DNA of 64,000 nucleotides from a virus: the IMG/VR virus record IMGVR_UViG_3300025892_000010; one strand, written 5' to 3'. Numbering within the stretch: position 1 is the first letter of the stretch; each line of letters begins with the position of its first letter. The translations under genes and the position numbers were made by a program. The notes beneath the pieces are model-generated. The model saw only the letters and a list, made by a program, of their open reading frames with translations. It had not been told where the DNA came from and ran no database searches. Below are positions 1 to 64,000 of the stretch, one piece after another.

Positions 1-44
1 GCGGCTACATCTTTTGCTATAAACCTGTTGTCTGTATAACTCAT
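1..44 (-). CDS. 5' end of a hypothetical protein (partial, runs off the window)
   Basis: ATG at 44 overlaps the TGA of the upstream ORF (ATGA); AAGGA upstream; reads MSYTDNRFIAKDVA... Confidence 0.55.
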   Translation of the reverse strand, partial: MSYTDNRFIAKDVA

Positions 45-268
45 AAACCTAATTCCTTATCAATGTAATCATAAATTACATCTGTATTTACTTCGTGCTT
101 AACAGCAACGTTATCAATTGTTGTTTCAACTTCCTTGACAACATCATCTGTATCATAATCAACTTGGTTATAAAAATCACTCACCACATCTTTTTGACGT
201 GGCGACAATTTATTAAATGTCTCCGTGTCTACCGGTGACTTACTGATTAACTGGCTGACTCTCTGCAC
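41..268 (-). CDS. Hypothetical protein of the head-assembly region
   Basis: ORF 41..307; a GTG at 268 preceded by GAGG is the more likely start; acidic 75-aa product located downstream of the portal. Confidence 0.6.
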   Translation of the reverse strand: MQRVSQLISKSPVDTETFNKLSPRQKDVVSDFYNQVDYDTDDVVKEVETTIDNVAVKHEVNTDVIYDYIDKELGL

Positions 269-563
269 TTGGAACCTCGGCTTCAGGTGTAGGTTGTTCG
301 TTACCATTATCAGTAAACTCTATTTCTTGACCTGTTGTATCCATAATTTGGTCTGTCTTATCGCTTGGGTCAGTTACCGCCGGTTTAGGGTCGCTATGAG
401 CTTCTGGCTCTACACCACTAAAAATTCTACCAGCAATATCTTGTCTTTGTGCGTCAAGTGAAGTTGCTACTTTATCTCTTAATGCGTCTTTAAATGCTTC
501 ACCAGCACCTGCATTATCTCCTGTATTCAACTTGTTAATAAAGTCTGTTATTTTTTCTGACAT
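240..563 (-). CDS. Small acidic prohead core protein (gp67-like by position)
   Basis: Immediately follows the portal; AGGAG RBS; helical N-terminus (A..AF...L..KV...LD..R..IA..F) and acidic, low-complexity tail. Confidence 0.6.
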   Translation of the reverse strand: MSEKITDFINKLNTGDNAGAGEAFKDALRDKVATSLDAQRQDIAGRIFSGVEPEAHSDPKPAVTDPSDKTDQIMDTTGQEIEFTDNGNEQPTPEAEVPSAESQPVNQ

Positions 564-573
564 AATTTATCTC

Positions 574-2088
574 CTATTTGATTTCTCTAGTATATTCGCC
601 TGTGTCTGGCATTGAAATTATACCGTCATCAATTTCTTTCCTAATTTGTTTATCTATATCTGCTATTTCTCTATCTGTTTGTCTTAATACATTCTTTCTA
701 ACAAACTCCACAGAGAAGTATTTACCAACATAATCTCTCATTGAATCGGCCAATCTCAATCTTTCCATTAACATTTCTGACTCTTTCAATTCTGCAAAAT
801 GTCCATCTTGTAAAAAATTATATTGTATATTGTCTCTTAATGTAGCCCATTCTGGTTCTGCAATTACACCTTTTAATACTAATTGAGTTTTTAAAATGTC
901 ATTAAAGAGTTCAGTAAATTTCTTTCTTAATCTTTGTACAAATTTTGTAAACTTCAATTCGTCTCTTGTAATTTCAGTTGAACGGCCTAAATTAAATCCT
1001 GAAGAAGACTCTAATCTACTTACAGGTACATTTAAAGAACGATAAAGTTTACTTCTAAAGTATTCTATATCGTTAATTTCTCCTAGATTTTGACCACCTG
1101 GTAAAGTATCTATTTGTGTACCTCTACCGCCTTCTCTACTTGGTAACCAGAAATCTTCCAACATAGACATATAGTTTCTGTCGTCTCTGATTTCACCTGT
1201 GTTTGCGTCATAGACAAGTTTGTTTCTGTATCTTGCCATAACATCACGTAGATATTGTTCAGCTTTTGCTTTAGGTAAATTACCAACATCAATCTTAAAT
1301 ATTCTTCTTTCAGGCGCTCTTGCAATTCTGTAAATAACAGAAGCGTCTTCAATCATTCTTAATTGATTAACTGGTTTAATTGCCTTATGCAAATAAGATA
1401 ATACTAGATTTTTGTTTTGGTCAATTATACCTGACGGACAAAATGATATTGTGTCAGTTGCAATTTTAATACCACCTGAAGTAGTATTAGAAACACCTTT
1501 TTCGTTATAGATGTAGTATTCTTCAAACTCATCTACAACCGTCAATCCGTATGGTGTGGGACCGTCTGGACGTTTCTTCCTAATCTCTCTTATCTTTTTG
1601 ATTTTACGTGGGTCAATGTATCTTAACTCTGTAATACCTTTGATTGGCGATTCTCTGTCAATCACTTTATGGTAATACATTCTTCCGTCAACATACCATC
1701 TTCTAAAGATGTCGTGACCTCTAGTATTAAAGTTCATTAACCTTAATACTTCTTTAAATTCTGCGTCAATTTTTTTCTTGATTTCTACACCGTATTCAAC
1801 ACCGGTCAAATCCAGCTTTACTGCGTCTTTCAACTCATTAGCAACGATAGCTTCGTTGATAATATCTTCAACTGCCATATCACACTCGGGGTGTAATGCA
1901 ATCTCTCTATATCTTCTAATTAAGTCCTGCTCATTTTTAGCAGTACCTTCCATATCAAGGTACTGACCAAAATAACCACCAGCGGCGACGGTTTGTGTTC
2001 CGTCATCCGCTTGTGGTGTTGTAAAGCTTTGTTTTGGATCCTGCGGCTTTTTAGTCCGAGTGATAGAAAATCCAAATAAGTCTGCCAT
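574..2088 (-). CDS. gp20: Portal vertex protein (T4 gp20)
   Basis: Motifs SYLHKAIKPVNQLRMIEDA, IYRIARAPERRIFKIDVGNLPK, EDFWLPSREGGRGT, EITRDELKF. Confidence 0.98.
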   Translation of the reverse strand: MADLFGFSITRTKKPQDPKQSFTTPQADDGTQTVAAGGYFGQYLDMEGTAKNEQDLIRRYREIALHPECDMAVEDIINEAIVANELKDAVKLDLTGVEYGVEIKKKIDAEFKEVLRLMNFNTRGHDIFRRWYVDGRMYYHKVIDRESPIKGITELRYIDPRKIKKIREIRKKRPDGPTPYGLTVVDEFEEYYIYNEKGVSNTTSGGIKIATDTISFCPSGIIDQNKNLVLSYLHKAIKPVNQLRMIEDASVIYRIARAPERRIFKIDVGNLPKAKAEQYLRDVMARYRNKLVYDANTGEIRDDRNYMSMLEDFWLPSREGGRGTQIDTLPGGQNLGEINDIEYFRSKLYRSLNVPVSRLESSSGFNLGRSTEITRDELKFTKFVQRLRKKFTELFNDILKTQLVLKGVIAEPEWATLRDNIQYNFLQDGHFAELKESEMLMERLRLADSMRDYVGKYFSVEFVRKNVLRQTDREIADIDKQIRKEIDDGIISMPDTGEYTREIK

Positions 2089-2116
2089 AATAATAATCCT
2101 TTGTATTTACTACTTA

Positions 2117-2124
2117 TATTTATA
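2117..2124 (-). promoter_or_regulatory. T4-type late promoter TATAAATA (upstream of gp20)
   Basis: Exact TATAAATA in the gp19-gp20 intergenic space. Confidence 0.8.
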
Positions 2125-2126
2125 TG

Positions 2127-2654
2127 TTAAGTAGTAGTATTACTTTCAAAGTATTGGTAACCAAAAGTGACAACAAATTCTTCAATTGTGTCATTGTTAC
2201 CATAGTCCAAATCAATTGCAGCTATAGTTGTCGGATACGCACCTCTTAATGTGTATGACTTTATAGTTGCACCGTTTCTATCCAATTGGTCAACAAAAGC
2301 GTCAACTTGATAATCCGCTGGATTAGTTAAGCCTTCACCGTCTGTTGCGTTATTGATACCGTTTGACCATCTTTCAAATGCGTTTCTTAATTTGAAATTT
2401 GTATCATTGATAACGGTAACTGACCAATCTTCATAGGTCCTGTCACCAGCGATTTTTACTTGTCTGCCTCTGAAAGGCACGGTAATGTTACCAACCGTCA
2501 TTGCCGGTAATGTTGTAACCTTACATAAAAATGCTAGTTCTTCTATCTCTCCACCAACTTGTGCGTAACCAGGAAAAGGCATTGTTACCTTAAACTGATT
2601 GGGTCTAGCCCCACCGCCTGCAAGTTTAGCTTTGAAGTCGTTAATGTTTGCCAT
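2127..2654 (-). CDS. gp19: Tail tube protein (T4 gp19)
   Basis: GGGARPNQF, VPFRGRQVKIAGDRTYEDWSVTVIND, QLDRNG; lies between sheath and portal. Confidence 0.96.
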   Translation of the reverse strand: MANINDFKAKLAGGGARPNQFKVTMPFPGYAQVGGEIEELAFLCKVTTLPAMTVGNITVPFRGRQVKIAGDRTYEDWSVTVINDTNFKLRNAFERWSNGINNATDGEGLTNPADYQVDAFVDQLDRNGATIKSYTLRGAYPTTIAAIDLDYGNNDTIEEFVVTFGYQYFESNTTT

Positions 2655-2668
2655 TTTCTATTCTCCCC

Positions 2669-4588
2669 TTAACCTGCAACTTCGTCAAAGCTGACGCCAG
2701 TTCGTGTTGCGATAAATTGTAAAGTAATAAAGTTAATGCTTCTAGCAGGTTTCACAAAGATTTCTGCTATGAATTCATTTCTGTCAATTACTTCACCTGT
2801 GTTATTAGTTTCATCACAGACTACTAAAAAGTCTGTAATACCTCTTCTACCTTGTACTTCTCTTAAAAAAGGTTCTACAATGTTTCTAAAGTTAGCTCTT
2901 GTAAATTCATCATTGAATTCAAAAAGTTGGAATTTAGAAGCAGTTGCTATTGCCTTCTCTAAAGTGATAAACAATCTTCTTACGTTGATTCTATCAAAAG
3001 CACTTGGAGCAGATAATCCAGTTTTGTCTCCGAAAAGAACCGTACCTTGTCCAGGGAACGTTGCAACAGGATTAACTCTTGCTCTGTATAGTTCGTCTCT
3101 TTGAGCTTTAGTTGGATTAAACGCAAGTTTAACAGCGCCTCTAACTATACCTCTATTGAAGCCGGCTGGTGAGAACCAAGCGTCTGCAATAAGGTCAGTT
3201 CTTGCTGAAAGACCTGCAATGTCTCCGTTTAATGGTACAAAACGATATACGTCATTGTATCTGTCGTATGTGTATTTGTAACCACTATCAAACACAATGT
3301 AAGATGATGAATTGATTTGATTAAAGAAATCAATTACATTACTCTTTTGTGTGTTAGCGTTAGCAACACCCACAACATCACTTCTTTCAGGACTTGCAAA
3401 TACAACAGAGTCTTTTCTGTTTTCTGCAATCGTGATTAGATTGTCAATGTGTGTTTTGTCGCCAGCACCTGCTATGATAAGACCAACATCAACCGTTTCG
3501 CCATCAGCAAATTTTTCATATGCTGATTTCTTTTGGCCAGTAGTTGCTGTAGTTCCGTCAGAACCAGATTGTAATGATACATTAGAAACAGCAGTCACGT
3601 CTGTGAAAGTTGTTCCTGAAGCCGCATTACCCCAGTTTGAACCTGAAGGATTGTGATCCATCCAGTAGATGTAGTTAGATGATTTATATATTACGTCAAT
3701 ATAGTAGTTTACAGAACCTTGAGAAGTTTTAGCGTCTGAAGCTTTTGAAACTGCTTCAAATTTTTCTAATACTTCGCCTTTAGTTCCTGATATTGCACCA
3801 TCTTCGTCTATTACGATTATATGTATTTCGTCACCTGAACCACCTCTTGCTTGTGCAAATGGTGATGTTCCTGGTGCCTTGTCAAATAATTCGTAATGTC
3901 TCCATCTTCTTCTTACTTGAGCGCCGTTAGTTGGTGCTTCGTGTAATCCTGAAGAGTTAGTTGTTGCATAAAAAGCAGGCTCTTCTTTTCTAACAATTGA
4001 TAAATCGTTAGTTGCTTTGCCCACTACTCTATATTCATACTCACCACCAAAATTTACTATGTCGCCGATTTCTATTCCTGCCGCTGAAGCAACGGTAACA
4101 ACCGTATCACCGACAGCCATAGCGGCGTCAGCAACGGTAGTTTTGTTTACTTCTTCGTAAGCTGTAGCAGAGGCACATTGAGAAATCTGTAAAGAGTTTC
4201 CGAAAGCGCCTGGTGTTCTAGCAGCCCACATTCCAACAGAAGCAGAACCGTCAGCATAGTTATTTGTATAGTCAGTAGTATTCTTTATTATAAACGCTGA
4301 ACCACTTTCGGTTGCGTTTGATACAGATGAATTCTGTACACGGACTACTCTCAAAGCATTAGAATATTGTAAAAAGTTAGCAGCACTAAAAAAGTCTTCA
4401 AAGTTAGAATTATTAGGCTTACCGAACGTAGATACAAGTTCTTGCTCACTAGAAATACTTACTACTTCATCTAAAGGACCTTGCGTGAAAGTTCCAGCAA
4501 AGGCTCCTATTGATGTAGATACAGCAGGTATAATTCTTGTTAAGTCTTTTTCCTGTACGAGAACACCTGGTGATACTTGAAATGCCAT
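2669..4588 (-). CDS. gp18: Tail sheath protein (T4 gp18)
   Basis: SPGVLVQEKDLT N-terminus, WFSPAGFNRG, FDRINVRRLF, FEFNDEFTR, KPARSINFI. Confidence 0.98.
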   Translation of the reverse strand: MAFQVSPGVLVQEKDLTRIIPAVSTSIGAFAGTFTQGPLDEVVSISSEQELVSTFGKPNNSNFEDFFSAANFLQYSNALRVVRVQNSSVSNATESGSAFIIKNTTDYTNNYADGSASVGMWAARTPGAFGNSLQISQCASATAYEEVNKTTVADAAMAVGDTVVTVASAAGIEIGDIVNFGGEYEYRVVGKATNDLSIVRKEEPAFYATTNSSGLHEAPTNGAQVRRRWRHYELFDKAPGTSPFAQARGGSGDEIHIIVIDEDGAISGTKGEVLEKFEAVSKASDAKTSQGSVNYYIDVIYKSSNYIYWMDHNPSGSNWGNAASGTTFTDVTAVSNVSLQSGSDGTTATTGQKKSAYEKFADGETVDVGLIIAGAGDKTHIDNLITIAENRKDSVVFASPERSDVVGVANANTQKSNVIDFFNQINSSSYIVFDSGYKYTYDRYNDVYRFVPLNGDIAGLSARTDLIADAWFSPAGFNRGIVRGAVKLAFNPTKAQRDELYRARVNPVATFPGQGTVLFGDKTGLSAPSAFDRINVRRLFITLEKAIATASKFQLFEFNDEFTRANFRNIVEPFLREVQGRRGITDFLVVCDETNNTGEVIDRNEFIAEIFVKPARSINFITLQFIATRTGVSFDEVAG

Positions 4589-4685
4589 TAGGGTTTCTCC
4601 TTCTTAATTTGCAAATTATTTTTATTCATTTACTTCAACACTCGTATTATTCATACGCCCATAGTCAAAAGTCATACTCTACTGA

Positions 4686-4693
4686 TATTTATA
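4686..4693 (-). promoter_or_regulatory. T4-type late promoter TATAAATA (upstream of gp18, ~90-nt leader)
   Basis: Exact TATAAATA in the gp17-gp18 intergenic region. Confidence 0.8.
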
Positions 4694-4704
4694 ATACCCA
4701 GCAA

Positions 4705-6333
4705 CTAGAGACCCTTACGTACAACTGGATGCCATACCGTACCATATTCATCAACTTCTACCTTTTCGTGCTCTGGAGTACCATCATCTACAAACCCGAA
4801 TGGTGCCATATCTTGCTCAATTAGGTTTTGTTGTTCTTCATATAACATTTGTCTTGCGTTAGTATCAGTCATCTCCTTGAAGAAAGGTTGATTAGATAAC
4901 CAACCAAAGATAACTAAACACATCATCAAATCGTCATTATTACCCTCTTCAGCCTGCCAAGATTGACCTTTTCTGATAAAGGTTGACATTTCTTCAATAA
5001 TGTTAAAATCATTAATTAGTATTTTATCACTCTCAACTAACGTCTTAATATTAGAACAACCAATCTTTTTAATTTGTTTAGTCATCTTAACACCAAAACC
5101 AGAACCTCTACCACTAAATCCGGCACCTAGTATTTGACCAGCACGACCTCTTTGTGTTGTCATCAATAGATTATCATACTCTAATTCAAATTGTAATGCC
5201 TCTGCAATTTGTTGACCTAAATCATTTGTCTCTACCATTATATGTGCGTGATTATAAGCCTTTGCAACTCTATCAATTGTATGAGGAAATAGTAAAGGTT
5301 TAATATCATTGTTTCTATATTTGGCCACAATTTTATATGGCATTTTACTAACGTCTAACATCACAAAAGCCGAGTAATCTTTTTGTACACCTCTTGCTAC
5401 GTCAACGGTACAAACATATGTATTACCTTTTATAGGTTGTTCATATACATCTAAACCACCACTTGATTGAAGAGGAGTTTGAAAGGCCATTTGTTTAATT
5501 TTTGCTGGACTAATTAATGTATTTACAGAACCTAAAAACTCACACTCAAACTCTTGTTGAAACTGCTCAGGTGAGGTGTTTCTAATTGTTCTTTCTTTCC
5601 AGTCTTCGTCACGACCAGGCACTTCCGACCAATGTACTTCAATAGGCACATAATCATTTCTACCATTCTCTGCGTCTGTCCATAATTTGTAAAATTGATT
5701 CATACCATAGGGTGTTGATACAATAATCATTTTTGTTTTTTGACCAGAGGAGATTGTAGGATAAACAGAGCTAAAAAACATTTCGGCAATATTAGCAGGT
5801 ACGAAAGCGTACTCATCTAGGAAAATAATATTATAAGAACCACCTCGGATTGCACTTGAAGAAGTTGCAGCCGCCACAATAGTTGACTTGTTTTCTAATT
5901 CAATATTACCTTTGTTCCAGTTTATAACTCCTTGTTGCATCCACTTTGGTAAGTTTTCATATGCAAGTTGTAATCTACTTAAAATATCTCTAGCAGTTGA
6001 AGATTTATTGGCAAGTAAAGCAATGTTTGAATTAGGATTAAACAATGCATAATGAAGTAAATAAGAAATAACGGTTGTTGATTTACCTGATTGTCTTGGT
6101 AATTTACAAATTGTAAATCTATTGTTATGCATAGTGTTAACAATTTTTTCTTGAAAACCATACATTTTAAAAGGCACTAAACCATCATCAAGAGATACAA
6201 TTTGAATATAATTTTGCATAAAGTAAATAGGGTCATTAGCACACTTTTGATATTCTACAATTTGTTCTTTTGTAAATTCAACAGGTGTATTTACTTTTTT
6301 TAGATTCGGATTACCTAGATATGCGTCAGACAT
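4705..6333 (-). CDS. gp17: Terminase large subunit (T4 gp17)
   Basis: YLGNPNLK, Walker A PRQSGKST, Walker B IFLDEYAF, IVSTPYG, nuclease motifs VDVARG and DDLMM. Confidence 0.98.
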   Translation of the reverse strand: MSDAYLGNPNLKKVNTPVEFTKEQIVEYQKCANDPIYFMQNYIQIVSLDDGLVPFKMYGFQEKIVNTMHNNRFTICKLPRQSGKSTTVISYLLHYALFNPNSNIALLANKSSTARDILSRLQLAYENLPKWMQQGVINWNKGNIELENKSTIVAAATSSSAIRGGSYNIIFLDEYAFVPANIAEMFFSSVYPTISSGQKTKMIIVSTPYGMNQFYKLWTDAENGRNDYVPIEVHWSEVPGRDEDWKERTIRNTSPEQFQQEFECEFLGSVNTLISPAKIKQMAFQTPLQSSGGLDVYEQPIKGNTYVCTVDVARGVQKDYSAFVMLDVSKMPYKIVAKYRNNDIKPLLFPHTIDRVAKAYNHAHIMVETNDLGQQIAEALQFELEYDNLLMTTQRGRAGQILGAGFSGRGSGFGVKMTKQIKKIGCSNIKTLVESDKILINDFNIIEEMSTFIRKGQSWQAEEGNNDDLMMCLVIFGWLSNQPFFKEMTDTNARQMLYEEQQNLIEQDMAPFGFVDDGTPEHEKVEVDEYGTVWHPVVRKGL

Positions 6334-6613
6334 TTATAACTATTCCCTCTATATGTGTATAACCTAATTGTCTGGCAGCCTGTACCCTTTGCGAGCCACG
6401 CCACACAGAATATTCTTTTTCGGTATATTCTACACCGTTAACACCTTTTCTTGATGTTAAACTAACTTCGTGTTTTAATACTTCTATTGGATTTATTAAT
6501 TCTTCACCATCTAACAATTGTTTTAGTGGTGTCATAGACTTGATAAATTGCAACTTACTTAAATCAAGTATTATCTTTTTCGGGTTTGTCAATTTTGCCT
6601 TCAATAATTTCAT
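6326..6613 (-). CDS. Small ParB/sulfiredoxin-like domain protein
   Basis: LINPIEV...YSVWRGSQRVQAARQLGYTHIEGIV resembles the ParB-N box (Y.v..G..R..Aa..LG...I). Confidence 0.55.
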   Translation of the reverse strand: MKLLKAKLTNPKKIILDLSKLQFIKSMTPLKQLLDGEELINPIEVLKHEVSLTSRKGVNGVEYTEKEYSVWRGSQRVQAARQLGYTHIEGIVINV

Positions 6614-7031
6614 CTTCGTTTTTCCGATTTAGCATTTGTTGTAATTCTTTTGTAGAACCTACGAACAATGCATTTTTAATATTAGCACTTGTTTTATTAG
6701 GTACTTCTTTTAAATCTTTTAGTTTCTTTTGTAAGTCTTGTAGTTTATCTACCGTCTGAGCTACTTGACTTATTAATTGACCTGCAACTTCATATGCTCT
6801 AGGGTGTTGGCCTTCTTTTGCAATATCTAATATACCTTCAATTGCCTCATTACCTTTATCTATTAAATTGTAATAGTTATCTCTACTATGAACATAATCA
6901 TTATCAACATCATCTTTTGTTTCATCAATTTTTCTAGGAACAGGAGCTGGTTGTTCAAAGTCTTTTACTACAACCTCACTTTTCTTTTCTATACCTAAAA
7001 TTTCATTTACACTATCTTCAAGTTTACTCAT
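6564..7031 (-). CDS. gp16: Terminase small subunit (T4 gp16)
   Basis: DY..SR.NYY.LI.KG.EAIEG, HPRAYEVAGQLI, NALFVGST.ELQ; start revised to MSKLED at 7031. Confidence 0.92.
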   Translation of the reverse strand: MSKLEDSVNEILGIEKKSEVVVKDFEQPAPVPRKIDETKDDVDNDYVHSRDNYYNLIDKGNEAIEGILDIAKEGQHPRAYEVAGQLISQVAQTVDKLQDLQKKLKDLKEVPNKTSANIKNALFVGSTKELQQMLNRKNEDEIIEGKIDKPEKDNT

Positions 7032-7830
7032 CTGTATCATTAGAAGGATTATAATTTTTACCATCACTAAAATTTAAAATTTGTGTAGTAAATCCAAAGT
7101 CATCATCTGCGTCAGCATTTGCTGGATTTGGAGTTATAATAATCCTCTCCTCTCTTGTTGCTGGTGGTTTTTCTGTATCAGTATATAAATCGTCTTGTAC
7201 TTCTTTAATAACTTTACTATTGGCCATAGGACCAAATAGATAAGTTTTTGCTGTAAATGATAATGTATAAATCACAGCTCTTCTATTAGTAAAACTGCCA
7301 TCATAACTATCTTGATAATCAACACTATTTAAAATAATTGGTACGTCTCTTTTTATATTTAAATCAGGAACCATATTAACGGTTACCGTGTAATCAGGTT
7401 GGAAGAATGGTAAAATCTGTTCTACAATTATTAGTCCGTTTTCAGCAGTTGCCGTAAATATATTAAGGGTATAATTGACATTGTACGGAACAGGAGTATA
7501 ATTATAATCCATAACTTTACCATCTTCACCGGTCTTAACTTGTTTGAATTTTTGCATTTTGTTTAACTTCCTACTAGAGTCATAAGATAGTCCTGTCATT
7601 TCAAAACCCATTCTAGGTAAGGTAACTGCAAACTCTCTATTATCTAAATTAGCTTGTTCATCTAATCTAACTAAAAACTTTTCTTTAGGTGCATATGCTA
7701 AAGGCACTCTATATCTTTTGGTTACTGCACCAGTAGAAGATTTATTTTGAACAATAACATTGTTAAACAATTGACCAAAACCAATTGTTAATCTTCTAAT
7801 ACCTTCGTTGTAAAAATGTGAACCAAACAT
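7024..7830 (-). CDS. gp15: Tail sheath stabilizer/terminator (T4 gp15)
   Basis: FYNEGIRR...FGQLFN, VPLAYAPKEKFL, LPRMGFE, EQILPFFQP. Confidence 0.95.
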   Translation of the reverse strand: MFGSHFYNEGIRRLTIGFGQLFNNVIVQNKSSTGAVTKRYRVPLAYAPKEKFLVRLDEQANLDNREFAVTLPRMGFEMTGLSYDSSRKLNKMQKFKQVKTGEDGKVMDYNYTPVPYNVNYTLNIFTATAENGLIIVEQILPFFQPDYTVTVNMVPDLNIKRDVPIILNSVDYQDSYDGSFTNRRAVIYTLSFTAKTYLFGPMANSKVIKEVQDDLYTDTEKPPATREERIIITPNPANADADDDFGFTTQILNFSDGKNYNPSNDTDE

Positions 7831-8651
7831 TATTCGTCAACCTCTCCGAAAGGATTTCTTTCTGTAAAATCTAATATATCATCTGCTGTTGATACCGTAT
7901 CATAACCAGCAGAGGCGTTCATATCTAAATTACTTGCATAATTAGATTGTACGGCTATTGTATCTGTACCGTCAAAAGTTTCTAACATTAATAATGCTTT
8001 TTGACCTGTTGAATAATCAAAGTAATCTTCTAATTCAATTGAACCATCACCTGTCAATGCAACTTGACCAGATTCTAAACCAACTTTATGATTTAATGTA
8101 TTTAATGAATACTTATCTTCAGCTTGGTCAAGTATTTCTTGACCTGTATTAATCTCTTCATTTGCATATTCAAATCTAGTCACTCTTAATTTATAAACAG
8201 GTAAATTTCCTAATTGAAAGAATGGCTCTTGGTCTTCAACAAACTGAATTTCAAAAAATGAATTCATTAAAGGTAGATAAATTATATCTCCCTCGTTTGG
8301 TCTGCCTACTGCAATTAAATTAGCTTTACTTGCTACGTGTTCCTCAAATCTACGTTTAGAAACAACAAGTGTTGTATCTTCTCTAATCTCTAAACCAAAT
8401 TTGTTAATTAATTCTTGTTCGCCAGCAAAGCCTTCTTGCGTTTCAAAATACATTTCAATCATATACGAGTCGTCAAAACGACTTGTAGTATCTTCGCCTA
8501 ATACTAAATCTCTGTTAACTAATGTTCGTGGTAGGTAATAAACGTCTTGTCCGTAGATTTTTAATCCTTCAATGATTAGGTCTTCGTGCAATCTCTGTTC
8601 GGCGTTATTACCAATGCCTCGTCCACCTTGAAAGTAGTGATTGATTGCCAT
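7830..8651 (-). CDS. gp14: Neck protein (T4 gp14)
   Basis: YGQDVYYLPR, KFGLEIRED, RPNEGDIIY.P, PFFQLG, FTERNPFG. Confidence 0.95.
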   Translation of the reverse strand: MAINHYFQGGRGIGNNAEQRLHEDLIIEGLKIYGQDVYYLPRTLVNRDLVLGEDTTSRFDDSYMIEMYFETQEGFAGEQELINKFGLEIREDTTLVVSKRRFEEHVASKANLIAVGRPNEGDIIYLPLMNSFFEIQFVEDQEPFFQLGNLPVYKLRVTRFEYANEEINTGQEILDQAEDKYSLNTLNHKVGLESGQVALTGDGSIELEDYFDYSTGQKALLMLETFDGTDTIAVQSNYASNLDMNASAGYDTVSTADDILDFTERNPFGEVDE

Positions 8652-8656
8652 ACATT

Positions 8657-9463
8657 TTACCCTATCATCATTGCTGGATTTAATTCGTAAGACGTTCTAA
8701 TTTCTTGTTCTAATTTTTCAATGTCTCCCAATGCTTGAGAAAATATTTCTTGACCGTTTAAGGTAACTCCACCAATCATTTGAACACCACCAAATTTAGA
8801 TAGATTAGCACCCCATTGTCTTTTAAACAAAGCAGTCACATATCTTTTTAAAAAGAGGTCATTGTAAACGTCTGAATTTGTAGCTGGGTCTAGTTTTCTA
8901 TAACATTCAATTACCAAATATTCATCAACTGCTAAATCATTTTTCCAGTCCATATCTATATAAAGTTTATTTTCGTGTTGATTAAATCTCATAGGTTTTT
9001 CACCAACTAATATGTGGTCTAAAAAATCTAAATGTCTTAATACTACATCATAGTTAACAACACTTGTAGATGAGAAGTCGTAAAGGTCATTTAATCTCAA
9101 TTGGTATCTTACATCAAATAAGTTTAGACTACCTTTAGAAGAAAAGGGAAATATATTAATTACAGAAAGAATAGAAGATGGTATAGCTAACCAATTCTGT
9201 CCTTCTTTCCAAGTAGTTGTATCAGAACCAATAGTTGCCGTTTCTGAAGCGTCTGCTGTCATTCTAGCTTTATCAGCTGCTGTGTATTGGTATTTTAAAT
9301 ATGTTCTTTTAACACCATCATAATGGTATTGAGCAAAGTATTGTATAGCCTCATCAATTCTATCTTCAAGTTGGTCGTCATCAACGTTGATTTCAATTAC
9401 AGGCTTACCTAATGCTCTTAAAGCATATTGTTTTAAATTTTCTCTAGTTGCTGGTTCTGCCAT
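8657..9463 (-). CDS. gp13: Neck protein (T4 gp13)
   Basis: LRALGKPVIEINV..DQ..DRIDEA, K.QWG.NL.KF.G....GGVTLNG. Confidence 0.95.
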   Translation of the reverse strand: MAEPATRENLKQYALRALGKPVIEINVDDDQLEDRIDEAIQYFAQYHYDGVKRTYLKYQYTAADKARMTADASETATIGSDTTTWKEGQNWLAIPSSILSVINIFPFSSKGSLNLFDVRYQLRLNDLYDFSSTSVVNYDVVLRHLDFLDHILVGEKPMRFNQHENKLYIDMDWKNDLAVDEYLVIECYRKLDPATNSDVYNDLFLKRYVTALFKRQWGANLSKFGGVQMIGGVTLNGQEIFSQALGDIEKLEQEIRTSYELNPAMMIG

Positions 9464-9484
9464 TTGTTATACCCTATTCTGGTA

Positions 9485-9492
9485 TATTTATA
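9485..9492 (-). promoter_or_regulatory. T4-type late promoter TATAAATA (upstream of gp13)
   Basis: Exact intergenic TATAAATA. Confidence 0.8.
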
Positions 9493-9499
9493 ATAGTTA

Positions 9500-10204
9500 T
9501 TACAAGTAGGGTTGGTTTTCTGAAACAAACGGAAACAAGTTGTCCGAACAGAATAATTTGATATCCTCTTCAGGTAAACCAAGTGATTGCATAACTCTAG
9601 GTGTATGTGGATTCTTTTGTTGATGTTCAGAGTAGTAATTTTGTGCTTTAATTACATCTTTCATATCAGCTTCGCCTTCGTGATTTCTAATTTTGTCAAT
9701 ATAATTATTTAAATTAGAAACGGCCATTGTACAAATTTTATTTAATTCTTCTTCTTCTCTTATATTACCAGCGGCTATCATACCTCCCGAGAAGATAGCC
9801 TTTGCCCAATCTGGTAACTCTCTCTCTTTGCTCGGTTTAAATGATTTGTTTTCTTCTATAAACCATTTTGTTAATGGGTGGTCTTTTTGTAGTAAAGGAC
9901 TAAAATCGTGAAAAGCACCTGTTACCTTTTTTTCACCTGCAATAACATCAAAACCATAAATTGGTCCACCATTTGTTAACATAGGAAATAAACATAGATG
10001 AGCCATCCAGAGACCTTTTGATTCTCTAACATCAACTACATCTAAATGAGCACGTCTAATATATCTATTATTCCAGGTTCTATTTACCCAGCCTAATTTT
10101 TCGTTATTGAATCTTTCCATACCTGGTTCTTTATATTCAACCAGATTTTTATTTAAGACTTCAATAGTCTCATTACTCCACTTTATTAGTCTGTCCCAAA
10201 TCAT
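9500..10204 (-). CDS. pcyX: Ferredoxin-dependent bilin reductase (PcyX/PcyA-like)
   Basis: RRAHLDVVD, WMAHLCLFP, PIYGFDVIAG..KVTGAFHDFSP, RELPDWAKAIFS, QN.Y...QQKNPHTPRVM; start MIWDRL at 10204; adjacent to a heme oxygenase. Confidence 0.85.
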   Translation of the reverse strand: MIWDRLIKWSNETIEVLNKNLVEYKEPGMERFNNEKLGWVNRTWNNRYIRRAHLDVVDVRESKGLWMAHLCLFPMLTNGGPIYGFDVIAGEKKVTGAFHDFSPLLQKDHPLTKWFIEENKSFKPSKERELPDWAKAIFSGGMIAAGNIREEEELNKICTMAVSNLNNYIDKIRNHEGEADMKDVIKAQNYYSEHQQKNPHTPRVMQSLGLPEEDIKLFCSDNLFPFVSENQPYL

Positions 10205-10772
10205 ACATTTCCTTAAATAGTTTTGTTGCACTTTCAAAACAAAATATTGCTTCTGGCAACACATTTACCTCATATAAATTTAAATAACTTTCAACTCGTT
10301 CTTTTACAATTCTCTTATATTCTTTTGCCTCGCCGTGTTTAAATATATAGTATCTATTAGGTCCAGGCGTTTTTTTCATTATCATTTGACCACCTGATAA
10401 ATCACCTAAATGTCTTACATAAACGTGAGCATATAATTTTTCATTCTCACCTCTAATAGTTTCTAAATGTTCAACGTAAGCTTTTGTACTTTCAGTTTGA
10501 ACAGGAGGACTACCTATATCTCCCCATAATGCTCTGTAATCATAAAAAATATGAGGCGCTCTTGGTAGATTTAATGTGTCGTGAAATAAAGAACTTTCTA
10601 AACAATACTCTTCTAGTTTTCCATAACAAATTAATTGATTATATAAGTAGGTTGCATATAATTTTTCATCAATAGTACCTGATAATAAAAGTTTAACAAA
10701 GTCTTGTCTCTCTGCGTTTTTATGATATTCCCAAGTTAAATCTTTTATTCTATACTTCTTCTCGTTGTCCAT
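10173..10772 (-). CDS. hemO: Heme oxygenase (HemO/Ho1 family)
   Basis: LT..YHKNAE (proximal His), AHVYVRHLGDLSGGQMI distal-helix motif, E....F C-terminus. Confidence 0.92.
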   Translation of the reverse strand: MDNEKKYRIKDLTWEYHKNAERQDFVKLLLSGTIDEKLYATYLYNQLICYGKLEEYCLESSLFHDTLNLPRAPHIFYDYRALWGDIGSPPVQTESTKAYVEHLETIRGENEKLYAHVYVRHLGDLSGGQMIMKKTPGPNRYYIFKHGEAKEYKRIVKERVESYLNLYEVNVLPEAIFCFESATKLFKEMYDLGQTNKVE

Positions 10773-11514
10773 AATCTCTATCACTTTCTTCTAAAAAGGG
10801 CTTTTCTCTTACAAATTGGTTATCTTCAACACCTTTTCTATGGTCAATAATTTTATTTTTATCTAAAGGATAATCTTCAGGTGTTTTATGGTCAATAAAG
10901 CCTTGTTTTACTTCTTCAATTTGTCTCTTGGCATCCATTTCTCTCCAATCACCAAACATTTTAGTTTCTTCCCATACTTCCTTTGTATTCATAAAAAAGT
11001 CAGACATACCAACAATTGCTTTGATAGTATCTTGTCTTGCTCTTGTAAATCTTTTTTTATCATAATCTTTTAATGGTAATAAAAAGGCGTTTACTTGTTC
11101 TTGTTCAACTTTTAATACATCTTTAAATAAATCTACTAATACACCATAAACAACTTGAACAGAAAATCTATTAATTGGTATTTTATAATCAGAGGACCAA
11201 GTGCCGACTAGACTATATTTTTCACAAAGATAATCTGTGCCTTCAACTAAAGCTGGTACTTTTTGATAAGCAGGTGCTCCACCGATTGTATTGTTTAAGG
11301 GAAACGGCCATAACTCTAGCCATTTATGAGTAAAATCTTTTGCGACTTCGTGAGTATCAAAGTCCCAATCTTTCATTAATAATTCTATACTATTAATGAG
11401 AAACCAAATTTGATACCAGTAAGTAGCTTGTTGCTCTTTAGGATATTGTTTAAACTTATCTGAAAAGATTTCGTGTGTTTTGAATCTTAAATAGTTTTGT
11501 TTCGTTTTATACAT
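10750..11514 (-). CDS. Hypothetical protein overlapping the heme oxygenase start
   Basis: 254-aa ORF, GAAGGA RBS, no recognised motif. Confidence 0.7.
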   Translation of the reverse strand: MYKTKQNYLRFKTHEIFSDKFKQYPKEQQATYWYQIWFLINSIELLMKDWDFDTHEVAKDFTHKWLELWPFPLNNTIGGAPAYQKVPALVEGTDYLCEKYSLVGTWSSDYKIPINRFSVQVVYGVLVDLFKDVLKVEQEQVNAFLLPLKDYDKKRFTRARQDTIKAIVGMSDFFMNTKEVWEETKMFGDWREMDAKRQIEEVKQGFIDHKTPEDYPLDKNKIIDHRKGVEDNQFVREKPFLEESDRDYGQREEV

Positions 11515-11556
11515 TATATTCCTTCATAATAAAAATAGTTAGTCAAAAACTATTTA

Positions 11557-13797
11557 TTAATCACCTGGAGATGAAGCCCAATGGGTTCGGTAGTTATTAC
11601 TACCCCAAGATGAAATCGTTTGAGTATAGTATCTGTAAGGCATAATGTCATATAGATACGTATTGTTATTACCTGCGTAACCACAAGTTAACAATTTACC
11701 GTGTGAATCTCTAGCTGCAAAGTTTTGAGCAGTTGGATAACCGTAGCAATGTAAGTCAACAAGTTTCATATTGTTAGGAACGGTACCTCTTCTTTTTCTA
11801 TGTCTGTTTTCAGAGTTACCTTCAAACGCTTGCTCTGGCATATGTTCCCAACCATCTGAATCATTACTCGGATCCGAGTTAGTACCTGAAGGATAGAAAC
11901 CTTGAGAATAACCACCGTACCATACTTCACCTGATTCATCAAGTATTAGAGGGAAATCATATTGATAAGAACCATCACCTCTGTTTTCGTTCATACCTGC
12001 AACGTATCTTACGTATTTTGGTCCTCTTAAATGAGACATCATTCCGTGAATACCACCAGAGTTGTACCAGTAACCTTGTTGTGAACGTGTACCTCTACCG
12101 CCGTATGTTCCGTAATTACCATCATTTACCCATAACATACCAGTTGATTTTTGTCTCATATACATCCATTTGTGTTCGTCACCACCACACCAAAATTCAT
12201 CAATGTCGCCGTTTAAATGGAAGTCTGTTCTTTGAAATTGTGAAATATATCTAGTTGAGTTATCACCTAAGCCGTACATACCAGGAACTTGACCATTCGT
12301 TAAGTAACCTGTGTACCACATATATCCTTCACCATCAAGTACCCAAGTACCTGCTTGTGATTGATTTGAATATGACCAATGTTGTAATAGTCTCATACCA
12401 CCGTATAAATTCCAGTTTACTTCTACTCTTCTTGGAACATAGTAATATTTTGTTCCTTGAGAAGTGTGTGAGCCTTCACCTGTTCCACCACAACCGTGTA
12501 AATTTTGTCCCCAGAACCATAAGTATCCGTCTTCATCAAGAGCGTGGAAAAACATTTCTTGGTTACCGTTTACCCACAAATCAACAATTCTTTTACCATT
12601 AAAAAATTCTTGAGGAATTTTAACAGGTCTTTTAATATGTGTTCCATAAAAAGGAAAAGTATAAGGCGAACCACCAGTAAAGTTAGTTGAGTTATTAATA
12701 CCAGGATTACCTAAACCACCTTGTCCTTCATTATTGTAACCCCACGTCCATACTGAACCGTCTTCGCCTAATGCAAACTGCATACAACCATTACTATTTT
12801 GACCTTGACCTGAAGAACCAATTTTAACCATTTTAGTTTCGTTAAATGAACGTATTGTTTCACCTAACCAATCAACGGTATCAGTTGCTGATACTCTGTT
12901 TGTGTAATTTCTGGTTGAAGTATTTGTGTTACCACCTTCATTATAACCTAATTGATATTGACCGTTATAACCAGCAGAATAAACTTCTCCGTTATTAAAC
13001 AACCACCAAGATGTGTCGTTTGCTGATATGTGTTGAATACATTTAGGTGCTTCACCATCTGGTGTCACCATATTTCCTGTGTATTCGTGACCTTTTACTA
13101 GGTCTTTATTATCAGTTGAAGTCATCCAATCAACAAAAGTAAAACCTACGTTTTTAGGAGAACCACGTCTTGCGTTACCTGATTGTCCATCACCCATACC
13201 AAATTGACCAGTCTGGTTATTACCACCGTGACCAAAAAAATCACCGTCTGAATGAATACAACCAAGTGTATAGTTGTGTTGTTGTTCTCTTGAATTTCTA
13301 CCCATATTGTACTTCCACCCTAAAGGAGCTCTATTAGTGAAAGATACAATTTTATTTCTATCTGGATGTTTGTAAGGTGATTCGTAAATTTTCACCCAAT
13401 ATTCACTTGTTGTTCCATCGTGTTCAACAACCCAAGTGTTATAACGTCTTGTTCTTTTTATACATTGGTAAATTTTTCTACCAACTGAACACATTTCTCC
13501 TGGCTCATATTGTCTGTAAAATTCCCATTCACCAACGTCATCTGTTGAACGTAAGAATAATTGCCAGTATTTTGCGTTGTCTGGTCTAAAAGACTTTTGA
13601 ACTAATCTTTGAGGATCCATTGAATAGTTGGATGTGTTAACCATCCAATCACCTGATAATGTATATGCAATAGGGCAATCTCTTATACATCTATAAGATT
13701 TACCTTTCCAAGCAACAATATCATTTTTGGAATATGCTGTTCTATCTCTCCAAGGACCTTGCCAAGTTAGTTTAAATTGTTCTAATTCAAAAGCCAT
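11557..13797 (-). CDS. RCC1-repeat (beta-propeller) virion/fibre protein, paralog C
   Basis: N-terminal W.G.W.....Y..ND.V...G..Y.C modules; repeats GEVYSAGYNGQYQLG and DGSVWTWGYNNEGQGGLG. Confidence 0.75.
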   Translation of the reverse strand: MAFELEQFKLTWQGPWRDRTAYSKNDIVAWKGKSYRCIRDCPIAYTLSGDWMVNTSNYSMDPQRLVQKSFRPDNAKYWQLFLRSTDDVGEWEFYRQYEPGEMCSVGRKIYQCIKRTRRYNTWVVEHDGTTSEYWVKIYESPYKHPDRNKIVSFTNRAPLGWKYNMGRNSREQQHNYTLGCIHSDGDFFGHGGNNQTGQFGMGDGQSGNARRGSPKNVGFTFVDWMTSTDNKDLVKGHEYTGNMVTPDGEAPKCIQHISANDTSWWLFNNGEVYSAGYNGQYQLGYNEGGNTNTSTRNYTNRVSATDTVDWLGETIRSFNETKMVKIGSSGQGQNSNGCMQFALGEDGSVWTWGYNNEGQGGLGNPGINNSTNFTGGSPYTFPFYGTHIKRPVKIPQEFFNGKRIVDLWVNGNQEMFFHALDEDGYLWFWGQNLHGCGGTGEGSHTSQGTKYYYVPRRVEVNWNLYGGMRLLQHWSYSNQSQAGTWVLDGEGYMWYTGYLTNGQVPGMYGLGDNSTRYISQFQRTDFHLNGDIDEFWCGGDEHKWMYMRQKSTGMLWVNDGNYGTYGGRGTRSQQGYWYNSGGIHGMMSHLRGPKYVRYVAGMNENRGDGSYQYDFPLILDESGEVWYGGYSQGFYPSGTNSDPSNDSDGWEHMPEQAFEGNSENRHRKRRGTVPNNMKLVDLHCYGYPTAQNFAARDSHGKLLTCGYAGNNNTYLYDIMPYRYYTQTISSWGSNNYRTHWASSPGD

Positions 13798-13818
13798 TTT
13801 TTTACCTTTTTAATTTTA

Positions 13819-14238
13819 TTATATAAGTGCTGGTAAACCTTTGTCGGTATATACAGCATTTATATCACTCTTTAATTGATTATGAGCAGTTTTTACAGCG
13901 GTTACATCATTAATTAATGCGTCATACACTTCAACTTTTGAATATGTATCATCAAAAGTTTGTTGTAATGTACTTCTTTCTAACATTAATGATGGTGTCA
14001 TTCTTAAATCTTTAAGAACCACTAAATCACCTGCGTCTGTAGCATCCATAACTTTTACACCATACTTGGTATCATTTGCACCAGTTGTTGTAATTGTTAC
14101 CTCGCCGTCATCATAGTAAGAATAACCATATCCGTCTATCGTCATCAACGCTACGGGGCCTTCTCCACTTGATACAGCAGGATGTACGTAATCATCTTCA
14201 AGAGCTATTTCTTTTACTCTGAATACTTGTTTTGCCAT
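13819..14238 (-). CDS. Hypothetical protein (fibre-associated)
   Basis: 139-aa ORF with AAGGAG RBS and its own late promoter. Confidence 0.7.
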   Translation of the reverse strand: MAKQVFRVKEIALEDDYVHPAVSSGEGPVALMTIDGYGYSYYDDGEVTITTTGANDTKYGVKVMDATDAGDLVVLKDLRMTPSLMLERSTLQQTFDDTYSKVEVYDALINDVTAVKTAHNQLKSDINAVYTDKGLPALI

Positions 14239-14262
14239 TTTAGTTTTCTCCTTTAGTATTAT

Positions 14263-14270
14263 TATTTATA
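14263..14270 (-). promoter_or_regulatory. T4-type late promoter TATAAATA
   Basis: Exact intergenic motif. Confidence 0.75.
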
Positions 14271-14279
14271 ATATAATTA

Positions 14280-17200
14280 TTATCTTCCGTGGCCTTGATT
14301 ATAAGCCTGACCATTTGTTGAAGTCCAACCGTGTGTCCACCAATTGTGTCCTGTCATCCAGTTGTTTCTTCCCCAATGATAAATTTTTCCGTGTTCATCT
14401 GTGTATCTGTAACCACCAGCATATTCAGAACCACCTTGGTCATCTGTTGTGATGTGCATAGTTATTACTCTAGCGCCAGCAGGTGTCACCCAATGGAAAG
14501 GATAGTAATTACCGTCTTCACCTTGCCAGTTTGTACCCGCCTGTGGTTGCAACATAGAATTTCTTGAGTCATAACCATAACAATAATTTTCACCACTATC
14601 AGTTATCCAAAATGCTCTACCTTGGTCTGAATGGTTACAAGAAACATAAGCTTCTTTAATATTGGTTACTTTCTGCATAGTTTGAGGTGTACTATATGAA
14701 CCATTAGTACCAGTACCACCTATGTAATAAGATTGTGAAGAACCTACGTGATAACAAGTACCATCTTTTGTTCTCATATACATTGTTTTGTAACCGTTCC
14801 AGTACATAACCCAAATATCAACAATATCACCACCTGGTGCAACTTCAGTTTTTGTTAACTGCGTGTTGTTATTTGTTGTACCATCACCAAAGTTACCGTA
14901 GTTATTTTCACCACAATTCCATATGTAGCCATTACCATCTAGTAAGGTTACCCAACCATCATCACCATTACCTTGAATTTGCCATACTGCGATACCGTTG
15001 TTAGCAACAGGATCCCAACCTTGCATTTTTGTAGGTCTGTATTTGTCAGTTGTAGTTGTATCACCTAATTGGCCGATACCGTTATTACCGAAAGCGTAAA
15101 TGTGGTCGCTTGCTGTTCTAACATATGAACTTCTATTTGTTGTAGCAATATCAATAATTTTTTCGTTATCAAAATACTTATTAGGTATTCTGTAAGGTGC
15201 ATTTTTATTTTGTGTTCTACCGTCACCTAATTGACCTTGGTCATTATAACCCCAAGACCATACCGTACCTTTATCGTCAAGTGCTAGAGTATGATTTGTA
15301 TTATCGCCCCAATGGTCATTGGTTACTTTAACAACTTTTACGTCTTCTAAACCGTGAACTCTAAAAGTACCGTTTCTATCGCCTTGTTCAGTACCGATAC
15401 CCATTTCACCGTTTGAAGATTCACCCATTACATATAATTCTCCGTTATCCATTAACCAATAACATCTTTCACGACCTTCTTGAATTTGAATACATCTAGG
15501 AGTGTGTAATGGTTTTCTTACCGTACTTCTATTTCTACCTCTATTTTCATTGTAGCCTGTGTAGTTTAAGTCTTCACTTCTCCACCAGTCTCTCCATCTA
15601 AAATTAATTTCGTGATAGTATGAAGAATAATAAGAACCGTATGTTTGGAAACCTGTTCTAGGATAGTTAATACCCCAGGCAACACCATTTTTATCAATAT
15701 GTCTATATTGTGAATCTTGGTGTGAAACCGTCATTGTGTGGTGTTTGTATGGCCAAGCAATTGGACCTTTGTTAGGATACCAAGCGTGTTGTTCATTATT
15801 AGTATTTGTTTGTTGTCCAAAATCTTCCCAATCGTTCCAGTATGAACGTATGTGAGCAGGATATTCTTGATATGTTTCTTTAATTAGTTTACCACTTGTT
15901 GTTGTAGATTTTGTCATCAATGGAGAAGTAGTCATTTCTTGAGGACCATAATGAGGAGGTCTACCTTTTGAATCTCTTATACATCTATACATACCAGTTG
16001 GCGACATAGGTTGAAATTCAGCCTTTGTACCGTCTGGTCTTCTTTTTCTTTTTCTATAAATTACAACATCATTGTATTTGTAATGAGTATGAGGGTCGTA
16101 CTCACCTCTAAATCTGATACCTGTTTGCATCCTGTCCCAATGTTTGTAACCTCTCCAAGTTTCTTCAACGTTCCAACCTAAATCTTGGTACATATCATTT
16201 TTTGAAGCTGCTAAACAGAAAGGATAAATCTGTTGACTTCTCATTTTAAAGAAGCCGATTGGTATATAAATTTCTACGTGTCTGTCTTGATTTTTCTTCC
16301 AAGAGTATTGTTGACCACCTCTTGTTAAACCATTTTCAGTTGTGTATGCTGGCATATCACCTGTGTAAGATGAACCATCATTTGATATACTATCTGTAAA
16401 AGTTGTTTTGTATTGAGCTTCTGTAACCTGTTTATTGTTTAAGAAGTATCTTACAATACCATTTTTGTTAGCACCTCTGTACATAGGAATGTTTGAAGGA
16501 GCGTATGCTCTTGCTCTTGAATTAGGAGTTATTGTGTCTGCTGACCAACCCATTCCAGAGTGTTGTGTGCAATAGTAGTAAAGTTTATCAATACCTTTTC
16601 TAATTTTAATTTCTGTGTATGCACCTTTTTTACCAGGTGTACCTACAACGGTTACGCCAGTTGTATATTCTGAACCTGAAGCGTGTGTTCCGTTAGCAGT
16701 TGTAGAAAATCTTAATGGGTGTCCTGTATTTGAGGCGTCTGATTGGTCAAATCTGTAAGTTTTACCTTCACTTAAATTTAATGCAACATCACCTGTAGCA
16801 GTTGAACCATTAATTGAATATTTGTTTGTTGAACCTGTGTTATAGTAAGGATGATTAGTAGGGTTACCTGAAACTACAGCAACCTCTAAAATTCTTTCAT
16901 CAACAGCAGTTGGGTCAATCATATCAGGTAAATAAAAGTTTGTAGAACTTTCATTACTTACCGTTTCATTATTAGGACCTCTTTGTATTTCAGAAAAATT
17001 AATTGTAGCACTTGAACCTGCGCCACCCATTCTAGTATCTTCAGCATTTGCACCTGCAGCTGATAGATATAAAGGATAGAAAACACCTGAATCACCTGTT
17101 GTAGTTTCACCAATTACAAAATATGGTCCGTCTTCATCAGCGGCTAATGATGTACCTGGTGTTGCGTTATGAATACCATCAGCAGTTGTTGAAAAGCCTA

Positions 17201-17909
17201 ATGGAAAAGTTTTATTTGATTCGTCTCTTTGGTCAAATCTGTATTTGTATCCTTCTTTGAAGTGTGTAAAGTGTCTGAAACCACCACCATTACCACCAAA
17301 GTTTTCTCTACCTAAATCTATACTAGGTAATCTGTTATCAAATTTAAATCTGTTTGAAGGAGATGTTTGAACATCTACTCTAAATTGGTTTTCTACTGGT
17401 ATATAATTTTGAAAAATTGAAATTTTGTTTGTATTTAACTCACCATAACCGAAGAAATTACCTCTGTCTCCCATAACGTAATCTTCCTGGTCATTTAGTA
17501 AATGAGCTTGATAGTCTAGTAAGTAACCACCGTTAGCAGAGTTATTTGAAAACCAGTTTGCTTGGCCAAATCTTTGACCATTTCTAGTTGACTCTTGCGT
17601 GTTTTCGTCACTACCATATCTTGAAGTATTGATAATAGGATTACCTGTTTCATTACTTCTTTGGAAGTCATCATCTAATACGTGATAACCTCTTCTAAAA
17701 TCGGGGTCGTTTGAGTATGTTCTTGTCCAAAAATAACCTGTGTTTTTATCACCAGGAGCATAGTTGTCATAACCATTTGATAAGTAAGGATTAGTACAAA
17801 TCCACAAAGAGTTGTCAAACCAACAAACGTCATCTTTACGATAGTTAGTATCGTTATTCCAATCTCCTTGGAAACTAAATTTTACTCGTCCTAAATTTAT
17901 TTTTGCCAT
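14280..17909 (-). CDS. RCC1-repeat virion/fibre protein with cupredoxin-like domains, paralog B
   Basis: N-terminus LGRVKFSFQGDW...Y.KDDV; HPLRF...YYYCTQHSGMG; RCC1 repeats GTVWSWGYNDQGQLGDG and IYAFGNNGIGQLGD. Confidence 0.75.
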   Translation of the reverse strand: MAKINLGRVKFSFQGDWNNDTNYRKDDVCWFDNSLWICTNPYLSNGYDNYAPGDKNTGYFWTRTYSNDPDFRRGYHVLDDDFQRSNETGNPIINTSRYGSDENTQESTRNGQRFGQANWFSNNSANGGYLLDYQAHLLNDQEDYVMGDRGNFFGYGELNTNKISIFQNYIPVENQFRVDVQTSPSNRFKFDNRLPSIDLGRENFGGNGGGFRHFTHFKEGYKYRFDQRDESNKTFPLGFSTTADGIHNATPGTSLAADEDGPYFVIGETTTGDSGVFYPLYLSAAGANAEDTRMGGAGSSATINFSEIQRGPNNETVSNESSTNFYLPDMIDPTAVDERILEVAVVSGNPTNHPYYNTGSTNKYSINGSTATGDVALNLSEGKTYRFDQSDASNTGHPLRFSTTANGTHASGSEYTTGVTVVGTPGKKGAYTEIKIRKGIDKLYYYCTQHSGMGWSADTITPNSRARAYAPSNIPMYRGANKNGIVRYFLNNKQVTEAQYKTTFTDSISNDGSSYTGDMPAYTTENGLTRGGQQYSWKKNQDRHVEIYIPIGFFKMRSQQIYPFCLAASKNDMYQDLGWNVEETWRGYKHWDRMQTGIRFRGEYDPHTHYKYNDVVIYRKRKRRPDGTKAEFQPMSPTGMYRCIRDSKGRPPHYGPQEMTTSPLMTKSTTTSGKLIKETYQEYPAHIRSYWNDWEDFGQQTNTNNEQHAWYPNKGPIAWPYKHHTMTVSHQDSQYRHIDKNGVAWGINYPRTGFQTYGSYYSSYYHEINFRWRDWWRSEDLNYTGYNENRGRNRSTVRKPLHTPRCIQIQEGRERCYWLMDNGELYVMGESSNGEMGIGTEQGDRNGTFRVHGLEDVKVVKVTNDHWGDNTNHTLALDDKGTVWSWGYNDQGQLGDGRTQNKNAPYRIPNKYFDNEKIIDIATTNRSSYVRTASDHIYAFGNNGIGQLGDTTTTDKYRPTKMQGWDPVANNGIAVWQIQGNGDDGWVTLLDGNGYIWNCGENNYGNFGDGTTNNNTQLTKTEVAPGGDIVDIWVMYWNGYKTMYMRTKDGTCYHVGSSQSYYIGGTGTNGSYSTPQTMQKVTNIKEAYVSCNHSDQGRAFWITDSGENYCYGYDSRNSMLQPQAGTNWQGEDGNYYPFHWVTPAGARVITMHITTDDQGGSEYAGGYRYTDEHGKIYHWGRNNWMTGHNWWTHGWTSTNGQAYNQGHGR

Positions 17910-17931
17910 AGTTTTTAATCTCTCTTATTAT

Positions 17932-20900
17932 TTATCCTAAAATTGGTACGTGAGCTGTGCAATAATATTGACCATCAGGATTACCTTGCATATAACTTCC
18001 GCCATATCCGTTTAGATAATATCTATTATCAAATGATTTATATTCCCAAAAAGCGTAAATCGTGTCAGAGTTATCGCCGTAACCACAACCTCTCATATCT
18101 TCAACATTACCTGTTAAAGAAGTAGGAAATCTTACTTGGTTAAAGTAGTAACCTTGGAAGTGTTCTTTGTTGTTCTCTGCATTTCTATCGTTTGTTGATG
18201 TAGTTGATGACCAACCATTTGAAGATTGACCATTTCTATTATCACCAGTATGGAAAACGTGTCCGTCCCAAGTTAAAATTTTTGTTGATAAGTCATTTCC
18301 GTGAGGGAAGAATGAAACCATTTTTATTCTGTGGAAATCTCTTGTTGTGTTTGAGCCAACGTAAACTTTAGGTGTGACAAAACTATTTTGTGTCGTAGCG
18401 TTACCATTTCCTAATGAACCGTGGTTATTATAACCAGCACATTGAATATTACCTAATGAGTCTTCTATCCACATTTGTGCGTGAGCACCATTACCACCCA
18501 TCCAGAAATTATTACAATCCGCATTTGAAGCATTACCACAACCATTTGAACAAATTGTCCAAGTGTTTAATGCTGTTGTGTTACCATTACCCATATGACC
18601 TTGGTTATTATAACCTGTTGTATAAATTGTTCCTCTTTCAGTCAAGATTGCAACCGTATTGTCATCTGAATGGTTTAGACCTTGGAATTTTTTAATTTCA
18701 CCAACGCCTGTACCATCAAAAGTTACCGTTGTAACCTCTTGAGGAGTATTTTGGTCTGAAGTATTACCGATACCTAATTGGCCATCTGCATTTCTTCCCC
18801 AAACATATAATTTTTTCTCTTTAGTATATGCATATGCTGAAACATAAGAGTCACCAATTGTCCAAAATGCCTCAATCTCACTATTGTTAAAGTAAGTTGA
18901 TTTTGAAATTAATTGTGGTGTGTTATAGTTAGATGTATTGTTTGTACCTAATTGACCATAACCGTTATAACCCCAAGACCATAATTGACCATCTTCGTCA
19001 ATTGCATAACAAGAGTGAGTATTAGTGTTGTAACCTTGCCAGTTTGAAATAAAAATTCTTTTAATTCTTGTATCTCTCCAAACGTGTGTTGATGTGTTTG
19101 TAGCTAGGAATACGTTTTGATTTGAACCACCAACTCTTACGGGGTGGTCTCTGTTTGAAGTTGAAGCGTCACCATTTTGTCCGTGACCACCATAACCCCA
19201 ATGATAAACTTCACCTGAATTCATCAAGCACATACCTGATTGGTAACCACCTTCAATTTGAATTATTTTAGGAACTTCTCCGTCTGGAGTTGTGTGAACA
19301 CCTGTGCCACCGTTATCTGTACTTCTCCACCAATCATAGTGGTTAAATGACATTTGAGTAGCAGTCATAAAATCGTGGTTAAATCCGTTTTGGCCATTTG
19401 AGTTTGAACCCCAAGTCCATATATTACCTGTACCACCGTGGAATACTGGCCAGTTTACACAATGTCTTGATGTTCTTTGACCTGATAGTCTGTAATATTT
19501 GTTATCATCACCTAATGGTCCGTTATTAATTAACGATACACAATCGTGAGGATTACCTGTATAAATGTTTGAAGCACCTCTAGTTTGTTTAATAGTTGTA
19601 GCAACTTGACAAGTTAAGTCTGCACCACCACCAAAAATATCTCCATCAAAAGTTAGTGTGTCGCCAACAACATTGTTTTCACCACCTGATAACATACCTG
19701 TATCATTAAACCATCTTTGATGTCTTTTAGAATCAAAAGTTTCAACTCTTTCAACTTCTATTGTAGCTGTACCTGCAACACCAGCGCCATTTACTTGCAT
19801 TGTAAAGTCAGCAGCACCACCGCCACCTAATGAACCATCTGCAATTGTAATTGTTTCGTCATCTACATAACCTGTAGCGCCTATTTTTTTATTTCTTACT
19901 GCAACTTGTTCAACGTTGGTTACAGCACCTGTGCTGTCTACCGTGATATTAAAACTTGCACCTGTTCCTACACCTGTTGTTGCTGATTGAGCAACACCTG
20001 TATATGAGCCTGCTGTTCTTGAAGCGTCAGCAGCTGAAAAATTATCTACTGCTAAAATATCTCCGTTACCTTGAACGGTAATTTTAAAAGCACCTGGATG
20101 TGCTACAGCTGATGAGTTTGATGTAGATTTAGGTGTCACACTTCTAAATACACCTCTTAATCTTGAAGCGTCAGCAGCTGAAATATTATTTACGGTTTGA
20201 ATTACACCATTGTCTTCATATCTTTCATCATCTGATTCATATTCTGCACCAGATTTAATCCAATACATATTTGCATTAGTGTCAATATTTCTGTTGTAAG
20301 GTAAAAATCTTTCTGTACCATCTGTTGTATGAGCTCTTAAACAAATATAAGCAGATAGTGTTTCTTTCTTTGATTGTGGTTCTTGGTCAGTACCCATATC
20401 ATTACTGATACCGTGTCTAACGTGAACAACATCATTTTCGTAATATTGTGTTCCGTTTGTATTTACGTGTAAACCTTTCCAACTAAATGAGTTTCTTAAA
20501 GGTCTCCAAGTGTCCCAATCTGCAACTACAATTTTACCACCATAGTTTGCGCCACCTGTACCTGCTGAAAAGTACCAAATTTCTGAAGGCGTATCTTTAT
20601 CAAATTCTACTACAACTTTTCTACTTGTTTTAGTATTAAATTTAGAAGTGGTTACGTAATCTACTTGCGTTACCGTTTCCTCGTTATGATAATAGGTTAC
20701 ACCTGTTGTTAAATAGTTTGAAGTTTGACTTGTAGCTGATGTAGCAAGAGCCAAAGGTTGGTCATCATTATTATTATTATTTTGGTGAAATATAATTTTA
20801 TCACCTCTTCTAACATACAAAGTTTGTGCCCATTCAATAGTTGAAGTCTCATCTGCGTCAATCTGGAATTTAGTAGTTGAGTCGCTTGGGTCAGTTGTTG

Positions 20901-21087
20901 TTTGTATGTTGTAATAATATTGTGTATTTTGTTCTGGTTGTTTACCACTAACACTAGACTCTCTAATATTTAAATAGTCAGTATTGTTCCAGATAACAAT
21001 ATCGTCTTTTTTATATGTAGCTGAACTATCGTATTCGCCACGATAATTAAACCATAAATTTCCAATTTTTGTTCTAGTGATTGCCAT
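17932..21087 (-). CDS. RCC1-repeat virion/fibre protein, paralog A
   Basis: N-terminus IGNLWFNYRGEY...YKKDDIV; RCC1 repeats DGQLWSWGYNGYGQLG and LYVWGRNADGQLGIG. Confidence 0.75.
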   Translation of the reverse strand: MAITRTKIGNLWFNYRGEYDSSATYKKDDIVIWNNTDYLNIRESSVSGKQPEQNTQYYYNIQTTTDPSDSTTKFQIDADETSTIEWAQTLYVRRGDKIIFHQNNNNNDDQPLALATSATSQTSNYLTTGVTYYHNEETVTQVDYVTTSKFNTKTSRKVVVEFDKDTPSEIWYFSAGTGGANYGGKIVVADWDTWRPLRNSFSWKGLHVNTNGTQYYENDVVHVRHGISNDMGTDQEPQSKKETLSAYICLRAHTTDGTERFLPYNRNIDTNANMYWIKSGAEYESDDERYEDNGVIQTVNNISAADASRLRGVFRSVTPKSTSNSSAVAHPGAFKITVQGNGDILAVDNFSAADASRTAGSYTGVAQSATTGVGTGASFNITVDSTGAVTNVEQVAVRNKKIGATGYVDDETITIADGSLGGGGAADFTMQVNGAGVAGTATIEVERVETFDSKRHQRWFNDTGMLSGGENNVVGDTLTFDGDIFGGGADLTCQVATTIKQTRGASNIYTGNPHDCVSLINNGPLGDDNKYYRLSGQRTSRHCVNWPVFHGGTGNIWTWGSNSNGQNGFNHDFMTATQMSFNHYDWWRSTDNGGTGVHTTPDGEVPKIIQIEGGYQSGMCLMNSGEVYHWGYGGHGQNGDASTSNRDHPVRVGGSNQNVFLATNTSTHVWRDTRIKRIFISNWQGYNTNTHSCYAIDEDGQLWSWGYNGYGQLGTNNTSNYNTPQLISKSTYFNNSEIEAFWTIGDSYVSAYAYTKEKKLYVWGRNADGQLGIGNTSDQNTPQEVTTVTFDGTGVGEIKKFQGLNHSDDNTVAILTERGTIYTTGYNNQGHMGNGNTTALNTWTICSNGCGNASNADCNNFWMGGNGAHAQMWIEDSLGNIQCAGYNNHGSLGNGNATTQNSFVTPKVYVGSNTTRDFHRIKMVSFFPHGNDLSTKILTWDGHVFHTGDNRNGQSSNGWSSTTSTNDRNAENNKEHFQGYYFNQVRFPTSLTGNVEDMRGCGYGDNSDTIYAFWEYKSFDNRYYLNGYGGSYMQGNPDGQYYCTAHVPILG

Positions 21088-21110
21088 TGTTTAATCCTAT
21101 TTATGCCTCA

Positions 21111-24100
21111 TTATTGGTTACTTGGAGTTTCAGAGGCATCCTCTGTATCTCCTGTTGTTCTATAAACTAAATTACCTGCTTTGTCAATTTCAATTCTCAT
21201 ACTACCATTTATAACTTCAAAACCAACGTTTTGTTCAGCGCCATTAAATAAAGTATCTTCGTATTGAGTTATTGTATTAAAGTTAGTAATTACTTTTCTG
21301 TTTAACTGACCTGTATCTCTATCAAAAGATAAAGTCTGTAAATTAGGTGTCACATTTTCATCAACATAACCTTTGTTAACAATATGTGTACTCGCTGTCG
21401 GCGATATACTAGTTGTTGGTATAGTTGTAAAGTTAACCGTGTTTCCAGTTGAAGCTGAAATGTTTGAACCTGCGATTGTTATTTCACCGATTACAGCAGA
21501 GTTAACCGTTAAGTTGTTATTACCACCACCTAATTGATTTTCTACAAATGTTCTAATTGCTTTCTCGGTAACGAGAGCATTATCAGAATTATCACCCATA
21601 GTACCGTCAGTTGAAAACTCATTAATTGTTGCACCAAAATTTCCTAATGCAACTGAACCTAGAGATAATTGTCTCAAACCAGAAAGGTCAAAGGCTTCTG
21701 CGTTCAAAGTTGCCTTACCTGTTGATTGTTCTACTCTAAACAATTCACCAACTCTAAAGTTACCATCTTGGTCGGTTGAAGTATAGAATACTCTACCTCT
21801 ATCTAAATCATCAACTTCATCACTTTGGTCCGGTTGTTGTGTATAACCATTTAAATCAGGATAGTTTGTTGTTGCAATACCACCTGTACCAATATCTAGG
21901 AAGTCGTGACCTGTTAATCTTATGTTAGAATATTTTTCTCTAACCGTAGCAGTTGTTCCGTGTGATGGAGCATTTGCTTTTGAAATATTTGGCGATACTT
22001 CTAAACTTGTTATACCACCGTTTGCGTGTGATAATATGGTTACAATAATATAACTTACACTTGAAGCATTTGAAAATACTATACTTGAACCTGCTTTTGG
22101 TTGACTTGATAAACCTGAAGTTTTTACCGTTGCACCAACTGGTAATATTTCAGCATAACCATCACCACTTACGGTTGCTGTTGTGTTTTCTTGTTTGTAA
22201 CCTGAACCGGCAGCTGCATAAGTCCATCTTGAAATTACGCCATCTCCAATTGTAGCAGTACCTGTTCCTAAAGTTGTTGCGTTAGGGTCAGTTACCGTAA
22301 TTGAAGGCGCTGATGAATAACCTGCACCACCATCAAGTATTAAGAATTTTTTAATAATTTGGTTTTCAATTATAACTCTTGCTAATGCGTTTCTTGTAGG
22401 AGAACCACCACCTGAAATGGAAACTCTTGGCTCAATTTCATAACTTGCTGTTGCGTTAGGAGCAACTGCAACACTTGTTGGACCAAATACGTCAAAACCT
22501 GGATTACCGTCTTCTTTAAACATTGTAGCAGTTTTAGTTGCTGCTGTGTATGTTCCAACGTAACCAGTTTGACCTGAACCTGTACCATCTGTAATTGTAA
22601 GTCTCATACCATTATAGAAGTTGTTTGCTTGAGTATCAGAGGCAGCTAATCTAATTGTTGTTGTTGTTCCGCCTTGAGCAACACCAACGGTAGTAAAGTG
22701 ACCTGCACCGTTAGTTGCTACATCAATATATTTTACTGCACCGTCAGCAAAGTCGGCAGTAAAGTTAGCATTTGCGCCTGAACCATTAATTGTTTCTGTA
22801 GCAGATGTATAAGTTTCACCTGCGTATTCTTGTTCTAATCTGTAAACACCAGCATTTGATACTAATGCTCTACCAATGATTGCTTCATTGTCTCTATTAG
22901 TTACCGTTGCTGTTAAAGGAGTTTCGTTTGCGTCAACACCTGAAGCAACTGAACCTTTTTCACCATACGAGTTGTTAGAGTTTAGTGAACGAATGACAGC
23001 ACCACTATCACATAGATAACCTACGTGGCAGTAATAAGTAAATACTGATACTAATTCTGATTTTGCACCACCTTTTGCCCAACAACCGATACCACCATCA
23101 AGAACTTGCGTAAAGTCATTTGCAAGAATTGATTTGAAACCTGCGTTGTGTAAAGTACCATCAATTTTAATACCTGTTGCTCTTGAACCTATTGATGAGC
23201 AGTTTTGTACGAAAGGTGACCTAGCAACAATGTGTACAGACGTATCTGTTGGACCTGTTCCTGGGTCTAAAGAAACAACTGAACCAGAAGCGTTAGAGCC
23301 TGTTCCCTCTGTTAATCTTGTTAGACCATCTGAACTAGCTGAACTTGCTAATTGACCTGTCATACCACTAAATGTCATACCTGATAAAGTACAAGAGTCA
23401 TTTAGATAAAACATTGATTGTCTATTATTAGGTGTAGAGTTATCACTTGAAATACCTGCACCAGCACCATTGTTTGTTGTAGTGTCTGGAGAAACGGTAA
23501 CACTTCGTAAGTTATCACCGATAAGAGCAGTTTTTCTCGGAACTTTAATAGGCAATTGCTCTGTATATGTTCCTGTTTCTATTTTAACCGTTTTAAAATT
23601 TGTTGTGTCTGAAGCTAATTGAGTACAAGCATATTTGATTGTTCTCCAAGGTAATTCTGGAGTAGTACCTCTGCCTGTGTCTGTATTATCTGTACCTAGT
23701 GTTGATACATAATAAACTTTGTTACCGACACTTGGATAAGACCAAGTTAAATCAGTACCATCTGATTTTAAGAAACTACCTGCTGAACCAATTGGCAATC
23801 TAACTCGTTGAGTTGCGTCTCTTGTAAGAATATCACCTCTTGTAGTTAGTGTTGCGTTTGAATCACCTTCAGCTAATAGGTTCCAATCTGTTTGACCTGA
23901 TACATCTGGTCTGTTTGACGCTGACGCTGTATGATTTGTAATTGCTCTATAAGAAGAAGAGCCGTGAGATACTGCGTCACCAATTTTGTATGCTGTGCCA
24001 CTTGTCCAATTGCTTCTCCAGAAAATACCTTCAACAACTAAATCCCAATATGAGTTAGTTGTACCTGATGGTTCATTTCCTGTTCCGTCAATCTTAGCCA

Positions 24101-24827
24101 CATAATAATGACCACCGTGGTTAACGGTATCACCAGTTTTGTATGCTGTAGAATTTGACCAAGTACCTGTGTTATTAAATCCTGTTGATAATAATTTCCA
24201 ATCTGAAGAGTTGTTATAAGGTAAAACGTTGTTGTTTGCTCTTTCAGCAACATATTGATAACCACCGTAGGTTACAATATCACCTAATTGATAAAGTGTT
24301 GAACTTGCCCAACTATCCTCAAATTCTAAACCTGATACGAATAAATTAAATTTAGTTTCGTCTAGTGTTGCACCTGAAGAAGTATGTTGTGTAGTACAAA
24401 CATATAAACTTGCACCGTATTTTACAACGTCATCATTTCTGTATGCTGTAGATGTTGTCCAAACACCTCTCCAACCGAAACCTCCGGCAAATACTTGCCA
24501 TTTTGAAGTATCGTCATATAAATCTGCTTGTGATGTATGTCCAGTAATACATCTGTATGTTGAACCACCAAAGGTTACAATGTCATCAACTTTGTAAAGT
24601 GTTGTAGCCGCCCAATTACCTTTGTAATCAAGACCTCCAACCATTTGTTCCCATTTGGCTGTTGCGTGGTTTAAATCTGTATAGAAATCTGTATCTGCTG
24701 TGTGGTTTACTAGACAAACGAATGAATTTCCTCCGTAAGTAATCACATCATCTTTGATGTAAGCTGTTGAAGTAGTCCAAGCACCTTTGAAGTGAAACTT
24801 TAATCTACCTAGTATAAAATCTGCCAT
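21111..24827 (-). CDS. Large tail-fibre-like protein with tandem CBM5/12-like repeats and a probable beta-helix
   Basis: About six tandem ~50-aa W..(S)T.Y...D.V.(Y/F/H)GG..Y.C...H units; VYYVS..G.D...G.....PWRTIKYA pectin-lyase-type entry; SPFVQNCS. Confidence 0.75.
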   Translation of the reverse strand: MADFILGRLKFHFKGAWTTSTAYIKDDVITYGGNSFVCLVNHTADTDFYTDLNHATAKWEQMVGGLDYKGNWAATTLYKVDDIVTFGGSTYRCITGHTSQADLYDDTSKWQVFAGGFGWRGVWTTSTAYRNDDVVKYGASLYVCTTQHTSSGATLDETKFNLFVSGLEFEDSWASSTLYQLGDIVTYGGYQYVAERANNNVLPYNNSSDWKLLSTGFNNTGTWSNSTAYKTGDTVNHGGHYYVAKIDGTGNEPSGTTNSYWDLVVEGIFWRSNWTSGTAYKIGDAVSHGSSSYRAITNHTASASNRPDVSGQTDWNLLAEGDSNATLTTRGDILTRDATQRVRLPIGSAGSFLKSDGTDLTWSYPSVGNKVYYVSTLGTDNTDTGRGTTPELPWRTIKYACTQLASDTTNFKTVKIETGTYTEQLPIKVPRKTALIGDNLRSVTVSPDTTTNNGAGAGISSDNSTPNNRQSMFYLNDSCTLSGMTFSGMTGQLASSASSDGLTRLTEGTGSNASGSVVSLDPGTGPTDTSVHIVARSPFVQNCSSIGSRATGIKIDGTLHNAGFKSILANDFTQVLDGGIGCWAKGGAKSELVSVFTYYCHVGYLCDSGAVIRSLNSNNSYGEKGSVASGVDANETPLTATVTNRDNEAIIGRALVSNAGVYRLEQEYAGETYTSATETINGSGANANFTADFADGAVKYIDVATNGAGHFTTVGVAQGGTTTTIRLAASDTQANNFYNGMRLTITDGTGSGQTGYVGTYTAATKTATMFKEDGNPGFDVFGPTSVAVAPNATASYEIEPRVSISGGGSPTRNALARVIIENQIIKKFLILDGGAGYSSAPSITVTDPNATTLGTGTATIGDGVISRWTYAAAGSGYKQENTTATVSGDGYAEILPVGATVKTSGLSSQPKAGSSIVFSNASSVSYIIVTILSHANGGITSLEVSPNISKANAPSHGTTATVREKYSNIRLTGHDFLDIGTGGIATTNYPDLNGYTQQPDQSDEVDDLDRGRVFYTSTDQDGNFRVGELFRVEQSTGKATLNAEAFDLSGLRQLSLGSVALGNFGATINEFSTDGTMGDNSDNALVTEKAIRTFVENQLGGGNNNLTVNSAVIGEITIAGSNISASTGNTVNFTTIPTTSISPTASTHIVNKGYVDENVTPNLQTLSFDRDTGQLNRKVITNFNTITQYEDTLFNGAEQNVGFEVINGSMRIEIDKAGNLVYRTTGDTEDASETPSNQ

Positions 24828-24845
24828 TTTACTTCCCTATATTTT

Positions 24846-25292
24846 TTACTGCCAGTTTCTTGTTTCGCCATCTTGCGAAGCACCATACTGGTACGAGTCA
24901 TTAATTCTTAACACAATGTTCCCATTTGCGTCCATAAAGTATGTAGCATTATTTTCATCAAAAACGTGCTGTTCATACTTTCTAAATTTCGTGTTTGGTT
25001 CTCTCGGGTCAGTAGAAGAACTATATGCTTTAGGTATCTCATTAATATTTGTACCTACTGCATAACTACCACTCGCTTTTTTCAATTCATTTACTTGAAA
25101 GTCTGCAACTGAACTATATGCTAAACCCTCTCCATTATCCATTTGAATAGTATTACTTTCAAACCAATTCACTTTAGAGTACGTTAGAAGTCCTGTCTCG
25201 TCTCTGTTTAGAGCGTGAAAACTATAATCAGCCGTAATAGTTTTGCCGTTTGCGTCTTTGGCAACATATTGTTTATTTACGACTAAAGACAT
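24846..25292 (-). CDS. Hypothetical virion protein
   Basis: 148-aa ORF with AGGAG RBS and late promoter; resembles the C-terminus of the 1238-aa fibre. Confidence 0.7.
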   Translation of the reverse strand: MSLVVNKQYVAKDANGKTITADYSFHALNRDETGLLTYSKVNWFESNTIQMDNGEGLAYSSVADFQVNELKKASGSYAVGTNINEIPKAYSSSTDPREPNTKFRKYEQHVFDENNATYFMDANGNIVLRINDSYQYGASQDGETRNWQ

Positions 25293-25323
25293 TCTAATGT
25301 TCTCCTAACTTAAATCCTATGTA

Positions 25324-25331
25324 TATTTATA
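25324..25331 (-). promoter_or_regulatory. T4-type late promoter TATAAATA
   Basis: Exact intergenic motif. Confidence 0.75.
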
Positions 25332-25339
25332 AAAGTTTA

Positions 25340-25669
25340 TTATGTTAATTCTAAAATTGACAAAAAACATTCCAAAGTATTGTTTGAGCCATATATTCTA
25401 ATTTTGTCACCAGGTTCAAGGTTTATTGGCTTGTCAATTTGAAGCGAATCAGCAGGCGGAACTTCGCCATTTGTGATTACACTTCTAAAAGTTGTACCAC
25501 CGTCAATTGTTACCTTTATGGTTACTTTTTCAGCAGACGTAGCCGCTGTATTTGATACCATAATTGCGTGAAGAACGGCTCTAGTAGAAGCTGGAGCTGT
25601 GTATATATCAGCAGTTGCGTCATCTACTAATACACATTGAGCACCTGCGTTTTTAAATACTGAAGCCAT
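25340..25669 (-). CDS. Small beta-rich virion structural protein
   Basis: MAS.FKNA...IYTAP.....V....VSN...KPINLE.GD.I pattern; GGAGG RBS. Confidence 0.7.
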   Translation of the reverse strand: MASVFKNAGAQCVLVDDATADIYTAPASTRAVLHAIMVSNTAATSAEKVTIKVTIDGGTTFRSVITNGEVPPADSLQIDKPINLEPGDKIRIYGSNNTLECFLSILELT

Positions 25670-25670
25670 A

Positions 25671-26102
25671 TTATCCTCCTAAAGCAATTGCAAAAGCAAT
25701 AGCGTCACCCTCACCTGTCAATGGGTCACCTGTTGTAGTACCGTCTTTTGTCAAGTTTCCGGTAGTAATAACATCACCATTTACGTTAGGTAATCTAATA
25801 ACTCTATCACCAGTTGGTTCAACAACTTTTAAAGTTGTTTCAAAAGCGTTTTCTAAAAGTCCTTCAAATATTAGATTTGAACCGTTAAGAATAATATCAT
25901 TTGTAGAAATATTACCGTTAGTGGTAACGTCTTGTAAAATTACTGAACCTGCACCACCTAATTCTTTAACCGTACCGTTTTGTAATTTAGTATAAAACTT
26001 ACCGTCAGAGGCGTTCATAGCCAATTCGCCGACTTCCATTACAGCGGAAGCTGGTATGGCTAATGGGGTAAATGAACGTTTTGGTTTAATTACGGTTGAC
26101 AT
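25671..26102 (-). CDS. Short fibre/adaptor protein
   Basis: IKPKRS.....P......GELAMN..DGK.Y fibre N-terminal motif; C-terminal AIAFAIALGG. Confidence 0.7.
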   Translation of the reverse strand: MSTVIKPKRSFTPLAIPASAVMEVGELAMNASDGKFYTKLQNGTVKELGGAGSVILQDVTTNGNISTNDIILNGSNLIFEGLLENAFETTLKVVEPTGDRVIRLPNVNGDVITTGNLTKDGTTTGDPLTGEGDAIAFAIALGG

Positions 26103-26320
26103 TATCTTTTATTCTTTACTTTAAATTTAATTTTGTTAATTAGTTTTTGTTTTGTAAGTCTTCTATCTAATTCTATACCGATTTTTCTACCGATATTTTC
26201 TAATTCTTTTTTAGTTTTATATTGTAAATCACCTATTCTTATTACTGCACTTTTCTTCTTTGGTTTAGAGTCATAAGATTTTACAACACCATCAAACCAT
26301 TTTTTAATAATTGAAAACAC
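26102..26320 (-). CDS. Small basic hypothetical protein
   Basis: 72 aa; TKKELENIGRKIGIELDRRLTKQKLI resembles a helix-extension-helix (SAP/Rho-N-like) module. Confidence 0.55.
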   Translation of the reverse strand: MFSIIKKWFDGVVKSYDSKPKKKSAVIRIGDLQYKTKKELENIGRKIGIELDRRLTKQKLINKIKFKVKNKR

Positions 26321-28038
26321 TAGAAAGACCCTCCGTCAATAGTGCTAATTTCAACATCACCTGAAGTCACGTCAAAATTATTTACGTTAAATTTTGCAAC
26401 ACCGATATTTGAATTACTTGCTAATTCACCAGCGATTGTTAATGTGCCACCTGAAGCAATTGTGTTTATTCCTTCACCAGCTAAAAACTCTAAAGTACCT
26501 TCTAATGCTACTTGACCTTGCGTTGAAGATTCGTCTGTAAAGAATACCGTAGGATTATTTAATTTACTTGTTGAGATACTACCTGCTAACATAGCGTCTG
26601 TAATACCTAAAGCTTTAACTCTTAATTGGTCAACATTAACCTCTATTGAAGAGTCATCTACTTCTACATCAAGTCTATTACCTGTTTTACTTAAAGCTGC
26701 ACCGGCGTCAATTTGACCTGCGCCAGAAAATTGTGCTACATCTAAACTTGTTGTACCAAAAGTTGGAGCACCTGTGTGTGTAAATACATAACCGTTATCT
26801 GCGTTAGCAGTACCTTCTTCTACGAATACGAAAGCACCACCTGATAATTCACTAGGTTGGTCTTCAGGAGTTGCTCTTGTTAATACAAAAGCAGTTGAAC
26901 CATCACCTTGCGTTGTTACCGAGTAAATACCATTTTCAGAAGCAGTTGATTGATTTTTAACTAATATTCTATCACCAACAACTGGAGAAACACCATCAAG
27001 TGTTATTGCACCGTTAGAGCCTGCTGTTAATGTTGCACCTACACCTGAACTTCCGTTATTGTAAGTTGCTGATAAGTCAGCAGTTGTAGCTGCTCTACAA
27101 GATGGTTTAGTATCTAAACCTTGAGCAACTTGGTCAACGTATGCTTTGTTTGCTAATGATTGACTATCAAAACCACTTCTATCTTCGTAACCACTAGGAA
27201 CTTTTACCGTACCTGTACCGTGTGGATTGATATTAATATCTTTGTTTGCTGTACCTGTTGATAATGTTTGACCGTTAATTGTAATATCATCTACAACTAA
27301 TGAAGTTAAACCACCAATGTCAGTTGTTGTTGAACCTAATGTTAATGTAGAATTACCTAAAATAGTTTCACCATTTGTAGATAATTTAGCATTGGTAACT
27401 GCGTCATCAGCTATTTGAATTGTGTCAACACCAGAATTTGATATATTAAAAGTAACCTGATTGTTTGTAATTGCTGAATCAATACCAGTACCACCTGTAA
27501 ATGTCAAAGTCTCATTTGTATTGTATATGTCTGTACCTGTATCACCAGCTAAATCTATGTTTGAAAAGATTGTTTCAAATGCTAGGTTACCAGCACCATC
27601 AGTTTTCATAAACTGACCTGCTGTACCGTCTCCGTTAGGTAATGTAAATGTTGTTGAAGCTGTTGTACTATTCGGTGCTTTCAAGGCAACAAAGTTTGTA
27701 CCGTTATTAGTACCCTCTGCTAATTTAATTTGACCACCAATAGTTGCTGAATTACCTACAATCAATTCGTCTATTGCTTTGTTTGCGTCAACAATGATTG
27801 TTGAGTTGGCAGTTAATGTGCCGTGAGCGTGGTCATTTAAATCTGAAAAATATTTACCACCGATAACGTCAATACTTGTTGCGTTACCATTTGAATCTAC
27901 TGAACCTGTTCCTATGAAAAGTCTATCACCTAAATTTGCTTGAGTACCTGCACCATATGTGAGACCCATTTCACCTTGTTTAAGTGTTGATGGTGATGAA
28001 GAACCTGAACTACGTTTTATCTGAATTATAGTTGCCAT
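26320..28038 (-). CDS. Tail/head fibre protein
   Basis: IQIKRS...P..L..GE N-terminus; ANKAYVD.VAQGLD.K, GDRILVKNQ....ENGIY, F.FVEEGT.N. Confidence 0.8.
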   Translation of the reverse strand: MATIIQIKRSSGSSSPSTLKQGEMGLTYGAGTQANLGDRLFIGTGSVDSNGNATSIDVIGGKYFSDLNDHAHGTLTANSTIIVDANKAIDELIVGNSATIGGQIKLAEGTNNGTNFVALKAPNSTTASTTFTLPNGDGTAGQFMKTDGAGNLAFETIFSNIDLAGDTGTDIYNTNETLTFTGGTGIDSAITNNQVTFNISNSGVDTIQIADDAVTNAKLSTNGETILGNSTLTLGSTTTDIGGLTSLVVDDITINGQTLSTGTANKDININPHGTGTVKVPSGYEDRSGFDSQSLANKAYVDQVAQGLDTKPSCRAATTADLSATYNNGSSGVGATLTAGSNGAITLDGVSPVVGDRILVKNQSTASENGIYSVTTQGDGSTAFVLTRATPEDQPSELSGGAFVFVEEGTANADNGYVFTHTGAPTFGTTSLDVAQFSGAGQIDAGAALSKTGNRLDVEVDDSSIEVNVDQLRVKALGITDAMLAGSISTSKLNNPTVFFTDESSTQGQVALEGTLEFLAGEGINTIASGGTLTIAGELASNSNIGVAKFNVNNFDVTSGDVEISTIDGGSF

Positions 28039-28047
28039 ATTTTATCC

Positions 28048-28296
28048 CTAAAAGTTACCACAATTGAATAAGAGCGTTCCGGTTGTGGTTACTATCTCCG
28101 TTCTGGTTACAAATTTACCATCTGAAGCTCTGTATTGTAATAATGCGCCATCATCTAATTCAGTTGTATCAACGTCACCTAATAATTTTAATTGTAAAGT
28201 GCTGTTCCCGGCTGCCTGAGCTGAGGGTAAGGTTACTGCTACTTTTTGTGGACCGGCACTTGTATTTACATTAATTTTAGCTGTTATATCAGGCAT
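28048..28296 (-). CDS. Small fibre-associated protein
   Basis: L..L.DVD.....DGALLQY....KF motif; ends in ...GNF like the neighbouring fibre's DGGSF. Confidence 0.65.
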   Translation of the reverse strand: MPDITAKINVNTSAGPQKVAVTLPSAQAAGNSTLQLKLLGDVDTTELDDGALLQYRASDGKFVTRTEIVTTTGTLLFNCGNF

Positions 28297-28316
28297 TAAT
28301 CTCCCTCTCTTTACTA

Positions 28317-28324
28317 TATTTATA
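28317..28324 (-). promoter_or_regulatory. T4-type late promoter TATAAATA
   Basis: Exact intergenic motif. Confidence 0.75.
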
Positions 28325-28341
28325 ACAAAAACTAGCTAGAA

Positions 28342-28677
28342 TTATAGAGAGACCTGTGGTCTAACTGATATAACGCCTTCAATTACTCTGGTAACGACAT
28401 CACCGGTTTGAATTTCTAGGTCATAAACATACCTAGTATCTTCAAGGGCTGAGGTTTGTGTGGCAGATAGAGTTAAGGTCACTACTCCTGAAGCTGCGTC
28501 TGAAGCAATAGTAGTAGTAAAATCTGTTCTCGTTCTTGTTGAGGCATAACCTTTAGCTAATTTTGCTCTCGCTGTATAACCAGCAAGATTAAAAGGGTTA
28601 CCATTTGCGTCTTTTACCGTCACATCCGAAGTAAAAGAAGCGCCTTGGTCTATTTGTAAATTAGCTATAGCCGCCAT
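28342..28677 (-). CDS. Virion structural protein (Ig/BppU-N-like beta-sandwich)
   Basis: NL.IDQGA.F, L.GYT, G...L.L...QT..L...RYVYD.EI, RV.EG. Confidence 0.75.
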   Translation of the reverse strand: MAAIANLQIDQGASFTSDVTVKDANGNPFNLAGYTARAKLAKGYASTRTRTDFTTTIASDAASGVVTLTLSATQTSALEDTRYVYDLEIQTGDVVTRVIEGVISVRPQVSL

Positions 28678-28872
28678 CTATTTTTTCTCTGTCTCGTTTT
28701 TAAGTAATTCTACGATTTTTTTATTGTAATAGTCAGTTAGTACATCAATCTTTTCAATTTCTAGTGTGTGTCTAGTCTTGTTAACTTGAATTTCTTGTCT
28801 TACTACCAAACAATTCTGTAAATCGGGACTAAATTTAGTCTCGTCATATTCTTTACCATCAATTGTAATCAT
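28678..28872 (-). CDS. Small hypothetical protein
   Basis: True start MITIDGKEYD at 28872 with AAGGAG RBS; 64 aa, coiled-coil-like. Confidence 0.7.
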   Translation of the reverse strand: MITIDGKEYDETKFSPDLQNCLVVRQEIQVNKTRHTLEIEKIDVLTDYYNKKIVELLKNETEKK

Positions 28873-28895
28873 TTCAATTCTCCTTCTTATACTAT

Positions 28896-28912
28896 TATTT
28901 ATATGATAAATA
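28896..28912. promoter_or_regulatory. Divergent late promoters (TATAAATA minus, 28896-28903; GATAAATA plus, 28905-28912)
   Basis: Both motifs lie between divergent genes. Confidence 0.65.
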
Positions 28913-28936
28913 CTAGTAGATACTGGAGAAAATATA

Positions 28937-29746
28937 ATGAAAATGCGATATTTAAATAATTGGGCTATTGAACTATCAGATATTGATATATCAAAAGCAA
29001 CAACACAAATAGCACACCTTATTACCAATCTTACTTTAGAACATATGGTTGTTGTTATACGTAATCAAAATCTAACACCACAACAACAAGTAGATTTTTG
29101 TAGTAAAATCGGTAAGTTTCAAGATACCGATACAGATAGAGGTAAAGACTTATCTGTTTACAATGGAATATTAAGAGTCACCGGTAAGAAAAATGAAAGA
29201 GGTGAAGAAGGACTTTTTGGTCACACATCAGCATTGGATTGGCACGCCAACCAGGCCAGTAATTATGAACGTAAACCTTTAATATGGTTATATGGTGTTG
29301 AGGGTACTAAAGGCAGTAGAACTAGTTGGATTAATAATATAAAATCTTACAATGCTTTAAGTGACGATATAAAAGAAAAAATTAAAGATATAAAAATTAC
29401 TTTAGGTTATAAAAAAGGCTCTTATAGTAATAGTAAGTTTTTTAAAGAACATCATCATAAAGATAGACCATTTAATTTAGTACACACTAATGACGCTGGT
29501 AAAAAAGGATTATACTTTCCTTATTTACAAGTTTTTGGTGGTTTAGATGATGAGTTATTTGATACTTTAAAAAATCATATACTAAAAGATGAGTTTAGAT
29601 ATGACCACGATTGGCAAGATGGTGATATAGTGTTAAGTGAACAATGGTTAAGTATTCACAAAAGATGGTCTTTTGAAGAAATGGAAAAAAGAATACTACA
29701 TAGAATAGCTTTTGACTACTCTAATGTCACTCTACATAAGCTCTAA
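28937..29746 (+). CDS. TauD/TfdA-family 2OG-Fe(II) dioxygenase (non-canonical HxN)
   Basis: VVVIRNQNLTP.QQ..F...IG, WHAN, H.WQDGDIV.....SIHKR, RILHRI. Confidence 0.85.
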   Translation: MKMRYLNNWAIELSDIDISKATTQIAHLITNLTLEHMVVVIRNQNLTPQQQVDFCSKIGKFQDTDTDRGKDLSVYNGILRVTGKKNERGEEGLFGHTSALDWHANQASNYERKPLIWLYGVEGTKGSRTSWINNIKSYNALSDDIKEKIKDIKITLGYKKGSYSNSKFFKEHHHKDRPFNLVHTNDAGKKGLYFPYLQVFGGLDDELFDTLKNHILKDEFRYDHDWQDGDIVLSEQWLSIHKRWSFEEMEKRILHRIAFDYSNVTLHKL

Positions 29747-30350
29747 AAATTATTCTTTCGCCTGTTTCATATTTAAATGGTGTTCGTCTATGTAATAGTG
29801 TAAAGTTATTTGCAATTACTAATCTATTTGTTTTCCATTGAACTTCTTGTATCTCATTTGATAAGACAGCATTTTGTAATTCTTTATATACATTTTCATC
29901 AAGATTAGCCATTTCATTCCAACGTGTGAAATACCCTTGTTCATCTTTACCAACAATTTCTTTTTCACCTTTGTATATTCTTCTTAAATATAATCTTTGG
30001 TCTAGTTTAGAATCAAACTTATAAAATCTACCCTCATCAATAGGTTTTTTAAAATTGAAAGTACATTTAAGACTTTCATATTTTTTACCTAATTCATCTG
30101 ATATTCTGGAAGAAATGTATTGAGTAGTAGGACATTTATCAGACGCCATCTTACACCACAATGCTTGATAGTTTGGTTGATTTTCAGTTTGTAATCCATC
30201 TTGGTGCCATAACTGATTAGGTATATCAGTAGTTTCTTTAGAAGTTATTTCCGGCAAATCAATCATATCTTTTACTTTGCCATACTTACTCATATATTGT
30301 TTAGCGTCATCTAAACTTTCTATGTTATCTATGATTTCAATATCTCGCAT
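29727..30350 (-). CDS. TauD/clavaminate-synthase-like 2OG-Fe(II) dioxygenase
   Basis: LWHQDG, P.YQALWC, W....LVIANN...LHRR.P, R.IFRAY. Confidence 0.75.
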   Translation of the reverse strand: MRDIEIIDNIESLDDAKQYMSKYGKVKDMIDLPEITSKETTDIPNQLWHQDGLQTENQPNYQALWCKMASDKCPTTQYISSRISDELGKKYESLKCTFNFKKPIDEGRFYKFDSKLDQRLYLRRIYKGEKEIVGKDEQGYFTRWNEMANLDENVYKELQNAVLSNEIQEVQWKTNRLVIANNFTLLHRRTPFKYETGERIIFRAYVE

Positions 30351-30817
30351 ACTTCTTGTTGAACTCCGTTAACGTCTCTATGTCCTTCTAATTGATTATA
30401 TTGCCAACCATCAGGTAAAAATTGTGTCGCATATTGAATAGTTAAAGCCATAGTTTTTCCTGTTCTTTTATATAATTCTGTTGACCAAAATAATTTCTTA
30501 TAACCTAATTTATCTGCAATTTCTATTTGATAAGGTGCTAAGTATTTCCAAGGATATCTTACTCTTTCACCTCTTACTTTGTATTGTCTATATTCTGGTG
30601 TAATATAACATCTACTATTTACTCTAGCAGTACCATCTTTCCACTTTTGTAATCCACTAAAACCTACTAACTGGCCGTCATCATACAATAAACAAAAGCA
30701 AATCATTTGATTTAACTTTAATTGTTTCAATGTGTAATTAGCTTTTAATTTATCTTTGCTTTGTGCTATATTATCTAACAACCATTGAGGTGGTGTGCCT
30801 TCAATTATTTTAAACAT
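30329..30817 (-). CDS. GNAT-fold acyl/acetyltransferase-like protein
   Basis: LYDDGQLVGFSGL...ARV.SRCYITPEYRQ...A.KLGYKKL GNAT pattern; ATG at 30817. Confidence 0.6.
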   Translation of the reverse strand: MFKIIEGTPPQWLLDNIAQSKDKLKANYTLKQLKLNQMICFCLLYDDGQLVGFSGLQKWKDGTARVNSRCYITPEYRQYKVRGERVRYPWKYLAPYQIEIADKLGYKKLFWSTELYKRTGKTMALTIQYATQFLPDGWQYNQLEGHRDVNGVQQEVCEILKS

Positions 30818-31434
30818 CTTTCTATTATCCAACCTGATATATCATATTCACTTAATCTAATTTTATTAGGATTTTTATGATGAATATTATGGTGTCCTTC
30901 ACCAGCAGATAACAAGTTAATAAAATAATTTGTTACCGGTTTTTCATCTTTATGACCTAATGCATTGAACAAACCATAACTAATAAAGCCTAATACTAAA
31001 GGTGATAATACAAATATAAAAAATACTTGAAAACTAATTAGTGATGTAGCAACTGCCGTGGCAATATGCAATTTTAACCAATGTTTATGAAAAAACATTA
31101 TTCTAGGATTTCTATATAAATCTTTAACGAACCCTCTATCTATTTTTTCAACTTTCCAATTATTTAAAAGAACGTTCCAGAAACCTTTGTGAGTTGGAGA
31201 GTGAGGGTCTTTTTCTGTATCTGAAAATTTATGATGTATTCTGTGAGCACCAATCCAACCTACTGGCGACCTAGAGAAAGCCAGCATAGATAAAAACAAT
31301 GAAATGACTTCAAATGTTTTACTTGTTTGAAATTGATTATGTGCGAAACGTCTGTGAAGACCGATAGATAAACCAAATATAGCAATCAATTGATACCATA
31401 TAAAGCCTAGTACCAGCATAATTATGATGGCCAT
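30805..31434 (-). CDS. Membrane fatty-acid desaturase (delta-9/DesC-like)
   Basis: His boxes HRRFAH, HRIHH..SDT..DPHSP and GEGHHNIHH; transmembrane segments. Confidence 0.92.
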   Translation of the reverse strand: MAIIIMLVLGFIWYQLIAIFGLSIGLHRRFAHNQFQTSKTFEVISLFLSMLAFSRSPVGWIGAHRIHHKFSDTEKDPHSPTHKGFWNVLLNNWKVEKIDRGFVKDLYRNPRIMFFHKHWLKLHIATAVATSLISFQVFFIFVLSPLVLGFISYGLFNALGHKDEKPVTNYFINLLSAGEGHHNIHHKNPNKIRLSEYDISGWIIERCLK

Positions 31435-31437
31435 TTT

Positions 31438-31728
31438 TTACTCTTCGGTTTCTAATATAATATTGTTAAGACCACAATATGTATTTCTGCCTGCTCTACT
31501 ATCTATTGATACATCTTCATTTAAAAAGTTATCAAGGGCATTAGTATCTTTAAATGTAAATGTCATAGTTTTTTTCAAACCATCAGCTGACTCTTCATTT
31601 AAATTATAACTTTCAATTTCTCCAGCCGCTACTAATTCATCTAGTCTAGTAATTACTTCAGCACCTGGCGTAAAGAATCCTACTGCTATATTAGGTCTAG
31701 TTTGTTTTACTCTGTTTATAATGCTCAT
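31438..31728 (-). CDS. Hypothetical protein
   Basis: 96-aa ORF starting 5 nt after a TATAAATA (31734-31741). Confidence 0.7.
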   Translation of the reverse strand: MSIINRVKQTRPNIAVGFFTPGAEVITRLDELVAAGEIESYNLNEESADGLKKTMTFTFKDTNALDNFLNEDVSIDSRAGRNTYCGLNNIILETEE

Positions 31729-31733
31729 ATGTT

Positions 31734-31741
31734 TATTTATA
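31734..31741 (-). promoter_or_regulatory. T4-type late promoter, predicted leaderless transcript
   Basis: TATAAATA-N5-ATG. Confidence 0.7.
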
Positions 31742-32531
31742 CTCCTTTTACAAATAGTTTTTCCGATACTATCTCATTTACAGGCTTGCCAAATAATTTA
31801 TTTCTGGTATACTCACAGGTGTTGTGATTCAAGTCCAACCAAGGAGTAATTCCTATAACCAAATTAATTCTAGGTTGTTCGTTTTCAACTTTCTTGACAA
31901 TGGTAGCCCGGTGTGGTTTTCTTGTATTCCAAAGATAAACTTTTCCAATTTCCAATTTATACGTCTTGTCTGACCACTCTATAACATATTCATCACTTGT
32001 TTGTAATGGTATGTTAATTCTTAACAATTGACAGGTTGGTTCATCTACGTGCCAGCCTCTATTGTTTGGTTCTTCACCATATCCAAAAATATAGGCAACC
32101 CGACTTCTCGCCATCGGAAAATTAAATTTTTCTAAAAAGAAACCAAGATGTTCTTTTATTACTTCATCTATCTTACAAAAACCAAACGTATCGTGATAAG
32201 TGTCCTTTAGTTGTTTGTGTTCACCTGCGCCTTTTTCTAATCCAAAATATTGTGTTGTTAAAGGCGACCCCCATACTTGACCATATCTACTCTGTTCTTT
32301 GTCTATAAAGTTAGGATTATATGTTAATCCAAAACCTTTATATTTTTCGTATGTGAAATCTTTTGTTTTCCAAGGAGATAAACCGACTTTAGATTCTATC
32401 TTTTTTACAGCTTCTAATATGTCTTTTGCTGGTGGTAAGTTTAATTCTTCTAATGTAAACTCTTGCCAACCAAAATTATCCTGTTTATCGTCTGTACCAT
32501 CAAATAGCTTTTTCACTTCATTTATAACCAT
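31737..32531 (-). CDS. Aspartyl/asparaginyl beta-hydroxylase-family 2OG-Fe(II) oxygenase
   Basis: RSRVA...WHVD....LRINIPLQT....G.VYLWNT..PHR....RINLV; start MVINEV at 32531. Confidence 0.8.
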   Translation of the reverse strand: MVINEVKKLFDGTDDKQDNFGWQEFTLEELNLPPAKDILEAVKKIESKVGLSPWKTKDFTYEKYKGFGLTYNPNFIDKEQSRYGQVWGSPLTTQYFGLEKGAGEHKQLKDTYHDTFGFCKIDEVIKEHLGFFLEKFNFPMARSRVAYIFGYGEEPNNRGWHVDEPTCQLLRINIPLQTSDEYVIEWSDKTYKLEIGKVYLWNTRKPHRATIVKKVENEQPRINLVIGITPWLDLNHNTCEYTRNKLFGKPVNEIVSEKLFVKGV

Positions 32532-32536
32532 ACGGA

Positions 32537-32550
32537 TATTTATATAAATA
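32537..32550. promoter_or_regulatory. Palindromic overlapping divergent late promoters TATTTATATAAATA
   Basis: TATAAATA on both strands, each exactly 5 nt from an ATG. Confidence 0.8.
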
Positions 32551-32555
32551 GTGGA

Positions 32556-33431
32556 ATGATTAATATAGTATGTACCAGTAAGCCTGGTGATGGATTGCTT
32601 TGTTATAGTTATGAGCATTGTTGTTATTTAAATTCTATTGGCATTAAAAGCCAAGTGGTAATTATCACACATCACAACTTTACAATACAAAATTATATAG
32701 ACTCAATAAATGAGAAATATAAGACCTATGAAAATGTGGTCTTTAACTCATATTCTCCAACTATGGAAGAAATTACTTTGATTATGGGTAGAAGTATGTT
32801 GACACTATCATATATCAATAGAAAAGATTATACAAACGACCAAATGTTAACTCTACATCTACTATTTGGTTGCAAACTTATATCTGTTTATTCTGAAAAT
32901 CACGTCAAAGAATATCCATTAGCTTTAGAACATTACAATCCAAAAGAAGTCTATGACTTATGCGATTGGGACGTTTACCCCAATGGTGTTGGTGCTCAAT
33001 ATGAAAAAATGATTAATTTTGAAGAGTATAAACCAGTAAAAAATGACGTACAATTTGAGTATCTATTTTTAGGCACAAATAACGTGTATTATAAAGAGGT
33101 AGATAGATGGATAAAAGAGTGTCCTAATTGTTTTAAATCACACGGAATATTGACATATGACGAGGATTATACTATAATGGATTACAATAATATAATTGCG
33201 CCTGTTCATAACTTATTAGGTCTTTTTAACACTTATGTTTATACAAAGAACTATTATGACCCAGCGCCAAGACTTATACAAGAATGTAAATGGTTGGGTA
33301 AAAATATAGAATATTTGAGAGATAAAAATATAAAAGATGGCGGTCCTGTTTATATGAAACGGCCGGTGCCTACAAAAGAAATGTACAAAGAGAACGCAAA
33401 AGTATTAGTAGATTTAATTAAGAGTATATAA
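32556..33431 (+). CDS. Hypothetical protein, possibly a divergent GT-B glycosyltransferase
   Basis: C-terminal YLFLG...DPAPRLIQECKWLGK resembles the GT-B E-x7-E-type motif region. Confidence 0.45.
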   Translation: MINIVCTSKPGDGLLCYSYEHCCYLNSIGIKSQVVIITHHNFTIQNYIDSINEKYKTYENVVFNSYSPTMEEITLIMGRSMLTLSYINRKDYTNDQMLTLHLLFGCKLISVYSENHVKEYPLALEHYNPKEVYDLCDWDVYPNGVGAQYEKMINFEEYKPVKNDVQFEYLFLGTNNVYYKEVDRWIKECPNCFKSHGILTYDEDYTIMDYNNIIAPVHNLLGLFNTYVYTKNYYDPAPRLIQECKWLGKNIEYLRDKNIKDGGPVYMKRPVPTKEMYKENAKVLVDLIKSI

Positions 33432-34117
33432 TGAAAAAAATATTATTAGCAAGTGGTTGTAGTTATACTACACACAATTACAATTCTCATTATCATACAG
33501 ATATGAAGTGTGATTGGCCAAAATGGCCTGAAATACTAGCAGATAAATTAGGTATGGATTGTATTAATGTTGGCCAATCAGGAGCCGGACAAGAATACAT
33601 TTATACTAGTATTGTAAATAATATTAATAAAGAAAATATAGGTTTAGTAATAGCAGGTTGGTCAAGAGCAAGTCGTAGAGATTATTGTTATCGTGGCAAA
33701 GACCATTGGCAAAATGATATTTGGGACGAAAAAGGCGATAATAATTATTTCATAGGTAGAAGTTTGATGTATCAGTATAGTTTTCAGCAATTATGTAAAT
33801 CACTAGGATTAAAATATAAACAAATGCAAATTATAAACTCTTATGAAACTGCAACTTGGGCTGGTTCTAATGAAGTTTGGCCACACGCAAGAGGCAAGTT
33901 ATTATCAAGACAAGGACACTATCTACATATGCAAAAAAATCCTTTATTTAATTTAATTGACGATAACTTTATTGGTTTTCCTGGTAAAGAATTGGGTGGT
34001 TTTTGTATGCAAGATTTTATGAAACATCCTGAAGATTATATTTCAGAAAAAGATTGGCACCCTAATGCTAAGGGTCACCAAGTGATAGCGGAGGAAATAT
34101 ATGCACGGTTGGGATAA
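33431..34117 (+). CDS. SGNH/GDSL hydrolase-fold protein
   Basis: Block I SGCSYT, block II NVGQSGAG, block V DWHPNAKGH..IA. Confidence 0.8.
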   Translation: MKKILLASGCSYTTHNYNSHYHTDMKCDWPKWPEILADKLGMDCINVGQSGAGQEYIYTSIVNNINKENIGLVIAGWSRASRRDYCYRGKDHWQNDIWDEKGDNNYFIGRSLMYQYSFQQLCKSLGLKYKQMQIINSYETATWAGSNEVWPHARGKLLSRQGHYLHMQKNPLFNLIDDNFIGFPGKELGGFCMQDFMKHPEDYISEKDWHPNAKGHQVIAEEIYARLG

Positions 34118-35141
34118 AGAATACGAAATCTTTACAAAAGAATATCAAGAACTATTTGATAAGTCTATGAGAAAAAATCAAGAGTCTAATATAGAGTTTC
34201 TTGAAGATAACTTATCTAATATGTTTGGTAGAAAGGCTGTTGTTTGTAATAGTGGTACAGACGCTTTATTCTTTTCACTATTAAGTTTAGGTATTGGTAA
34301 AGGTGATGAGGTATTAACAACCAACTTTTCTTGGATTTCAACTGCTAGTGTCATATCAATGACCGGCGCTACACCTATATTCTGTGATATTAATATACTA
34401 TCTTATCATATGTCAATAGAAAGTATTGAAGATATGTGTACAGACAAAACAAAAGCAATCATATATCCACATCTATTCGGCAATATGTCAGATACTAGCA
34501 AGATTCAAGAATTTTGTCAAGCAAAAAAGATACATTTTATTGAAGACGCTTGCCAATCTCTAGGTTCCAGTTATAATAGTATTAAGGCTGGAACAATAGG
34601 CGATTTATCTACATTAAGTTTCAATGCAAATAAGGTTGTATCAGGTATTGCTGGAGGTGGTGCTATCTTAACAGATGGTGATACTGATATATTTAAGAGA
34701 TTAAGAAAACACGGTGAAGGCAAACAATTAGGATATAATTCTAAAATGTTATTGTTTAATGCTGAAGTAATTAATTTTAGATTAAATAAATTAAAATATT
34801 ATATTAGTAAAAGACAAGAATTGGCCAAATACTATGATGAACAATTACAAGAATATGTGACCGTTCAACCTAATCCACCAGAATTAAATCATAACTATCA
34901 CAAATATGTAGTTAGATTTCAAAATAAAGAAGTAAGAGATAGAGTGAAAGCTAAGGTTGGTCAAATACATTATGATAAACCTATCTCTGCAAATAAGATG
35001 TATGAAAATATAGAACACAAAAAAGATACAAGTTTTATAAGTCAGATTGTATGTGATACAATACTTACTCTACCTTTACATCCGTTTATGAAAAAAGAGG
35101 AACAAGATAAAGTAATTAATACTATCTTACTATTAATATGA
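34101..35141 (+). CDS. DegT/DnrJ/EryC1/StrS PLP-dependent sugar aminotransferase
   Basis: NSGTDAL, GDEV, HLFGN, IEDACQSLG, SFNANK (PLP lysine), GGA. Confidence 0.93.
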   Translation: MHGWDKEYEIFTKEYQELFDKSMRKNQESNIEFLEDNLSNMFGRKAVVCNSGTDALFFSLLSLGIGKGDEVLTTNFSWISTASVISMTGATPIFCDINILSYHMSIESIEDMCTDKTKAIIYPHLFGNMSDTSKIQEFCQAKKIHFIEDACQSLGSSYNSIKAGTIGDLSTLSFNANKVVSGIAGGGAILTDGDTDIFKRLRKHGEGKQLGYNSKMLLFNAEVINFRLNKLKYYISKRQELAKYYDEQLQEYVTVQPNPPELNHNYHKYVVRFQNKEVRDRVKAKVGQIHYDKPISANKMYENIEHKKDTSFISQIVCDTILTLPLHPFMKKEEQDKVINTILLLI

Positions 35142-35446
35142 TAGAACACAATAAATCACTTACTCAATTTAGTTATGTTGATAAACAAGGCAATATGTCT
35201 GATATAACTAAAAAATGTCCTATTGAATTATGTAAGATTATGAATAAAATTTTAGGTGATAATATGTTTGACGAAAGTTTAGTTAATAAAGATGTTGAAG
35301 ATATTTACCACTATTTAATTGAGAAGACTTATCAAATGCCTGAATGGGTTGATATGTCTGTTATGTTAAACGATAAGCCGAAAGATAAGTTAAAGATAGC
35401 ATTTAACAAATTCTTTTTTGATATGATAAACTATGAAAACATTTAA
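35138..35446 (+). CDS. Hypothetical protein
   Basis: 102-aa ORF overlapping both neighbours. Confidence 0.65.
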   Translation: MIEHNKSLTQFSYVDKQGNMSDITKKCPIELCKIMNKILGDNMFDESLVNKDVEDIYHYLIEKTYQMPEWVDMSVMLNDKPKDKLKIAFNKFFFDMINYENI

Positions 35447-36257
35447 AGAGATACAAGATAATTACCGAGCAATAGATTTCTTTTTGTCTATGTCTTGTAA
35501 TAAAGATTGTCACTATTGTACAAGTTATACTTTAGAAATGCGTAATCTTACCGTTGATATGCAATTCTTAAAACAAACATTAGATTTCCTAAAAGATTAT
35601 AAGGTAAGAATTAATCTATTGGGTGGTGAGCCAGGCCTAATTAAAAATTTAGATGAAGTTATTACCGAAATTAAGAAGTATCCAAACTTTGTATGTTCAG
35701 TATTATCTAATTCTTTTATACGTAAAAGATACCCCCATATTTTAGAAGACAAAGATATATTGTATGTTGAACACAACATATTAGATTGGTATGAGGATGA
35801 AGTTAAGAAACTAGGTAACTTTGATTACATACCAGAAAATGATAACAATAATTTTAATGTAGTTGTTAGAACACCAAATTACTTTAAATACAAAGATAAG
35901 TATCCTGAAGTATTAGAAAAATTGAATCATAAAAATACAATGTGGAAAGCATTTAATGGCCGGTCACCAGAATTTACAGACGTTATACAGGCTGAAGAGA
36001 TAGATAGGAAAATGTGTGCAGCTTTTCCACAGGTGCCTGTAATAGATTTTGAAAAGAAACATATTGTGCATTGTAGTAAAAAGTTTGCAAATAACAAAGA
36101 ACTATCTAAAACGTTTGACTTAACGCAAGAGAATATAGATAAGATGATGAACTGGCAATTATTTAAATATGAAAACTATTGTAAAACTTGTACTGAATTT
36201 GTACCACCAAAAGGACATTTTACTTTTAGAAAATATGCGAGGGTTTTAAATGCATAA
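35433..36257 (+). CDS. Radical SAM enzyme with a C-terminal Twitch/SPASM-like Cys set
   Basis: CNKDCHYC (CxxxCxxC), LLGGEP, C-terminal C...HC...CKTC. Confidence 0.9.
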   Translation: MKTFKEIQDNYRAIDFFLSMSCNKDCHYCTSYTLEMRNLTVDMQFLKQTLDFLKDYKVRINLLGGEPGLIKNLDEVITEIKKYPNFVCSVLSNSFIRKRYPHILEDKDILYVEHNILDWYEDEVKKLGNFDYIPENDNNNFNVVVRTPNYFKYKDKYPEVLEKLNHKNTMWKAFNGRSPEFTDVIQAEEIDRKMCAAFPQVPVIDFEKKHIVHCSKKFANNKELSKTFDLTQENIDKMMNWQLFKYENYCKTCTEFVPPKGHFTFRKYARVLNA

Positions 36258-37740
36258 TATATACGCTGTTGCTTTAAATTTACACGACCAAAATGTTTAT
36301 GACGGAAAAATACATAGACAAATGGAAAGATATACTAGATTTAAACATAATCTACCATATCACGCAAATGCCTATGAAGAAGATAACGATAAACTGAATA
36401 CAAATGATTATGAATTAAACAATGAGTTTGTTAAAGATTATTTTCATAAGCCAGATAGTGGTATCTTGGCATTTACATATACTAATGGTGGTATTAGAAT
36501 GTGTAAAGAACTTATTGATAAAGAGTTTCTTGACTTTGTACCTAAAAAATTATTTGATTTTGTATTTAAAGATGATGTTTATTATTGTGACCACCATCAA
36601 TCTCACGCCACATATGCGTTTATAAACTCTGGTTTTGACAAGGCAGATATACTTGCCATTGATGGTATTGGTGCTAAGTTTAGATGTATCTTTGTTGATA
36701 AAGATGAAAATATAAAAGACTTATCAAAAGAATTACCGATTGGTTGGTTATGGAATCAAATGTCTAAACTTACAGGATTCGGGTCACTAGGTGCAAGTAA
36801 ACTTATGGGTCTTGTTGGCTATGGCAATTATAATCAATATTACTATGATGTATTTGAAACAATTGTATCAGGTGAAATAAAAGAAAAAAATTATGATATA
36901 CACAATATGATTAATATTGATAAATTTGGTAAAGAAGCATTAGCATTTACTTTACAAAAATTTACTTTAGATAAAATAAAAGAACATATCTACCCATTAA
37001 AGACTTGCGATAATTTATGTATTGCTGGTGGTGTTGCATACAACGGATATATGAATGAAGAGTTTACTAAACACTACAAAAATGTATATGTACCACCTGC
37101 TGTAGGTGATGAAGGCCAAGCAATTGGTGTTTATCAACACGTTAGTGTAAATATGAATAACTACAAACACAAATCAGAAACTTTTAGTGGCCACGGATAC
37201 CCACACAATTATGGTGAAAAGATTAACTATAAAGAAATAGCTCAAGCAATTGCTGATGGTAAAATTGTAGGTTGGTATCAAGGTCGTTCAGAGAGTGGTA
37301 ATAGAGCATTAGGCAATAGAAGTATATTAGCAGACCCACGTAATCCTGATATTAAAAATATTATTAATGCAACAATTAAAAACAGAGAAGACTTTAGACC
37401 TTTTGCACCAGCTGTATTAGAAGAACACTATAAAGAATACTTTGATACAAGATTGCCAAGTCCTTTTATGTCTCGTATATGCAAAGTTAAATCAGATAAA
37501 GTACCAGGCATAACTCACATTGATGGTACTGCAAGAATACAAACGGTCAATAAAGAGTTTAATGAAAAGTTTTACAATATCATAAATGAGTTTTATAAAA
37601 TAACAGGTATACCAATGCTATTGAATACAAGTTTTAATTGTCAAGAACCTATTGTAGAAACACCACAACAAGCAATAAAAACGTTTAGAAAAACTGCATT
37701 AGATATTCTAGTCATAAATGATTTGGTAATTAAGAAATGA
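36250..37740 (+). CDS. Carbamoyltransferase (CmcH/NodU/TobZ family)
   Basis: HHQSHA, IDGIG, KLMGL, GGVAYN, PPAVGDEG, GRSESGNRALGNRSILADPR, IKNRE.FRPFAP, LLNTSFN..EPIV. Confidence 0.95.
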   Translation: MHNIYAVALNLHDQNVYDGKIHRQMERYTRFKHNLPYHANAYEEDNDKLNTNDYELNNEFVKDYFHKPDSGILAFTYTNGGIRMCKELIDKEFLDFVPKKLFDFVFKDDVYYCDHHQSHATYAFINSGFDKADILAIDGIGAKFRCIFVDKDENIKDLSKELPIGWLWNQMSKLTGFGSLGASKLMGLVGYGNYNQYYYDVFETIVSGEIKEKNYDIHNMINIDKFGKEALAFTLQKFTLDKIKEHIYPLKTCDNLCIAGGVAYNGYMNEEFTKHYKNVYVPPAVGDEGQAIGVYQHVSVNMNNYKHKSETFSGHGYPHNYGEKINYKEIAQAIADGKIVGWYQGRSESGNRALGNRSILADPRNPDIKNIINATIKNREDFRPFAPAVLEEHYKEYFDTRLPSPFMSRICKVKSDKVPGITHIDGTARIQTVNKEFNEKFYNIINEFYKITGIPMLLNTSFNCQEPIVETPQQAIKTFRKTALDILVINDLVIKK

Positions 37741-38417
37741 ATACATTTGAGTTATTAGAAACAAAAAGAAAACACGTTAGAAGATATAAAGATATTGTAC
37801 CTGATAAAGCAATAATTGATAAAGTATTATATAAAGCCTGGAAAACAACACCATCAAAAAATTCTTCTATGGCATATCAATGTTTAGTTTGGGGACCAGA
37901 TAAAAAACAAGAAAAAGAAAATATATGGAAAGTTGTTACCAAGTCTCATTACGAAGTTGAAAAAAGAGCTGTAAAAGAAGAACTTGCTGAAACAACTCAA
38001 AAAGGCGTTCCTAATCCTTATTACGAACACGTAAAATTTAATCCATACTTATTTACAATACACGCCAGATTATCAACACCAAATCCTTATTTTAAAAGAA
38101 AGATTAGAACAGGACATTTTTATGACCAAGGTCATATAGAATATATGGATAGAATTATTGACGCAACAGCTGTTGAAGTAGGATTGTTTGCTCAAAACCT
38201 AACTAATTATTTGTTAGAAGAAGGATTAGATATGTCTTACAATTCTTGTTTTAGAAGAGATATTAAAGAATGGCACAAAGTCGGACTTGATATGATAACT
38301 ACAAGATGTTATACTATGGTTAGTTGTGGATATGGCGAAAGATATAGAAGACAAGAAATAGGTGCTCATAATGAAGACCTTAAACCTGAACAAAAAGATA
38401 TAATAAAATGGATTTAA
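37737..38417 (+). CDS. Nitroreductase-fold (FMN-binding) protein 1
   Basis: LL..RKHVRRY...VP....I...L..AW..TPS.N, and later VG..AQNL....LEEGL. Confidence 0.7.
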   Translation: MNTFELLETKRKHVRRYKDIVPDKAIIDKVLYKAWKTTPSKNSSMAYQCLVWGPDKKQEKENIWKVVTKSHYEVEKRAVKEELAETTQKGVPNPYYEHVKFNPYLFTIHARLSTPNPYFKRKIRTGHFYDQGHIEYMDRIIDATAVEVGLFAQNLTNYLLEEGLDMSYNSCFRRDIKEWHKVGLDMITTRCYTMVSCGYGERYRRQEIGAHNEDLKPEQKDIIKWI

Positions 38418-38989
38418 CTTTATTTAAAAAAATAATGGCAGAGGCCAGACATAATAAAGACTTATTAGATTCAGTAAGTCCTAATCAATACAAGTCTAAA
38501 GAAAGATTAATTAAACACGTTGAAAATTTACAATTAGTTGACCAAAATAGTGATATTGTAATACTTGGTGGTTGGTATGGCAGTATATTAATACCTGCCT
38601 TTAAATATGTTAATAGAATTACACATATTGATTTAGATGATAAAGTTATAGGCATAGCAAAGAATAGATTATTTGACCACTATAAAAATGTTGACTTTAT
38701 TACTAGTGATGTATTTGATAAAAATAGAAAAGGTAGAATAGAAAACGCAAACTTAATTATTAATACATCTTGCGAACATATGCCCTCAATGAAAAAATTA
38801 AAACTTAACACTAAAGCCTACTTTGCGTATCAATCAAATAATATGTATGATATTGAAGGCCATATTAATTGTGTATCATCTATTGAAGAATTTAAACATC
38901 AATTGCCGGAAAATGCAAAGGTTATGGTAGAAGATAAAATTACAGATGAAAGAGGAACTAGATTTCTTCTAGTAGGTAAATATGAATAG
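38408..38989 (+). CDS. Class I SAM-dependent methyltransferase-like protein
   Basis: IVILGGWYG, IDLD, LIINTSCEHM. Confidence 0.7.
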   Translation: MDLTLFKKIMAEARHNKDLLDSVSPNQYKSKERLIKHVENLQLVDQNSDIVILGGWYGSILIPAFKYVNRITHIDLDDKVIGIAKNRLFDHYKNVDFITSDVFDKNRKGRIENANLIINTSCEHMPSMKKLKLNTKAYFAYQSNNMYDIEGHINCVSSIEEFKHQLPENAKVMVEDKITDERGTRFLLVGKYE

Positions 38990-39809
38990 ACTTATCTTTA
39001 GTTTATATGTTGAGGTGCCAGATGAGCAGTTTGTAGATAATGTTGAAACAAACTTAAACACCAAAAAACAAATGAGTGATAATTACAAAAAACTAATTGA
39101 TTGTAAAAGACATTACGCAAATAGTATTGGTGTTGATTTTATTATGGTAGAAAAATATAAAGACTATTATGATGAAATGAAAAGTAAATATCCTTTTCTT
39201 ACCACTTATAATATTATAAACTTTTACAAAATATACTTGTTGTATAAGTTTTCAGCAGAGTATGATGAGATATTATATCTTGACTTTGATGTTGTGCCTA
39301 ATACAAAAGAAAACTTTTTTGAAGTATGGGACTTATCTAAAGGTGTGGCTGTTTTAAACAATAATGACAAAGTATTAAGAATGAGTCAAATAACAGAAAA
39401 GACACAAACAATTAGAAGTCCTACGTCAAAGTATTATAACACTCAAGCAATGTTATTAGATATGGGTATGAAAACAGAAAATGATGTAATCAATACAGGC
39501 ATTATAGGTATCAATAAATCAAACTTATATAAATTAGCATACTTTAATCAGTTTGACCAAGATATGATAAAGATGACACAAATAAAATTTGATACGTCTG
39601 TCTTTCCTAAAAAGATTGTAGATTATTTTGGTTACGATAATGAAACTTTGTTTGGTGTTAAATTAAAACAAAATGATGTACCAGTACAATGGTTAGATAA
39701 TAAATGGCATTACTTCTTTGATAATTGGTTGTTTATACCTGAAGATACAAAATTAATTCACGCAATCAATAAAAGATTTGATATAGTTTGGAGAAATGTA
39801 AATGCTTAA
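38982..39809 (+). CDS. GT-A glycosyltransferase-like protein
   Basis: YDEILYLDFDV (DxD), INTGII, DNET.F, W.....H..NK. Confidence 0.75.
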   Translation: MNRLIFSLYVEVPDEQFVDNVETNLNTKKQMSDNYKKLIDCKRHYANSIGVDFIMVEKYKDYYDEMKSKYPFLTTYNIINFYKIYLLYKFSAEYDEILYLDFDVVPNTKENFFEVWDLSKGVAVLNNNDKVLRMSQITEKTQTIRSPTSKYYNTQAMLLDMGMKTENDVINTGIIGINKSNLYKLAYFNQFDQDMIKMTQIKFDTSVFPKKIVDYFGYDNETLFGVKLKQNDVPVQWLDNKWHYFFDNWLFIPEDTKLIHAINKRFDIVWRNVNA

Positions 39810-40539
39810 GATATGTACCGTATATTTTGATGGCATTTATACACCAGACTATGTAAGTAAATTATATAGAAGTTTAAAAAGAAATAGTACAATACCTTTT
39901 GAGTTTATATGTTTAAGTGATACAGACGTTGAAGCCGATTTAGTATTACCTTTAAAACATAACTCAATCAAAAAACATTGGCATAAATTAAAATTTTTTA
40001 GCCCTCAATTTGCTTATCAACAACCAGATGATGATATAATAGTTATGGATATAGACCAAGTCATTGTTGGAAATGTAGATGATTTATTAAATTATCCTGT
40101 ACATACTAATGAACTTATTAGTTATGATTCTTGGTGGGATAAAGATTTAAAAATTAATGGCAGTTTTTACAAATTTAAATCAGGTAGATTAAAGTTTGTA
40201 TGGGATAGATTTATAAGTAATCCTGAATATTGGCAACTATTTTATTATAATCAAGGTATTGTTCATAAAAAATATTATGGCGAACAAAACTATGTTTATC
40301 AATGTATGTTAGATTATAATGTAGAAGTAACCACAACTCCTGGTAGTTGGTTGGGATTGTATGATAATGATTATAAAAAAAATTTAAACCTACAAAAAGT
40401 TTATTGTAAGTATTTTAATACCGACTATATGATAATGGGAGATACACATAAAAATTTAAAGGTTGTTAACTTTGCAGGACCTGGTAAAACTATACACGAA
40501 AACAATGAACAATGGATAAGGGAGAATTGGTATGAGTGA
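39802..40539 (+). CDS. GT-A glycosyltransferase-like protein
   Basis: Y...YV.KLY..LKRN, FICLSD, W.KL.FF, MDID, NGS, GEQ. Confidence 0.75.
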   Translation: MLKICTVYFDGIYTPDYVSKLYRSLKRNSTIPFEFICLSDTDVEADLVLPLKHNSIKKHWHKLKFFSPQFAYQQPDDDIIVMDIDQVIVGNVDDLLNYPVHTNELISYDSWWDKDLKINGSFYKFKSGRLKFVWDRFISNPEYWQLFYYNQGIVHKKYYGEQNYVYQCMLDYNVEVTTTPGSWLGLYDNDYKKNLNLQKVYCKYFNTDYMIMGDTHKNLKVVNFAGPGKTIHENNEQWIRENWYE

Positions 40540-41422
40540 ACGAGAAGAAAAAACTAAAAAAATACTAGGTATGTTCTATGATTGGGACAAAGAAAGAGAA
40601 GTATTGTCAACAATACAAAAATGCCAAAGAAACTTTGACCATAAAAAATTTAATCCTAGAATTGACACTAATGAAGAAATGATTAAAGAGCTTTTATATA
40701 TTGCTCAAAATTCGCCTAGTAAACAACACGAAGGATATTATGATGTTTATTGGACAGCTGATAGAAACACAATACAAGAAATATCCAGATATACTTGGGG
40801 CAATACTCATAGAAGAAATCCACCATCAAACTGGAGAAACTCACAAGCAAATGCCAGCATTTATATAATTTATGTTGCAAAAGAACCAGATACACAACTC
40901 AATGCTAATGCTGACGGTACACTAAAACTAAACACTCATCCTGAAAGATGGCACAATGCTTATATTAGTATTGGTATATCAATGGGTTTAGTTATGAGAG
41001 CAGCTGCTAAAATGGGTTTTTCAACTGGTTGTAATAAAAATATGAATGATTTAGATGGCAATGATTATTGGGAAAAGAAATTAGATATACTTGAAGATGT
41101 AAAAGCTGGTAAAAAGAAATTAGCATATGGTATTGGTATAGGTTATCCTAATGAAAAATTAGAACGTTGGGAGTCCGAAGAAACTGAAATAATGATAGGC
41201 GCAGCTAATGGTAGTAAAATAAGTTTAACAGACCAAGAAATTAGTCCTAGTCAGATTAAAGGTGGTATGAAAATGAGAAAAGCAAAAATTGTAGATATAA
41301 AAGAAAATGCTGGAAAATCATTACAAGACCCATATGGTAATACTCATATAATACCTGACAAAGCAGAATTTAAAATTAATTCATTTAGAAATAGAAACAT
41401 TAAGGTTACTGAAATTAAATGA
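40532..41422 (+). CDS. Nitroreductase-fold protein 2
   Basis: QKCQRNFD, LL..AQNSPSKQ, IGISMG....AAA.MG.STGC, IGIGYP. Confidence 0.7.
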   Translation: MSEREEKTKKILGMFYDWDKEREVLSTIQKCQRNFDHKKFNPRIDTNEEMIKELLYIAQNSPSKQHEGYYDVYWTADRNTIQEISRYTWGNTHRRNPPSNWRNSQANASIYIIYVAKEPDTQLNANADGTLKLNTHPERWHNAYISIGISMGLVMRAAAKMGFSTGCNKNMNDLDGNDYWEKKLDILEDVKAGKKKLAYGIGIGYPNEKLERWESEETEIMIGAANGSKISLTDQEISPSQIKGGMKMRKAKIVDIKENAGKSLQDPYGNTHIIPDKAEFKINSFRNRNIKVTEIK

Positions 41423-41994
41423 GAATAATATGTTGTAAGTTTGGTGATTACTACACCAATTGGCACGTTAAAAATTTAAAACATATGATTGATACTTATT
41501 CTGGTATCAAGTATGATGAGTTTGTTGTTGTGTCTTCCGATTTGTATGGTAATTGGTATAATAAACTTCAAATGTATGAGATATACAAAGACGGCCAAAA
41601 TTTATATTTTGATTTAGATGTAGTTATATATGATAAGTTACCAGACTTAACAAGAAAAAATTTTACTTTATTAGATGATAGTTGGTGGAGAGAACCAGCA
41701 CACACACCATTAAACTCGTCTGTCGTATCTTGGACAGGTGATGTATCTCATATATGGAAAAAATTTAAAAAGAATGATAAAGCATATTTAGAAAGATACA
41801 ATAAAGGTAGTGATGAGTTTTATTATCGTGAAATTAAATATGATACTTTTGATAAATTATGTCCTTCAATAAAAGACCACGTTTATAGTTTATCTCCACC
41901 ATCTGGTTTTAGTATGGTAACTTTAGGACAAATGCAACACCTTATGGAAAAAGGTTGGTTAGGTTGGTGGTCTAATTACTTTCTTGAACAATAG
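41419..41994 (+). CDS. GT-A glycosyltransferase-like protein (paralog of 39802-40539)
   Basis: CCKFG..Y...HV.NL, WYNKLQ, LYFDLDVVI, NSSVVSW, GSDEF. Confidence 0.75.
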   Translation: MRIICCKFGDYYTNWHVKNLKHMIDTYSGIKYDEFVVVSSDLYGNWYNKLQMYEIYKDGQNLYFDLDVVIYDKLPDLTRKNFTLLDDSWWREPAHTPLNSSVVSWTGDVSHIWKKFKKNDKAYLERYNKGSDEFYYREIKYDTFDKLCPSIKDHVYSLSPPSGFSMVTLGQMQHLMEKGWLGWWSNYFLEQ

Positions 41995-42469
41995 TTAAAG
42001 CATTTAACAAACAATCTGTTTTTGTTTTAGATTGTCTTAACTTTTTCTTTAACTCTTCATTTTTAGAATTTCTAATTTTTTCTACTTCAAATAATGCCAG
42101 TTTTAATGCAAACAAATGGTCTTCATTATCTGTTTCTTCAAAAATAGCTTTAACCATAGTAGGATAAAATTTGGTATCAAGTCTATTCATATCAAAGACC
42201 ATACCACTTTTCTTTGCAATTTTTATGGCTTCTTCTTCAAATAATTTACGTTCTTCTTTTTTCTGATTATAAGTTGATTCGTGTAAATCATCTAAACTCA
42301 TAACTTCTAATAATGCTTTACAATCAGGATGATTTTGGTCGTATTCAATAATAAAACTATGAGTTTCTTTAAAATCATTTGAAGAATATAATACTTCTAT
42401 AACGGTTCTTTCTTCATTGACAAAGTATGCTTTAATCAAGTGTTCTTTTAAATTTACTTCAGTTAACAT
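41972..42469 (-). CDS. Hypothetical protein
   Basis: 165-aa ORF overlapping the epimerase stop. Confidence 0.7.
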   Translation of the reverse strand: MLTEVNLKEHLIKAYFVNEERTVIEVLYSSNDFKETHSFIIEYDQNHPDCKALLEVMSLDDLHESTYNQKKEERKLFEEEAIKIAKKSGMVFDMNRLDTKFYPTMVKAIFEETDNEDHLFALKLALFEVEKIRNSKNEELKKKLRQSKTKTDCLLNALTIVQESN

Positions 42470-43190
42470 TTCTCATTTCCTTTATGTAGTTATATAAATT
42501 CACTTTAGGTTTCCACCCAAGACTATTTAGTGTATTTAAATCAGCTTGATTATCTAGTCTCTCATTTTCACCACCTAGTTTTTTATCACAATCTATTTTA
42601 AAGTAATCAATAATATCTACCAAGTTATGGCTGTGACCTGTTCCTACATCAATTACTCCTTTTACGTCATTTAACATTAATATGTCTATGGCGTCCATTA
42701 CATCATTGACGTGAATAAAATCTCTCTTATGATTTGTATTAATATATTGTACATCATTTTTTAAAATTTTAGGTATCAACATATTAGGTTTTGCATTAGG
42801 ACCATAAACGGTTGTAAATCTCATACCTAAACTATTTTCAGGGGCTATTTGTTCTATGCCATATTTACTCATTGCATAAGGATTACGCCAAGGCTCATAT
42901 GCTGTTGAAGAACTTGCATATAATATTTTAGTATCTTTAAAGAAATCAAATAATCTTTGACTAACAATTACATTTTGTTTCCAATAATCAGTAGGATTAT
43001 TCATACTATCTCTAACGCCTGATAGTCCGGCTAAATGTATTACTAACTCTACGTGATAATTTAACGGACAATCCATTAAATCATTACCAGATTTAATATC
43101 TAATTGAATTACGTTGTGATTAAGTTTTTTTAAATGTGTATGTAGGTTTTGACCTATGAAGCCATCACTACCAGTTAATAATATATTCAT
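42459..43190 (-). CDS. NAD-dependent epimerase/dehydratase (extended SDR)
   Basis: TGSDGFIG, IHLAG, YASSS, YAMSK (YxxxK), RF.TVYGP, RDFIHV.D. Confidence 0.93.
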   Translation of the reverse strand: MNILLTGSDGFIGQNLHTHLKKLNHNVIQLDIKSGNDLMDCPLNYHVELVIHLAGLSGVRDSMNNPTDYWKQNVIVSQRLFDFFKDTKILYASSSTAYEPWRNPYAMSKYGIEQIAPENSLGMRFTTVYGPNAKPNMLIPKILKNDVQYINTNHKRDFIHVNDVMDAIDILMLNDVKGVIDVGTGHSHNLVDIIDYFKIDCDKKLGGENERLDNQADLNTLNSLGWKPKVNLYNYIKEMRNVN

Positions 43191-43202
43191 TGTGTTTCAT
43201 AA

Positions 43203-44183
43203 TTAAGATGTTTTTTGTATCTTCAAAAAGTAAGAGTTGATTGTTGTTGGTGTTCCATTAGGAAACTCTTGAGCTCTGTAATCGTTAGCACTAACTTTAC
43301 GTGTTTGATAGTTACCAGAACCACCTGTCAATCTTGTATCTACCATACCTGAACCTTTATTAGTACCTGTGCCATTTATATTGTATCTAATTTTATAACC
43401 ACCTGAACTATTGATTGTTTCAATTTTCATTAATTCGTTTGCAATATTAATTACATTAGCTGATGTAAATTCTTGTATATCATTATCACCTCTTAAATAT
43501 AATGGCAATACAGAAAGACTAGGTGTTGACATTATGTTTTTCTTTAGATAATAATTATTAATTGTTGTAGGTTGGTCTCTTGTTTCACCAATACCACTTG
43601 CTGTGTAAGCAGCCAAGTTTGCTCTTGTATCTAAAAAAACTGGTGTTGATGAAACTAATTGTTGATTTGCACCTAATGATGATGTACTATCTATAAAATA
43701 TGTTCCTGCTTGTGTGCTTGTATTAGAACCTACAACTAATTCATCAATAACTGGTCTAACTAATGTATCTAAAACATCTCCGTGTGTCATAGCTTTTATA
43801 TCATTGTTATCATCAATATAACAAAAATATCTTTTACCATCATCTGTTGTTAAAGTTGGTGCTGTATCTACGGTTTGATTAATACGTGAATAGTTTACGT
43901 TAACTTGCGAAGGCTCTGGCGTAGAAGATTCTGGTGGAAATTCAGCAGCGCCATCATCACCGGATGTTCCATCACCTGCTCTTGTTACCATAGCGCCGGC
44001 CTGCATACGTGTATCTGTAATAGGTAATCCTGAAAGAGTACCACCTGAAGATACTACTGATAATGATATTGGACTTGCTTGTTGAAATTGATGTCTGAAT
44101 ACGTCTTTTAAAAGACCAAACATTGTGTCGTCCATTTGCTGGACGTTTCCATTATTTAAGTAAACTGGTCTTACTAATGCCAT
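43203..44183 (-). CDS. Virion structural protein
   Basis: 326 aa in the late operon; internal repeats P.Y......I..M and DTR. Confidence 0.65.
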   Translation of the reverse strand: MALVRPVYLNNGNVQQMDDTMFGLLKDVFRHQFQQASPISLSVVSSGGTLSGLPITDTRMQAGAMVTRAGDGTSGDDGAAEFPPESSTPEPSQVNVNYSRINQTVDTAPTLTTDDGKRYFCYIDDNNDIKAMTHGDVLDTLVRPVIDELVVGSNTSTQAGTYFIDSTSSLGANQQLVSSTPVFLDTRANLAAYTASGIGETRDQPTTINNYYLKKNIMSTPSLSVLPLYLRGDNDIQEFTSANVINIANELMKIETINSSGGYKIRYNINGTGTNKGSGMVDTRLTGGSGNYQTRKVSANDYRAQEFPNGTPTTINSYFLKIQKTS

Positions 44184-44195
44184 TATATATCTCCA

Positions 44196-45116
44196 TTATG
44201 CACCTGCACCATACAAAGTTTTCAATGCAACACCTGAACTATTGTATAATACCAAACTTGTACTATTATTTAGTTTAGCGGCCGTTACCGAACCGTCTGC
44301 TAAGTTTGTTGTGCCTACTTGACCTGTTGCACCAGTTAACATAACATCACCACCTGCGTCTGGAAAAGTTATAACTCTGTCTGATGTAGGGTCAGTTACC
44401 GTAATTGCTGTTTCGTTTGCGTCATCTGTTGCACCTTCAAAAATAATTAGTTTGTTTGGTGCTAATCTAATTGATGAACCAAAAGAAGTTTCGCCTGCAA
44501 GAGTATTAATATCTCCGTTTGAACCACCTATTTCTGTTCCGTTTACGGTAATTTTATTTGTACCACCAATTGATAAATTATCACTAATAGTTACCGTATT
44601 TGAGTTTGATGATTGAATTACGTTTCCTGAAATATTGATTGAACCTAAAGTTGCGTCACCACTTACGTTAATTGCGGCTGTAATAGAAACGGTACCACCA
44701 CTTATATCATCAATAGTATTTGTTTTTAGTGAGCCTGCAACGGTCATATTACCACTATTTGTTGTAGTGATATTACCACCAACTTGTAATGAACTTGAAA
44801 TTTGTACATCAGCTGGTAAACCTATAAGAACCGTATCAGTAGGTTGTACTTGAACGGTTGTCTGATTTGCTGTTCCTAAAAAGGTTAATTCTTGACCAGA
44901 ACCAACTAGTTGTCTTGTAGAAGTTGAGTCAACTACAAAAAAACCTTCAGCAGCCGATACGAAAGTAATCAATTCGTTCATTGCGCCAACAATACTTGTA
45001 GCTGATATTGAACTATCTAGGTTTGCAATATCACCAAAGTCTTGAGCAGCCAATGTATTAAATTGACTTCTTAAAGTCTCTAAACTATCAGTAGTATTAA
45101 TTTGTCTTATTGCCAT
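44196..45116 (-). CDS. Fibre-like structural protein
   Basis: N-terminus TTDSLE..R..FN; Gly/Ser/Thr-rich beta repeats; IIFEG.TDD.NET....DPT.DR.I..P module. Confidence 0.7.
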   Translation of the reverse strand: MAIRQINTTDSLETLRSQFNTLAAQDFGDIANLDSSISATSIVGAMNELITFVSAAEGFFVVDSTSTRQLVGSGQELTFLGTANQTTVQVQPTDTVLIGLPADVQISSSLQVGGNITTTNSGNMTVAGSLKTNTIDDISGGTVSITAAINVSGDATLGSINISGNVIQSSNSNTVTISDNLSIGGTNKITVNGTEIGGSNGDINTLAGETSFGSSIRLAPNKLIIFEGATDDANETAITVTDPTSDRVITFPDAGGDVMLTGATGQVGTTNLADGSVTAAKLNNSTSLVLYNSSGVALKTLYGAGA

Positions 45117-45340
45117 TATTTTTTAACCAATTCCGTAATTAAATTTTTAATTTCTTTTAATTCAGTCTTTAAAGTATTTATTTCTCTACAAGCACTCTTA
45201 ATCTGGTCAGCTTGACTCTTTCTTGATTCTCTTCTTGCCATATAAAGTTGATATTCACTAACGTTAGTATTTACAATCGCTTTACTATGTGCGTCTCTTA
45301 CTAAATTTGTATGTCCTTCAACTTTTAATTTATAGCTCAT
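45116..45340 (-). CDS. Small conserved hypothetical protein
   Basis: KVEGH.NLVRD..S.AI.N followed by a C-terminal coiled coil. Confidence 0.75.
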   Translation of the reverse strand: MSYKLKVEGHTNLVRDAHSKAIVNTNVSEYQLYMARRESRKSQADQIKSACREINTLKTELKEIKNLITELVKK

Positions 45341-48300
45341 TATACTGCCAACGCAATTGCTCTCATATCACTAATTTTTGGTGGATATGATGAATTCGTT
45401 CCTTTCATAACTATTTTAATTTGGAAAGAGTTAAACTCTAATATACCTGATTGACTATATTTGTATTCTTTGAAATCACCACTATTTTCAGATTTAGCAA
45501 CTGGCGTATCTTCTTCACCACTTACATTAAATGGAATCCAGTTTAAGTCGTCAAGTTTTCTTGTTTCTTCACCACCTGACACTCTGAAATATACCTCAAC
45601 TTCCGAAGTACCTCTTACAACACTTGTTAATCTAACGTCAAGTGATGTTGATAAATTTTCTAGTGAAATTGGTCTTGTACAATAGATAGCCGCTGAAGAT
45701 GAACCTGATGGTTCTGTATCTGCAACAAAATCAGGATGATTAGATGATGTTGGACTATTTAATCTGTTTTGTACGGTTACCGCACTAATTCTTGCTAAGT
45801 CAACAACAGGCGATAGTTTAGTATTACTTGATGTCAAACTTAATTGAGTGATTAATGACAAGGCACCATTTAATTCTTGTAATTCATTAACTCTTGAACA
45901 AACATATTGAGGTGATGTAAAGTAAATATTATCATTTGCAATTACAGAAAACTCATTTGCTGATGATGTTCTTGTAAATTCTGTTTCTGAACCGTGAACT
46001 GATTTACCAGTTGTAGGTCTTAATTTGTATGAAATACCTGTTTCAGGTAATGTCATTGTTTGAATACTTAAATTCAATAAGTCGTATGCTCTGTTTTGTG
46101 TTGCTGTTATAGCAGTACCACCAATATCGCCTGTAGCTGTAGCGTTTGTAGAACTTGGTGATTCAATTTCATAACTATCAAGAGTTATATTTGAAATTGA
46201 GTTATATGTTCCGTTAATGTCATCACTTGCTAAACCATTGTATGTACCTGAAGGCACACCTGCAATAATAACATTATTGATTGTGCCGTGCATACCGTGG
46301 TTTGGATGTGAAACTCTAATTTTTTTAAAACCTTGCGTTGTTCTTAAAGAATTAGTTTTTAATGTTCTTGATGGTAAGAAGTCATTACCTAATGTTAATT
46401 TACCTGTGTTTGCAATATCAAAATCTGCACGTTTAATTTTAAATTTAATATCTTCGTTTTGTTCAGCAGTCCAAGTAGAACCGTTTTGTGATTTGAACAT
46501 AACACCAGCATAAGGTTGTTGAGATATTGTTCTATTTGAATTAATTTGATTTTCACCAATTCTAGCAACCCAAGCATTGTAATCTTGCGAGTTAGCCAAT
46601 AGTACAAAAGAGTATTCAACATTTTCTTGAATATAAATTGGACTAGGAAAAGTAAACGTTGTAGCAACTGAACTATCAGCACTTGTATTTACTGAACTAG
46701 GATTTAAGGTTACTTCACCAAAAGGTAATATTGTAGTTGAAGGATAACCATTTACTACTTCTCTAATTTGCAATGTTATAGGAACATTAGCGTCTTTAGA
46801 TTGGAAGAAACAATCAAGTGATGTTATAAAAACTCCTCCTGGGTCATCAACCAAGAATGTTTGAGCAAGAGGATCCCACCAACCTACCTGTGTTGTAGTT
46901 GTTCGTGTTGATGTTCTTGCAATGTTTCTAGTTTCATTTACGTTTGTTCTAACAAGTCTTGGCTCTCTAGTAGATACAATAGTTTCTTGTACCGTATCTA
47001 AAGTACCTCTTGCTGTGTAATCTACTTCACCTGCTGTAGCTATTTGTGAATTTCTATCATCTGTTGATGAAGCTGTTAATCTGAATACTCTAGTACCTGT
47101 ACGCCATCTAGGATTTGAATCTACCGTTGGGTCAGGTATTGCAAAAGTACCTGATACTTCACCTTGAGCATTTGAAATAATATTTCCACCTAATGCACCA
47201 CCTGTAGGAGTGATGTATTGATTAACGTCTTGGTCATCAAAGAAACCGTATAATCTTGTATTAGGTTTAAATCTTTTTCCTGTAAAGTTAACCGTTCTAC
47301 TTCTAATGAAAGGAATAAATGCAACGTTAATAACTCTATCACCTAATGAATTTCTAACAACTTGAGGAACTAAAACACTTCTAATACCTGTTCTAGTTTG
47401 ATTAACTTGTTGTATAGTTGTAATCTCTTGTCTTTGTAATACTCTTCTTGGAGCACCTCTAACAAATGCTTGTTCTCTAATTTGACCACCAATATTTCTT
47501 CTAGCACCCTCTACTGGTTGTCCTGCCCACATATCTTGCCATTCATTCCAAACCGTTCCCATTTCTACTTGAGCAAGATTAGGATTACCTAAATTTTGTA
47601 CCATTGTATCAAAGGCGCCATTTTGGTTAACTAATAAATCTGGAGCTCTTTCTGTTTCTTTCCACTCATCTCCTGGTGGGTCAAGGTCAATTGAACCTAT
47701 CCAAGTAAATACGTTGAATGGGTTTACGTTAATAAATTTACTTGCAAAAGGTTGGTCAACAAGTGTTGTTTCTGTATAAGGCAATGTAATAATATCACCT
47801 GTCTTTTGATAATTTGAAGATACTCTATCTTGTTCAGTAATAAATGAACCATCAGAGAAACCTTTATCATCTGTTTCTCTTAATTGAATTGCGTCTTCCT
47901 TAAATGTAGGTCTTACTTGGCCATTTGACATATCCATAGAACATTTGTAATCTAAATTACCTACATCACCGATACCGTGGCCAGTAAAGTTATCTACAAC
48001 AAATCCGTTTTTAAATCTATCAAAACCATCTGCGTCTTGAATTTGTAATGATTGAGCATTTTGTTCTAGTAAAGATAGTTGAGTGTAGTATTCAACATTT
48101 TCAATTCTTTGTTCTAGTTTACCAATGTCTCTCATTGTATATCGTCTGTTATCTTGTCTTTCAATCTCAACACTTTCTGGTGTTAAAGTATAAGGCGATA
48201 ACAATAGTGTGTATAAATGCATACCACTATCTAAACCTTTTGGAACCTGTGGCTCTAATGAAGAAGCACCCTTAACAATTTTAAATGAACCGTCTTTATC

Positions 48301-51300
48301 TAAAAATACTTTATCTATTCTTGATAGGTAATATTCAAAGTCAGCGGTTACATCTTCGCCAAATTTTACAACGTCTAATGAAGCGCCTGTATAACTTCTA
48401 TCTTGGTTACCTGAATTAATTGTTGAAGCGTCATTTACTCTAGGTCTAAAGTCTAATGAATCTCTTAATTGATATTCTTTACCTGATGTATCTGATACAT
48501 AACTTGGAATATTTTCATATTCAACAACACCTGAATAAGAGTCAACATCAAAATAATCTCCAGAACCGTGTGTAAAGTAATCAAACGTAATTAATAGTCT
48601 TCCAGTTGGTGCCAATGCACCTGGTTTTAATTTTATTCTTCCTACGTCATAGAAGTTATCTCTTTGACCATTGTCTAACTCAAACCTGTTGGTAACATCT
48701 GTATCTCCTGATACTGCGTCTGTACTAAAGTCAGCAGACATCTTAATAGAATCTAAATTTAGAATATCTGCTTTACCAAGTGAGATTATACCACTTTGTA
48801 TTTCTGATTGATTATTAGCTTGTTTAGTAGAATTGTTTTGTAATGTTTTTGTTTTTGAATTTGCTATTGAACGATTAACCGTAGCAATAATTTTTAAATC
48901 TGCGTCAGCATATGCTGTACCAAAATCAAAGTCTAAAGTTTTACCTGTTGGCGAACCTGATAAAGTAAAGATTGGGTTGCCGTTACCATTGTTACCAGTT
49001 AAACTTAAAATATTACCTGTTGCACCAAGAGAAGCTGAGTTTGCATTAATAATAGAAACAATATAATCTCCTTCAGATAAACTTGTAAACGTTTCATTAT
49101 TACCTGCTGAAATTTGTCCTGTACCTGAAGATAAACTAATAGAGAATTGTCTTCTTACTTTAAAGTTTGTATCAGATAGTCCAGAGTTTGAAGTTGTTTT
49201 TAATGTTTTGATTGCGTCATAACCCATTTGGAATATTGCAACATTTTTATTAGCGTCTTGTAGTTTAGCTCTTCTTCTAATTGCAAGAGCTGAAGATACT
49301 GCTGTAGCTGTAATTGCCTCACCTAATGTTAAACTAGTGTCTGATAAAATAGCTTCAACCGTTCTAGTTAAAGAAGCACCAGTTGTATTGTCAAAAGTTA
49401 TTGAGTCACCAACTTTTAATTCAGTTGTAAATCTAGTACCAGAACCGATTACTGCTGAACCTGAACTTGCAATACTTAAATTACCTGTTAGGGTTGCATT
49501 TTCTCCGTATGTAGCAGATAAAGCTGTGTCTGCTGTGTAAGTTGGTGTACCAGGTTGACCAATTTGTTTTACTGCTGAAAATTCAAAATGTCTTGCACCT
49601 TTCCAACCAGCAGCGTCACCTTGAATAACGGCTGTGTTAGATGAAGTGCCACCTGTAATTGTTTCGTTAGCAGAAAAGGCACCTTGAACATTTGTTAAAA
49701 CTACTAAACCGTGTTCAGCAGTACCACCTGTACCACCTGTGGTTACGTTAACAGCAGTTGTGCCGTTTGTACTATATAACTCAAAAGTGTTTGCACTAGG
49801 ATTTCTAACCGTGTAAACTCTAGCAGTTGAATCTGAAGCAGTTGAATCTATTGCCCAACCACCTATACTTGAAATTGTTACCTGTTGGCCTTCTCTAAAA
49901 TTGTGATTTGAAGCAGTCGTTACCACACCTGGACTTGCAGCTGAAACAGAAGTAATTGATACCGACTCAACATTTGAAACTGATTGTACAAAACCAGTTG
50001 CGTTAGTTGTACCACCAGTTATTTTTTCACCAGTTGTAAATGCTTGTGCTGTTGTAATATTTAAATGTGTAAACATTTCAATATCAAAAAGATAATTTTT
50101 GAATATTGTATTTGTAATTCCGTTAGATGAGAAAGTAAAATTAGTAGGCGAACCGGTTACGTATTCAAAACCTCTTGACTTAGCACGACCAATTGTATTT
50201 AAACTTGAAAGTAATCCGTTTCTTTCTGTTCCTCTATTACCACTTGCTGTTGCTAATTTGTATAAATTAACTCCTTTAAAAGCTTCAGTAGAACCTGATA
50301 CAAAACCTACATCTGGCGAACCAAACACATTATTTACATATACAAAATTACCTAGGTCAAATTTTGTACTAAAATTATTTTCTGTATCAAAGTCTCTTGC
50401 TTTATCTGCGTCAACATAAGTTGTTGTAAGAGTTTCAATTTCATAACCTTTTACGTATGCTTTTCCTGGAGATAAACCTAATGCTAGTTTAGTTTCTAAA
50501 CCGTCATTAGCTGATGTAAATATACCTCTGTTATTTCCATTTTTTAAATGTTCTCTAACTTCTAATTCAAAGTCTCTTACTGCATAATCACCAGATTCGT
50601 CATATGTTCTTCTAGCTAACGTATCTTCTAATACTGCATACTCTGTTGTTCTAACTTGGTTTTGTATAATACCAGATTTTAGTCTTAATAATTCTACAAA
50701 GTTATTATCTTCAGCAGAAGCTAATGCTAATTTTTTAAGTGTTAAATCTATTTTAAATCTGTGTGAACCAGGAGCATTTGTATTTGAAACTCCTTGAGCA
50801 TTATCATTTAGACTTGGGTCTTCATTAGGTGTCACAAAAGATTCTGCAACTTGTAAACCAATTCTATATGATGGTGTGTTTGAATATTTGTCTAGTATTA
50901 AAGTTTGTTCAATTACATTAACGTGAAAACCATTTATGTAATAAACACCAGCACCTACATATGCGGCTGAACCTGTAAAACAACTATCTATTACGGCAGA
51001 TACCGTGGTTACTTGTCCTTGTAAAGTTGTTGAAACTGAAATAGTTTCTCCAGCAGTAAACTTATCGGATGTACTATTTGTTCCTGAATCAACGTATTTT
51101 ACATATAAAGTATTTGGGTCAGTACCATCTGTAGCTGTTTGATTAATTACTTTTGCTTTTACGCCTGAAGTAGCACCTGTTAACTCTAAACCAACAAAGT
51201 CTGTTAAGGTAACGCCAACTGCTTGTGAATCTGTAAATGAAGTTAATTTTATTGAATAGTAATTTAAGTCATAACCAATTTCACCTGGAATGACCATAGC

Positions 51301-51480
51301 ACCCTTTTCAAATAGATGGTCAGAAACCCTTTCTATTTGGTTTTGTAAAATAGTTTGTGATTGTGTTAACTCTCTCGCTTGTACGGCAAATGCTGGTCTA
51401 AAAAGTATTCTATGAAACTTCTTATTTTCAGCAAAATCATCATAATAGGGCGAAAGGTTAAAATCAGTTGGACTTGGCAT
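45340..51480 (-). CDS. Large virion structural protein (VrlC/DUF4815-like)
   Basis: N..PYYDDF, LFRP..AVQARELTQ.Q, ARRTYDESGDY, DNGQRDNFYD, RFKNGF.VDNF, DPLAQTF, FKSQNGSTW. Confidence 0.85.
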   Translation of the reverse strand: MPSPTDFNLSPYYDDFAENKKFHRILFRPAFAVQARELTQSQTILQNQIERVSDHLFEKGAMVIPGEIGYDLNYYSIKLTSFTDSQAVGVTLTDFVGLELTGATSGVKAKVINQTATDGTDPNTLYVKYVDSGTNSTSDKFTAGETISVSTTLQGQVTTVSAVIDSCFTGSAAYVGAGVYYINGFHVNVIEQTLILDKYSNTPSYRIGLQVAESFVTPNEDPSLNDNAQGVSNTNAPGSHRFKIDLTLKKLALASAEDNNFVELLRLKSGIIQNQVRTTEYAVLEDTLARRTYDESGDYAVRDFELEVREHLKNGNNRGIFTSANDGLETKLALGLSPGKAYVKGYEIETLTTTYVDADKARDFDTENNFSTKFDLGNFVYVNNVFGSPDVGFVSGSTEAFKGVNLYKLATASGNRGTERNGLLSSLNTIGRAKSRGFEYVTGSPTNFTFSSNGITNTIFKNYLFDIEMFTHLNITTAQAFTTGEKITGGTTNATGFVQSVSNVESVSITSVSAASPGVVTTASNHNFREGQQVTISSIGGWAIDSTASDSTARVYTVRNPSANTFELYSTNGTTAVNVTTGGTGGTAEHGLVVLTNVQGAFSANETITGGTSSNTAVIQGDAAGWKGARHFEFSAVKQIGQPGTPTYTADTALSATYGENATLTGNLSIASSGSAVIGSGTRFTTELKVGDSITFDNTTGASLTRTVEAILSDTSLTLGEAITATAVSSALAIRRRAKLQDANKNVAIFQMGYDAIKTLKTTSNSGLSDTNFKVRRQFSISLSSGTGQISAGNNETFTSLSEGDYIVSIINANSASLGATGNILSLTGNNGNGNPIFTLSGSPTGKTLDFDFGTAYADADLKIIATVNRSIANSKTKTLQNNSTKQANNQSEIQSGIISLGKADILNLDSIKMSADFSTDAVSGDTDVTNRFELDNGQRDNFYDVGRIKLKPGALAPTGRLLITFDYFTHGSGDYFDVDSYSGVVEYENIPSYVSDTSGKEYQLRDSLDFRPRVNDASTINSGNQDRSYTGASLDVVKFGEDVTADFEYYLSRIDKVFLDKDGSFKIVKGASSLEPQVPKGLDSGMHLYTLLLSPYTLTPESVEIERQDNRRYTMRDIGKLEQRIENVEYYTQLSLLEQNAQSLQIQDADGFDRFKNGFVVDNFTGHGIGDVGNLDYKCSMDMSNGQVRPTFKEDAIQLRETDDKGFSDGSFITEQDRVSSNYQKTGDIITLPYTETTLVDQPFASKFINVNPFNVFTWIGSIDLDPPGDEWKETERAPDLLVNQNGAFDTMVQNLGNPNLAQVEMGTVWNEWQDMWAGQPVEGARRNIGGQIREQAFVRGAPRRVLQRQEITTIQQVNQTRTGIRSVLVPQVVRNSLGDRVINVAFIPFIRSRTVNFTGKRFKPNTRLYGFFDDQDVNQYITPTGGALGGNIISNAQGEVSGTFAIPDPTVDSNPRWRTGTRVFRLTASSTDDRNSQIATAGEVDYTARGTLDTVQETIVSTREPRLVRTNVNETRNIARTSTRTTTTQVGWWDPLAQTFLVDDPGGVFITSLDCFFQSKDANVPITLQIREVVNGYPSTTILPFGEVTLNPSSVNTSADSSVATTFTFPSPIYIQENVEYSFVLLANSQDYNAWVARIGENQINSNRTISQQPYAGVMFKSQNGSTWTAEQNEDIKFKIKRADFDIANTGKLTLGNDFLPSRTLKTNSLRTTQGFKKIRVSHPNHGMHGTINNVIIAGVPSGTYNGLASDDINGTYNSISNITLDSYEIESPSSTNATATGDIGGTAITATQNRAYDLLNLSIQTMTLPETGISYKLRPTTGKSVHGSETEFTRTSSANEFSVIANDNIYFTSPQYVCSRVNELQELNGALSLITQLSLTSSNTKLSPVVDLARISAVTVQNRLNSPTSSNHPDFVADTEPSGSSSAAIYCTRPISLENLSTSLDVRLTSVVRGTSEVEVYFRVSGGEETRKLDDLNWIPFNVSGEEDTPVAKSENSGDFKEYKYSQSGILEFNSFQIKIVMKGTNSSYPPKISDMRAIALAV

Positions 51481-51495
51481 AGTCTATAATTCCCC

Positions 51496-52956
51496 TTAAA
51501 ATTCTATTATCAACTTGATATTCTCTGTCTGGTCTGCCGCTCTCGTTATTGGTGCTCTGTTTTCTACATACAACACATCACCTGAATCGTGGTCAATTTC
51601 TGGCACAGAATATCCGCTTGCAATTACAACATTGTTTACGGTACCACTTGTACTAACAGGAGTACCTGAAGCACCTCCAGCACCTGTAATTACATTTGTA
51701 CCACTAAACGCTGTTTGGTTTCCATTTGCGTCAACGCCTTCATCATTATGTCTTGTTTGAACATAATATAATAATGAATTAGTTGAATCCCATTCTACAA
51801 CAATACCTACGGCACCTGTTGAAGCTTGAGTAATTTTTTCGTCAACGTTAAAAGAACCTGAAACACCAGTTAATTGAACTGCTTTAGTAGCTCTCAAGGT
51901 TACAGCTGAAGCAGCTGAACCACCTGATTGTGGGTCTCTAATTAAGCATACTCTTCTAAAGTCATTGGCAACTGAAACGTCACCAGAGTTAGCTGATTCT
52001 GTACCTTCTAAACTTACGTTTGTCATAACAAAGAAAGCACCTAATTCTTGAACTGCGTTAAATCCGTGTCCGCCTTTTGGTGGAATAATTACATCTAATT
52101 CTGCACCAACAAGGTTAGTTGCACCTGCTGAAACTATTTGAGCATTTGAAATTGTTCCGAATGTGTAGCCTGTACCTGCGCTGGTAACGTTTACAGCGGT
52201 TACAGCACCAGAGGTTACAACAACAGAAACTACACCACCAGTACCATCGCCTTTGATTGCGATACCAGTATGTGTTCCGTCTGCACCACCTGAACCAGCA
52301 GTTTTAATTTTTACAATATCAATTGCACCATCAACAGCATTTGATGATACTGAACTATTTGTAGATACTGCCATAAAGTCAGTTGATAAGAAATTTGATT
52401 GTTCAGAAGCAGAAAGTGTGTACATATATTTCCACTTATAACCATCAGCAGTAGATAGAATAGTTGAAGCATTTGTGCCTGTTGGTTCTACCGTTGAAGC
52501 TGTGTTATTATTATTATCTAAACATTTGTAAACATTTCTTGATGAATTCATAGCATAAAAATTTGTGTCAAATAAATTGAAAACACCACTATTTGCCGAT
52601 TGTTGAGTAGTTGTGCCAGTAATTCTATCTCCGTAATCGTGTCTGTAAATATCGTATGTTGTACCAGTTGTCCAGTTTCTTCTAGGTGCTACGAAAGCAA
52701 TGTCTGTGCTTGAAATTCTTTTAGCCGCCAATAAATCGTCATATGATATTGACATAGTATTATTGTTATCTGCTGGAGTTAATGGTATTACATCTGTACC
52801 TAGGTTATCTGTACGACCATCTGCTCTAGTAGCAGTATTGAATGGTGATGGTCTACCAATACCAAGATAGTAATTATTACCTGCAGCTTCAGAGAAAGAC
52901 TCTTTAAACTGCTCGGAGTTGTGAATTCTAAACTTATTTGTTATAATTGCTGGCAT
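51496..52956 (-). CDS. gp8: Baseplate wedge protein (T4 gp8)
   Basis: AIITNKFRI.N, YLGIGR, R.NW..GT.YD.Y, VYKCLDN, DGYKWKYMY, YVENR.PI.R..DQ.E.IK.IIEF. Confidence 0.9.
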   Translation of the reverse strand: MPAIITNKFRIHNSEQFKESFSEAAGNNYYLGIGRPSPFNTATRADGRTDNLGTDVIPLTPADNNNTMSISYDDLLAAKRISSTDIAFVAPRRNWTTGTTYDIYRHDYGDRITGTTTQQSANSGVFNLFDTNFYAMNSSRNVYKCLDNNNNTASTVEPTGTNASTILSTADGYKWKYMYTLSASEQSNFLSTDFMAVSTNSSVSSNAVDGAIDIVKIKTAGSGGADGTHTGIAIKGDGTGGVVSVVVTSGAVTAVNVTSAGTGYTFGTISNAQIVSAGATNLVGAELDVIIPPKGGHGFNAVQELGAFFVMTNVSLEGTESANSGDVSVANDFRRVCLIRDPQSGGSAASAVTLRATKAVQLTGVSGSFNVDEKITQASTGAVGIVVEWDSTNSLLYYVQTRHNDEGVDANGNQTAFSGTNVITGAGGASGTPVSTSGTVNNVVIASGYSVPEIDHDSGDVLYVENRAPITRAADQTENIKLIIEF

Positions 52957-52976
52957 ATTTTCTTTTCCTTAATCAA

Positions 52977-52984
52977 TATTTATA
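52977..52984 (-). promoter_or_regulatory. T4-type late promoter TATAAATA (upstream of gp8)
   Basis: Exact intergenic motif. Confidence 0.75.
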
Positions 52985-52994
52985 ATACTTTTCA

Positions 52995-54593
52995 CTATGT
53001 TATATTAATTGTTCCGTTCATTGAACCGTGGGCTGTACATTGGTAATAAAGAGTTGCTGGAGTATCCATAGATACGTGAAATATGATTGCTCCTGAAGAG
53101 CCTGCATTATTGGTAACTCCTGTATTATACGCTGTACCACCTGTACCTGTTGTTGATTGTATTCTAAATGGGTGTGAACCACCAGAGTTATTAATAAAAT
53201 AGTAAGTTTGACCTTTTTTCAAGTGTAATGCTGGATTATCACCTGAAGTTGAAGGGAAACCTGCACCTGTAAATAAGTATGCACTTGAACCATTTGCTGT
53301 GACTAGTAATTGTGAAACTGGTGTTGTTGCTTGTACCCAATTTGTACCATTATAAACTAATGACATACCTGCTGTTGGCGAACTATTTACTACATCTGAT
53401 AAATCGTTTAATGCACCTGCACCACCTGATATAGTAATTGTTTTTGTTGCACCTGTTCCTGAAGCGGTTACACCAGAACCTACGAAATCTAATTTAGTAG
53501 CAGCAGTTGATAAATCACCACCTTCATCTGCAACCGTTAATGATGAACCACCACCTGAATTTGCTTGTGCTTCAAAACGACCATTTGCTGATACCCATTT
53601 TAAAATATATCCATCTGCAATACCAGTTGTAAATACGTCAGCGTGTCTTGATACTGAATCATTCTCTGTTAAGATATTAATATAACCTGATTGTGTAGCA
53701 ACATAAGGTTTTAATTGTGTTTCATCTAAAGCAAATAAACCAGAGTATGTCGTTGCTGTAGGGAATGAAGCCTGATTAGAATAGTTACCTCTAACTTTAG
53801 AACCTGAACCAGTTGTATCAACGGTACCTGAACCTGAAAGTGAAGATGTGCCTGTTAAATTAAAATTACCTGCACTTGCTAAAGTACCACCTAAATTAAC
53901 TGAACTATTACCAATTGTTACCGAAGAGTTGGCTAAGTTTGCATTTGTGATACCTGCACTACCTGATAAGTCAGAGTTAGATAAGTTTGATACGTTTAGA
54001 GTTACCGTATTACCTGTGACTGCACTTGATACTGAACCTGTACCTAAAATAGATAATGTTTCTCCTAAATTTACAAAATCTGTTGTAGAAGTATTATCTC
54101 TAATTGTAATTCCAGGATTTGCAAGACCTGTATTTGGTATTGCTGTAAATGTGTTGTCTGCACCACTCATAGACTTATTAGTTAAAGTTTGTGATTGGTC
54201 AGTTGAAGCAAAGTCTGTTCCAGATATTGCTGTATTAAATTCTGTTAATGTACCTGTGATTGTATTGTTAGTTAGAGATATTGACTTATTAGTTAATGTA
54301 GCAGAAGCTGTTGCTGTCAATACTGAAGCATTAACTTTAATTTGAAATTTTCCACCTGTTACCAGAGTGTCAATACCTAGACCACCTTCAATTGTTATAG
54401 CGTCACCAATATTTTTTCTTAACGTTGATGAAGTATCATCAGCGAAATCAATGTAAGGTGTTAAAACGGTTCCGTTACCTACTGAACTATATAATTCATT
54501 AAAGTTATTGTTTATACCAACTGCACCGGTACGTAGGTTATCACCTAAACCGTCATTTGGACTTAAACCTGTATTAATTGTAAATTTTGCCAT
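52995..54593 (-). CDS. Baseplate-anchored fibre with gp9/gp10-like N-terminus and C-terminal cupredoxin-like domain
   Basis: IN.G..PNDG.GD.LR.G...IN.NF.ELY; TLTNK repeats; HPF...LYYQCTAHGSM.G. Confidence 0.75.
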   Translation of the reverse strand: MAKFTINTGLSPNDGLGDNLRTGAVGINNNFNELYSSVGNGTVLTPYIDFADDTSSTLRKNIGDAITIEGGLGIDTLVTGGKFQIKVNASVLTATASATLTNKSISLTNNTITGTLTEFNTAISGTDFASTDQSQTLTNKSMSGADNTFTAIPNTGLANPGITIRDNTSTTDFVNLGETLSILGTGSVSSAVTGNTVTLNVSNLSNSDLSGSAGITNANLANSSVTIGNSSVNLGGTLASAGNFNLTGTSSLSGSGTVDTTGSGSKVRGNYSNQASFPTATTYSGLFALDETQLKPYVATQSGYINILTENDSVSRHADVFTTGIADGYILKWVSANGRFEAQANSGGGSSLTVADEGGDLSTAATKLDFVGSGVTASGTGATKTITISGGAGALNDLSDVVNSSPTAGMSLVYNGTNWVQATTPVSQLLVTANGSSAYLFTGAGFPSTSGDNPALHLKKGQTYYFINNSGGSHPFRIQSTTGTGGTAYNTGVTNNAGSSGAIIFHVSMDTPATLYYQCTAHGSMNGTINIT

Positions 54594-54609
54594 ATCTATT
54601 TCTCTCTAC

Positions 54610-54617
54610 TATTTATA
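54610..54617 (-). promoter_or_regulatory. T4-type late promoter TATAAATA
   Basis: Exact intergenic motif. Confidence 0.75.
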
Positions 54618-54624
54618 ATCATTC

Positions 54625-57261
54625 CTATGGTGTTGTATCATCAAACGTTGCTGCCGTTGAACTAAAGTTAGTAACCGTGTTTGAAAAGTCATTTTTATTT
54701 GACGCAAACTCACTAGGTATTGAAAAATTAGTCTTTAAATTCTGACCATCAGGATGTGATGTTGCAATAAAAGTTGCTGGTTGACCATCTAGTCCTGTTC
54801 TAGTACCAATAATCTTAATATCATTAAAGGCTTCAACCGTAAATCCAGGACCTTTGAATATTGTTTGAATATTTTTATTTAAAAATGCATATCTTGGTCC
54901 TGCGTATGCGTGACCTTGTCTAACGTTATAAGTTTTTGTGTTATCAGGAATATCTCTTCTAACTCTACTTAAATAATCTAGGTTTGTATCTGACCTTAAA
55001 GTTAAATCTCTAGTATTAGCTGTAAAGTGTTCACTTGTTCTTGCGTCTGAATCAACTGCACCGGCTAAACGAGCATTTGGTCTCAATGAAGTACCATCAC
55101 TAATTGTTCCTAATCTTCTACCAAATATTGTAGAGAATAAAGTATTAAGAACTTGTAAGAATGGTGTCTCACTAACACCTGAAACTGCACCATCAACTGG
55201 CGCTCTCATTTTAGCATTTAGTCTAGTTGCAATATTAACTTGACCTGTAAAATAAAAACCTGCTGTGTGCATAGTCTTTTTAAAACTATCTCGCCAAGCA
55301 TTAATAGATTGACCAACTTTAATTACATATGAAAAATCTTGATAGTATAAACTATCTTGTACTTTCATTGTACTTTCTGAAAGTTTACCGTCTTCATTAA
55401 TAAAAGCACCATCTGTATCAATAATAGGAACAACATCAATGGTTGCAGCTGCTAAATTAATTTTTGCAACGGTAGCTGTACCTCCTGATGAAGTTGTTAA
55501 CGTTTCGTTTTCAGTAATTGCACCTGATACATTTTTTAATTTTAAAATATTTCTAGCACTATCTAATTTAACAATTATTCCTGTAGCACCACCAGAAAAC
55601 GATACCGATAATCCGTCTGAAAAAGAACCTGTAATAGATTTTAATAATACATTATTGATGAAACTTAAAGTTGGTGCTGGTGGTGTTTCATAACTTTTAC
55701 CAAACTCAACCGTTCTTAATGCATTAATTTTTCCTATACCATTACCATAAGCTCTAATAACACCATTAGTACCACCTGAACTTGTTATTGATAAAACAGG
55801 AGTTGTTTTGTATCCGTTACCACTATCTGATAAAAATACTTTTGTTATTTCGCCGATTGTAGTATCAGCTGAATTAAGAAAACCTATAACATTAGGAGAT
55901 GTTGTCGTACTTTCTTGAACTATATCATTACCTTGATATGCGTCACCAGAACAAGTTTCATCTTCTAAAATTATTTTAGCTTCAGTACCGTCAGGTGGAG
56001 CAATTGTACCATTTTGGTCAACTATACTACCTTGAACAACACTAACGAAACCGGCCGCATTTGCACCGAATGTTCCTGTATTATCAAAATTAATTTTATC
56101 ACCAATTGCATAACCTGAACCTACGTTATCAATAATTAATTCTTCTACTGAACCTGAACCAACATCTGAAATTTGAAATAATGCACCAACACCACCGGCA
56201 GTTACCGTCACGTTATCATTTAAATCATATAAAGCGCCAGCATTTGTAATTGTTTTTGTTCCAGGAATACCTGTAATATCTGCCTTAATAAAATAGTCAT
56301 CTGTTTCAGAAGCAGTACCAGAAACTTCTTCACCTACTTGAAAAGTACCAACAACACTATCTTGGTTTAGAATTAACTCTGTAACCGTTTCATCACCAAT
56401 TTGAAAACGTGATAAGTTTTCAATAACAGCAGTTGCTTTTGAATCTTTACCTGTAATTGTTCTACTAATTAATCCTTCGGTGTTTCCAACTTTTTCAATA
56501 ATTCTTAAAATCTTTAAAGAGTCATATTGACCATCTGAAGTTTTTAATAGTTGTTCTCTAGGATAAATTGTTTCTGATTTTTCATTAAATAATAATCTAA
56601 AAAATAATTCGTGACCTGCAGCCGTACCTTTAGCACGGTACATATTTTTAACGTTCTTAATTAAATTTCTTTTATTAACTTCACTATCTAATACTTCTGG
56701 TAAAGTTGCTAAGAATTCATTTCTAAAATTATTTAAGAAAGATTCAATTGCTCTATCGGGGTCTCTAAAGTTTACAAGGTCAGAAATATTATTTACTGGA
56801 TTAGGTCTGTAATCTGTAATAGTAGCAGAAGCTTTTGATGTTTGTCCTTCAACAATTTCATCTGTAAGAAACTTATCGTTAGAAGATATGAATAATCTAC
56901 TTTGACCTAAATCTTCAGATAATACTTTTGCCTCTGCACCTGAAGTTAAACCTTTTACGGTTTCACCTACGGTAAATTTACCGTGAGTTGTTTCTTCTAA
57001 TAATATTTTATCGCCTTCATCAATATTAGTTATTGCACTACCTATTCTAGTAGCGTCATATACTAAATTGTTTTCTTGGCCTGTTTCTGTTTCAATTAAA
57101 ACACCAACGGTAGTTTCAACATCTTTAACTTTTAATTCTGCTGATTCTAATAATTGATAATAAGATTTTAAGAAGTCTGCAAACTTCGGATGGTCTGCAA
57201 CTATAAACTCTGGTAATTGTGCGTTGAGTATTGTTGATATTTTTTCATTAAACTTTGCCAT
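54625..57261 (-). CDS. gp7: Baseplate wedge initiator (gp7-like)
   Basis: QLPEF...DHP.F..FLK.YY, Y.AKGT.....LFFR.LF, QDS.YYQDFSYVIK, H.AG; located between gp6 and gp8. Confidence 0.8.
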   Translation of the reverse strand: MAKFNEKISTILNAQLPEFIVADHPKFADFLKSYYQLLESAELKVKDVETTVGVLIETETGQENNLVYDATRIGSAITNIDEGDKILLEETTHGKFTVGETVKGLTSGAEAKVLSEDLGQSRLFISSNDKFLTDEIVEGQTSKASATITDYRPNPVNNISDLVNFRDPDRAIESFLNNFRNEFLATLPEVLDSEVNKRNLIKNVKNMYRAKGTAAGHELFFRLLFNEKSETIYPREQLLKTSDGQYDSLKILRIIEKVGNTEGLISRTITGKDSKATAVIENLSRFQIGDETVTELILNQDSVVGTFQVGEEVSGTASETDDYFIKADITGIPGTKTITNAGALYDLNDNVTVTAGGVGALFQISDVGSGSVEELIIDNVGSGYAIGDKINFDNTGTFGANAAGFVSVVQGSIVDQNGTIAPPDGTEAKIILEDETCSGDAYQGNDIVQESTTTSPNVIGFLNSADTTIGEITKVFLSDSGNGYKTTPVLSITSSGGTNGVIRAYGNGIGKINALRTVEFGKSYETPPAPTLSFINNVLLKSITGSFSDGLSVSFSGGATGIIVKLDSARNILKLKNVSGAITENETLTTSSGGTATVAKINLAAATIDVVPIIDTDGAFINEDGKLSESTMKVQDSLYYQDFSYVIKVGQSINAWRDSFKKTMHTAGFYFTGQVNIATRLNAKMRAPVDGAVSGVSETPFLQVLNTLFSTIFGRRLGTISDGTSLRPNARLAGAVDSDARTSEHFTANTRDLTLRSDTNLDYLSRVRRDIPDNTKTYNVRQGHAYAGPRYAFLNKNIQTIFKGPGFTVEAFNDIKIIGTRTGLDGQPATFIATSHPDGQNLKTNFSIPSEFASNKNDFSNTVTNFSSTAATFDDTTP

Positions 57262-57267
57262 TAGTCA

Positions 57268-59121
57268 TTAATAACTTGATGATGATGTATAACCTACACC
57301 TGCCTCGGCAGAACCACCAACAAAACTATCCTCTTCTACGGTAATTAATGAGTTTGCAACATCAATCTCTACAATTTGGTCTCTTACAGGAATAACATCA
57401 TTTGAATTTGGTTGTACCGTAATTTCAATTATTGTAGAAGCTTGACCTCTAATATTTGATATTGAAGCAACATTTAAAGAATTTAATGTGACTTGACCTG
57501 TTGTGTAATCAATTGTTCCTTGCGTGTTGTTTGCATAAGTTTTAACACCACTAACTAGATAATATCTTCTAACATTACCATTACCATCTTCATCTAAAAA
57601 CATTTCAAAATTACTTCCTGTTACCTTGAAACCTGTTGAACTTAAAATACCACCACCTGACATATTATGGCCTGTGTGAGGATTATATAATGAGTTTCTA
57701 AAGTAAATGTTATATGCAGCTGAGCCACCTAAAGTTGGTGTGAAACTTTTTCTAATTTTTATGGTTGTTATGTTAGATAAAATACTTGCGTCTGTATTAT
57801 CAATTAATCCTGTTAATTTAGAAAATCTAAACACACTATCAAATTTTTGTAATGTGCCTGTATTGTAATTTGTAATTGTAGATATAATATCTGATTTTAA
57901 AGTTGTTGCTGATTTAGTGGTTGACTTTGCGTCAAACTTTACGTTTGATGTTATTAAAACTGAAGTTGTTTCAGGATCCACAATTTCTGGTTTTACTGAA
58001 GCAACGTTATATGGTTTTAAACCATTTACAATATCTAATTTTGTTTGGTCAGTTAAAGTAGAACCTGAAGCTGCCTTAATTGCAATCTTCACAATACCAT
58101 ATCTTGGCGTTTCATCATCTTCACCACCCCAAGAACTAACTGATAATGCATTTGGATAAATTTGTTTTACAAGTGTTTCATAATCTGTTGTTGTTACCGC
58201 TCTATCTTGAGCTGCAAAGTTTAAAGGCGCATTAAATTTAATTGAATCATTTGCTTCTGATTCAGAACCACCTTGAGAACTTGAATTAGTTGTTATAGAA
58301 ACATCTGTAAAACCACCAACACTTCCTTGTAATTCAAAAGTTTTTGCACCGTTTGAATCACCTTTGTTGGTTACAATGTAATCTAGTATTACAATATTAC
58401 CATCTGCTAATTTATTACCGGTAACACCATCACCAAAATAAATTTCATATTTGCCGTCTCTACCCTCTTGTATAAAATAAACTTTTGTAGTAGATTCAAC
58501 ACCTGTATAACCACCTGCTAAAGTATAATTTGTAAGTGTTGTATCATCAGCAGAATTTTGTACAGATATTTTTAAAGTTGATGTATCTGCGTTTGCACTT
58601 GGTATTGTAAATTTTTGGTCAACGTCTGTTGAATCAACCGTATATTTAAATCTTACTAAAGTACCTTCAAATAAAGATACATTTGAAAAAGTAAAAACAC
58701 CGTCAGCAGGTGTAGCTGTAATATCTTCATTTGTAATATATTGATAAGAAGTACCGTTTACGCTTGATGTGTAAGTAGTACCTTTTGCCATTGTGATAGA
58801 AGTACCTGAACCGTCATTTACTACAACGTTAACTGAAGCTCTTGGTGCTCTTGGCGAGTTAGGAGTATATCCTAACATTTTTGCTAGTGATACAATATTG
58901 TTTCTAATATCGGCACTATCAAGGTATAATTCGTTTGTTGACATATTGGCCAAGTAGGCCATATAGTGAGTGTTGTAAGATAAAACATCTATAAGAACTG
59001 ATAGACCAGAACCTTCAAAATCATAATCTTGAAATGCTGTTTGACTTTGTAAAAAAGTTTTTAAATTACTTTTAATATTAATAAAGTCTAATTCTGATAC
59101 TGATAATTTATTAGTCGCCAT
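57268..59121 (-). CDS. gp6: Baseplate wedge protein (T4 gp6)
   Basis: LDF..IK.NL..FL..Q..F.DYDFEGS, L.YNTHY, YFGDG..G, QDRAVT..DY, WGGED. Confidence 0.95.
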   Translation of the reverse strand: MATNKLSVSELDFINIKSNLKTFLQSQTAFQDYDFEGSGLSVLIDVLSYNTHYMAYLANMSTNELYLDSADIRNNIVSLAKMLGYTPNSPRAPRASVNVVVNDGSGTSITMAKGTTYTSSVNGTSYQYITNEDITATPADGVFTFSNVSLFEGTLVRFKYTVDSTDVDQKFTIPSANADTSTLKISVQNSADDTTLTNYTLAGGYTGVESTTKVYFIQEGRDGKYEIYFGDGVTGNKLADGNIVILDYIVTNKGDSNGAKTFELQGSVGGFTDVSITTNSSSQGGSESEANDSIKFNAPLNFAAQDRAVTTTDYETLVKQIYPNALSVSSWGGEDDETPRYGIVKIAIKAASGSTLTDQTKLDIVNGLKPYNVASVKPEIVDPETTSVLITSNVKFDAKSTTKSATTLKSDIISTITNYNTGTLQKFDSVFRFSKLTGLIDNTDASILSNITTIKIRKSFTPTLGGSAAYNIYFRNSLYNPHTGHNMSGGGILSSTGFKVTGSNFEMFLDEDGNGNVRRYYLVSGVKTYANNTQGTIDYTTGQVTLNSLNVASISNIRGQASTIIEITVQPNSNDVIPVRDQIVEIDVANSLITVEEDSFVGGSAEAGVGYTSSSSY

Positions 59122-59122
59122 T

Positions 59123-59548
59123 TTATCTTAGCCTTTGTAAAAACGTTTGTACTTGTTGAGGACCTGGAACACCTATAACATAAAAGTAAATATCAACAAC
59201 TAATCTATTATTATCTTGGTCATCATCTACACGAACACTATTTAAATTAATTCTAGGCTCGTAGTTATTTAAAACTTCTTCTATTTTCTTTTGCAAAAAA
59301 ACTTTAGTCATTGGTGTAAAGTTTTCAAACAACAATTCTCTAATTCCACAACCCAATTCTGGTTGAAATGGTCTCTCGTAAAAACCTGTTTGAAGTAAGT
59401 TTTTTACAGACCTTTTTACAGCAACAACATCTTCAACAGATACAACATCAGAGGTAACTTGATTTCTAGTAAAGTCTAGGTCAATATCGCTAAACTTTCT
59501 TGAATTTCTATTTGAGTTGCTTACTATTGCTGAATCATATCTTGCCAT
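59123..59548 (-). CDS. gp25: Baseplate wedge subunit (T4 gp25)
   Basis: SDIDLDF, AVKRSVKNL..T..YERPFQP..G, NYEPRI. Confidence 0.93.
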   Translation of the reverse strand: MARYDSAIVSNSNRNSRKFSDIDLDFTRNQVTSDVVSVEDVVAVKRSVKNLLQTGFYERPFQPELGCGIRELLFENFTPMTKVFLQKKIEEVLNNYEPRINLNSVRVDDDQDNNRLVVDIYFYVIGVPGPQQVQTFLQRLR

Positions 59549-59556
59549 AACGGTAA

Positions 59557-59564
59557 TATTTATA
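59557..59564 (-). promoter_or_regulatory. T4-type late promoter TATAAATA (upstream of gp25)
   Basis: Exact intergenic motif. Confidence 0.75.
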
Positions 59565-59572
59565 TACTTTTA

Positions 59573-59875
59573 TTAGCCGTTTGCAAAAACATTTGGTGAA
59601 CCACTAGTCATAGCACCTGCGTCTGCACTATCACCAATTCTACCAACTTTAATACCTGAAACATACACGTTTGGCGAACCAGCATTAACATTTGCTACGT
59701 GATTAGGACAAGGTGGTAAGGGTGGGTTAGGATGTGATACCGTTGGGTCACCAATTCTTGCAATTAGTATACCATTTGCAAATACTCTATCTTGAGCTGG
59801 TGTATTTAATGTTGTTGTTCCTACACAAGCGTGTCCTGTTGATAAACTATCGCCTTTTCTACTAACTGCTGGCAT
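59573..59875 (-). CDS. PAAR-domain spike tip protein (gp5.4-like)
   Basis: R.GD...GH.C, V.ANG..IARIGD...H, C..H....AGS.NV, RIGD. Confidence 0.92.
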   Translation of the reverse strand: MPAVSRKGDSLSTGHACVGTTTLNTPAQDRVFANGILIARIGDPTVSHPNPPLPPCPNHVANVNAGSPNVYVSGIKVGRIGDSADAGAMTSGSPNVFANG

Positions 59876-59877
59876 TA

Positions 59878-60021
59878 TTACTTTCCTTGTGAGTTATAAT
59901 ATTTTAAACTTCGTTTTCTTGATTTGTTCATTGAACTTAATTTAACACCTTTTCTTTTTCCTTGTGATGTCTTTTTTGGCATTCTTTCGTGTGGTACGTA
60001 AGACTTACTCAATTTGGCCAT
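59878..60021 (-). CDS. 47-aa highly basic protein (not in the ORF track)
   Basis: MAKLSKSYVPHERMPKKTSQGKRKGVKLSSMNKSRKRSLKYYNSQGK; fills the gap between neighbours exactly; AAGGT RBS. Confidence 0.75.
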   Translation of the reverse strand: MAKLSKSYVPHERMPKKTSQGKRKGVKLSSMNKSRKRSLKYYNSQGK

Positions 60022-60024
60022 AAA

Positions 60025-60276
60025 TTACCTTTGTTGTTTTGCCTTTAATGCGGCTCTTTTCTTTTCTGTTGCTATTGCTTGTCTAACTTTTCTGCCCCAA
60101 GGTAATTCTATCGTTGTTGACATTTCTTTACCTTTTTTTGACGTATATTCTACGCCGATAAATTGGTCTTTGAAATCTCCTTGTACAGATTTAACTGCTT
60201 TTGTTAAAGACATTTGTTCCGTCTCTTTTTCTTGGCCTTTTTCATTCCAAAAAAAGAATTTTCTCATTTTTTTCAT
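60025..60276 (-). CDS. Hypothetical basic protein
   Basis: Start revised to MKKMRKFFFW at 60276, downstream of the late promoter at 60315-60322. Confidence 0.7.
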   Translation of the reverse strand: MKKMRKFFFWNEKGQEKETEQMSLTKAVKSVQGDFKDQFIGVEYTSKKGKEMSTTIELPWGRKVRQAIATEKKRAALKAKQQR

Positions 60277-60314
60277 AATTTTTTCGCTTTTTGTTAATTT
60301 TTTAGTTTTGTTTA

Positions 60315-60322
60315 TATTTATA
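60315..60322 (-). promoter_or_regulatory. T4-type late promoter TATAAATA
   Basis: Exact motif at the head of the minus-strand late block. Confidence 0.7.
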
Positions 60323-60526
60323 TTAGAAATTGCAACGTGCTTTTGCTTGTATTTTTTCAATTTGAACTATTCCGTCAAGTGATTCGCTAAGTGATTCGCT
60401 TTTTAAATCAAAATCCGGCGAATATTCGCAATTTTCAACGCTTTTTGAGCAGGAAATCGTAAAAAAGAACGAAAGTAGAACAAAAAAAATTAAAAAGTGT
60501 TGATTTATAAGGGTTTTTTTATGCAT
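60323..60526 (-). CDS. Putative small lipoprotein
   Basis: Basic N-terminus, hydrophobic stretch, lipobox-like TIS-C, two further Cys. Confidence 0.45.
   Translation of the reverse strand: MHKKTLINQHFLIFFVLLSFFFTISCSKSVENCEYSPDFDLKSESLSESLDGIVQIEKIQAKARCNF
60377..60400. repeat. 12-nt perfect tandem duplication (AAGTGATTCGCT x2)
   Basis: Seen directly; encodes SESL-SESL in the putative lipoprotein. Confidence 0.85.
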
Positions 60527-60543
60527 TTTTTTTAAATTAGCGC

Positions 60544-60572
60544 TTGCTTTTCATATTTATCTGTGGTAGGAT
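60544..60572 (+). promoter_or_regulatory. Sigma70-type early promoter
   Basis: TTGCTT-N17-TAGGAT with TG extension and T-tracts upstream; marks the strand switch. Confidence 0.7.
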
Positions 60573-60604
60573 GGTTATATAAAATGAGAAAGGACACAAA
60601 CACT

Positions 60605-60775
60605 ATGAATACAATGTTAAATGAAGATATTAAAAAACACGCTAATTTAATCAATAAAGTTGATTCTAAACTTGCTGAGATTAACTCTTTAACAAAAGAA
60701 GTTTATCCTAACAAAAATTTAGATGACGTTTTAGAGAAAGTTTTAGATAAAATCGAGTCTAATAATAATCAATAA
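60605..60775 (+). CDS. Early hypothetical protein (56 aa)
   Basis: AAGGA...ACACT-ATG start at 60605. Confidence 0.65.
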   Translation: MNTMLNEDIKKHANLINKVDSKLAEINSLTKEVYPNKNLDDVLEKVLDKIESNNNQ

Positions 60776-60795
60776 AGAAAGAGAGAGTAAACACT

Positions 60796-60975
60796 ATGAA
60801 AACAACTATTTCTGCAATATTAATTACATTAGGTCTTATTATGATGGCTGGCGCTGCTGGCGATTGTGATGGTAAATGTATAGAAAATTCAAATTCATTA
60901 GGAACTATGATATTTCTTGCCTTAACAGGTTTGATTACATTTGTTTCTGGTGGTTTAGTAGCAATTAAACAATAA
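60796..60975 (+). CDS. Early 59-aa two-TM membrane protein with a CxxxC loop (not in the ORF track)
   Basis: MKTTISAILITLGLIMMAGAAGDCDGKCIENSNSLGTMIFLALTGLITFVSGGLVAIKQ; ACACT-ATG start. Confidence 0.75.
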   Translation: MKTTISAILITLGLIMMAGAAGDCDGKCIENSNSLGTMIFLALTGLITFVSGGLVAIKQ

Positions 60976-60994
60976 CTAAAAAGGACAATACACT

Positions 60995-61357
60995 ATGATA
61001 AAAGTTGAAAAAACTGCAAAGACACTAGACGAAGGAATTAAAAACTTAATGGCTGGTGCTAAATCAGACTATGTACAATGGTCAACACTTGGTGGCAAAG
61101 AGCTAACAGGTTATTCTAAAGAACAAGTTGATAATTGGGATAATAAAACAAAAGTTAAAAACGGTAAAAAGTACATTAAGATTGTACAAGATACTGGTGT
61201 TTTTTGTTTTATTGTAAAAGAAGACTTTAAACATTTTAAAAAAGGTGATGTATTGAAAGCCGCTGGTTACAATGCACCTGCTTTAAACTCTGCAAGAGGT
61301 AATGTTCTTGCTGGTAATTACCCAATACAATGGACTGGTCCATTATACTTAAAATAA
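60995..61357 (+). CDS. Conserved phage early hypothetical protein
   Basis: GKKYIKIV....V.CFI.......KGDVLKAAG.NAPA...ARGN.....I.WTGP.YL pattern common in phage early regions. Confidence 0.8.
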   Translation: MIKVEKTAKTLDEGIKNLMAGAKSDYVQWSTLGGKELTGYSKEQVDNWDNKTKVKNGKKYIKIVQDTGVFCFIVKEDFKHFKKGDVLKAAGYNAPALNSARGNVLAGNYPIQWTGPLYLK

Positions 61358-61375
61358 CAAAAGGAGAACTACACT

Positions 61376-61645
61376 ATGTCAAAACTTAAATTTAATGATT
61401 TGCCTAAAATACTAGATTGGATAAAAGAACCTAGTCATTCTGGCCATCTTTTTATAGTTGAACAAGCTTTAAAAAGTGTTCAACAAGAACAATACAAACT
61501 TGGTACTAAAGTTACCTTTGGCAGACCTAATGGTAAAAAACATTTAGGTGTTGTTGTTAAACTTGGACCAAAGAAAGCTGTTGTTGATTGTAATGGTGCT
61601 AAATGGAGAGTACCTTATGATTTAATGAAAGTTGTAGAAGAATAA
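61376..61645 (+). CDS. Early hypothetical protein with an SH3/KOW-like C-terminal barrel
   Basis: LGTKVTFG......GVV.KL.PKKAVV.....WRVPY..M. Confidence 0.7.
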   Translation: MSKLKFNDLPKILDWIKEPSHSGHLFIVEQALKSVQQEQYKLGTKVTFGRPNGKKHLGVVVKLGPKKAVVDCNGAKWRVPYDLMKVVEE

Positions 61646-61654
61646 GGAAACACT

Positions 61655-61933
61655 ATGATTAAAACACCTAGAGATAGACGAAGAAGAGTTTTTGAGAGGG
61701 TAGTTAACCCTCTCTTAATAAAGTATTTGGTAAACCCTCATACGTATAACGGCACTTGCATAGCTGCAAATATTCCAATAAAGTATTTAAAATATTTTAA
61801 AGAAGTATCTGCTTCAAGAAGAGCAAAACGTGTCAGATATAGATATAGAGGTATTTCTAAACCAAACTATTCAAGACCTCAATCTTTTTGTCATATGAAT
61901 TACGCTGATACTTTTTCAGTTTATTACAGATAA
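61655..61933 (+). CDS. Early basic hypothetical protein
   Basis: 92 aa; RYRYRG...RPQS.C....A..FSVY. Confidence 0.7.
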   Translation: MIKTPRDRRRRVFERVVNPLLIKYLVNPHTYNGTCIAANIPIKYLKYFKEVSASRRAKRVRYRYRGISKPNYSRPQSFCHMNYADTFSVYYR

Positions 61934-61936
61934 GAC

Positions 61937-61965
61937 TTGACAATCAATTAAAACACCTGCATAAT
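61937..61965 (+). promoter_or_regulatory. Sigma70-type promoter for the tRNA
   Basis: TTGACA-N17-CATAAT ending 7 nt before the tRNA 5' end. Confidence 0.8.
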
Positions 61966-61972
61966 ACACAAA

Positions 61973-62050
61973 CTGCTCGTAGCTCAGCTGGATTAGAGCA
62001 ACAGCCTTCTAAGCTGTGGGTCGTAGGTTCGAGTCCTACCGAGCAGGCCA
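61973..62050 (+). tRNA. tRNA-Arg(UCU)
   Basis: Acceptor CTGCTCG/CGAGCAG, D arm GCTC/GAGC, anticodon arm ACAGC-CTTCTAA-GCTGT, T arm GTAGG-TTCGAGT-CCTAC, encoded CCA. Confidence 0.97.
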
Positions 62051-62053
62051 ACC

Positions 62054-62209
62054 TTATATACCTTGCATACGTGGGTCAGTAGAAAAAAGATTTTTCTTCG
62101 CCTTTGGTCTAGCAATACTATCTTTACTTCGTTTTCTTAATTGAGCTTTAGTAGAGATTTCTTTACTTTTCTCTTTTCTTAAAGCTCGTAGGTCTTTTAA
62201 CAAGTCCAT
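62054..62209 (-). CDS. 51-aa basic protein downstream of the glutamine riboswitch
   Basis: AAGGAG RBS then ATG at 62209; MDLLKDLRALRKEKSKEISTKAQLRKRSKDSIARPKAKKNLFSTDPRMQGI (16 K/R). Confidence 0.8.
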   Translation of the reverse strand: MDLLKDLRALRKEKSKEISTKAQLRKRSKDSIARPKAKKNLFSTDPRMQGI

Positions 62210-62230
62210 ACATACTCCTTTAATTAAAGA

Positions 62231-62282
62231 GCGTTTCTTCAACCGTAGGTGGTTTACTTCCGTCCGTTTCAGGATAAACGAT
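62231..62282 (-). ncRNA. Glutamine riboswitch (glnA RNA motif, class I)
   Basis: AU-CGUUU-A-UCC-UGAAAC-GGA-CGGAAGUA-AACC-ACCUAC-GGUU-GAAG-AAACG-C: P1, P2 and P3 all pair; CGGAAGUA...GAAG E-loop core and 3' C match the glnA aptamer architecture. Confidence 0.85.
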
Positions 62283-62288
62283 TATAAT

Positions 62289-62296
62289 TATTTATA
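62289..62296 (-). promoter_or_regulatory. T4-type late promoter driving the riboswitch transcript
   Basis: TATAAATA overlapping the IscA-like gene stop; predicted +1 at 62283. Confidence 0.75.
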
Positions 62297-62600
62297 CGCT
62301 AAATGATGTACCACAACCACACGAACTTGTAGCTTTTGGATTATTAAATTTAAACATAGATTCAAAATCATCATAGTTATAATCTAATTCTAAACCCATA
62401 AGATATAATTCGTAGTCTCTACTAACTAGTAGTACATCATCTACTATAGCGTCATTTCTTTGTTCTTCATCTGCAAAAGACCATTCGTAATTAAACCCAG
62501 CACAACCGCCGCCTTTGACATCAAGACGTACAAACTTTTTATTATGTTTGTTTCTTAATTCGTTTAATCTTTTATATGCGTTGTCTGATAATTTAATCAT
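62292..62600 (-). CDS. A-type Fe-S carrier protein (IscA/HesB/ErpA family)
   Basis: VKGGGCAG..Y, LDY, FNNP.A.SSCGCG.SF. Confidence 0.93.
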   Translation of the reverse strand: MIKLSDNAYKRLNELRNKHNKKFVRLDVKGGGCAGFNYEWSFADEEQRNDAIVDDVLLVSRDYELYLMGLELDYNYDDFESMFKFNNPKATSSCGCGTSFSV

Positions 62601-62607
62601 ATGTTAC

Positions 62608-63201
62608 CTACGTGTAAAATGGTCTTAATAAAGTTGCAACTAAATGAACTCTATCTATTTCACTACCATTAAAGAAGTTATGATATTTTGTATTATCGGT
62701 AATATAAGCACTACCATTTGCCGGCATATGAAAAGATTCGTCTTCAATAACCATTTTACATCCTTCATTTGTAATTATAGGTACGTGAATACGTGGCTCT
62801 GGATCCCTATGCCAAGATAAACAACTTCTTGGTGGTTTCATTAATAGTCTAACTCTACCGATTTTACCGAAATTACTCTTTAGTATATTATATACTTCTT
62901 CAAAGTAAGTATCCTTAAATTCAGGACAAATTTCAGTATAAGCGGCTTCGTCTACCGGCTCTAGTCGTTTCTGTTCAAAATTATCTGTATCAGGTTTAGT
63001 CCAATATAGACCTCTTATATTTCCACCTGTTATAGAATCTTCATCACCTGGTTTTCTGTTAACACAAATAGCATTGAAATCAATCTTGCTTTTATCATCC
63101 GTGTTATACGATAAGTGTTTGCGTATATCAAAGTAAGCTTTGCCTAACTTATCAATATCTATGCCTAAAGCATATTCGTAATAGTGTATAAAGTTTGTCA
63201 T
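62608..63201 (-). CDS. Aspartyl/asparaginyl beta-hydroxylase-family 2OG-Fe(II) oxygenase
   Basis: GRVRLL.KPPRSCLSWHRD...RIHVPIITN, HNFFNG...DRVHLV; start probably MTNF at 63201, 5 nt after CCTAAATA. Confidence 0.85.
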   Translation of the reverse strand: MTNFIHYYEYALGIDIDKLGKAYFDIRKHLSYNTDDKSKIDFNAICVNRKPGDEDSITGGNIRGLYWTKPDTDNFEQKRLEPVDEAAYTEICPEFKDTYFEEVYNILKSNFGKIGRVRLLMKPPRSCLSWHRDPEPRIHVPIITNEGCKMVIEDESFHMPANGSAYITDNTKYHNFFNGSEIDRVHLVATLLRPFYT

Positions 63202-63216
63202 ACACATATTTAGGCA

Positions 63217-63245
63217 TTGACATTGAGCCTATATAATGATAGTAT
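63217..63245 (+). promoter_or_regulatory. Sigma70-type promoter
   Basis: TTGACA-N17-TAGTAT with TG extension; back-to-back with a late-type CCTAAATA (63207-63214, minus). Confidence 0.6.
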
Positions 63246-63257
63246 ATGAAGAAAAAT

Positions 63258-63356
63258 ATGTTTAGTTGGCCTGAAAGAATATTAGGTTATTGTTTACTAG
63301 GCTATATGTGTTATGTAATAGTCTGTATGATATTAGGAACTTTTGATATAATATAA
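63258..63356 (+). CDS. Small single-TM peptide (not in the ORF track)
   Basis: MFSWPERILGYCLLGYMCYVIVCMILGTFDII; TAATG overlap with the next gene; alternative ATG at 63246. Confidence 0.55.
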   Translation: MFSWPERILGYCLLGYMCYVIVCMILGTFDII

Positions 63357-63901
63357 TGGAAAATTTTATAAAAGTATATGATGATGTATTAGACCCTCAA
63401 ATTTGTAAACAGATAATTGAAAAGTTTGAAGTCAATACTGACCAACAAGAAGACACAATCTTAAAAGGTCACCGTTCATTTAAAGAAATACAACTCAATA
63501 AACATAAAGATTGGAAACCCATAGTTGATGGTCTTTATACTACCTTTAAATCAAAAATTGGCACATATGCAAAAGAAGTAGGAATAACACCTACACAATG
63601 GCCGAGTCAATATGGCTTTGAAGCAATACGTATGAAACGTTATATGCCTAATGATATTGATGAGTTTAAAGAACACGTTGATGTAGGCGATTATAATTCT
63701 GCAAGGAGATTTTTAGTATTCTTTTTATATTTGGATGAAAACAAAGAAGGGGCCACTTCGTTCTCTAACTTTGATGTTGCTATCAAACCTAAAGTAGGAA
63801 GACTATTAATGTTTCCGCCTATGTGGACCTATTTACATACTGGACACAAACCTATTCACAAACCAAAATATATAATAGGCTCATATCTTCATTACGTTTA
63901 A
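63356..63901 (+). CDS. 2OG-Fe(II) oxygenase (prolyl-4-hydroxylase-like)
   Basis: EHVD (HxD), RFLVFFLYL, KPK.GRLLMFPP.W.Y.H.G..P...KYI. Confidence 0.88.
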   Translation: MENFIKVYDDVLDPQICKQIIEKFEVNTDQQEDTILKGHRSFKEIQLNKHKDWKPIVDGLYTTFKSKIGTYAKEVGITPTQWPSQYGFEAIRMKRYMPNDIDEFKEHVDVGDYNSARRFLVFFLYLDENKEGATSFSNFDVAIKPKVGRLLMFPPMWTYLHTGHKPIHKPKYIIGSYLHYV

Positions 63902-64000
63902 TCTAATCCCATTCGTTTCCGAAATTCAGTCAAAGCGTTAGGCTCATCTGGCTCTTTAAGTTTTTCCGAGTCCGAAGAATCCGACGCTATACGTATAACA
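63898..64000 (-). CDS. 3' end of a hypothetical protein entering from outside the window (partial)
   Basis: Open frame ...SDSEKLKEPDEPNALTEFRKRMGLD-stop, converging on the oxygenase stop. Confidence 0.45.
   Translation of the reverse strand, partial: VIRIASDSSDSEKLKEPDEPNALTEFRKRMGLD

Follow-up and report, generated by a model that had tools for sequence, protein, structure and literature searches.

A probable late cassette of a Mosig-like pelagimyophage with a 51-residue protein gene behind a glutamine riboswitch

The window, as we call the whole stretch of 64,000 nucleotides analysed here from IMG/VR virus record IMGVR_UViG_3300025892_000010, has the minus strand as its coding strand. On that strand, between the end of a gene for a HesB/IscA-like protein and a short basic open reading frame (ORF), lie the following features, given in the order in which they would be transcribed:

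upstream of the cassette, minus strand: gene for a HesB/IscA-like Fe-S protein, its TAA stop at 62294-62292 overlapped by the promoter box
62296-62289, minus strand: T4-type late-promoter box TATAAATA, recognised by its sequence and overlapping the TAA stop of the HesB/IscA-like gene
62283, minus strand: predicted transcription start, 6 nt past the box, with the Rfam match beginning 1 nt later
62228-62282, minus strand: type-1 glutamine riboswitch aptamer (glnA RNA, RF01739), from Rfam cmscan with the full model
62280-62276 / 62236-62232, minus strand: stem P1, CGUUU/AAACG
62274-62272 / 62265-62263, minus strand: stem P2, UCC/GGA
62262-62255, minus strand: junction/E-loop CGGAAGUA, invariant in relatives
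62254-62251 / 62244-62241, minus strand: stem P3, AACC/GGUU
62240-62237, minus strand: GAAG, invariant in relatives
62231, minus strand: conserved C directly 3' of P1, first base of the anti-Shine-Dalgarno (anti-SD) segment and invariant in all aligned aptamers
62215-62231, minus strand: expression platform, in which CUCUUU (62231-62226) can pair with the AAGGAG of the SD stretch AAAGGAG (62221-62215) across a 5-nt loop
62209-62054, minus strand: gene for a 51-aa basic protein (stop codon included), known from its translation, with its ATG at 62209-62207

The RNA element was assigned to the type-1 glutamine riboswitch by its match to RF01739 at 62282-62228, which scored 47.4 bits against a gathering score of 35 and spanned model positions 1-53 of 53, with an E-value of 2.9e-7 when the whole 64-kb window was compared with all 4227 Rfam families and of 1.4e-9 in a local scan. 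This is far beyond chance and the aptamer is genuine. A first-pass annotation, made from the letters of the sequence, had read a class I glutamine (glnA) riboswitch architecture here and had proposed both an Rfam covariance-model search and an inspection of covariation; its reading is confirmed by the match above cut-off across the complete model, and its description of three paired stems and an intact junction/E-loop core agrees with the minus-strand sequence. The Downstream-peptide (glutamine-II) model, RF01704, which it had named for the same search, gave no match at E <= 10 in 62100-62400. Compensatory changes were found for P1, P2 and P3 alike: across relatives the fifth pair of P1 is UA, CG or GC, P2 shows double changes in three pairs, and P3 occurs as AACC/GGTT, GGCA/TGCC, AGCA/TGCT or CCA/TGG, its pairs having been read by eye after the MAFFT alignment misplaced this stem. 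The conserved C62231 corresponds to C60, the 'linchpin' base in the solved aptamer structure (Ren, 2015; summaries in PMC11477058 and PMC6212724). Nearest-neighbour folding gives a minimum-free-energy structure other than the aptamer (z = 0.41).

Upstream of the aptamer, TATAAATA is followed by ATTAT (5 nt) and then by AAU-CGUUU. In T4 late promoters the box stands about 6 nt upstream of the start, and it is because of this known spacing, which is kept in relatives, that we predict transcription to begin at 62283. The window holds 14 TATAAATA boxes on the minus strand and one on the plus strand; all 14 of the former fall outside confidently called ORFs, and 13 of them lie 5-97 nt before an ORF start. 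Of 133 unique phage aptamer flanks, 86 (65%) have an [ACT]TAAATA box whose end is 2-16 nt upstream of P1 (mode 6-8), where background frequency would lead one to expect it in about 0.9% of flanks, an enrichment of approximately 70-fold. The sequence upstream of the box varies from locus to locus and may be the end of a HesB-like gene, a terminator or another gene. With a box enriched at a fixed distance and conserved amid differing flanks, the earlier view that the phage-type promoter belongs to an integrated phage module is supported. No sigma70-type promoter was predicted at the aptamer. The TATAAT in the spacer was considered as one and rejected, since it has no -35 element, relatives keep the ATAAATA box but not this hexamer, and transcripts started from it would lose part of P1. 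Between the upstream gene and the aptamer no terminator was found, and read-through transcripts carrying the aptamer are therefore possible.

The gene behind the aptamer had been listed as a 62-aa ORF with a TTG start, an artefact that extends into the aptamer; comparison with relatives shows that the gene starts at the second ATG and encodes 51 aa. As first counted, the product has 16 basic residues, 10 lysines and 6 arginines (31% K+R). Residues 22-51 form a near-invariant core, AQLRKRS.DSIARPKAKKN..S.DPR.QGI, which in distant members of the family takes the form SRPR.EKNILS.DPRLQ.I. The pN/pS ratio is about 0.15 over codons 22-51 and 0.59 over codons 2-21, and invariant residues use 2-4 different codons; by these measures of codon change the ORF is a real gene under purifying selection. 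An AlphaFold2 model built from the family alignment (mean pLDDT 83) has a single long helix (residues 3-33) and then an extended C-terminal tail, so that the conserved core takes in the last part of the helix and all of the tail.

The isolate closest to the region is Pelagibacter phage Mosig EXVC030M, a T4-like SAR11 myophage placed in Kyanoviridae, which matches half of a 1.7-kb query at 78% identity. By this similarity the source virus is a Mosig-like pelagimyophage and not a cyanophage, in line with the earlier suspicion of a probably non-cyanobacterial phage. The orthologous aptamer in Mosig scores 50 bits against RF01739 and follows a CATAAATA box at the spacing seen in the window, and the Mosig 51-aa ORF is annotated simply as 'hypothetical'; in the nearest IMG/VR record the aptamer and the 51-aa ORF are likewise both present. 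The other upstream gene in the window encodes an Asp/Arg-hydroxylase-like protein, and downstream lies a convergent tRNA-Arg(TCT) gene with a sigma70-like promoter of its own, the sole RNA gene nearby. The T4-like late transcription set has been reported by Buchholz et al. (2022; PMC9004378) and the Melnitz annotation includes a late-transcription coactivator; a gp33 query gave no match in the 64-kb window.

In IMG/VR the 51-aa family comprises 290 loci confirmed by tblastn, falling into 120 protein clusters of which nearly all members are exactly 51 aa long. The aptamer core stands directly before the ORF in 59 of the 74 loci with enough upstream sequence, so the co-conservation in relatives on which the first-pass annotation had staked its case holds. 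Isolates with the ORF number only four, all of them Pelagibacter phages, namely the myophage Mosig and the podophages HTVC103P, HTVC104P and HTVC023P, and the family appears essentially confined to SAR11-type phages of two morphotypes. Across 185,579 species genomes only four matches to the ORF were obtained, all on short MAG or SAG contigs that resemble binned phage DNA; as far as these genome sequences indicate, the gene is absent from cellular genomes. The neighbourhood of the cassette varies, from a position between Hsp20 and peroxiredoxin near gp45/gp44 to one inside a capsid-tail block, and since the flanks differ and the box, aptamer and ORF stay together, the three behave as a late-gene cassette that is mobile. 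Genome-wide scans of HTVC103P and HTVC023P gave no RF01739 match, and since these podophage homologues are without the riboswitch, glutamine gating is something added to the gene, not a built-in property of it.

When IMG/VR was scanned with nothing but the aptamer core, at least 120 stretches were returned, and at least eight unrelated small-ORF families stand behind phage glutamine riboswitches, among them DUF4278-like YRG peptides, Melnitz-type W..C peptides and a 64-aa family. Some phage aptamers are arranged in tandem. Chromosomal glutamine riboswitches were found in 20 of 46 genomes of the order to which a cassette-bearing MAG belongs; these copies are often tandem and precede amtB, glnA, a gene for a 126-aa secreted protein or tiny ORFs. 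This order is a streamlined, low-GC marine alphaproteobacterial group, for which the source names conflict (Pelagibacterales, Rickettsiales, Alphaproteobacteria bacterium) and whose nearest named relatives by glutamine synthetase (GS) are Rhodospirillales. The aptamer class is therefore native to heterotrophs of the kind that these phages infect, which fits the unassigned metagenomic glnA-RNA contexts of Weinberg et al. (2010; PMC2864571).

Directly behind P1, the segment CUCUUU is complementary to the SD region, and the resulting anti-SD/SD hairpin alone has a predicted energy of -4.0 kcal/mol. The first-pass annotation had suggested that this segment, beginning at the linchpin C, could hide the SD within AAAGGAG. 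We examined the same pairing in 109 unique phage leaders by comparing the 8 bases from the post-P1 C with the last 22 bases through the ATG: the mean longest helix was 4.50 bp against 3.74 +/- 0.09 when leaders were paired at random, a mean that 0 of 2000 permutations reached, a figure not to be read as a probability since leader classes share descent. At least seven compensatory pair types occur, namely CUCUUU:AAAGGAG (this phage), CACCU:GGGUG, CACUU:GAGUG, CACUUU:AAGUG, CAUCU:AGAUG, CAAUCU:AGAUUG and CGCCU:AGGUG; some phage aptamer classes are without an obvious C-anchored anti-SD. The suggested complementarity is thus present and covaries among the leaders. From this pattern of pairing, a gifB-type masking platform appears to be maintained by compensation, and it fits the translational ON model proposed by Klahn et al. 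(2018), drawing on Ren et al. (2015), in which glutamine binding would form the G23-C60 pair and melt a P1-attached helix that masks the ribosome binding site (RBS; PMC6212724; also PMC11477058). Since no U-tract terminator was found 3' of the aptamer, control is taken to be translational.

We propose that transcription by the late RNA polymerase of the phage most likely begins at about 62283, so that the aptamer would be the first element of the transcript. At low glutamine CUCUUU (C62231 and the next five bases) would pair with the SD region and block ribosome binding, and at high glutamine the bound aptamer would engage C62231 in long-range pairing with one of the junction Gs (62261 or 62260). 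This pair would stabilise P1, the short masking helix would melt and the 51-aa protein would be translated, the overall logic being that of a translational ON switch like the cyanobacterial gifB leader. In the folding model the SD hairpin persisted under all constraints, even when the aptamer was imposed and the C left unpaired, and nearest-neighbour two-dimensional energies do not reproduce a ligand-dependent opening; for the melting step the model therefore relies on tertiary effects for which the Synechococcus structure is the only source.

The direction of the switch is not to be assumed, since in bacteria aptamers of this class stand before amtB and glnA, for which an OFF switch would be expected, and the two-dimensional modelling leaves the direction undecided. 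There is also a precedent for a target of another kind. Glutamine riboswitches have been reported in Melnitz, Mosig, ten pelagimyophage MAVGs and five GOV2 contigs, the Melnitz copy being described as lying in the 3' domain of ssrA and controlling the tmRNA, and the small ORFs downstream go unmentioned in that report (Buchholz et al., 2022; PMC9004378). However, the Melnitz aptamer (52.8 bits) occupies the 3' edge of the tmRNA as annotated, and behind it come an SD, an ATG and a conserved 32-aa ORF, missing from the annotation, whose relatives stand behind other phage aptamers. The tmRNA reading therefore looks mistaken, with a small ORF as the general target. In the window itself no tmRNA was found, the tRNA-Arg gene nearby is convergent and has its own promoter, and the C-anchored anti-SD helix is the gifB-type ON arrangement, so that we regard an OFF switch, or control of a different target, for instance an RNA gene, as very improbable.

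We hold it highly probable that the locus is a self-contained late cassette of a Mosig-like pelagimyophage, made up of a late promoter, a type-1 glutamine riboswitch acting as an ON switch and the 51-aa gene. The identity of the aptamer, its co-conservation with the ORF, the covariation of its stems and of the masking helix, the association with the promoter box and the selection at the protein level directly support this cassette. From them we infer the transcription start, the binding of glutamine, the ON direction and the action of the protein, and the latter is most likely made only when the infected cell is nitrogen-rich.

What the protein does was approached through similarity searches. 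No relative of it was found in Pfam at E <= 0.01 or at E <= 10, in PHROGs or by feature search of the ESM Atlas, PDB chain sequences yielded only coiled-coil noise, and an exhaustive profile search of 1.84 billion representatives returned 61 short peptides and no longer or annotated relative. One 380-aa profile match was set aside as a repeat protein with a chance match to a 12-residue motif. Given a riboswitch class and platform logic that are those of gifB, the product might be a functional analogue of IF7/IF17, imposing a glutamine-induced block on host GS. It is small and basic, and part helical and part extended in the model, as is IF7. Moreover, marine Alphaproteobacteria related to the cassette-bearing MAG couple the same aptamer to glnA and amtB, so that glutamine riboswitches belong to nitrogen control in such lineages. 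The relation to IF17-like proteins that the first-pass annotation had entertained for this gifB-type product was not borne out, however, since 0 of 33 family members match DUF4278 (PF14105) at E <= 10, whereas the phage YRG peptides behind other aptamers, serving as a positive control, do so with up to 30.2 bits. The lack of a longer or annotated relative in the exhaustive search also speaks against a GS inhibitor, as do the podophage copies, which are not glutamine-gated and sit among lysis or structural genes, and the absence of the ORF from cellular genomes. We therefore consider this function quite unlikely.

The composition of the protein, rich in K and R with a single helix and a basic tail, would also suit an accessory protein, costly in nitrogen, that binds nucleic acids or ribosomes and may be a part of the virion; the riboswitch would restrict its synthesis to times of plentiful nitrogen so as to spare that element. 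Late expression is suggested by the promoter box, several contigs carry very basic small neighbours of the ORF (DUF6321 and KFKVYPSAYAN-motif proteins), and relatives of this phage group encode ribosomal protein S21. Against this, no similarity to known nucleic-acid-binding or ribosomal families was detected, and the near-invariance of the 30-residue core at a pN/pS of 0.15 suggests a defined docking partner over generic charge; we think such an accessory role unlikely.

The genes around the riboswitch-less copies point elsewhere. In podophage-type contigs without the riboswitch the ORF is coupled translationally into late operons, and these often include lysis genes. On contig L061 the order is an Amidase_2 endolysin, a two-TM holin-like protein (phrog_2524), the ORF, a TM and coiled-coil protein with an i-spanin-like architecture (phrog_20984), a 69-aa protein and a 77-aa protein with a signal sequence and a Cys, a core arrangement shared by HTVC103P. 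In HTVC023P the ORF is followed by a TM and coiled-coil protein and an M15 endolysin, and on L065, L066 and L068 it follows phrog_2524. The protein could on this evidence be a lysis timing modulator, for example a cytoplasmic partner of a holin or spanin, which would make the moment of lysis in the myophage glutamine-dependent; the late promoter of the cassette agrees with this, and a link between glutamine and lysis was independently speculated upon by Buchholz et al. (2022; PMC9004378). Yet the holin and spanin assignments are based on hydropathy alone, and Mosig, Melnitz and G001 have no homologue of phrog_2524 or phrog_20984, which therefore are not obligate partners. The phrog_2524 gene of HTVC023P lies 9 kb from the ORF, contigs of the L074 type have basic DUF6321-like neighbours instead, and in the window no lysis gene lies near the ORF and a tblastn search with the podophage neighbours was negative. 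The identical 30-residue core in unrelated phages, moreover, favours a conserved host target, and a lysis timing modulator is accordingly a doubtful, if tentatively tenable, reading.

It is the sharing of these same 30 residues by unrelated SAR11-type myo- and podophages that leads us to suggest that in late infection the C-terminal tail most probably binds to some conserved component of the host. On a bolder reading, which we think unlikely, the protein would be a late effector that docks onto a conserved SAR11-type host or lysis component, the riboswitch tying the timing of lysis or a shut-off of nitrogen assimilation to the glutamine pool.

In the surface ocean, where nitrogen is frequently in short supply, SAR11-type bacteria and their phages predominate. 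If the ON switch is as proposed, a phage gene translated only at high host glutamine would be a direct molecular read-out of the nutrient state of the host, and if the reading as an effector of lysis or nitrogen assimilation is also true, control of a phage life-cycle decision by a metabolite riboswitch would operate in the most abundant bacteria of the ocean. That this phage group has glutamine riboswitches is already published, as are the riboswitch class and its mechanism, and no new kind of regulator is involved; the family of the target protein and the logic of the cassette appear not to have been published. Our analysis corrects the published reading of the targets of phage riboswitches, which appear to be small ORFs and not tmRNA, identifies as target here a protein family limited to SAR11-type phages of two morphotypes, and shows the combination of promoter box, aptamer and small ORF to be a general mobile cassette in marine phages, serving at least eight unrelated families of micro-proteins.

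Among the closest known systems are the riboswitches of Melnitz, Mosig and the pelagimyophage MAVGs (PMC9004378), which share the phage group and the riboswitch class, the Mosig copy being an ortholog; they differ in the target assigned, which here is the conserved 51-aa gene and in Melnitz a 32-aa gene, not tmRNA. In cyanobacteria the aptamer switches gifB/IF17 on and typically goes together with DUF4278 proteins (Klahn et al., 2018; PMC6212724). With the Synechocystis gifB (IF17) leader the present element has in common the Rfam family, the three-stem junction, the junction/E-loop and a post-P1 C that here would start an RBS-masking helix, together with a predicted glutamine-ON translational control of a small basic protein. 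In contrast to that leader, it belongs to a phage of streamlined heterotrophs, has a T4-type late promoter and essentially no 5' leader, and its product is not DUF4278/IF17-like; the switching here is predicted from sequence. The glutamine-II (RF01704)/DUF4278 micro-protein systems of marine picocyanobacteria are similar in having an aptamer directly before a very short conserved ORF and in their many copies in marine metagenomes, but RF01704 finds no match here at E <= 10 and the peptide family is unrelated. Finally, the chromosomal copies of Alphaproteobacteria and the contexts of Weinberg et al. (2010; PMC2864571) share the aptamer class and belong to low-GC marine heterotrophs like the hosts, some of the alphaproteobacterial copies also preceding tiny ORFs (L221), whereas these bacterial elements are often tandem, stand before amtB, glnA or the gene for a secreted protein, and are without the 51-aa gene that the late promoter and glutamine aptamer accompany in the phage.

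In the aptamer-core scan of IMG/VR (loci L089-L208), phage glutamine riboswitches were found to precede at least eight unrelated small-ORF families, including DUF4278-like YRG peptides, roughly 30-aa W..C peptides, a 64-aa family with the motif ..NG.GTSGY.., MTYRPFSWKRF peptides and a 49-aa family with the C-terminal end NPFYP. Aptamers occurred in tandem at four of the scanned loci (L106, L111, L134 and L163). Relatives of a small ORF found in the Methylophilales phage Melnitz are also present behind other phage aptamers.

L086:1501-1667 (MZ577097.1 46398-46564): Melnitz glutamine riboswitch and 32-aa ORF region

Here the tmRNA annotation overlaps, at its 3' edge, with the riboswitch, which is followed by a Shine-Dalgarno sequence, an ATG and the unannotated 32-aa ORF (MTLYQQWCY...), at the site of which the record instead carries a CDS on the opposite strand. 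The published reading that the riboswitch controls ssrA (Buchholz et al., 2022) is probably wrong.

The riboswitch cassette of the window is flanked by the following genes.

61937-62050 (+): tRNA-Arg(TCT), convergent with the 51-aa ORF, whose 3' end it faces
62292-62600 (-): HesB/IscA-like Fe-S assembly protein (PF01521), immediately 5' of the cassette
62608-63207 (-): Asp/Arg beta-hydroxylase-like protein (PF05118), upstream together with the Fe-S gene

The tRNA has a near-consensus sigma70-type promoter (TTGACA, 17 nt, CATAAT) and is the only one at this site, whereas in the nearest isolate, Mosig, the equivalent position is occupied by tRNA-Leu, tRNA-Arg and tRNA-Pro, and a 41-aa hypothetical ORF stands in place of the Fe-S gene.

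Podophage-type contigs, among them L061, which encodes a homologue of the 51-aa ORF, carry a candidate pelagiphage lysis cassette.

L061:314-2366; L083:1829-3445; L084:2489-3619: candidate lysis cassette

It combines an endolysin of the Amidase_2 or M15 type with a two-TM membrane protein (phrog_2524 or HTVC103P gp50-type), an i-spanin-like TM and coiled-coil protein and a small protein bearing a signal sequence and Cys, with all non-enzyme members annotated as hypothetical.

RF01739 aptamers also occur on bacterial chromosomes: 20 of the 46 genomes of a low-GC, streamlined marine order within the Alphaproteobacteria carry them, frequently in tandem, with amtB, glnA, a 126-aa secreted protein or tiny ORFs downstream (loci L214, L215-L218, L219, L220 and L221; genomes G007, G010, G022, G024, G030, G033, G036 and G037).

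L221:1359-1466 (-): tandem glutamine riboswitch and 35-aa ORF, bacterial chromosome

This ORF, behind the riboswitch, begins MDRMSLYYFIKERQ... and is similar to the MDRF..WC.. peptides of phages, suggesting that riboswitch-plus-micro-protein units have been exchanged between hosts and phages; glutamine synthetase is not adjacent to the unit at this locus. Upstream of amtB and glnA, the aptamers would be expected to follow OFF logic, in contrast to the cyanobacterial gifB riboswitch, which is switched ON by glutamine.
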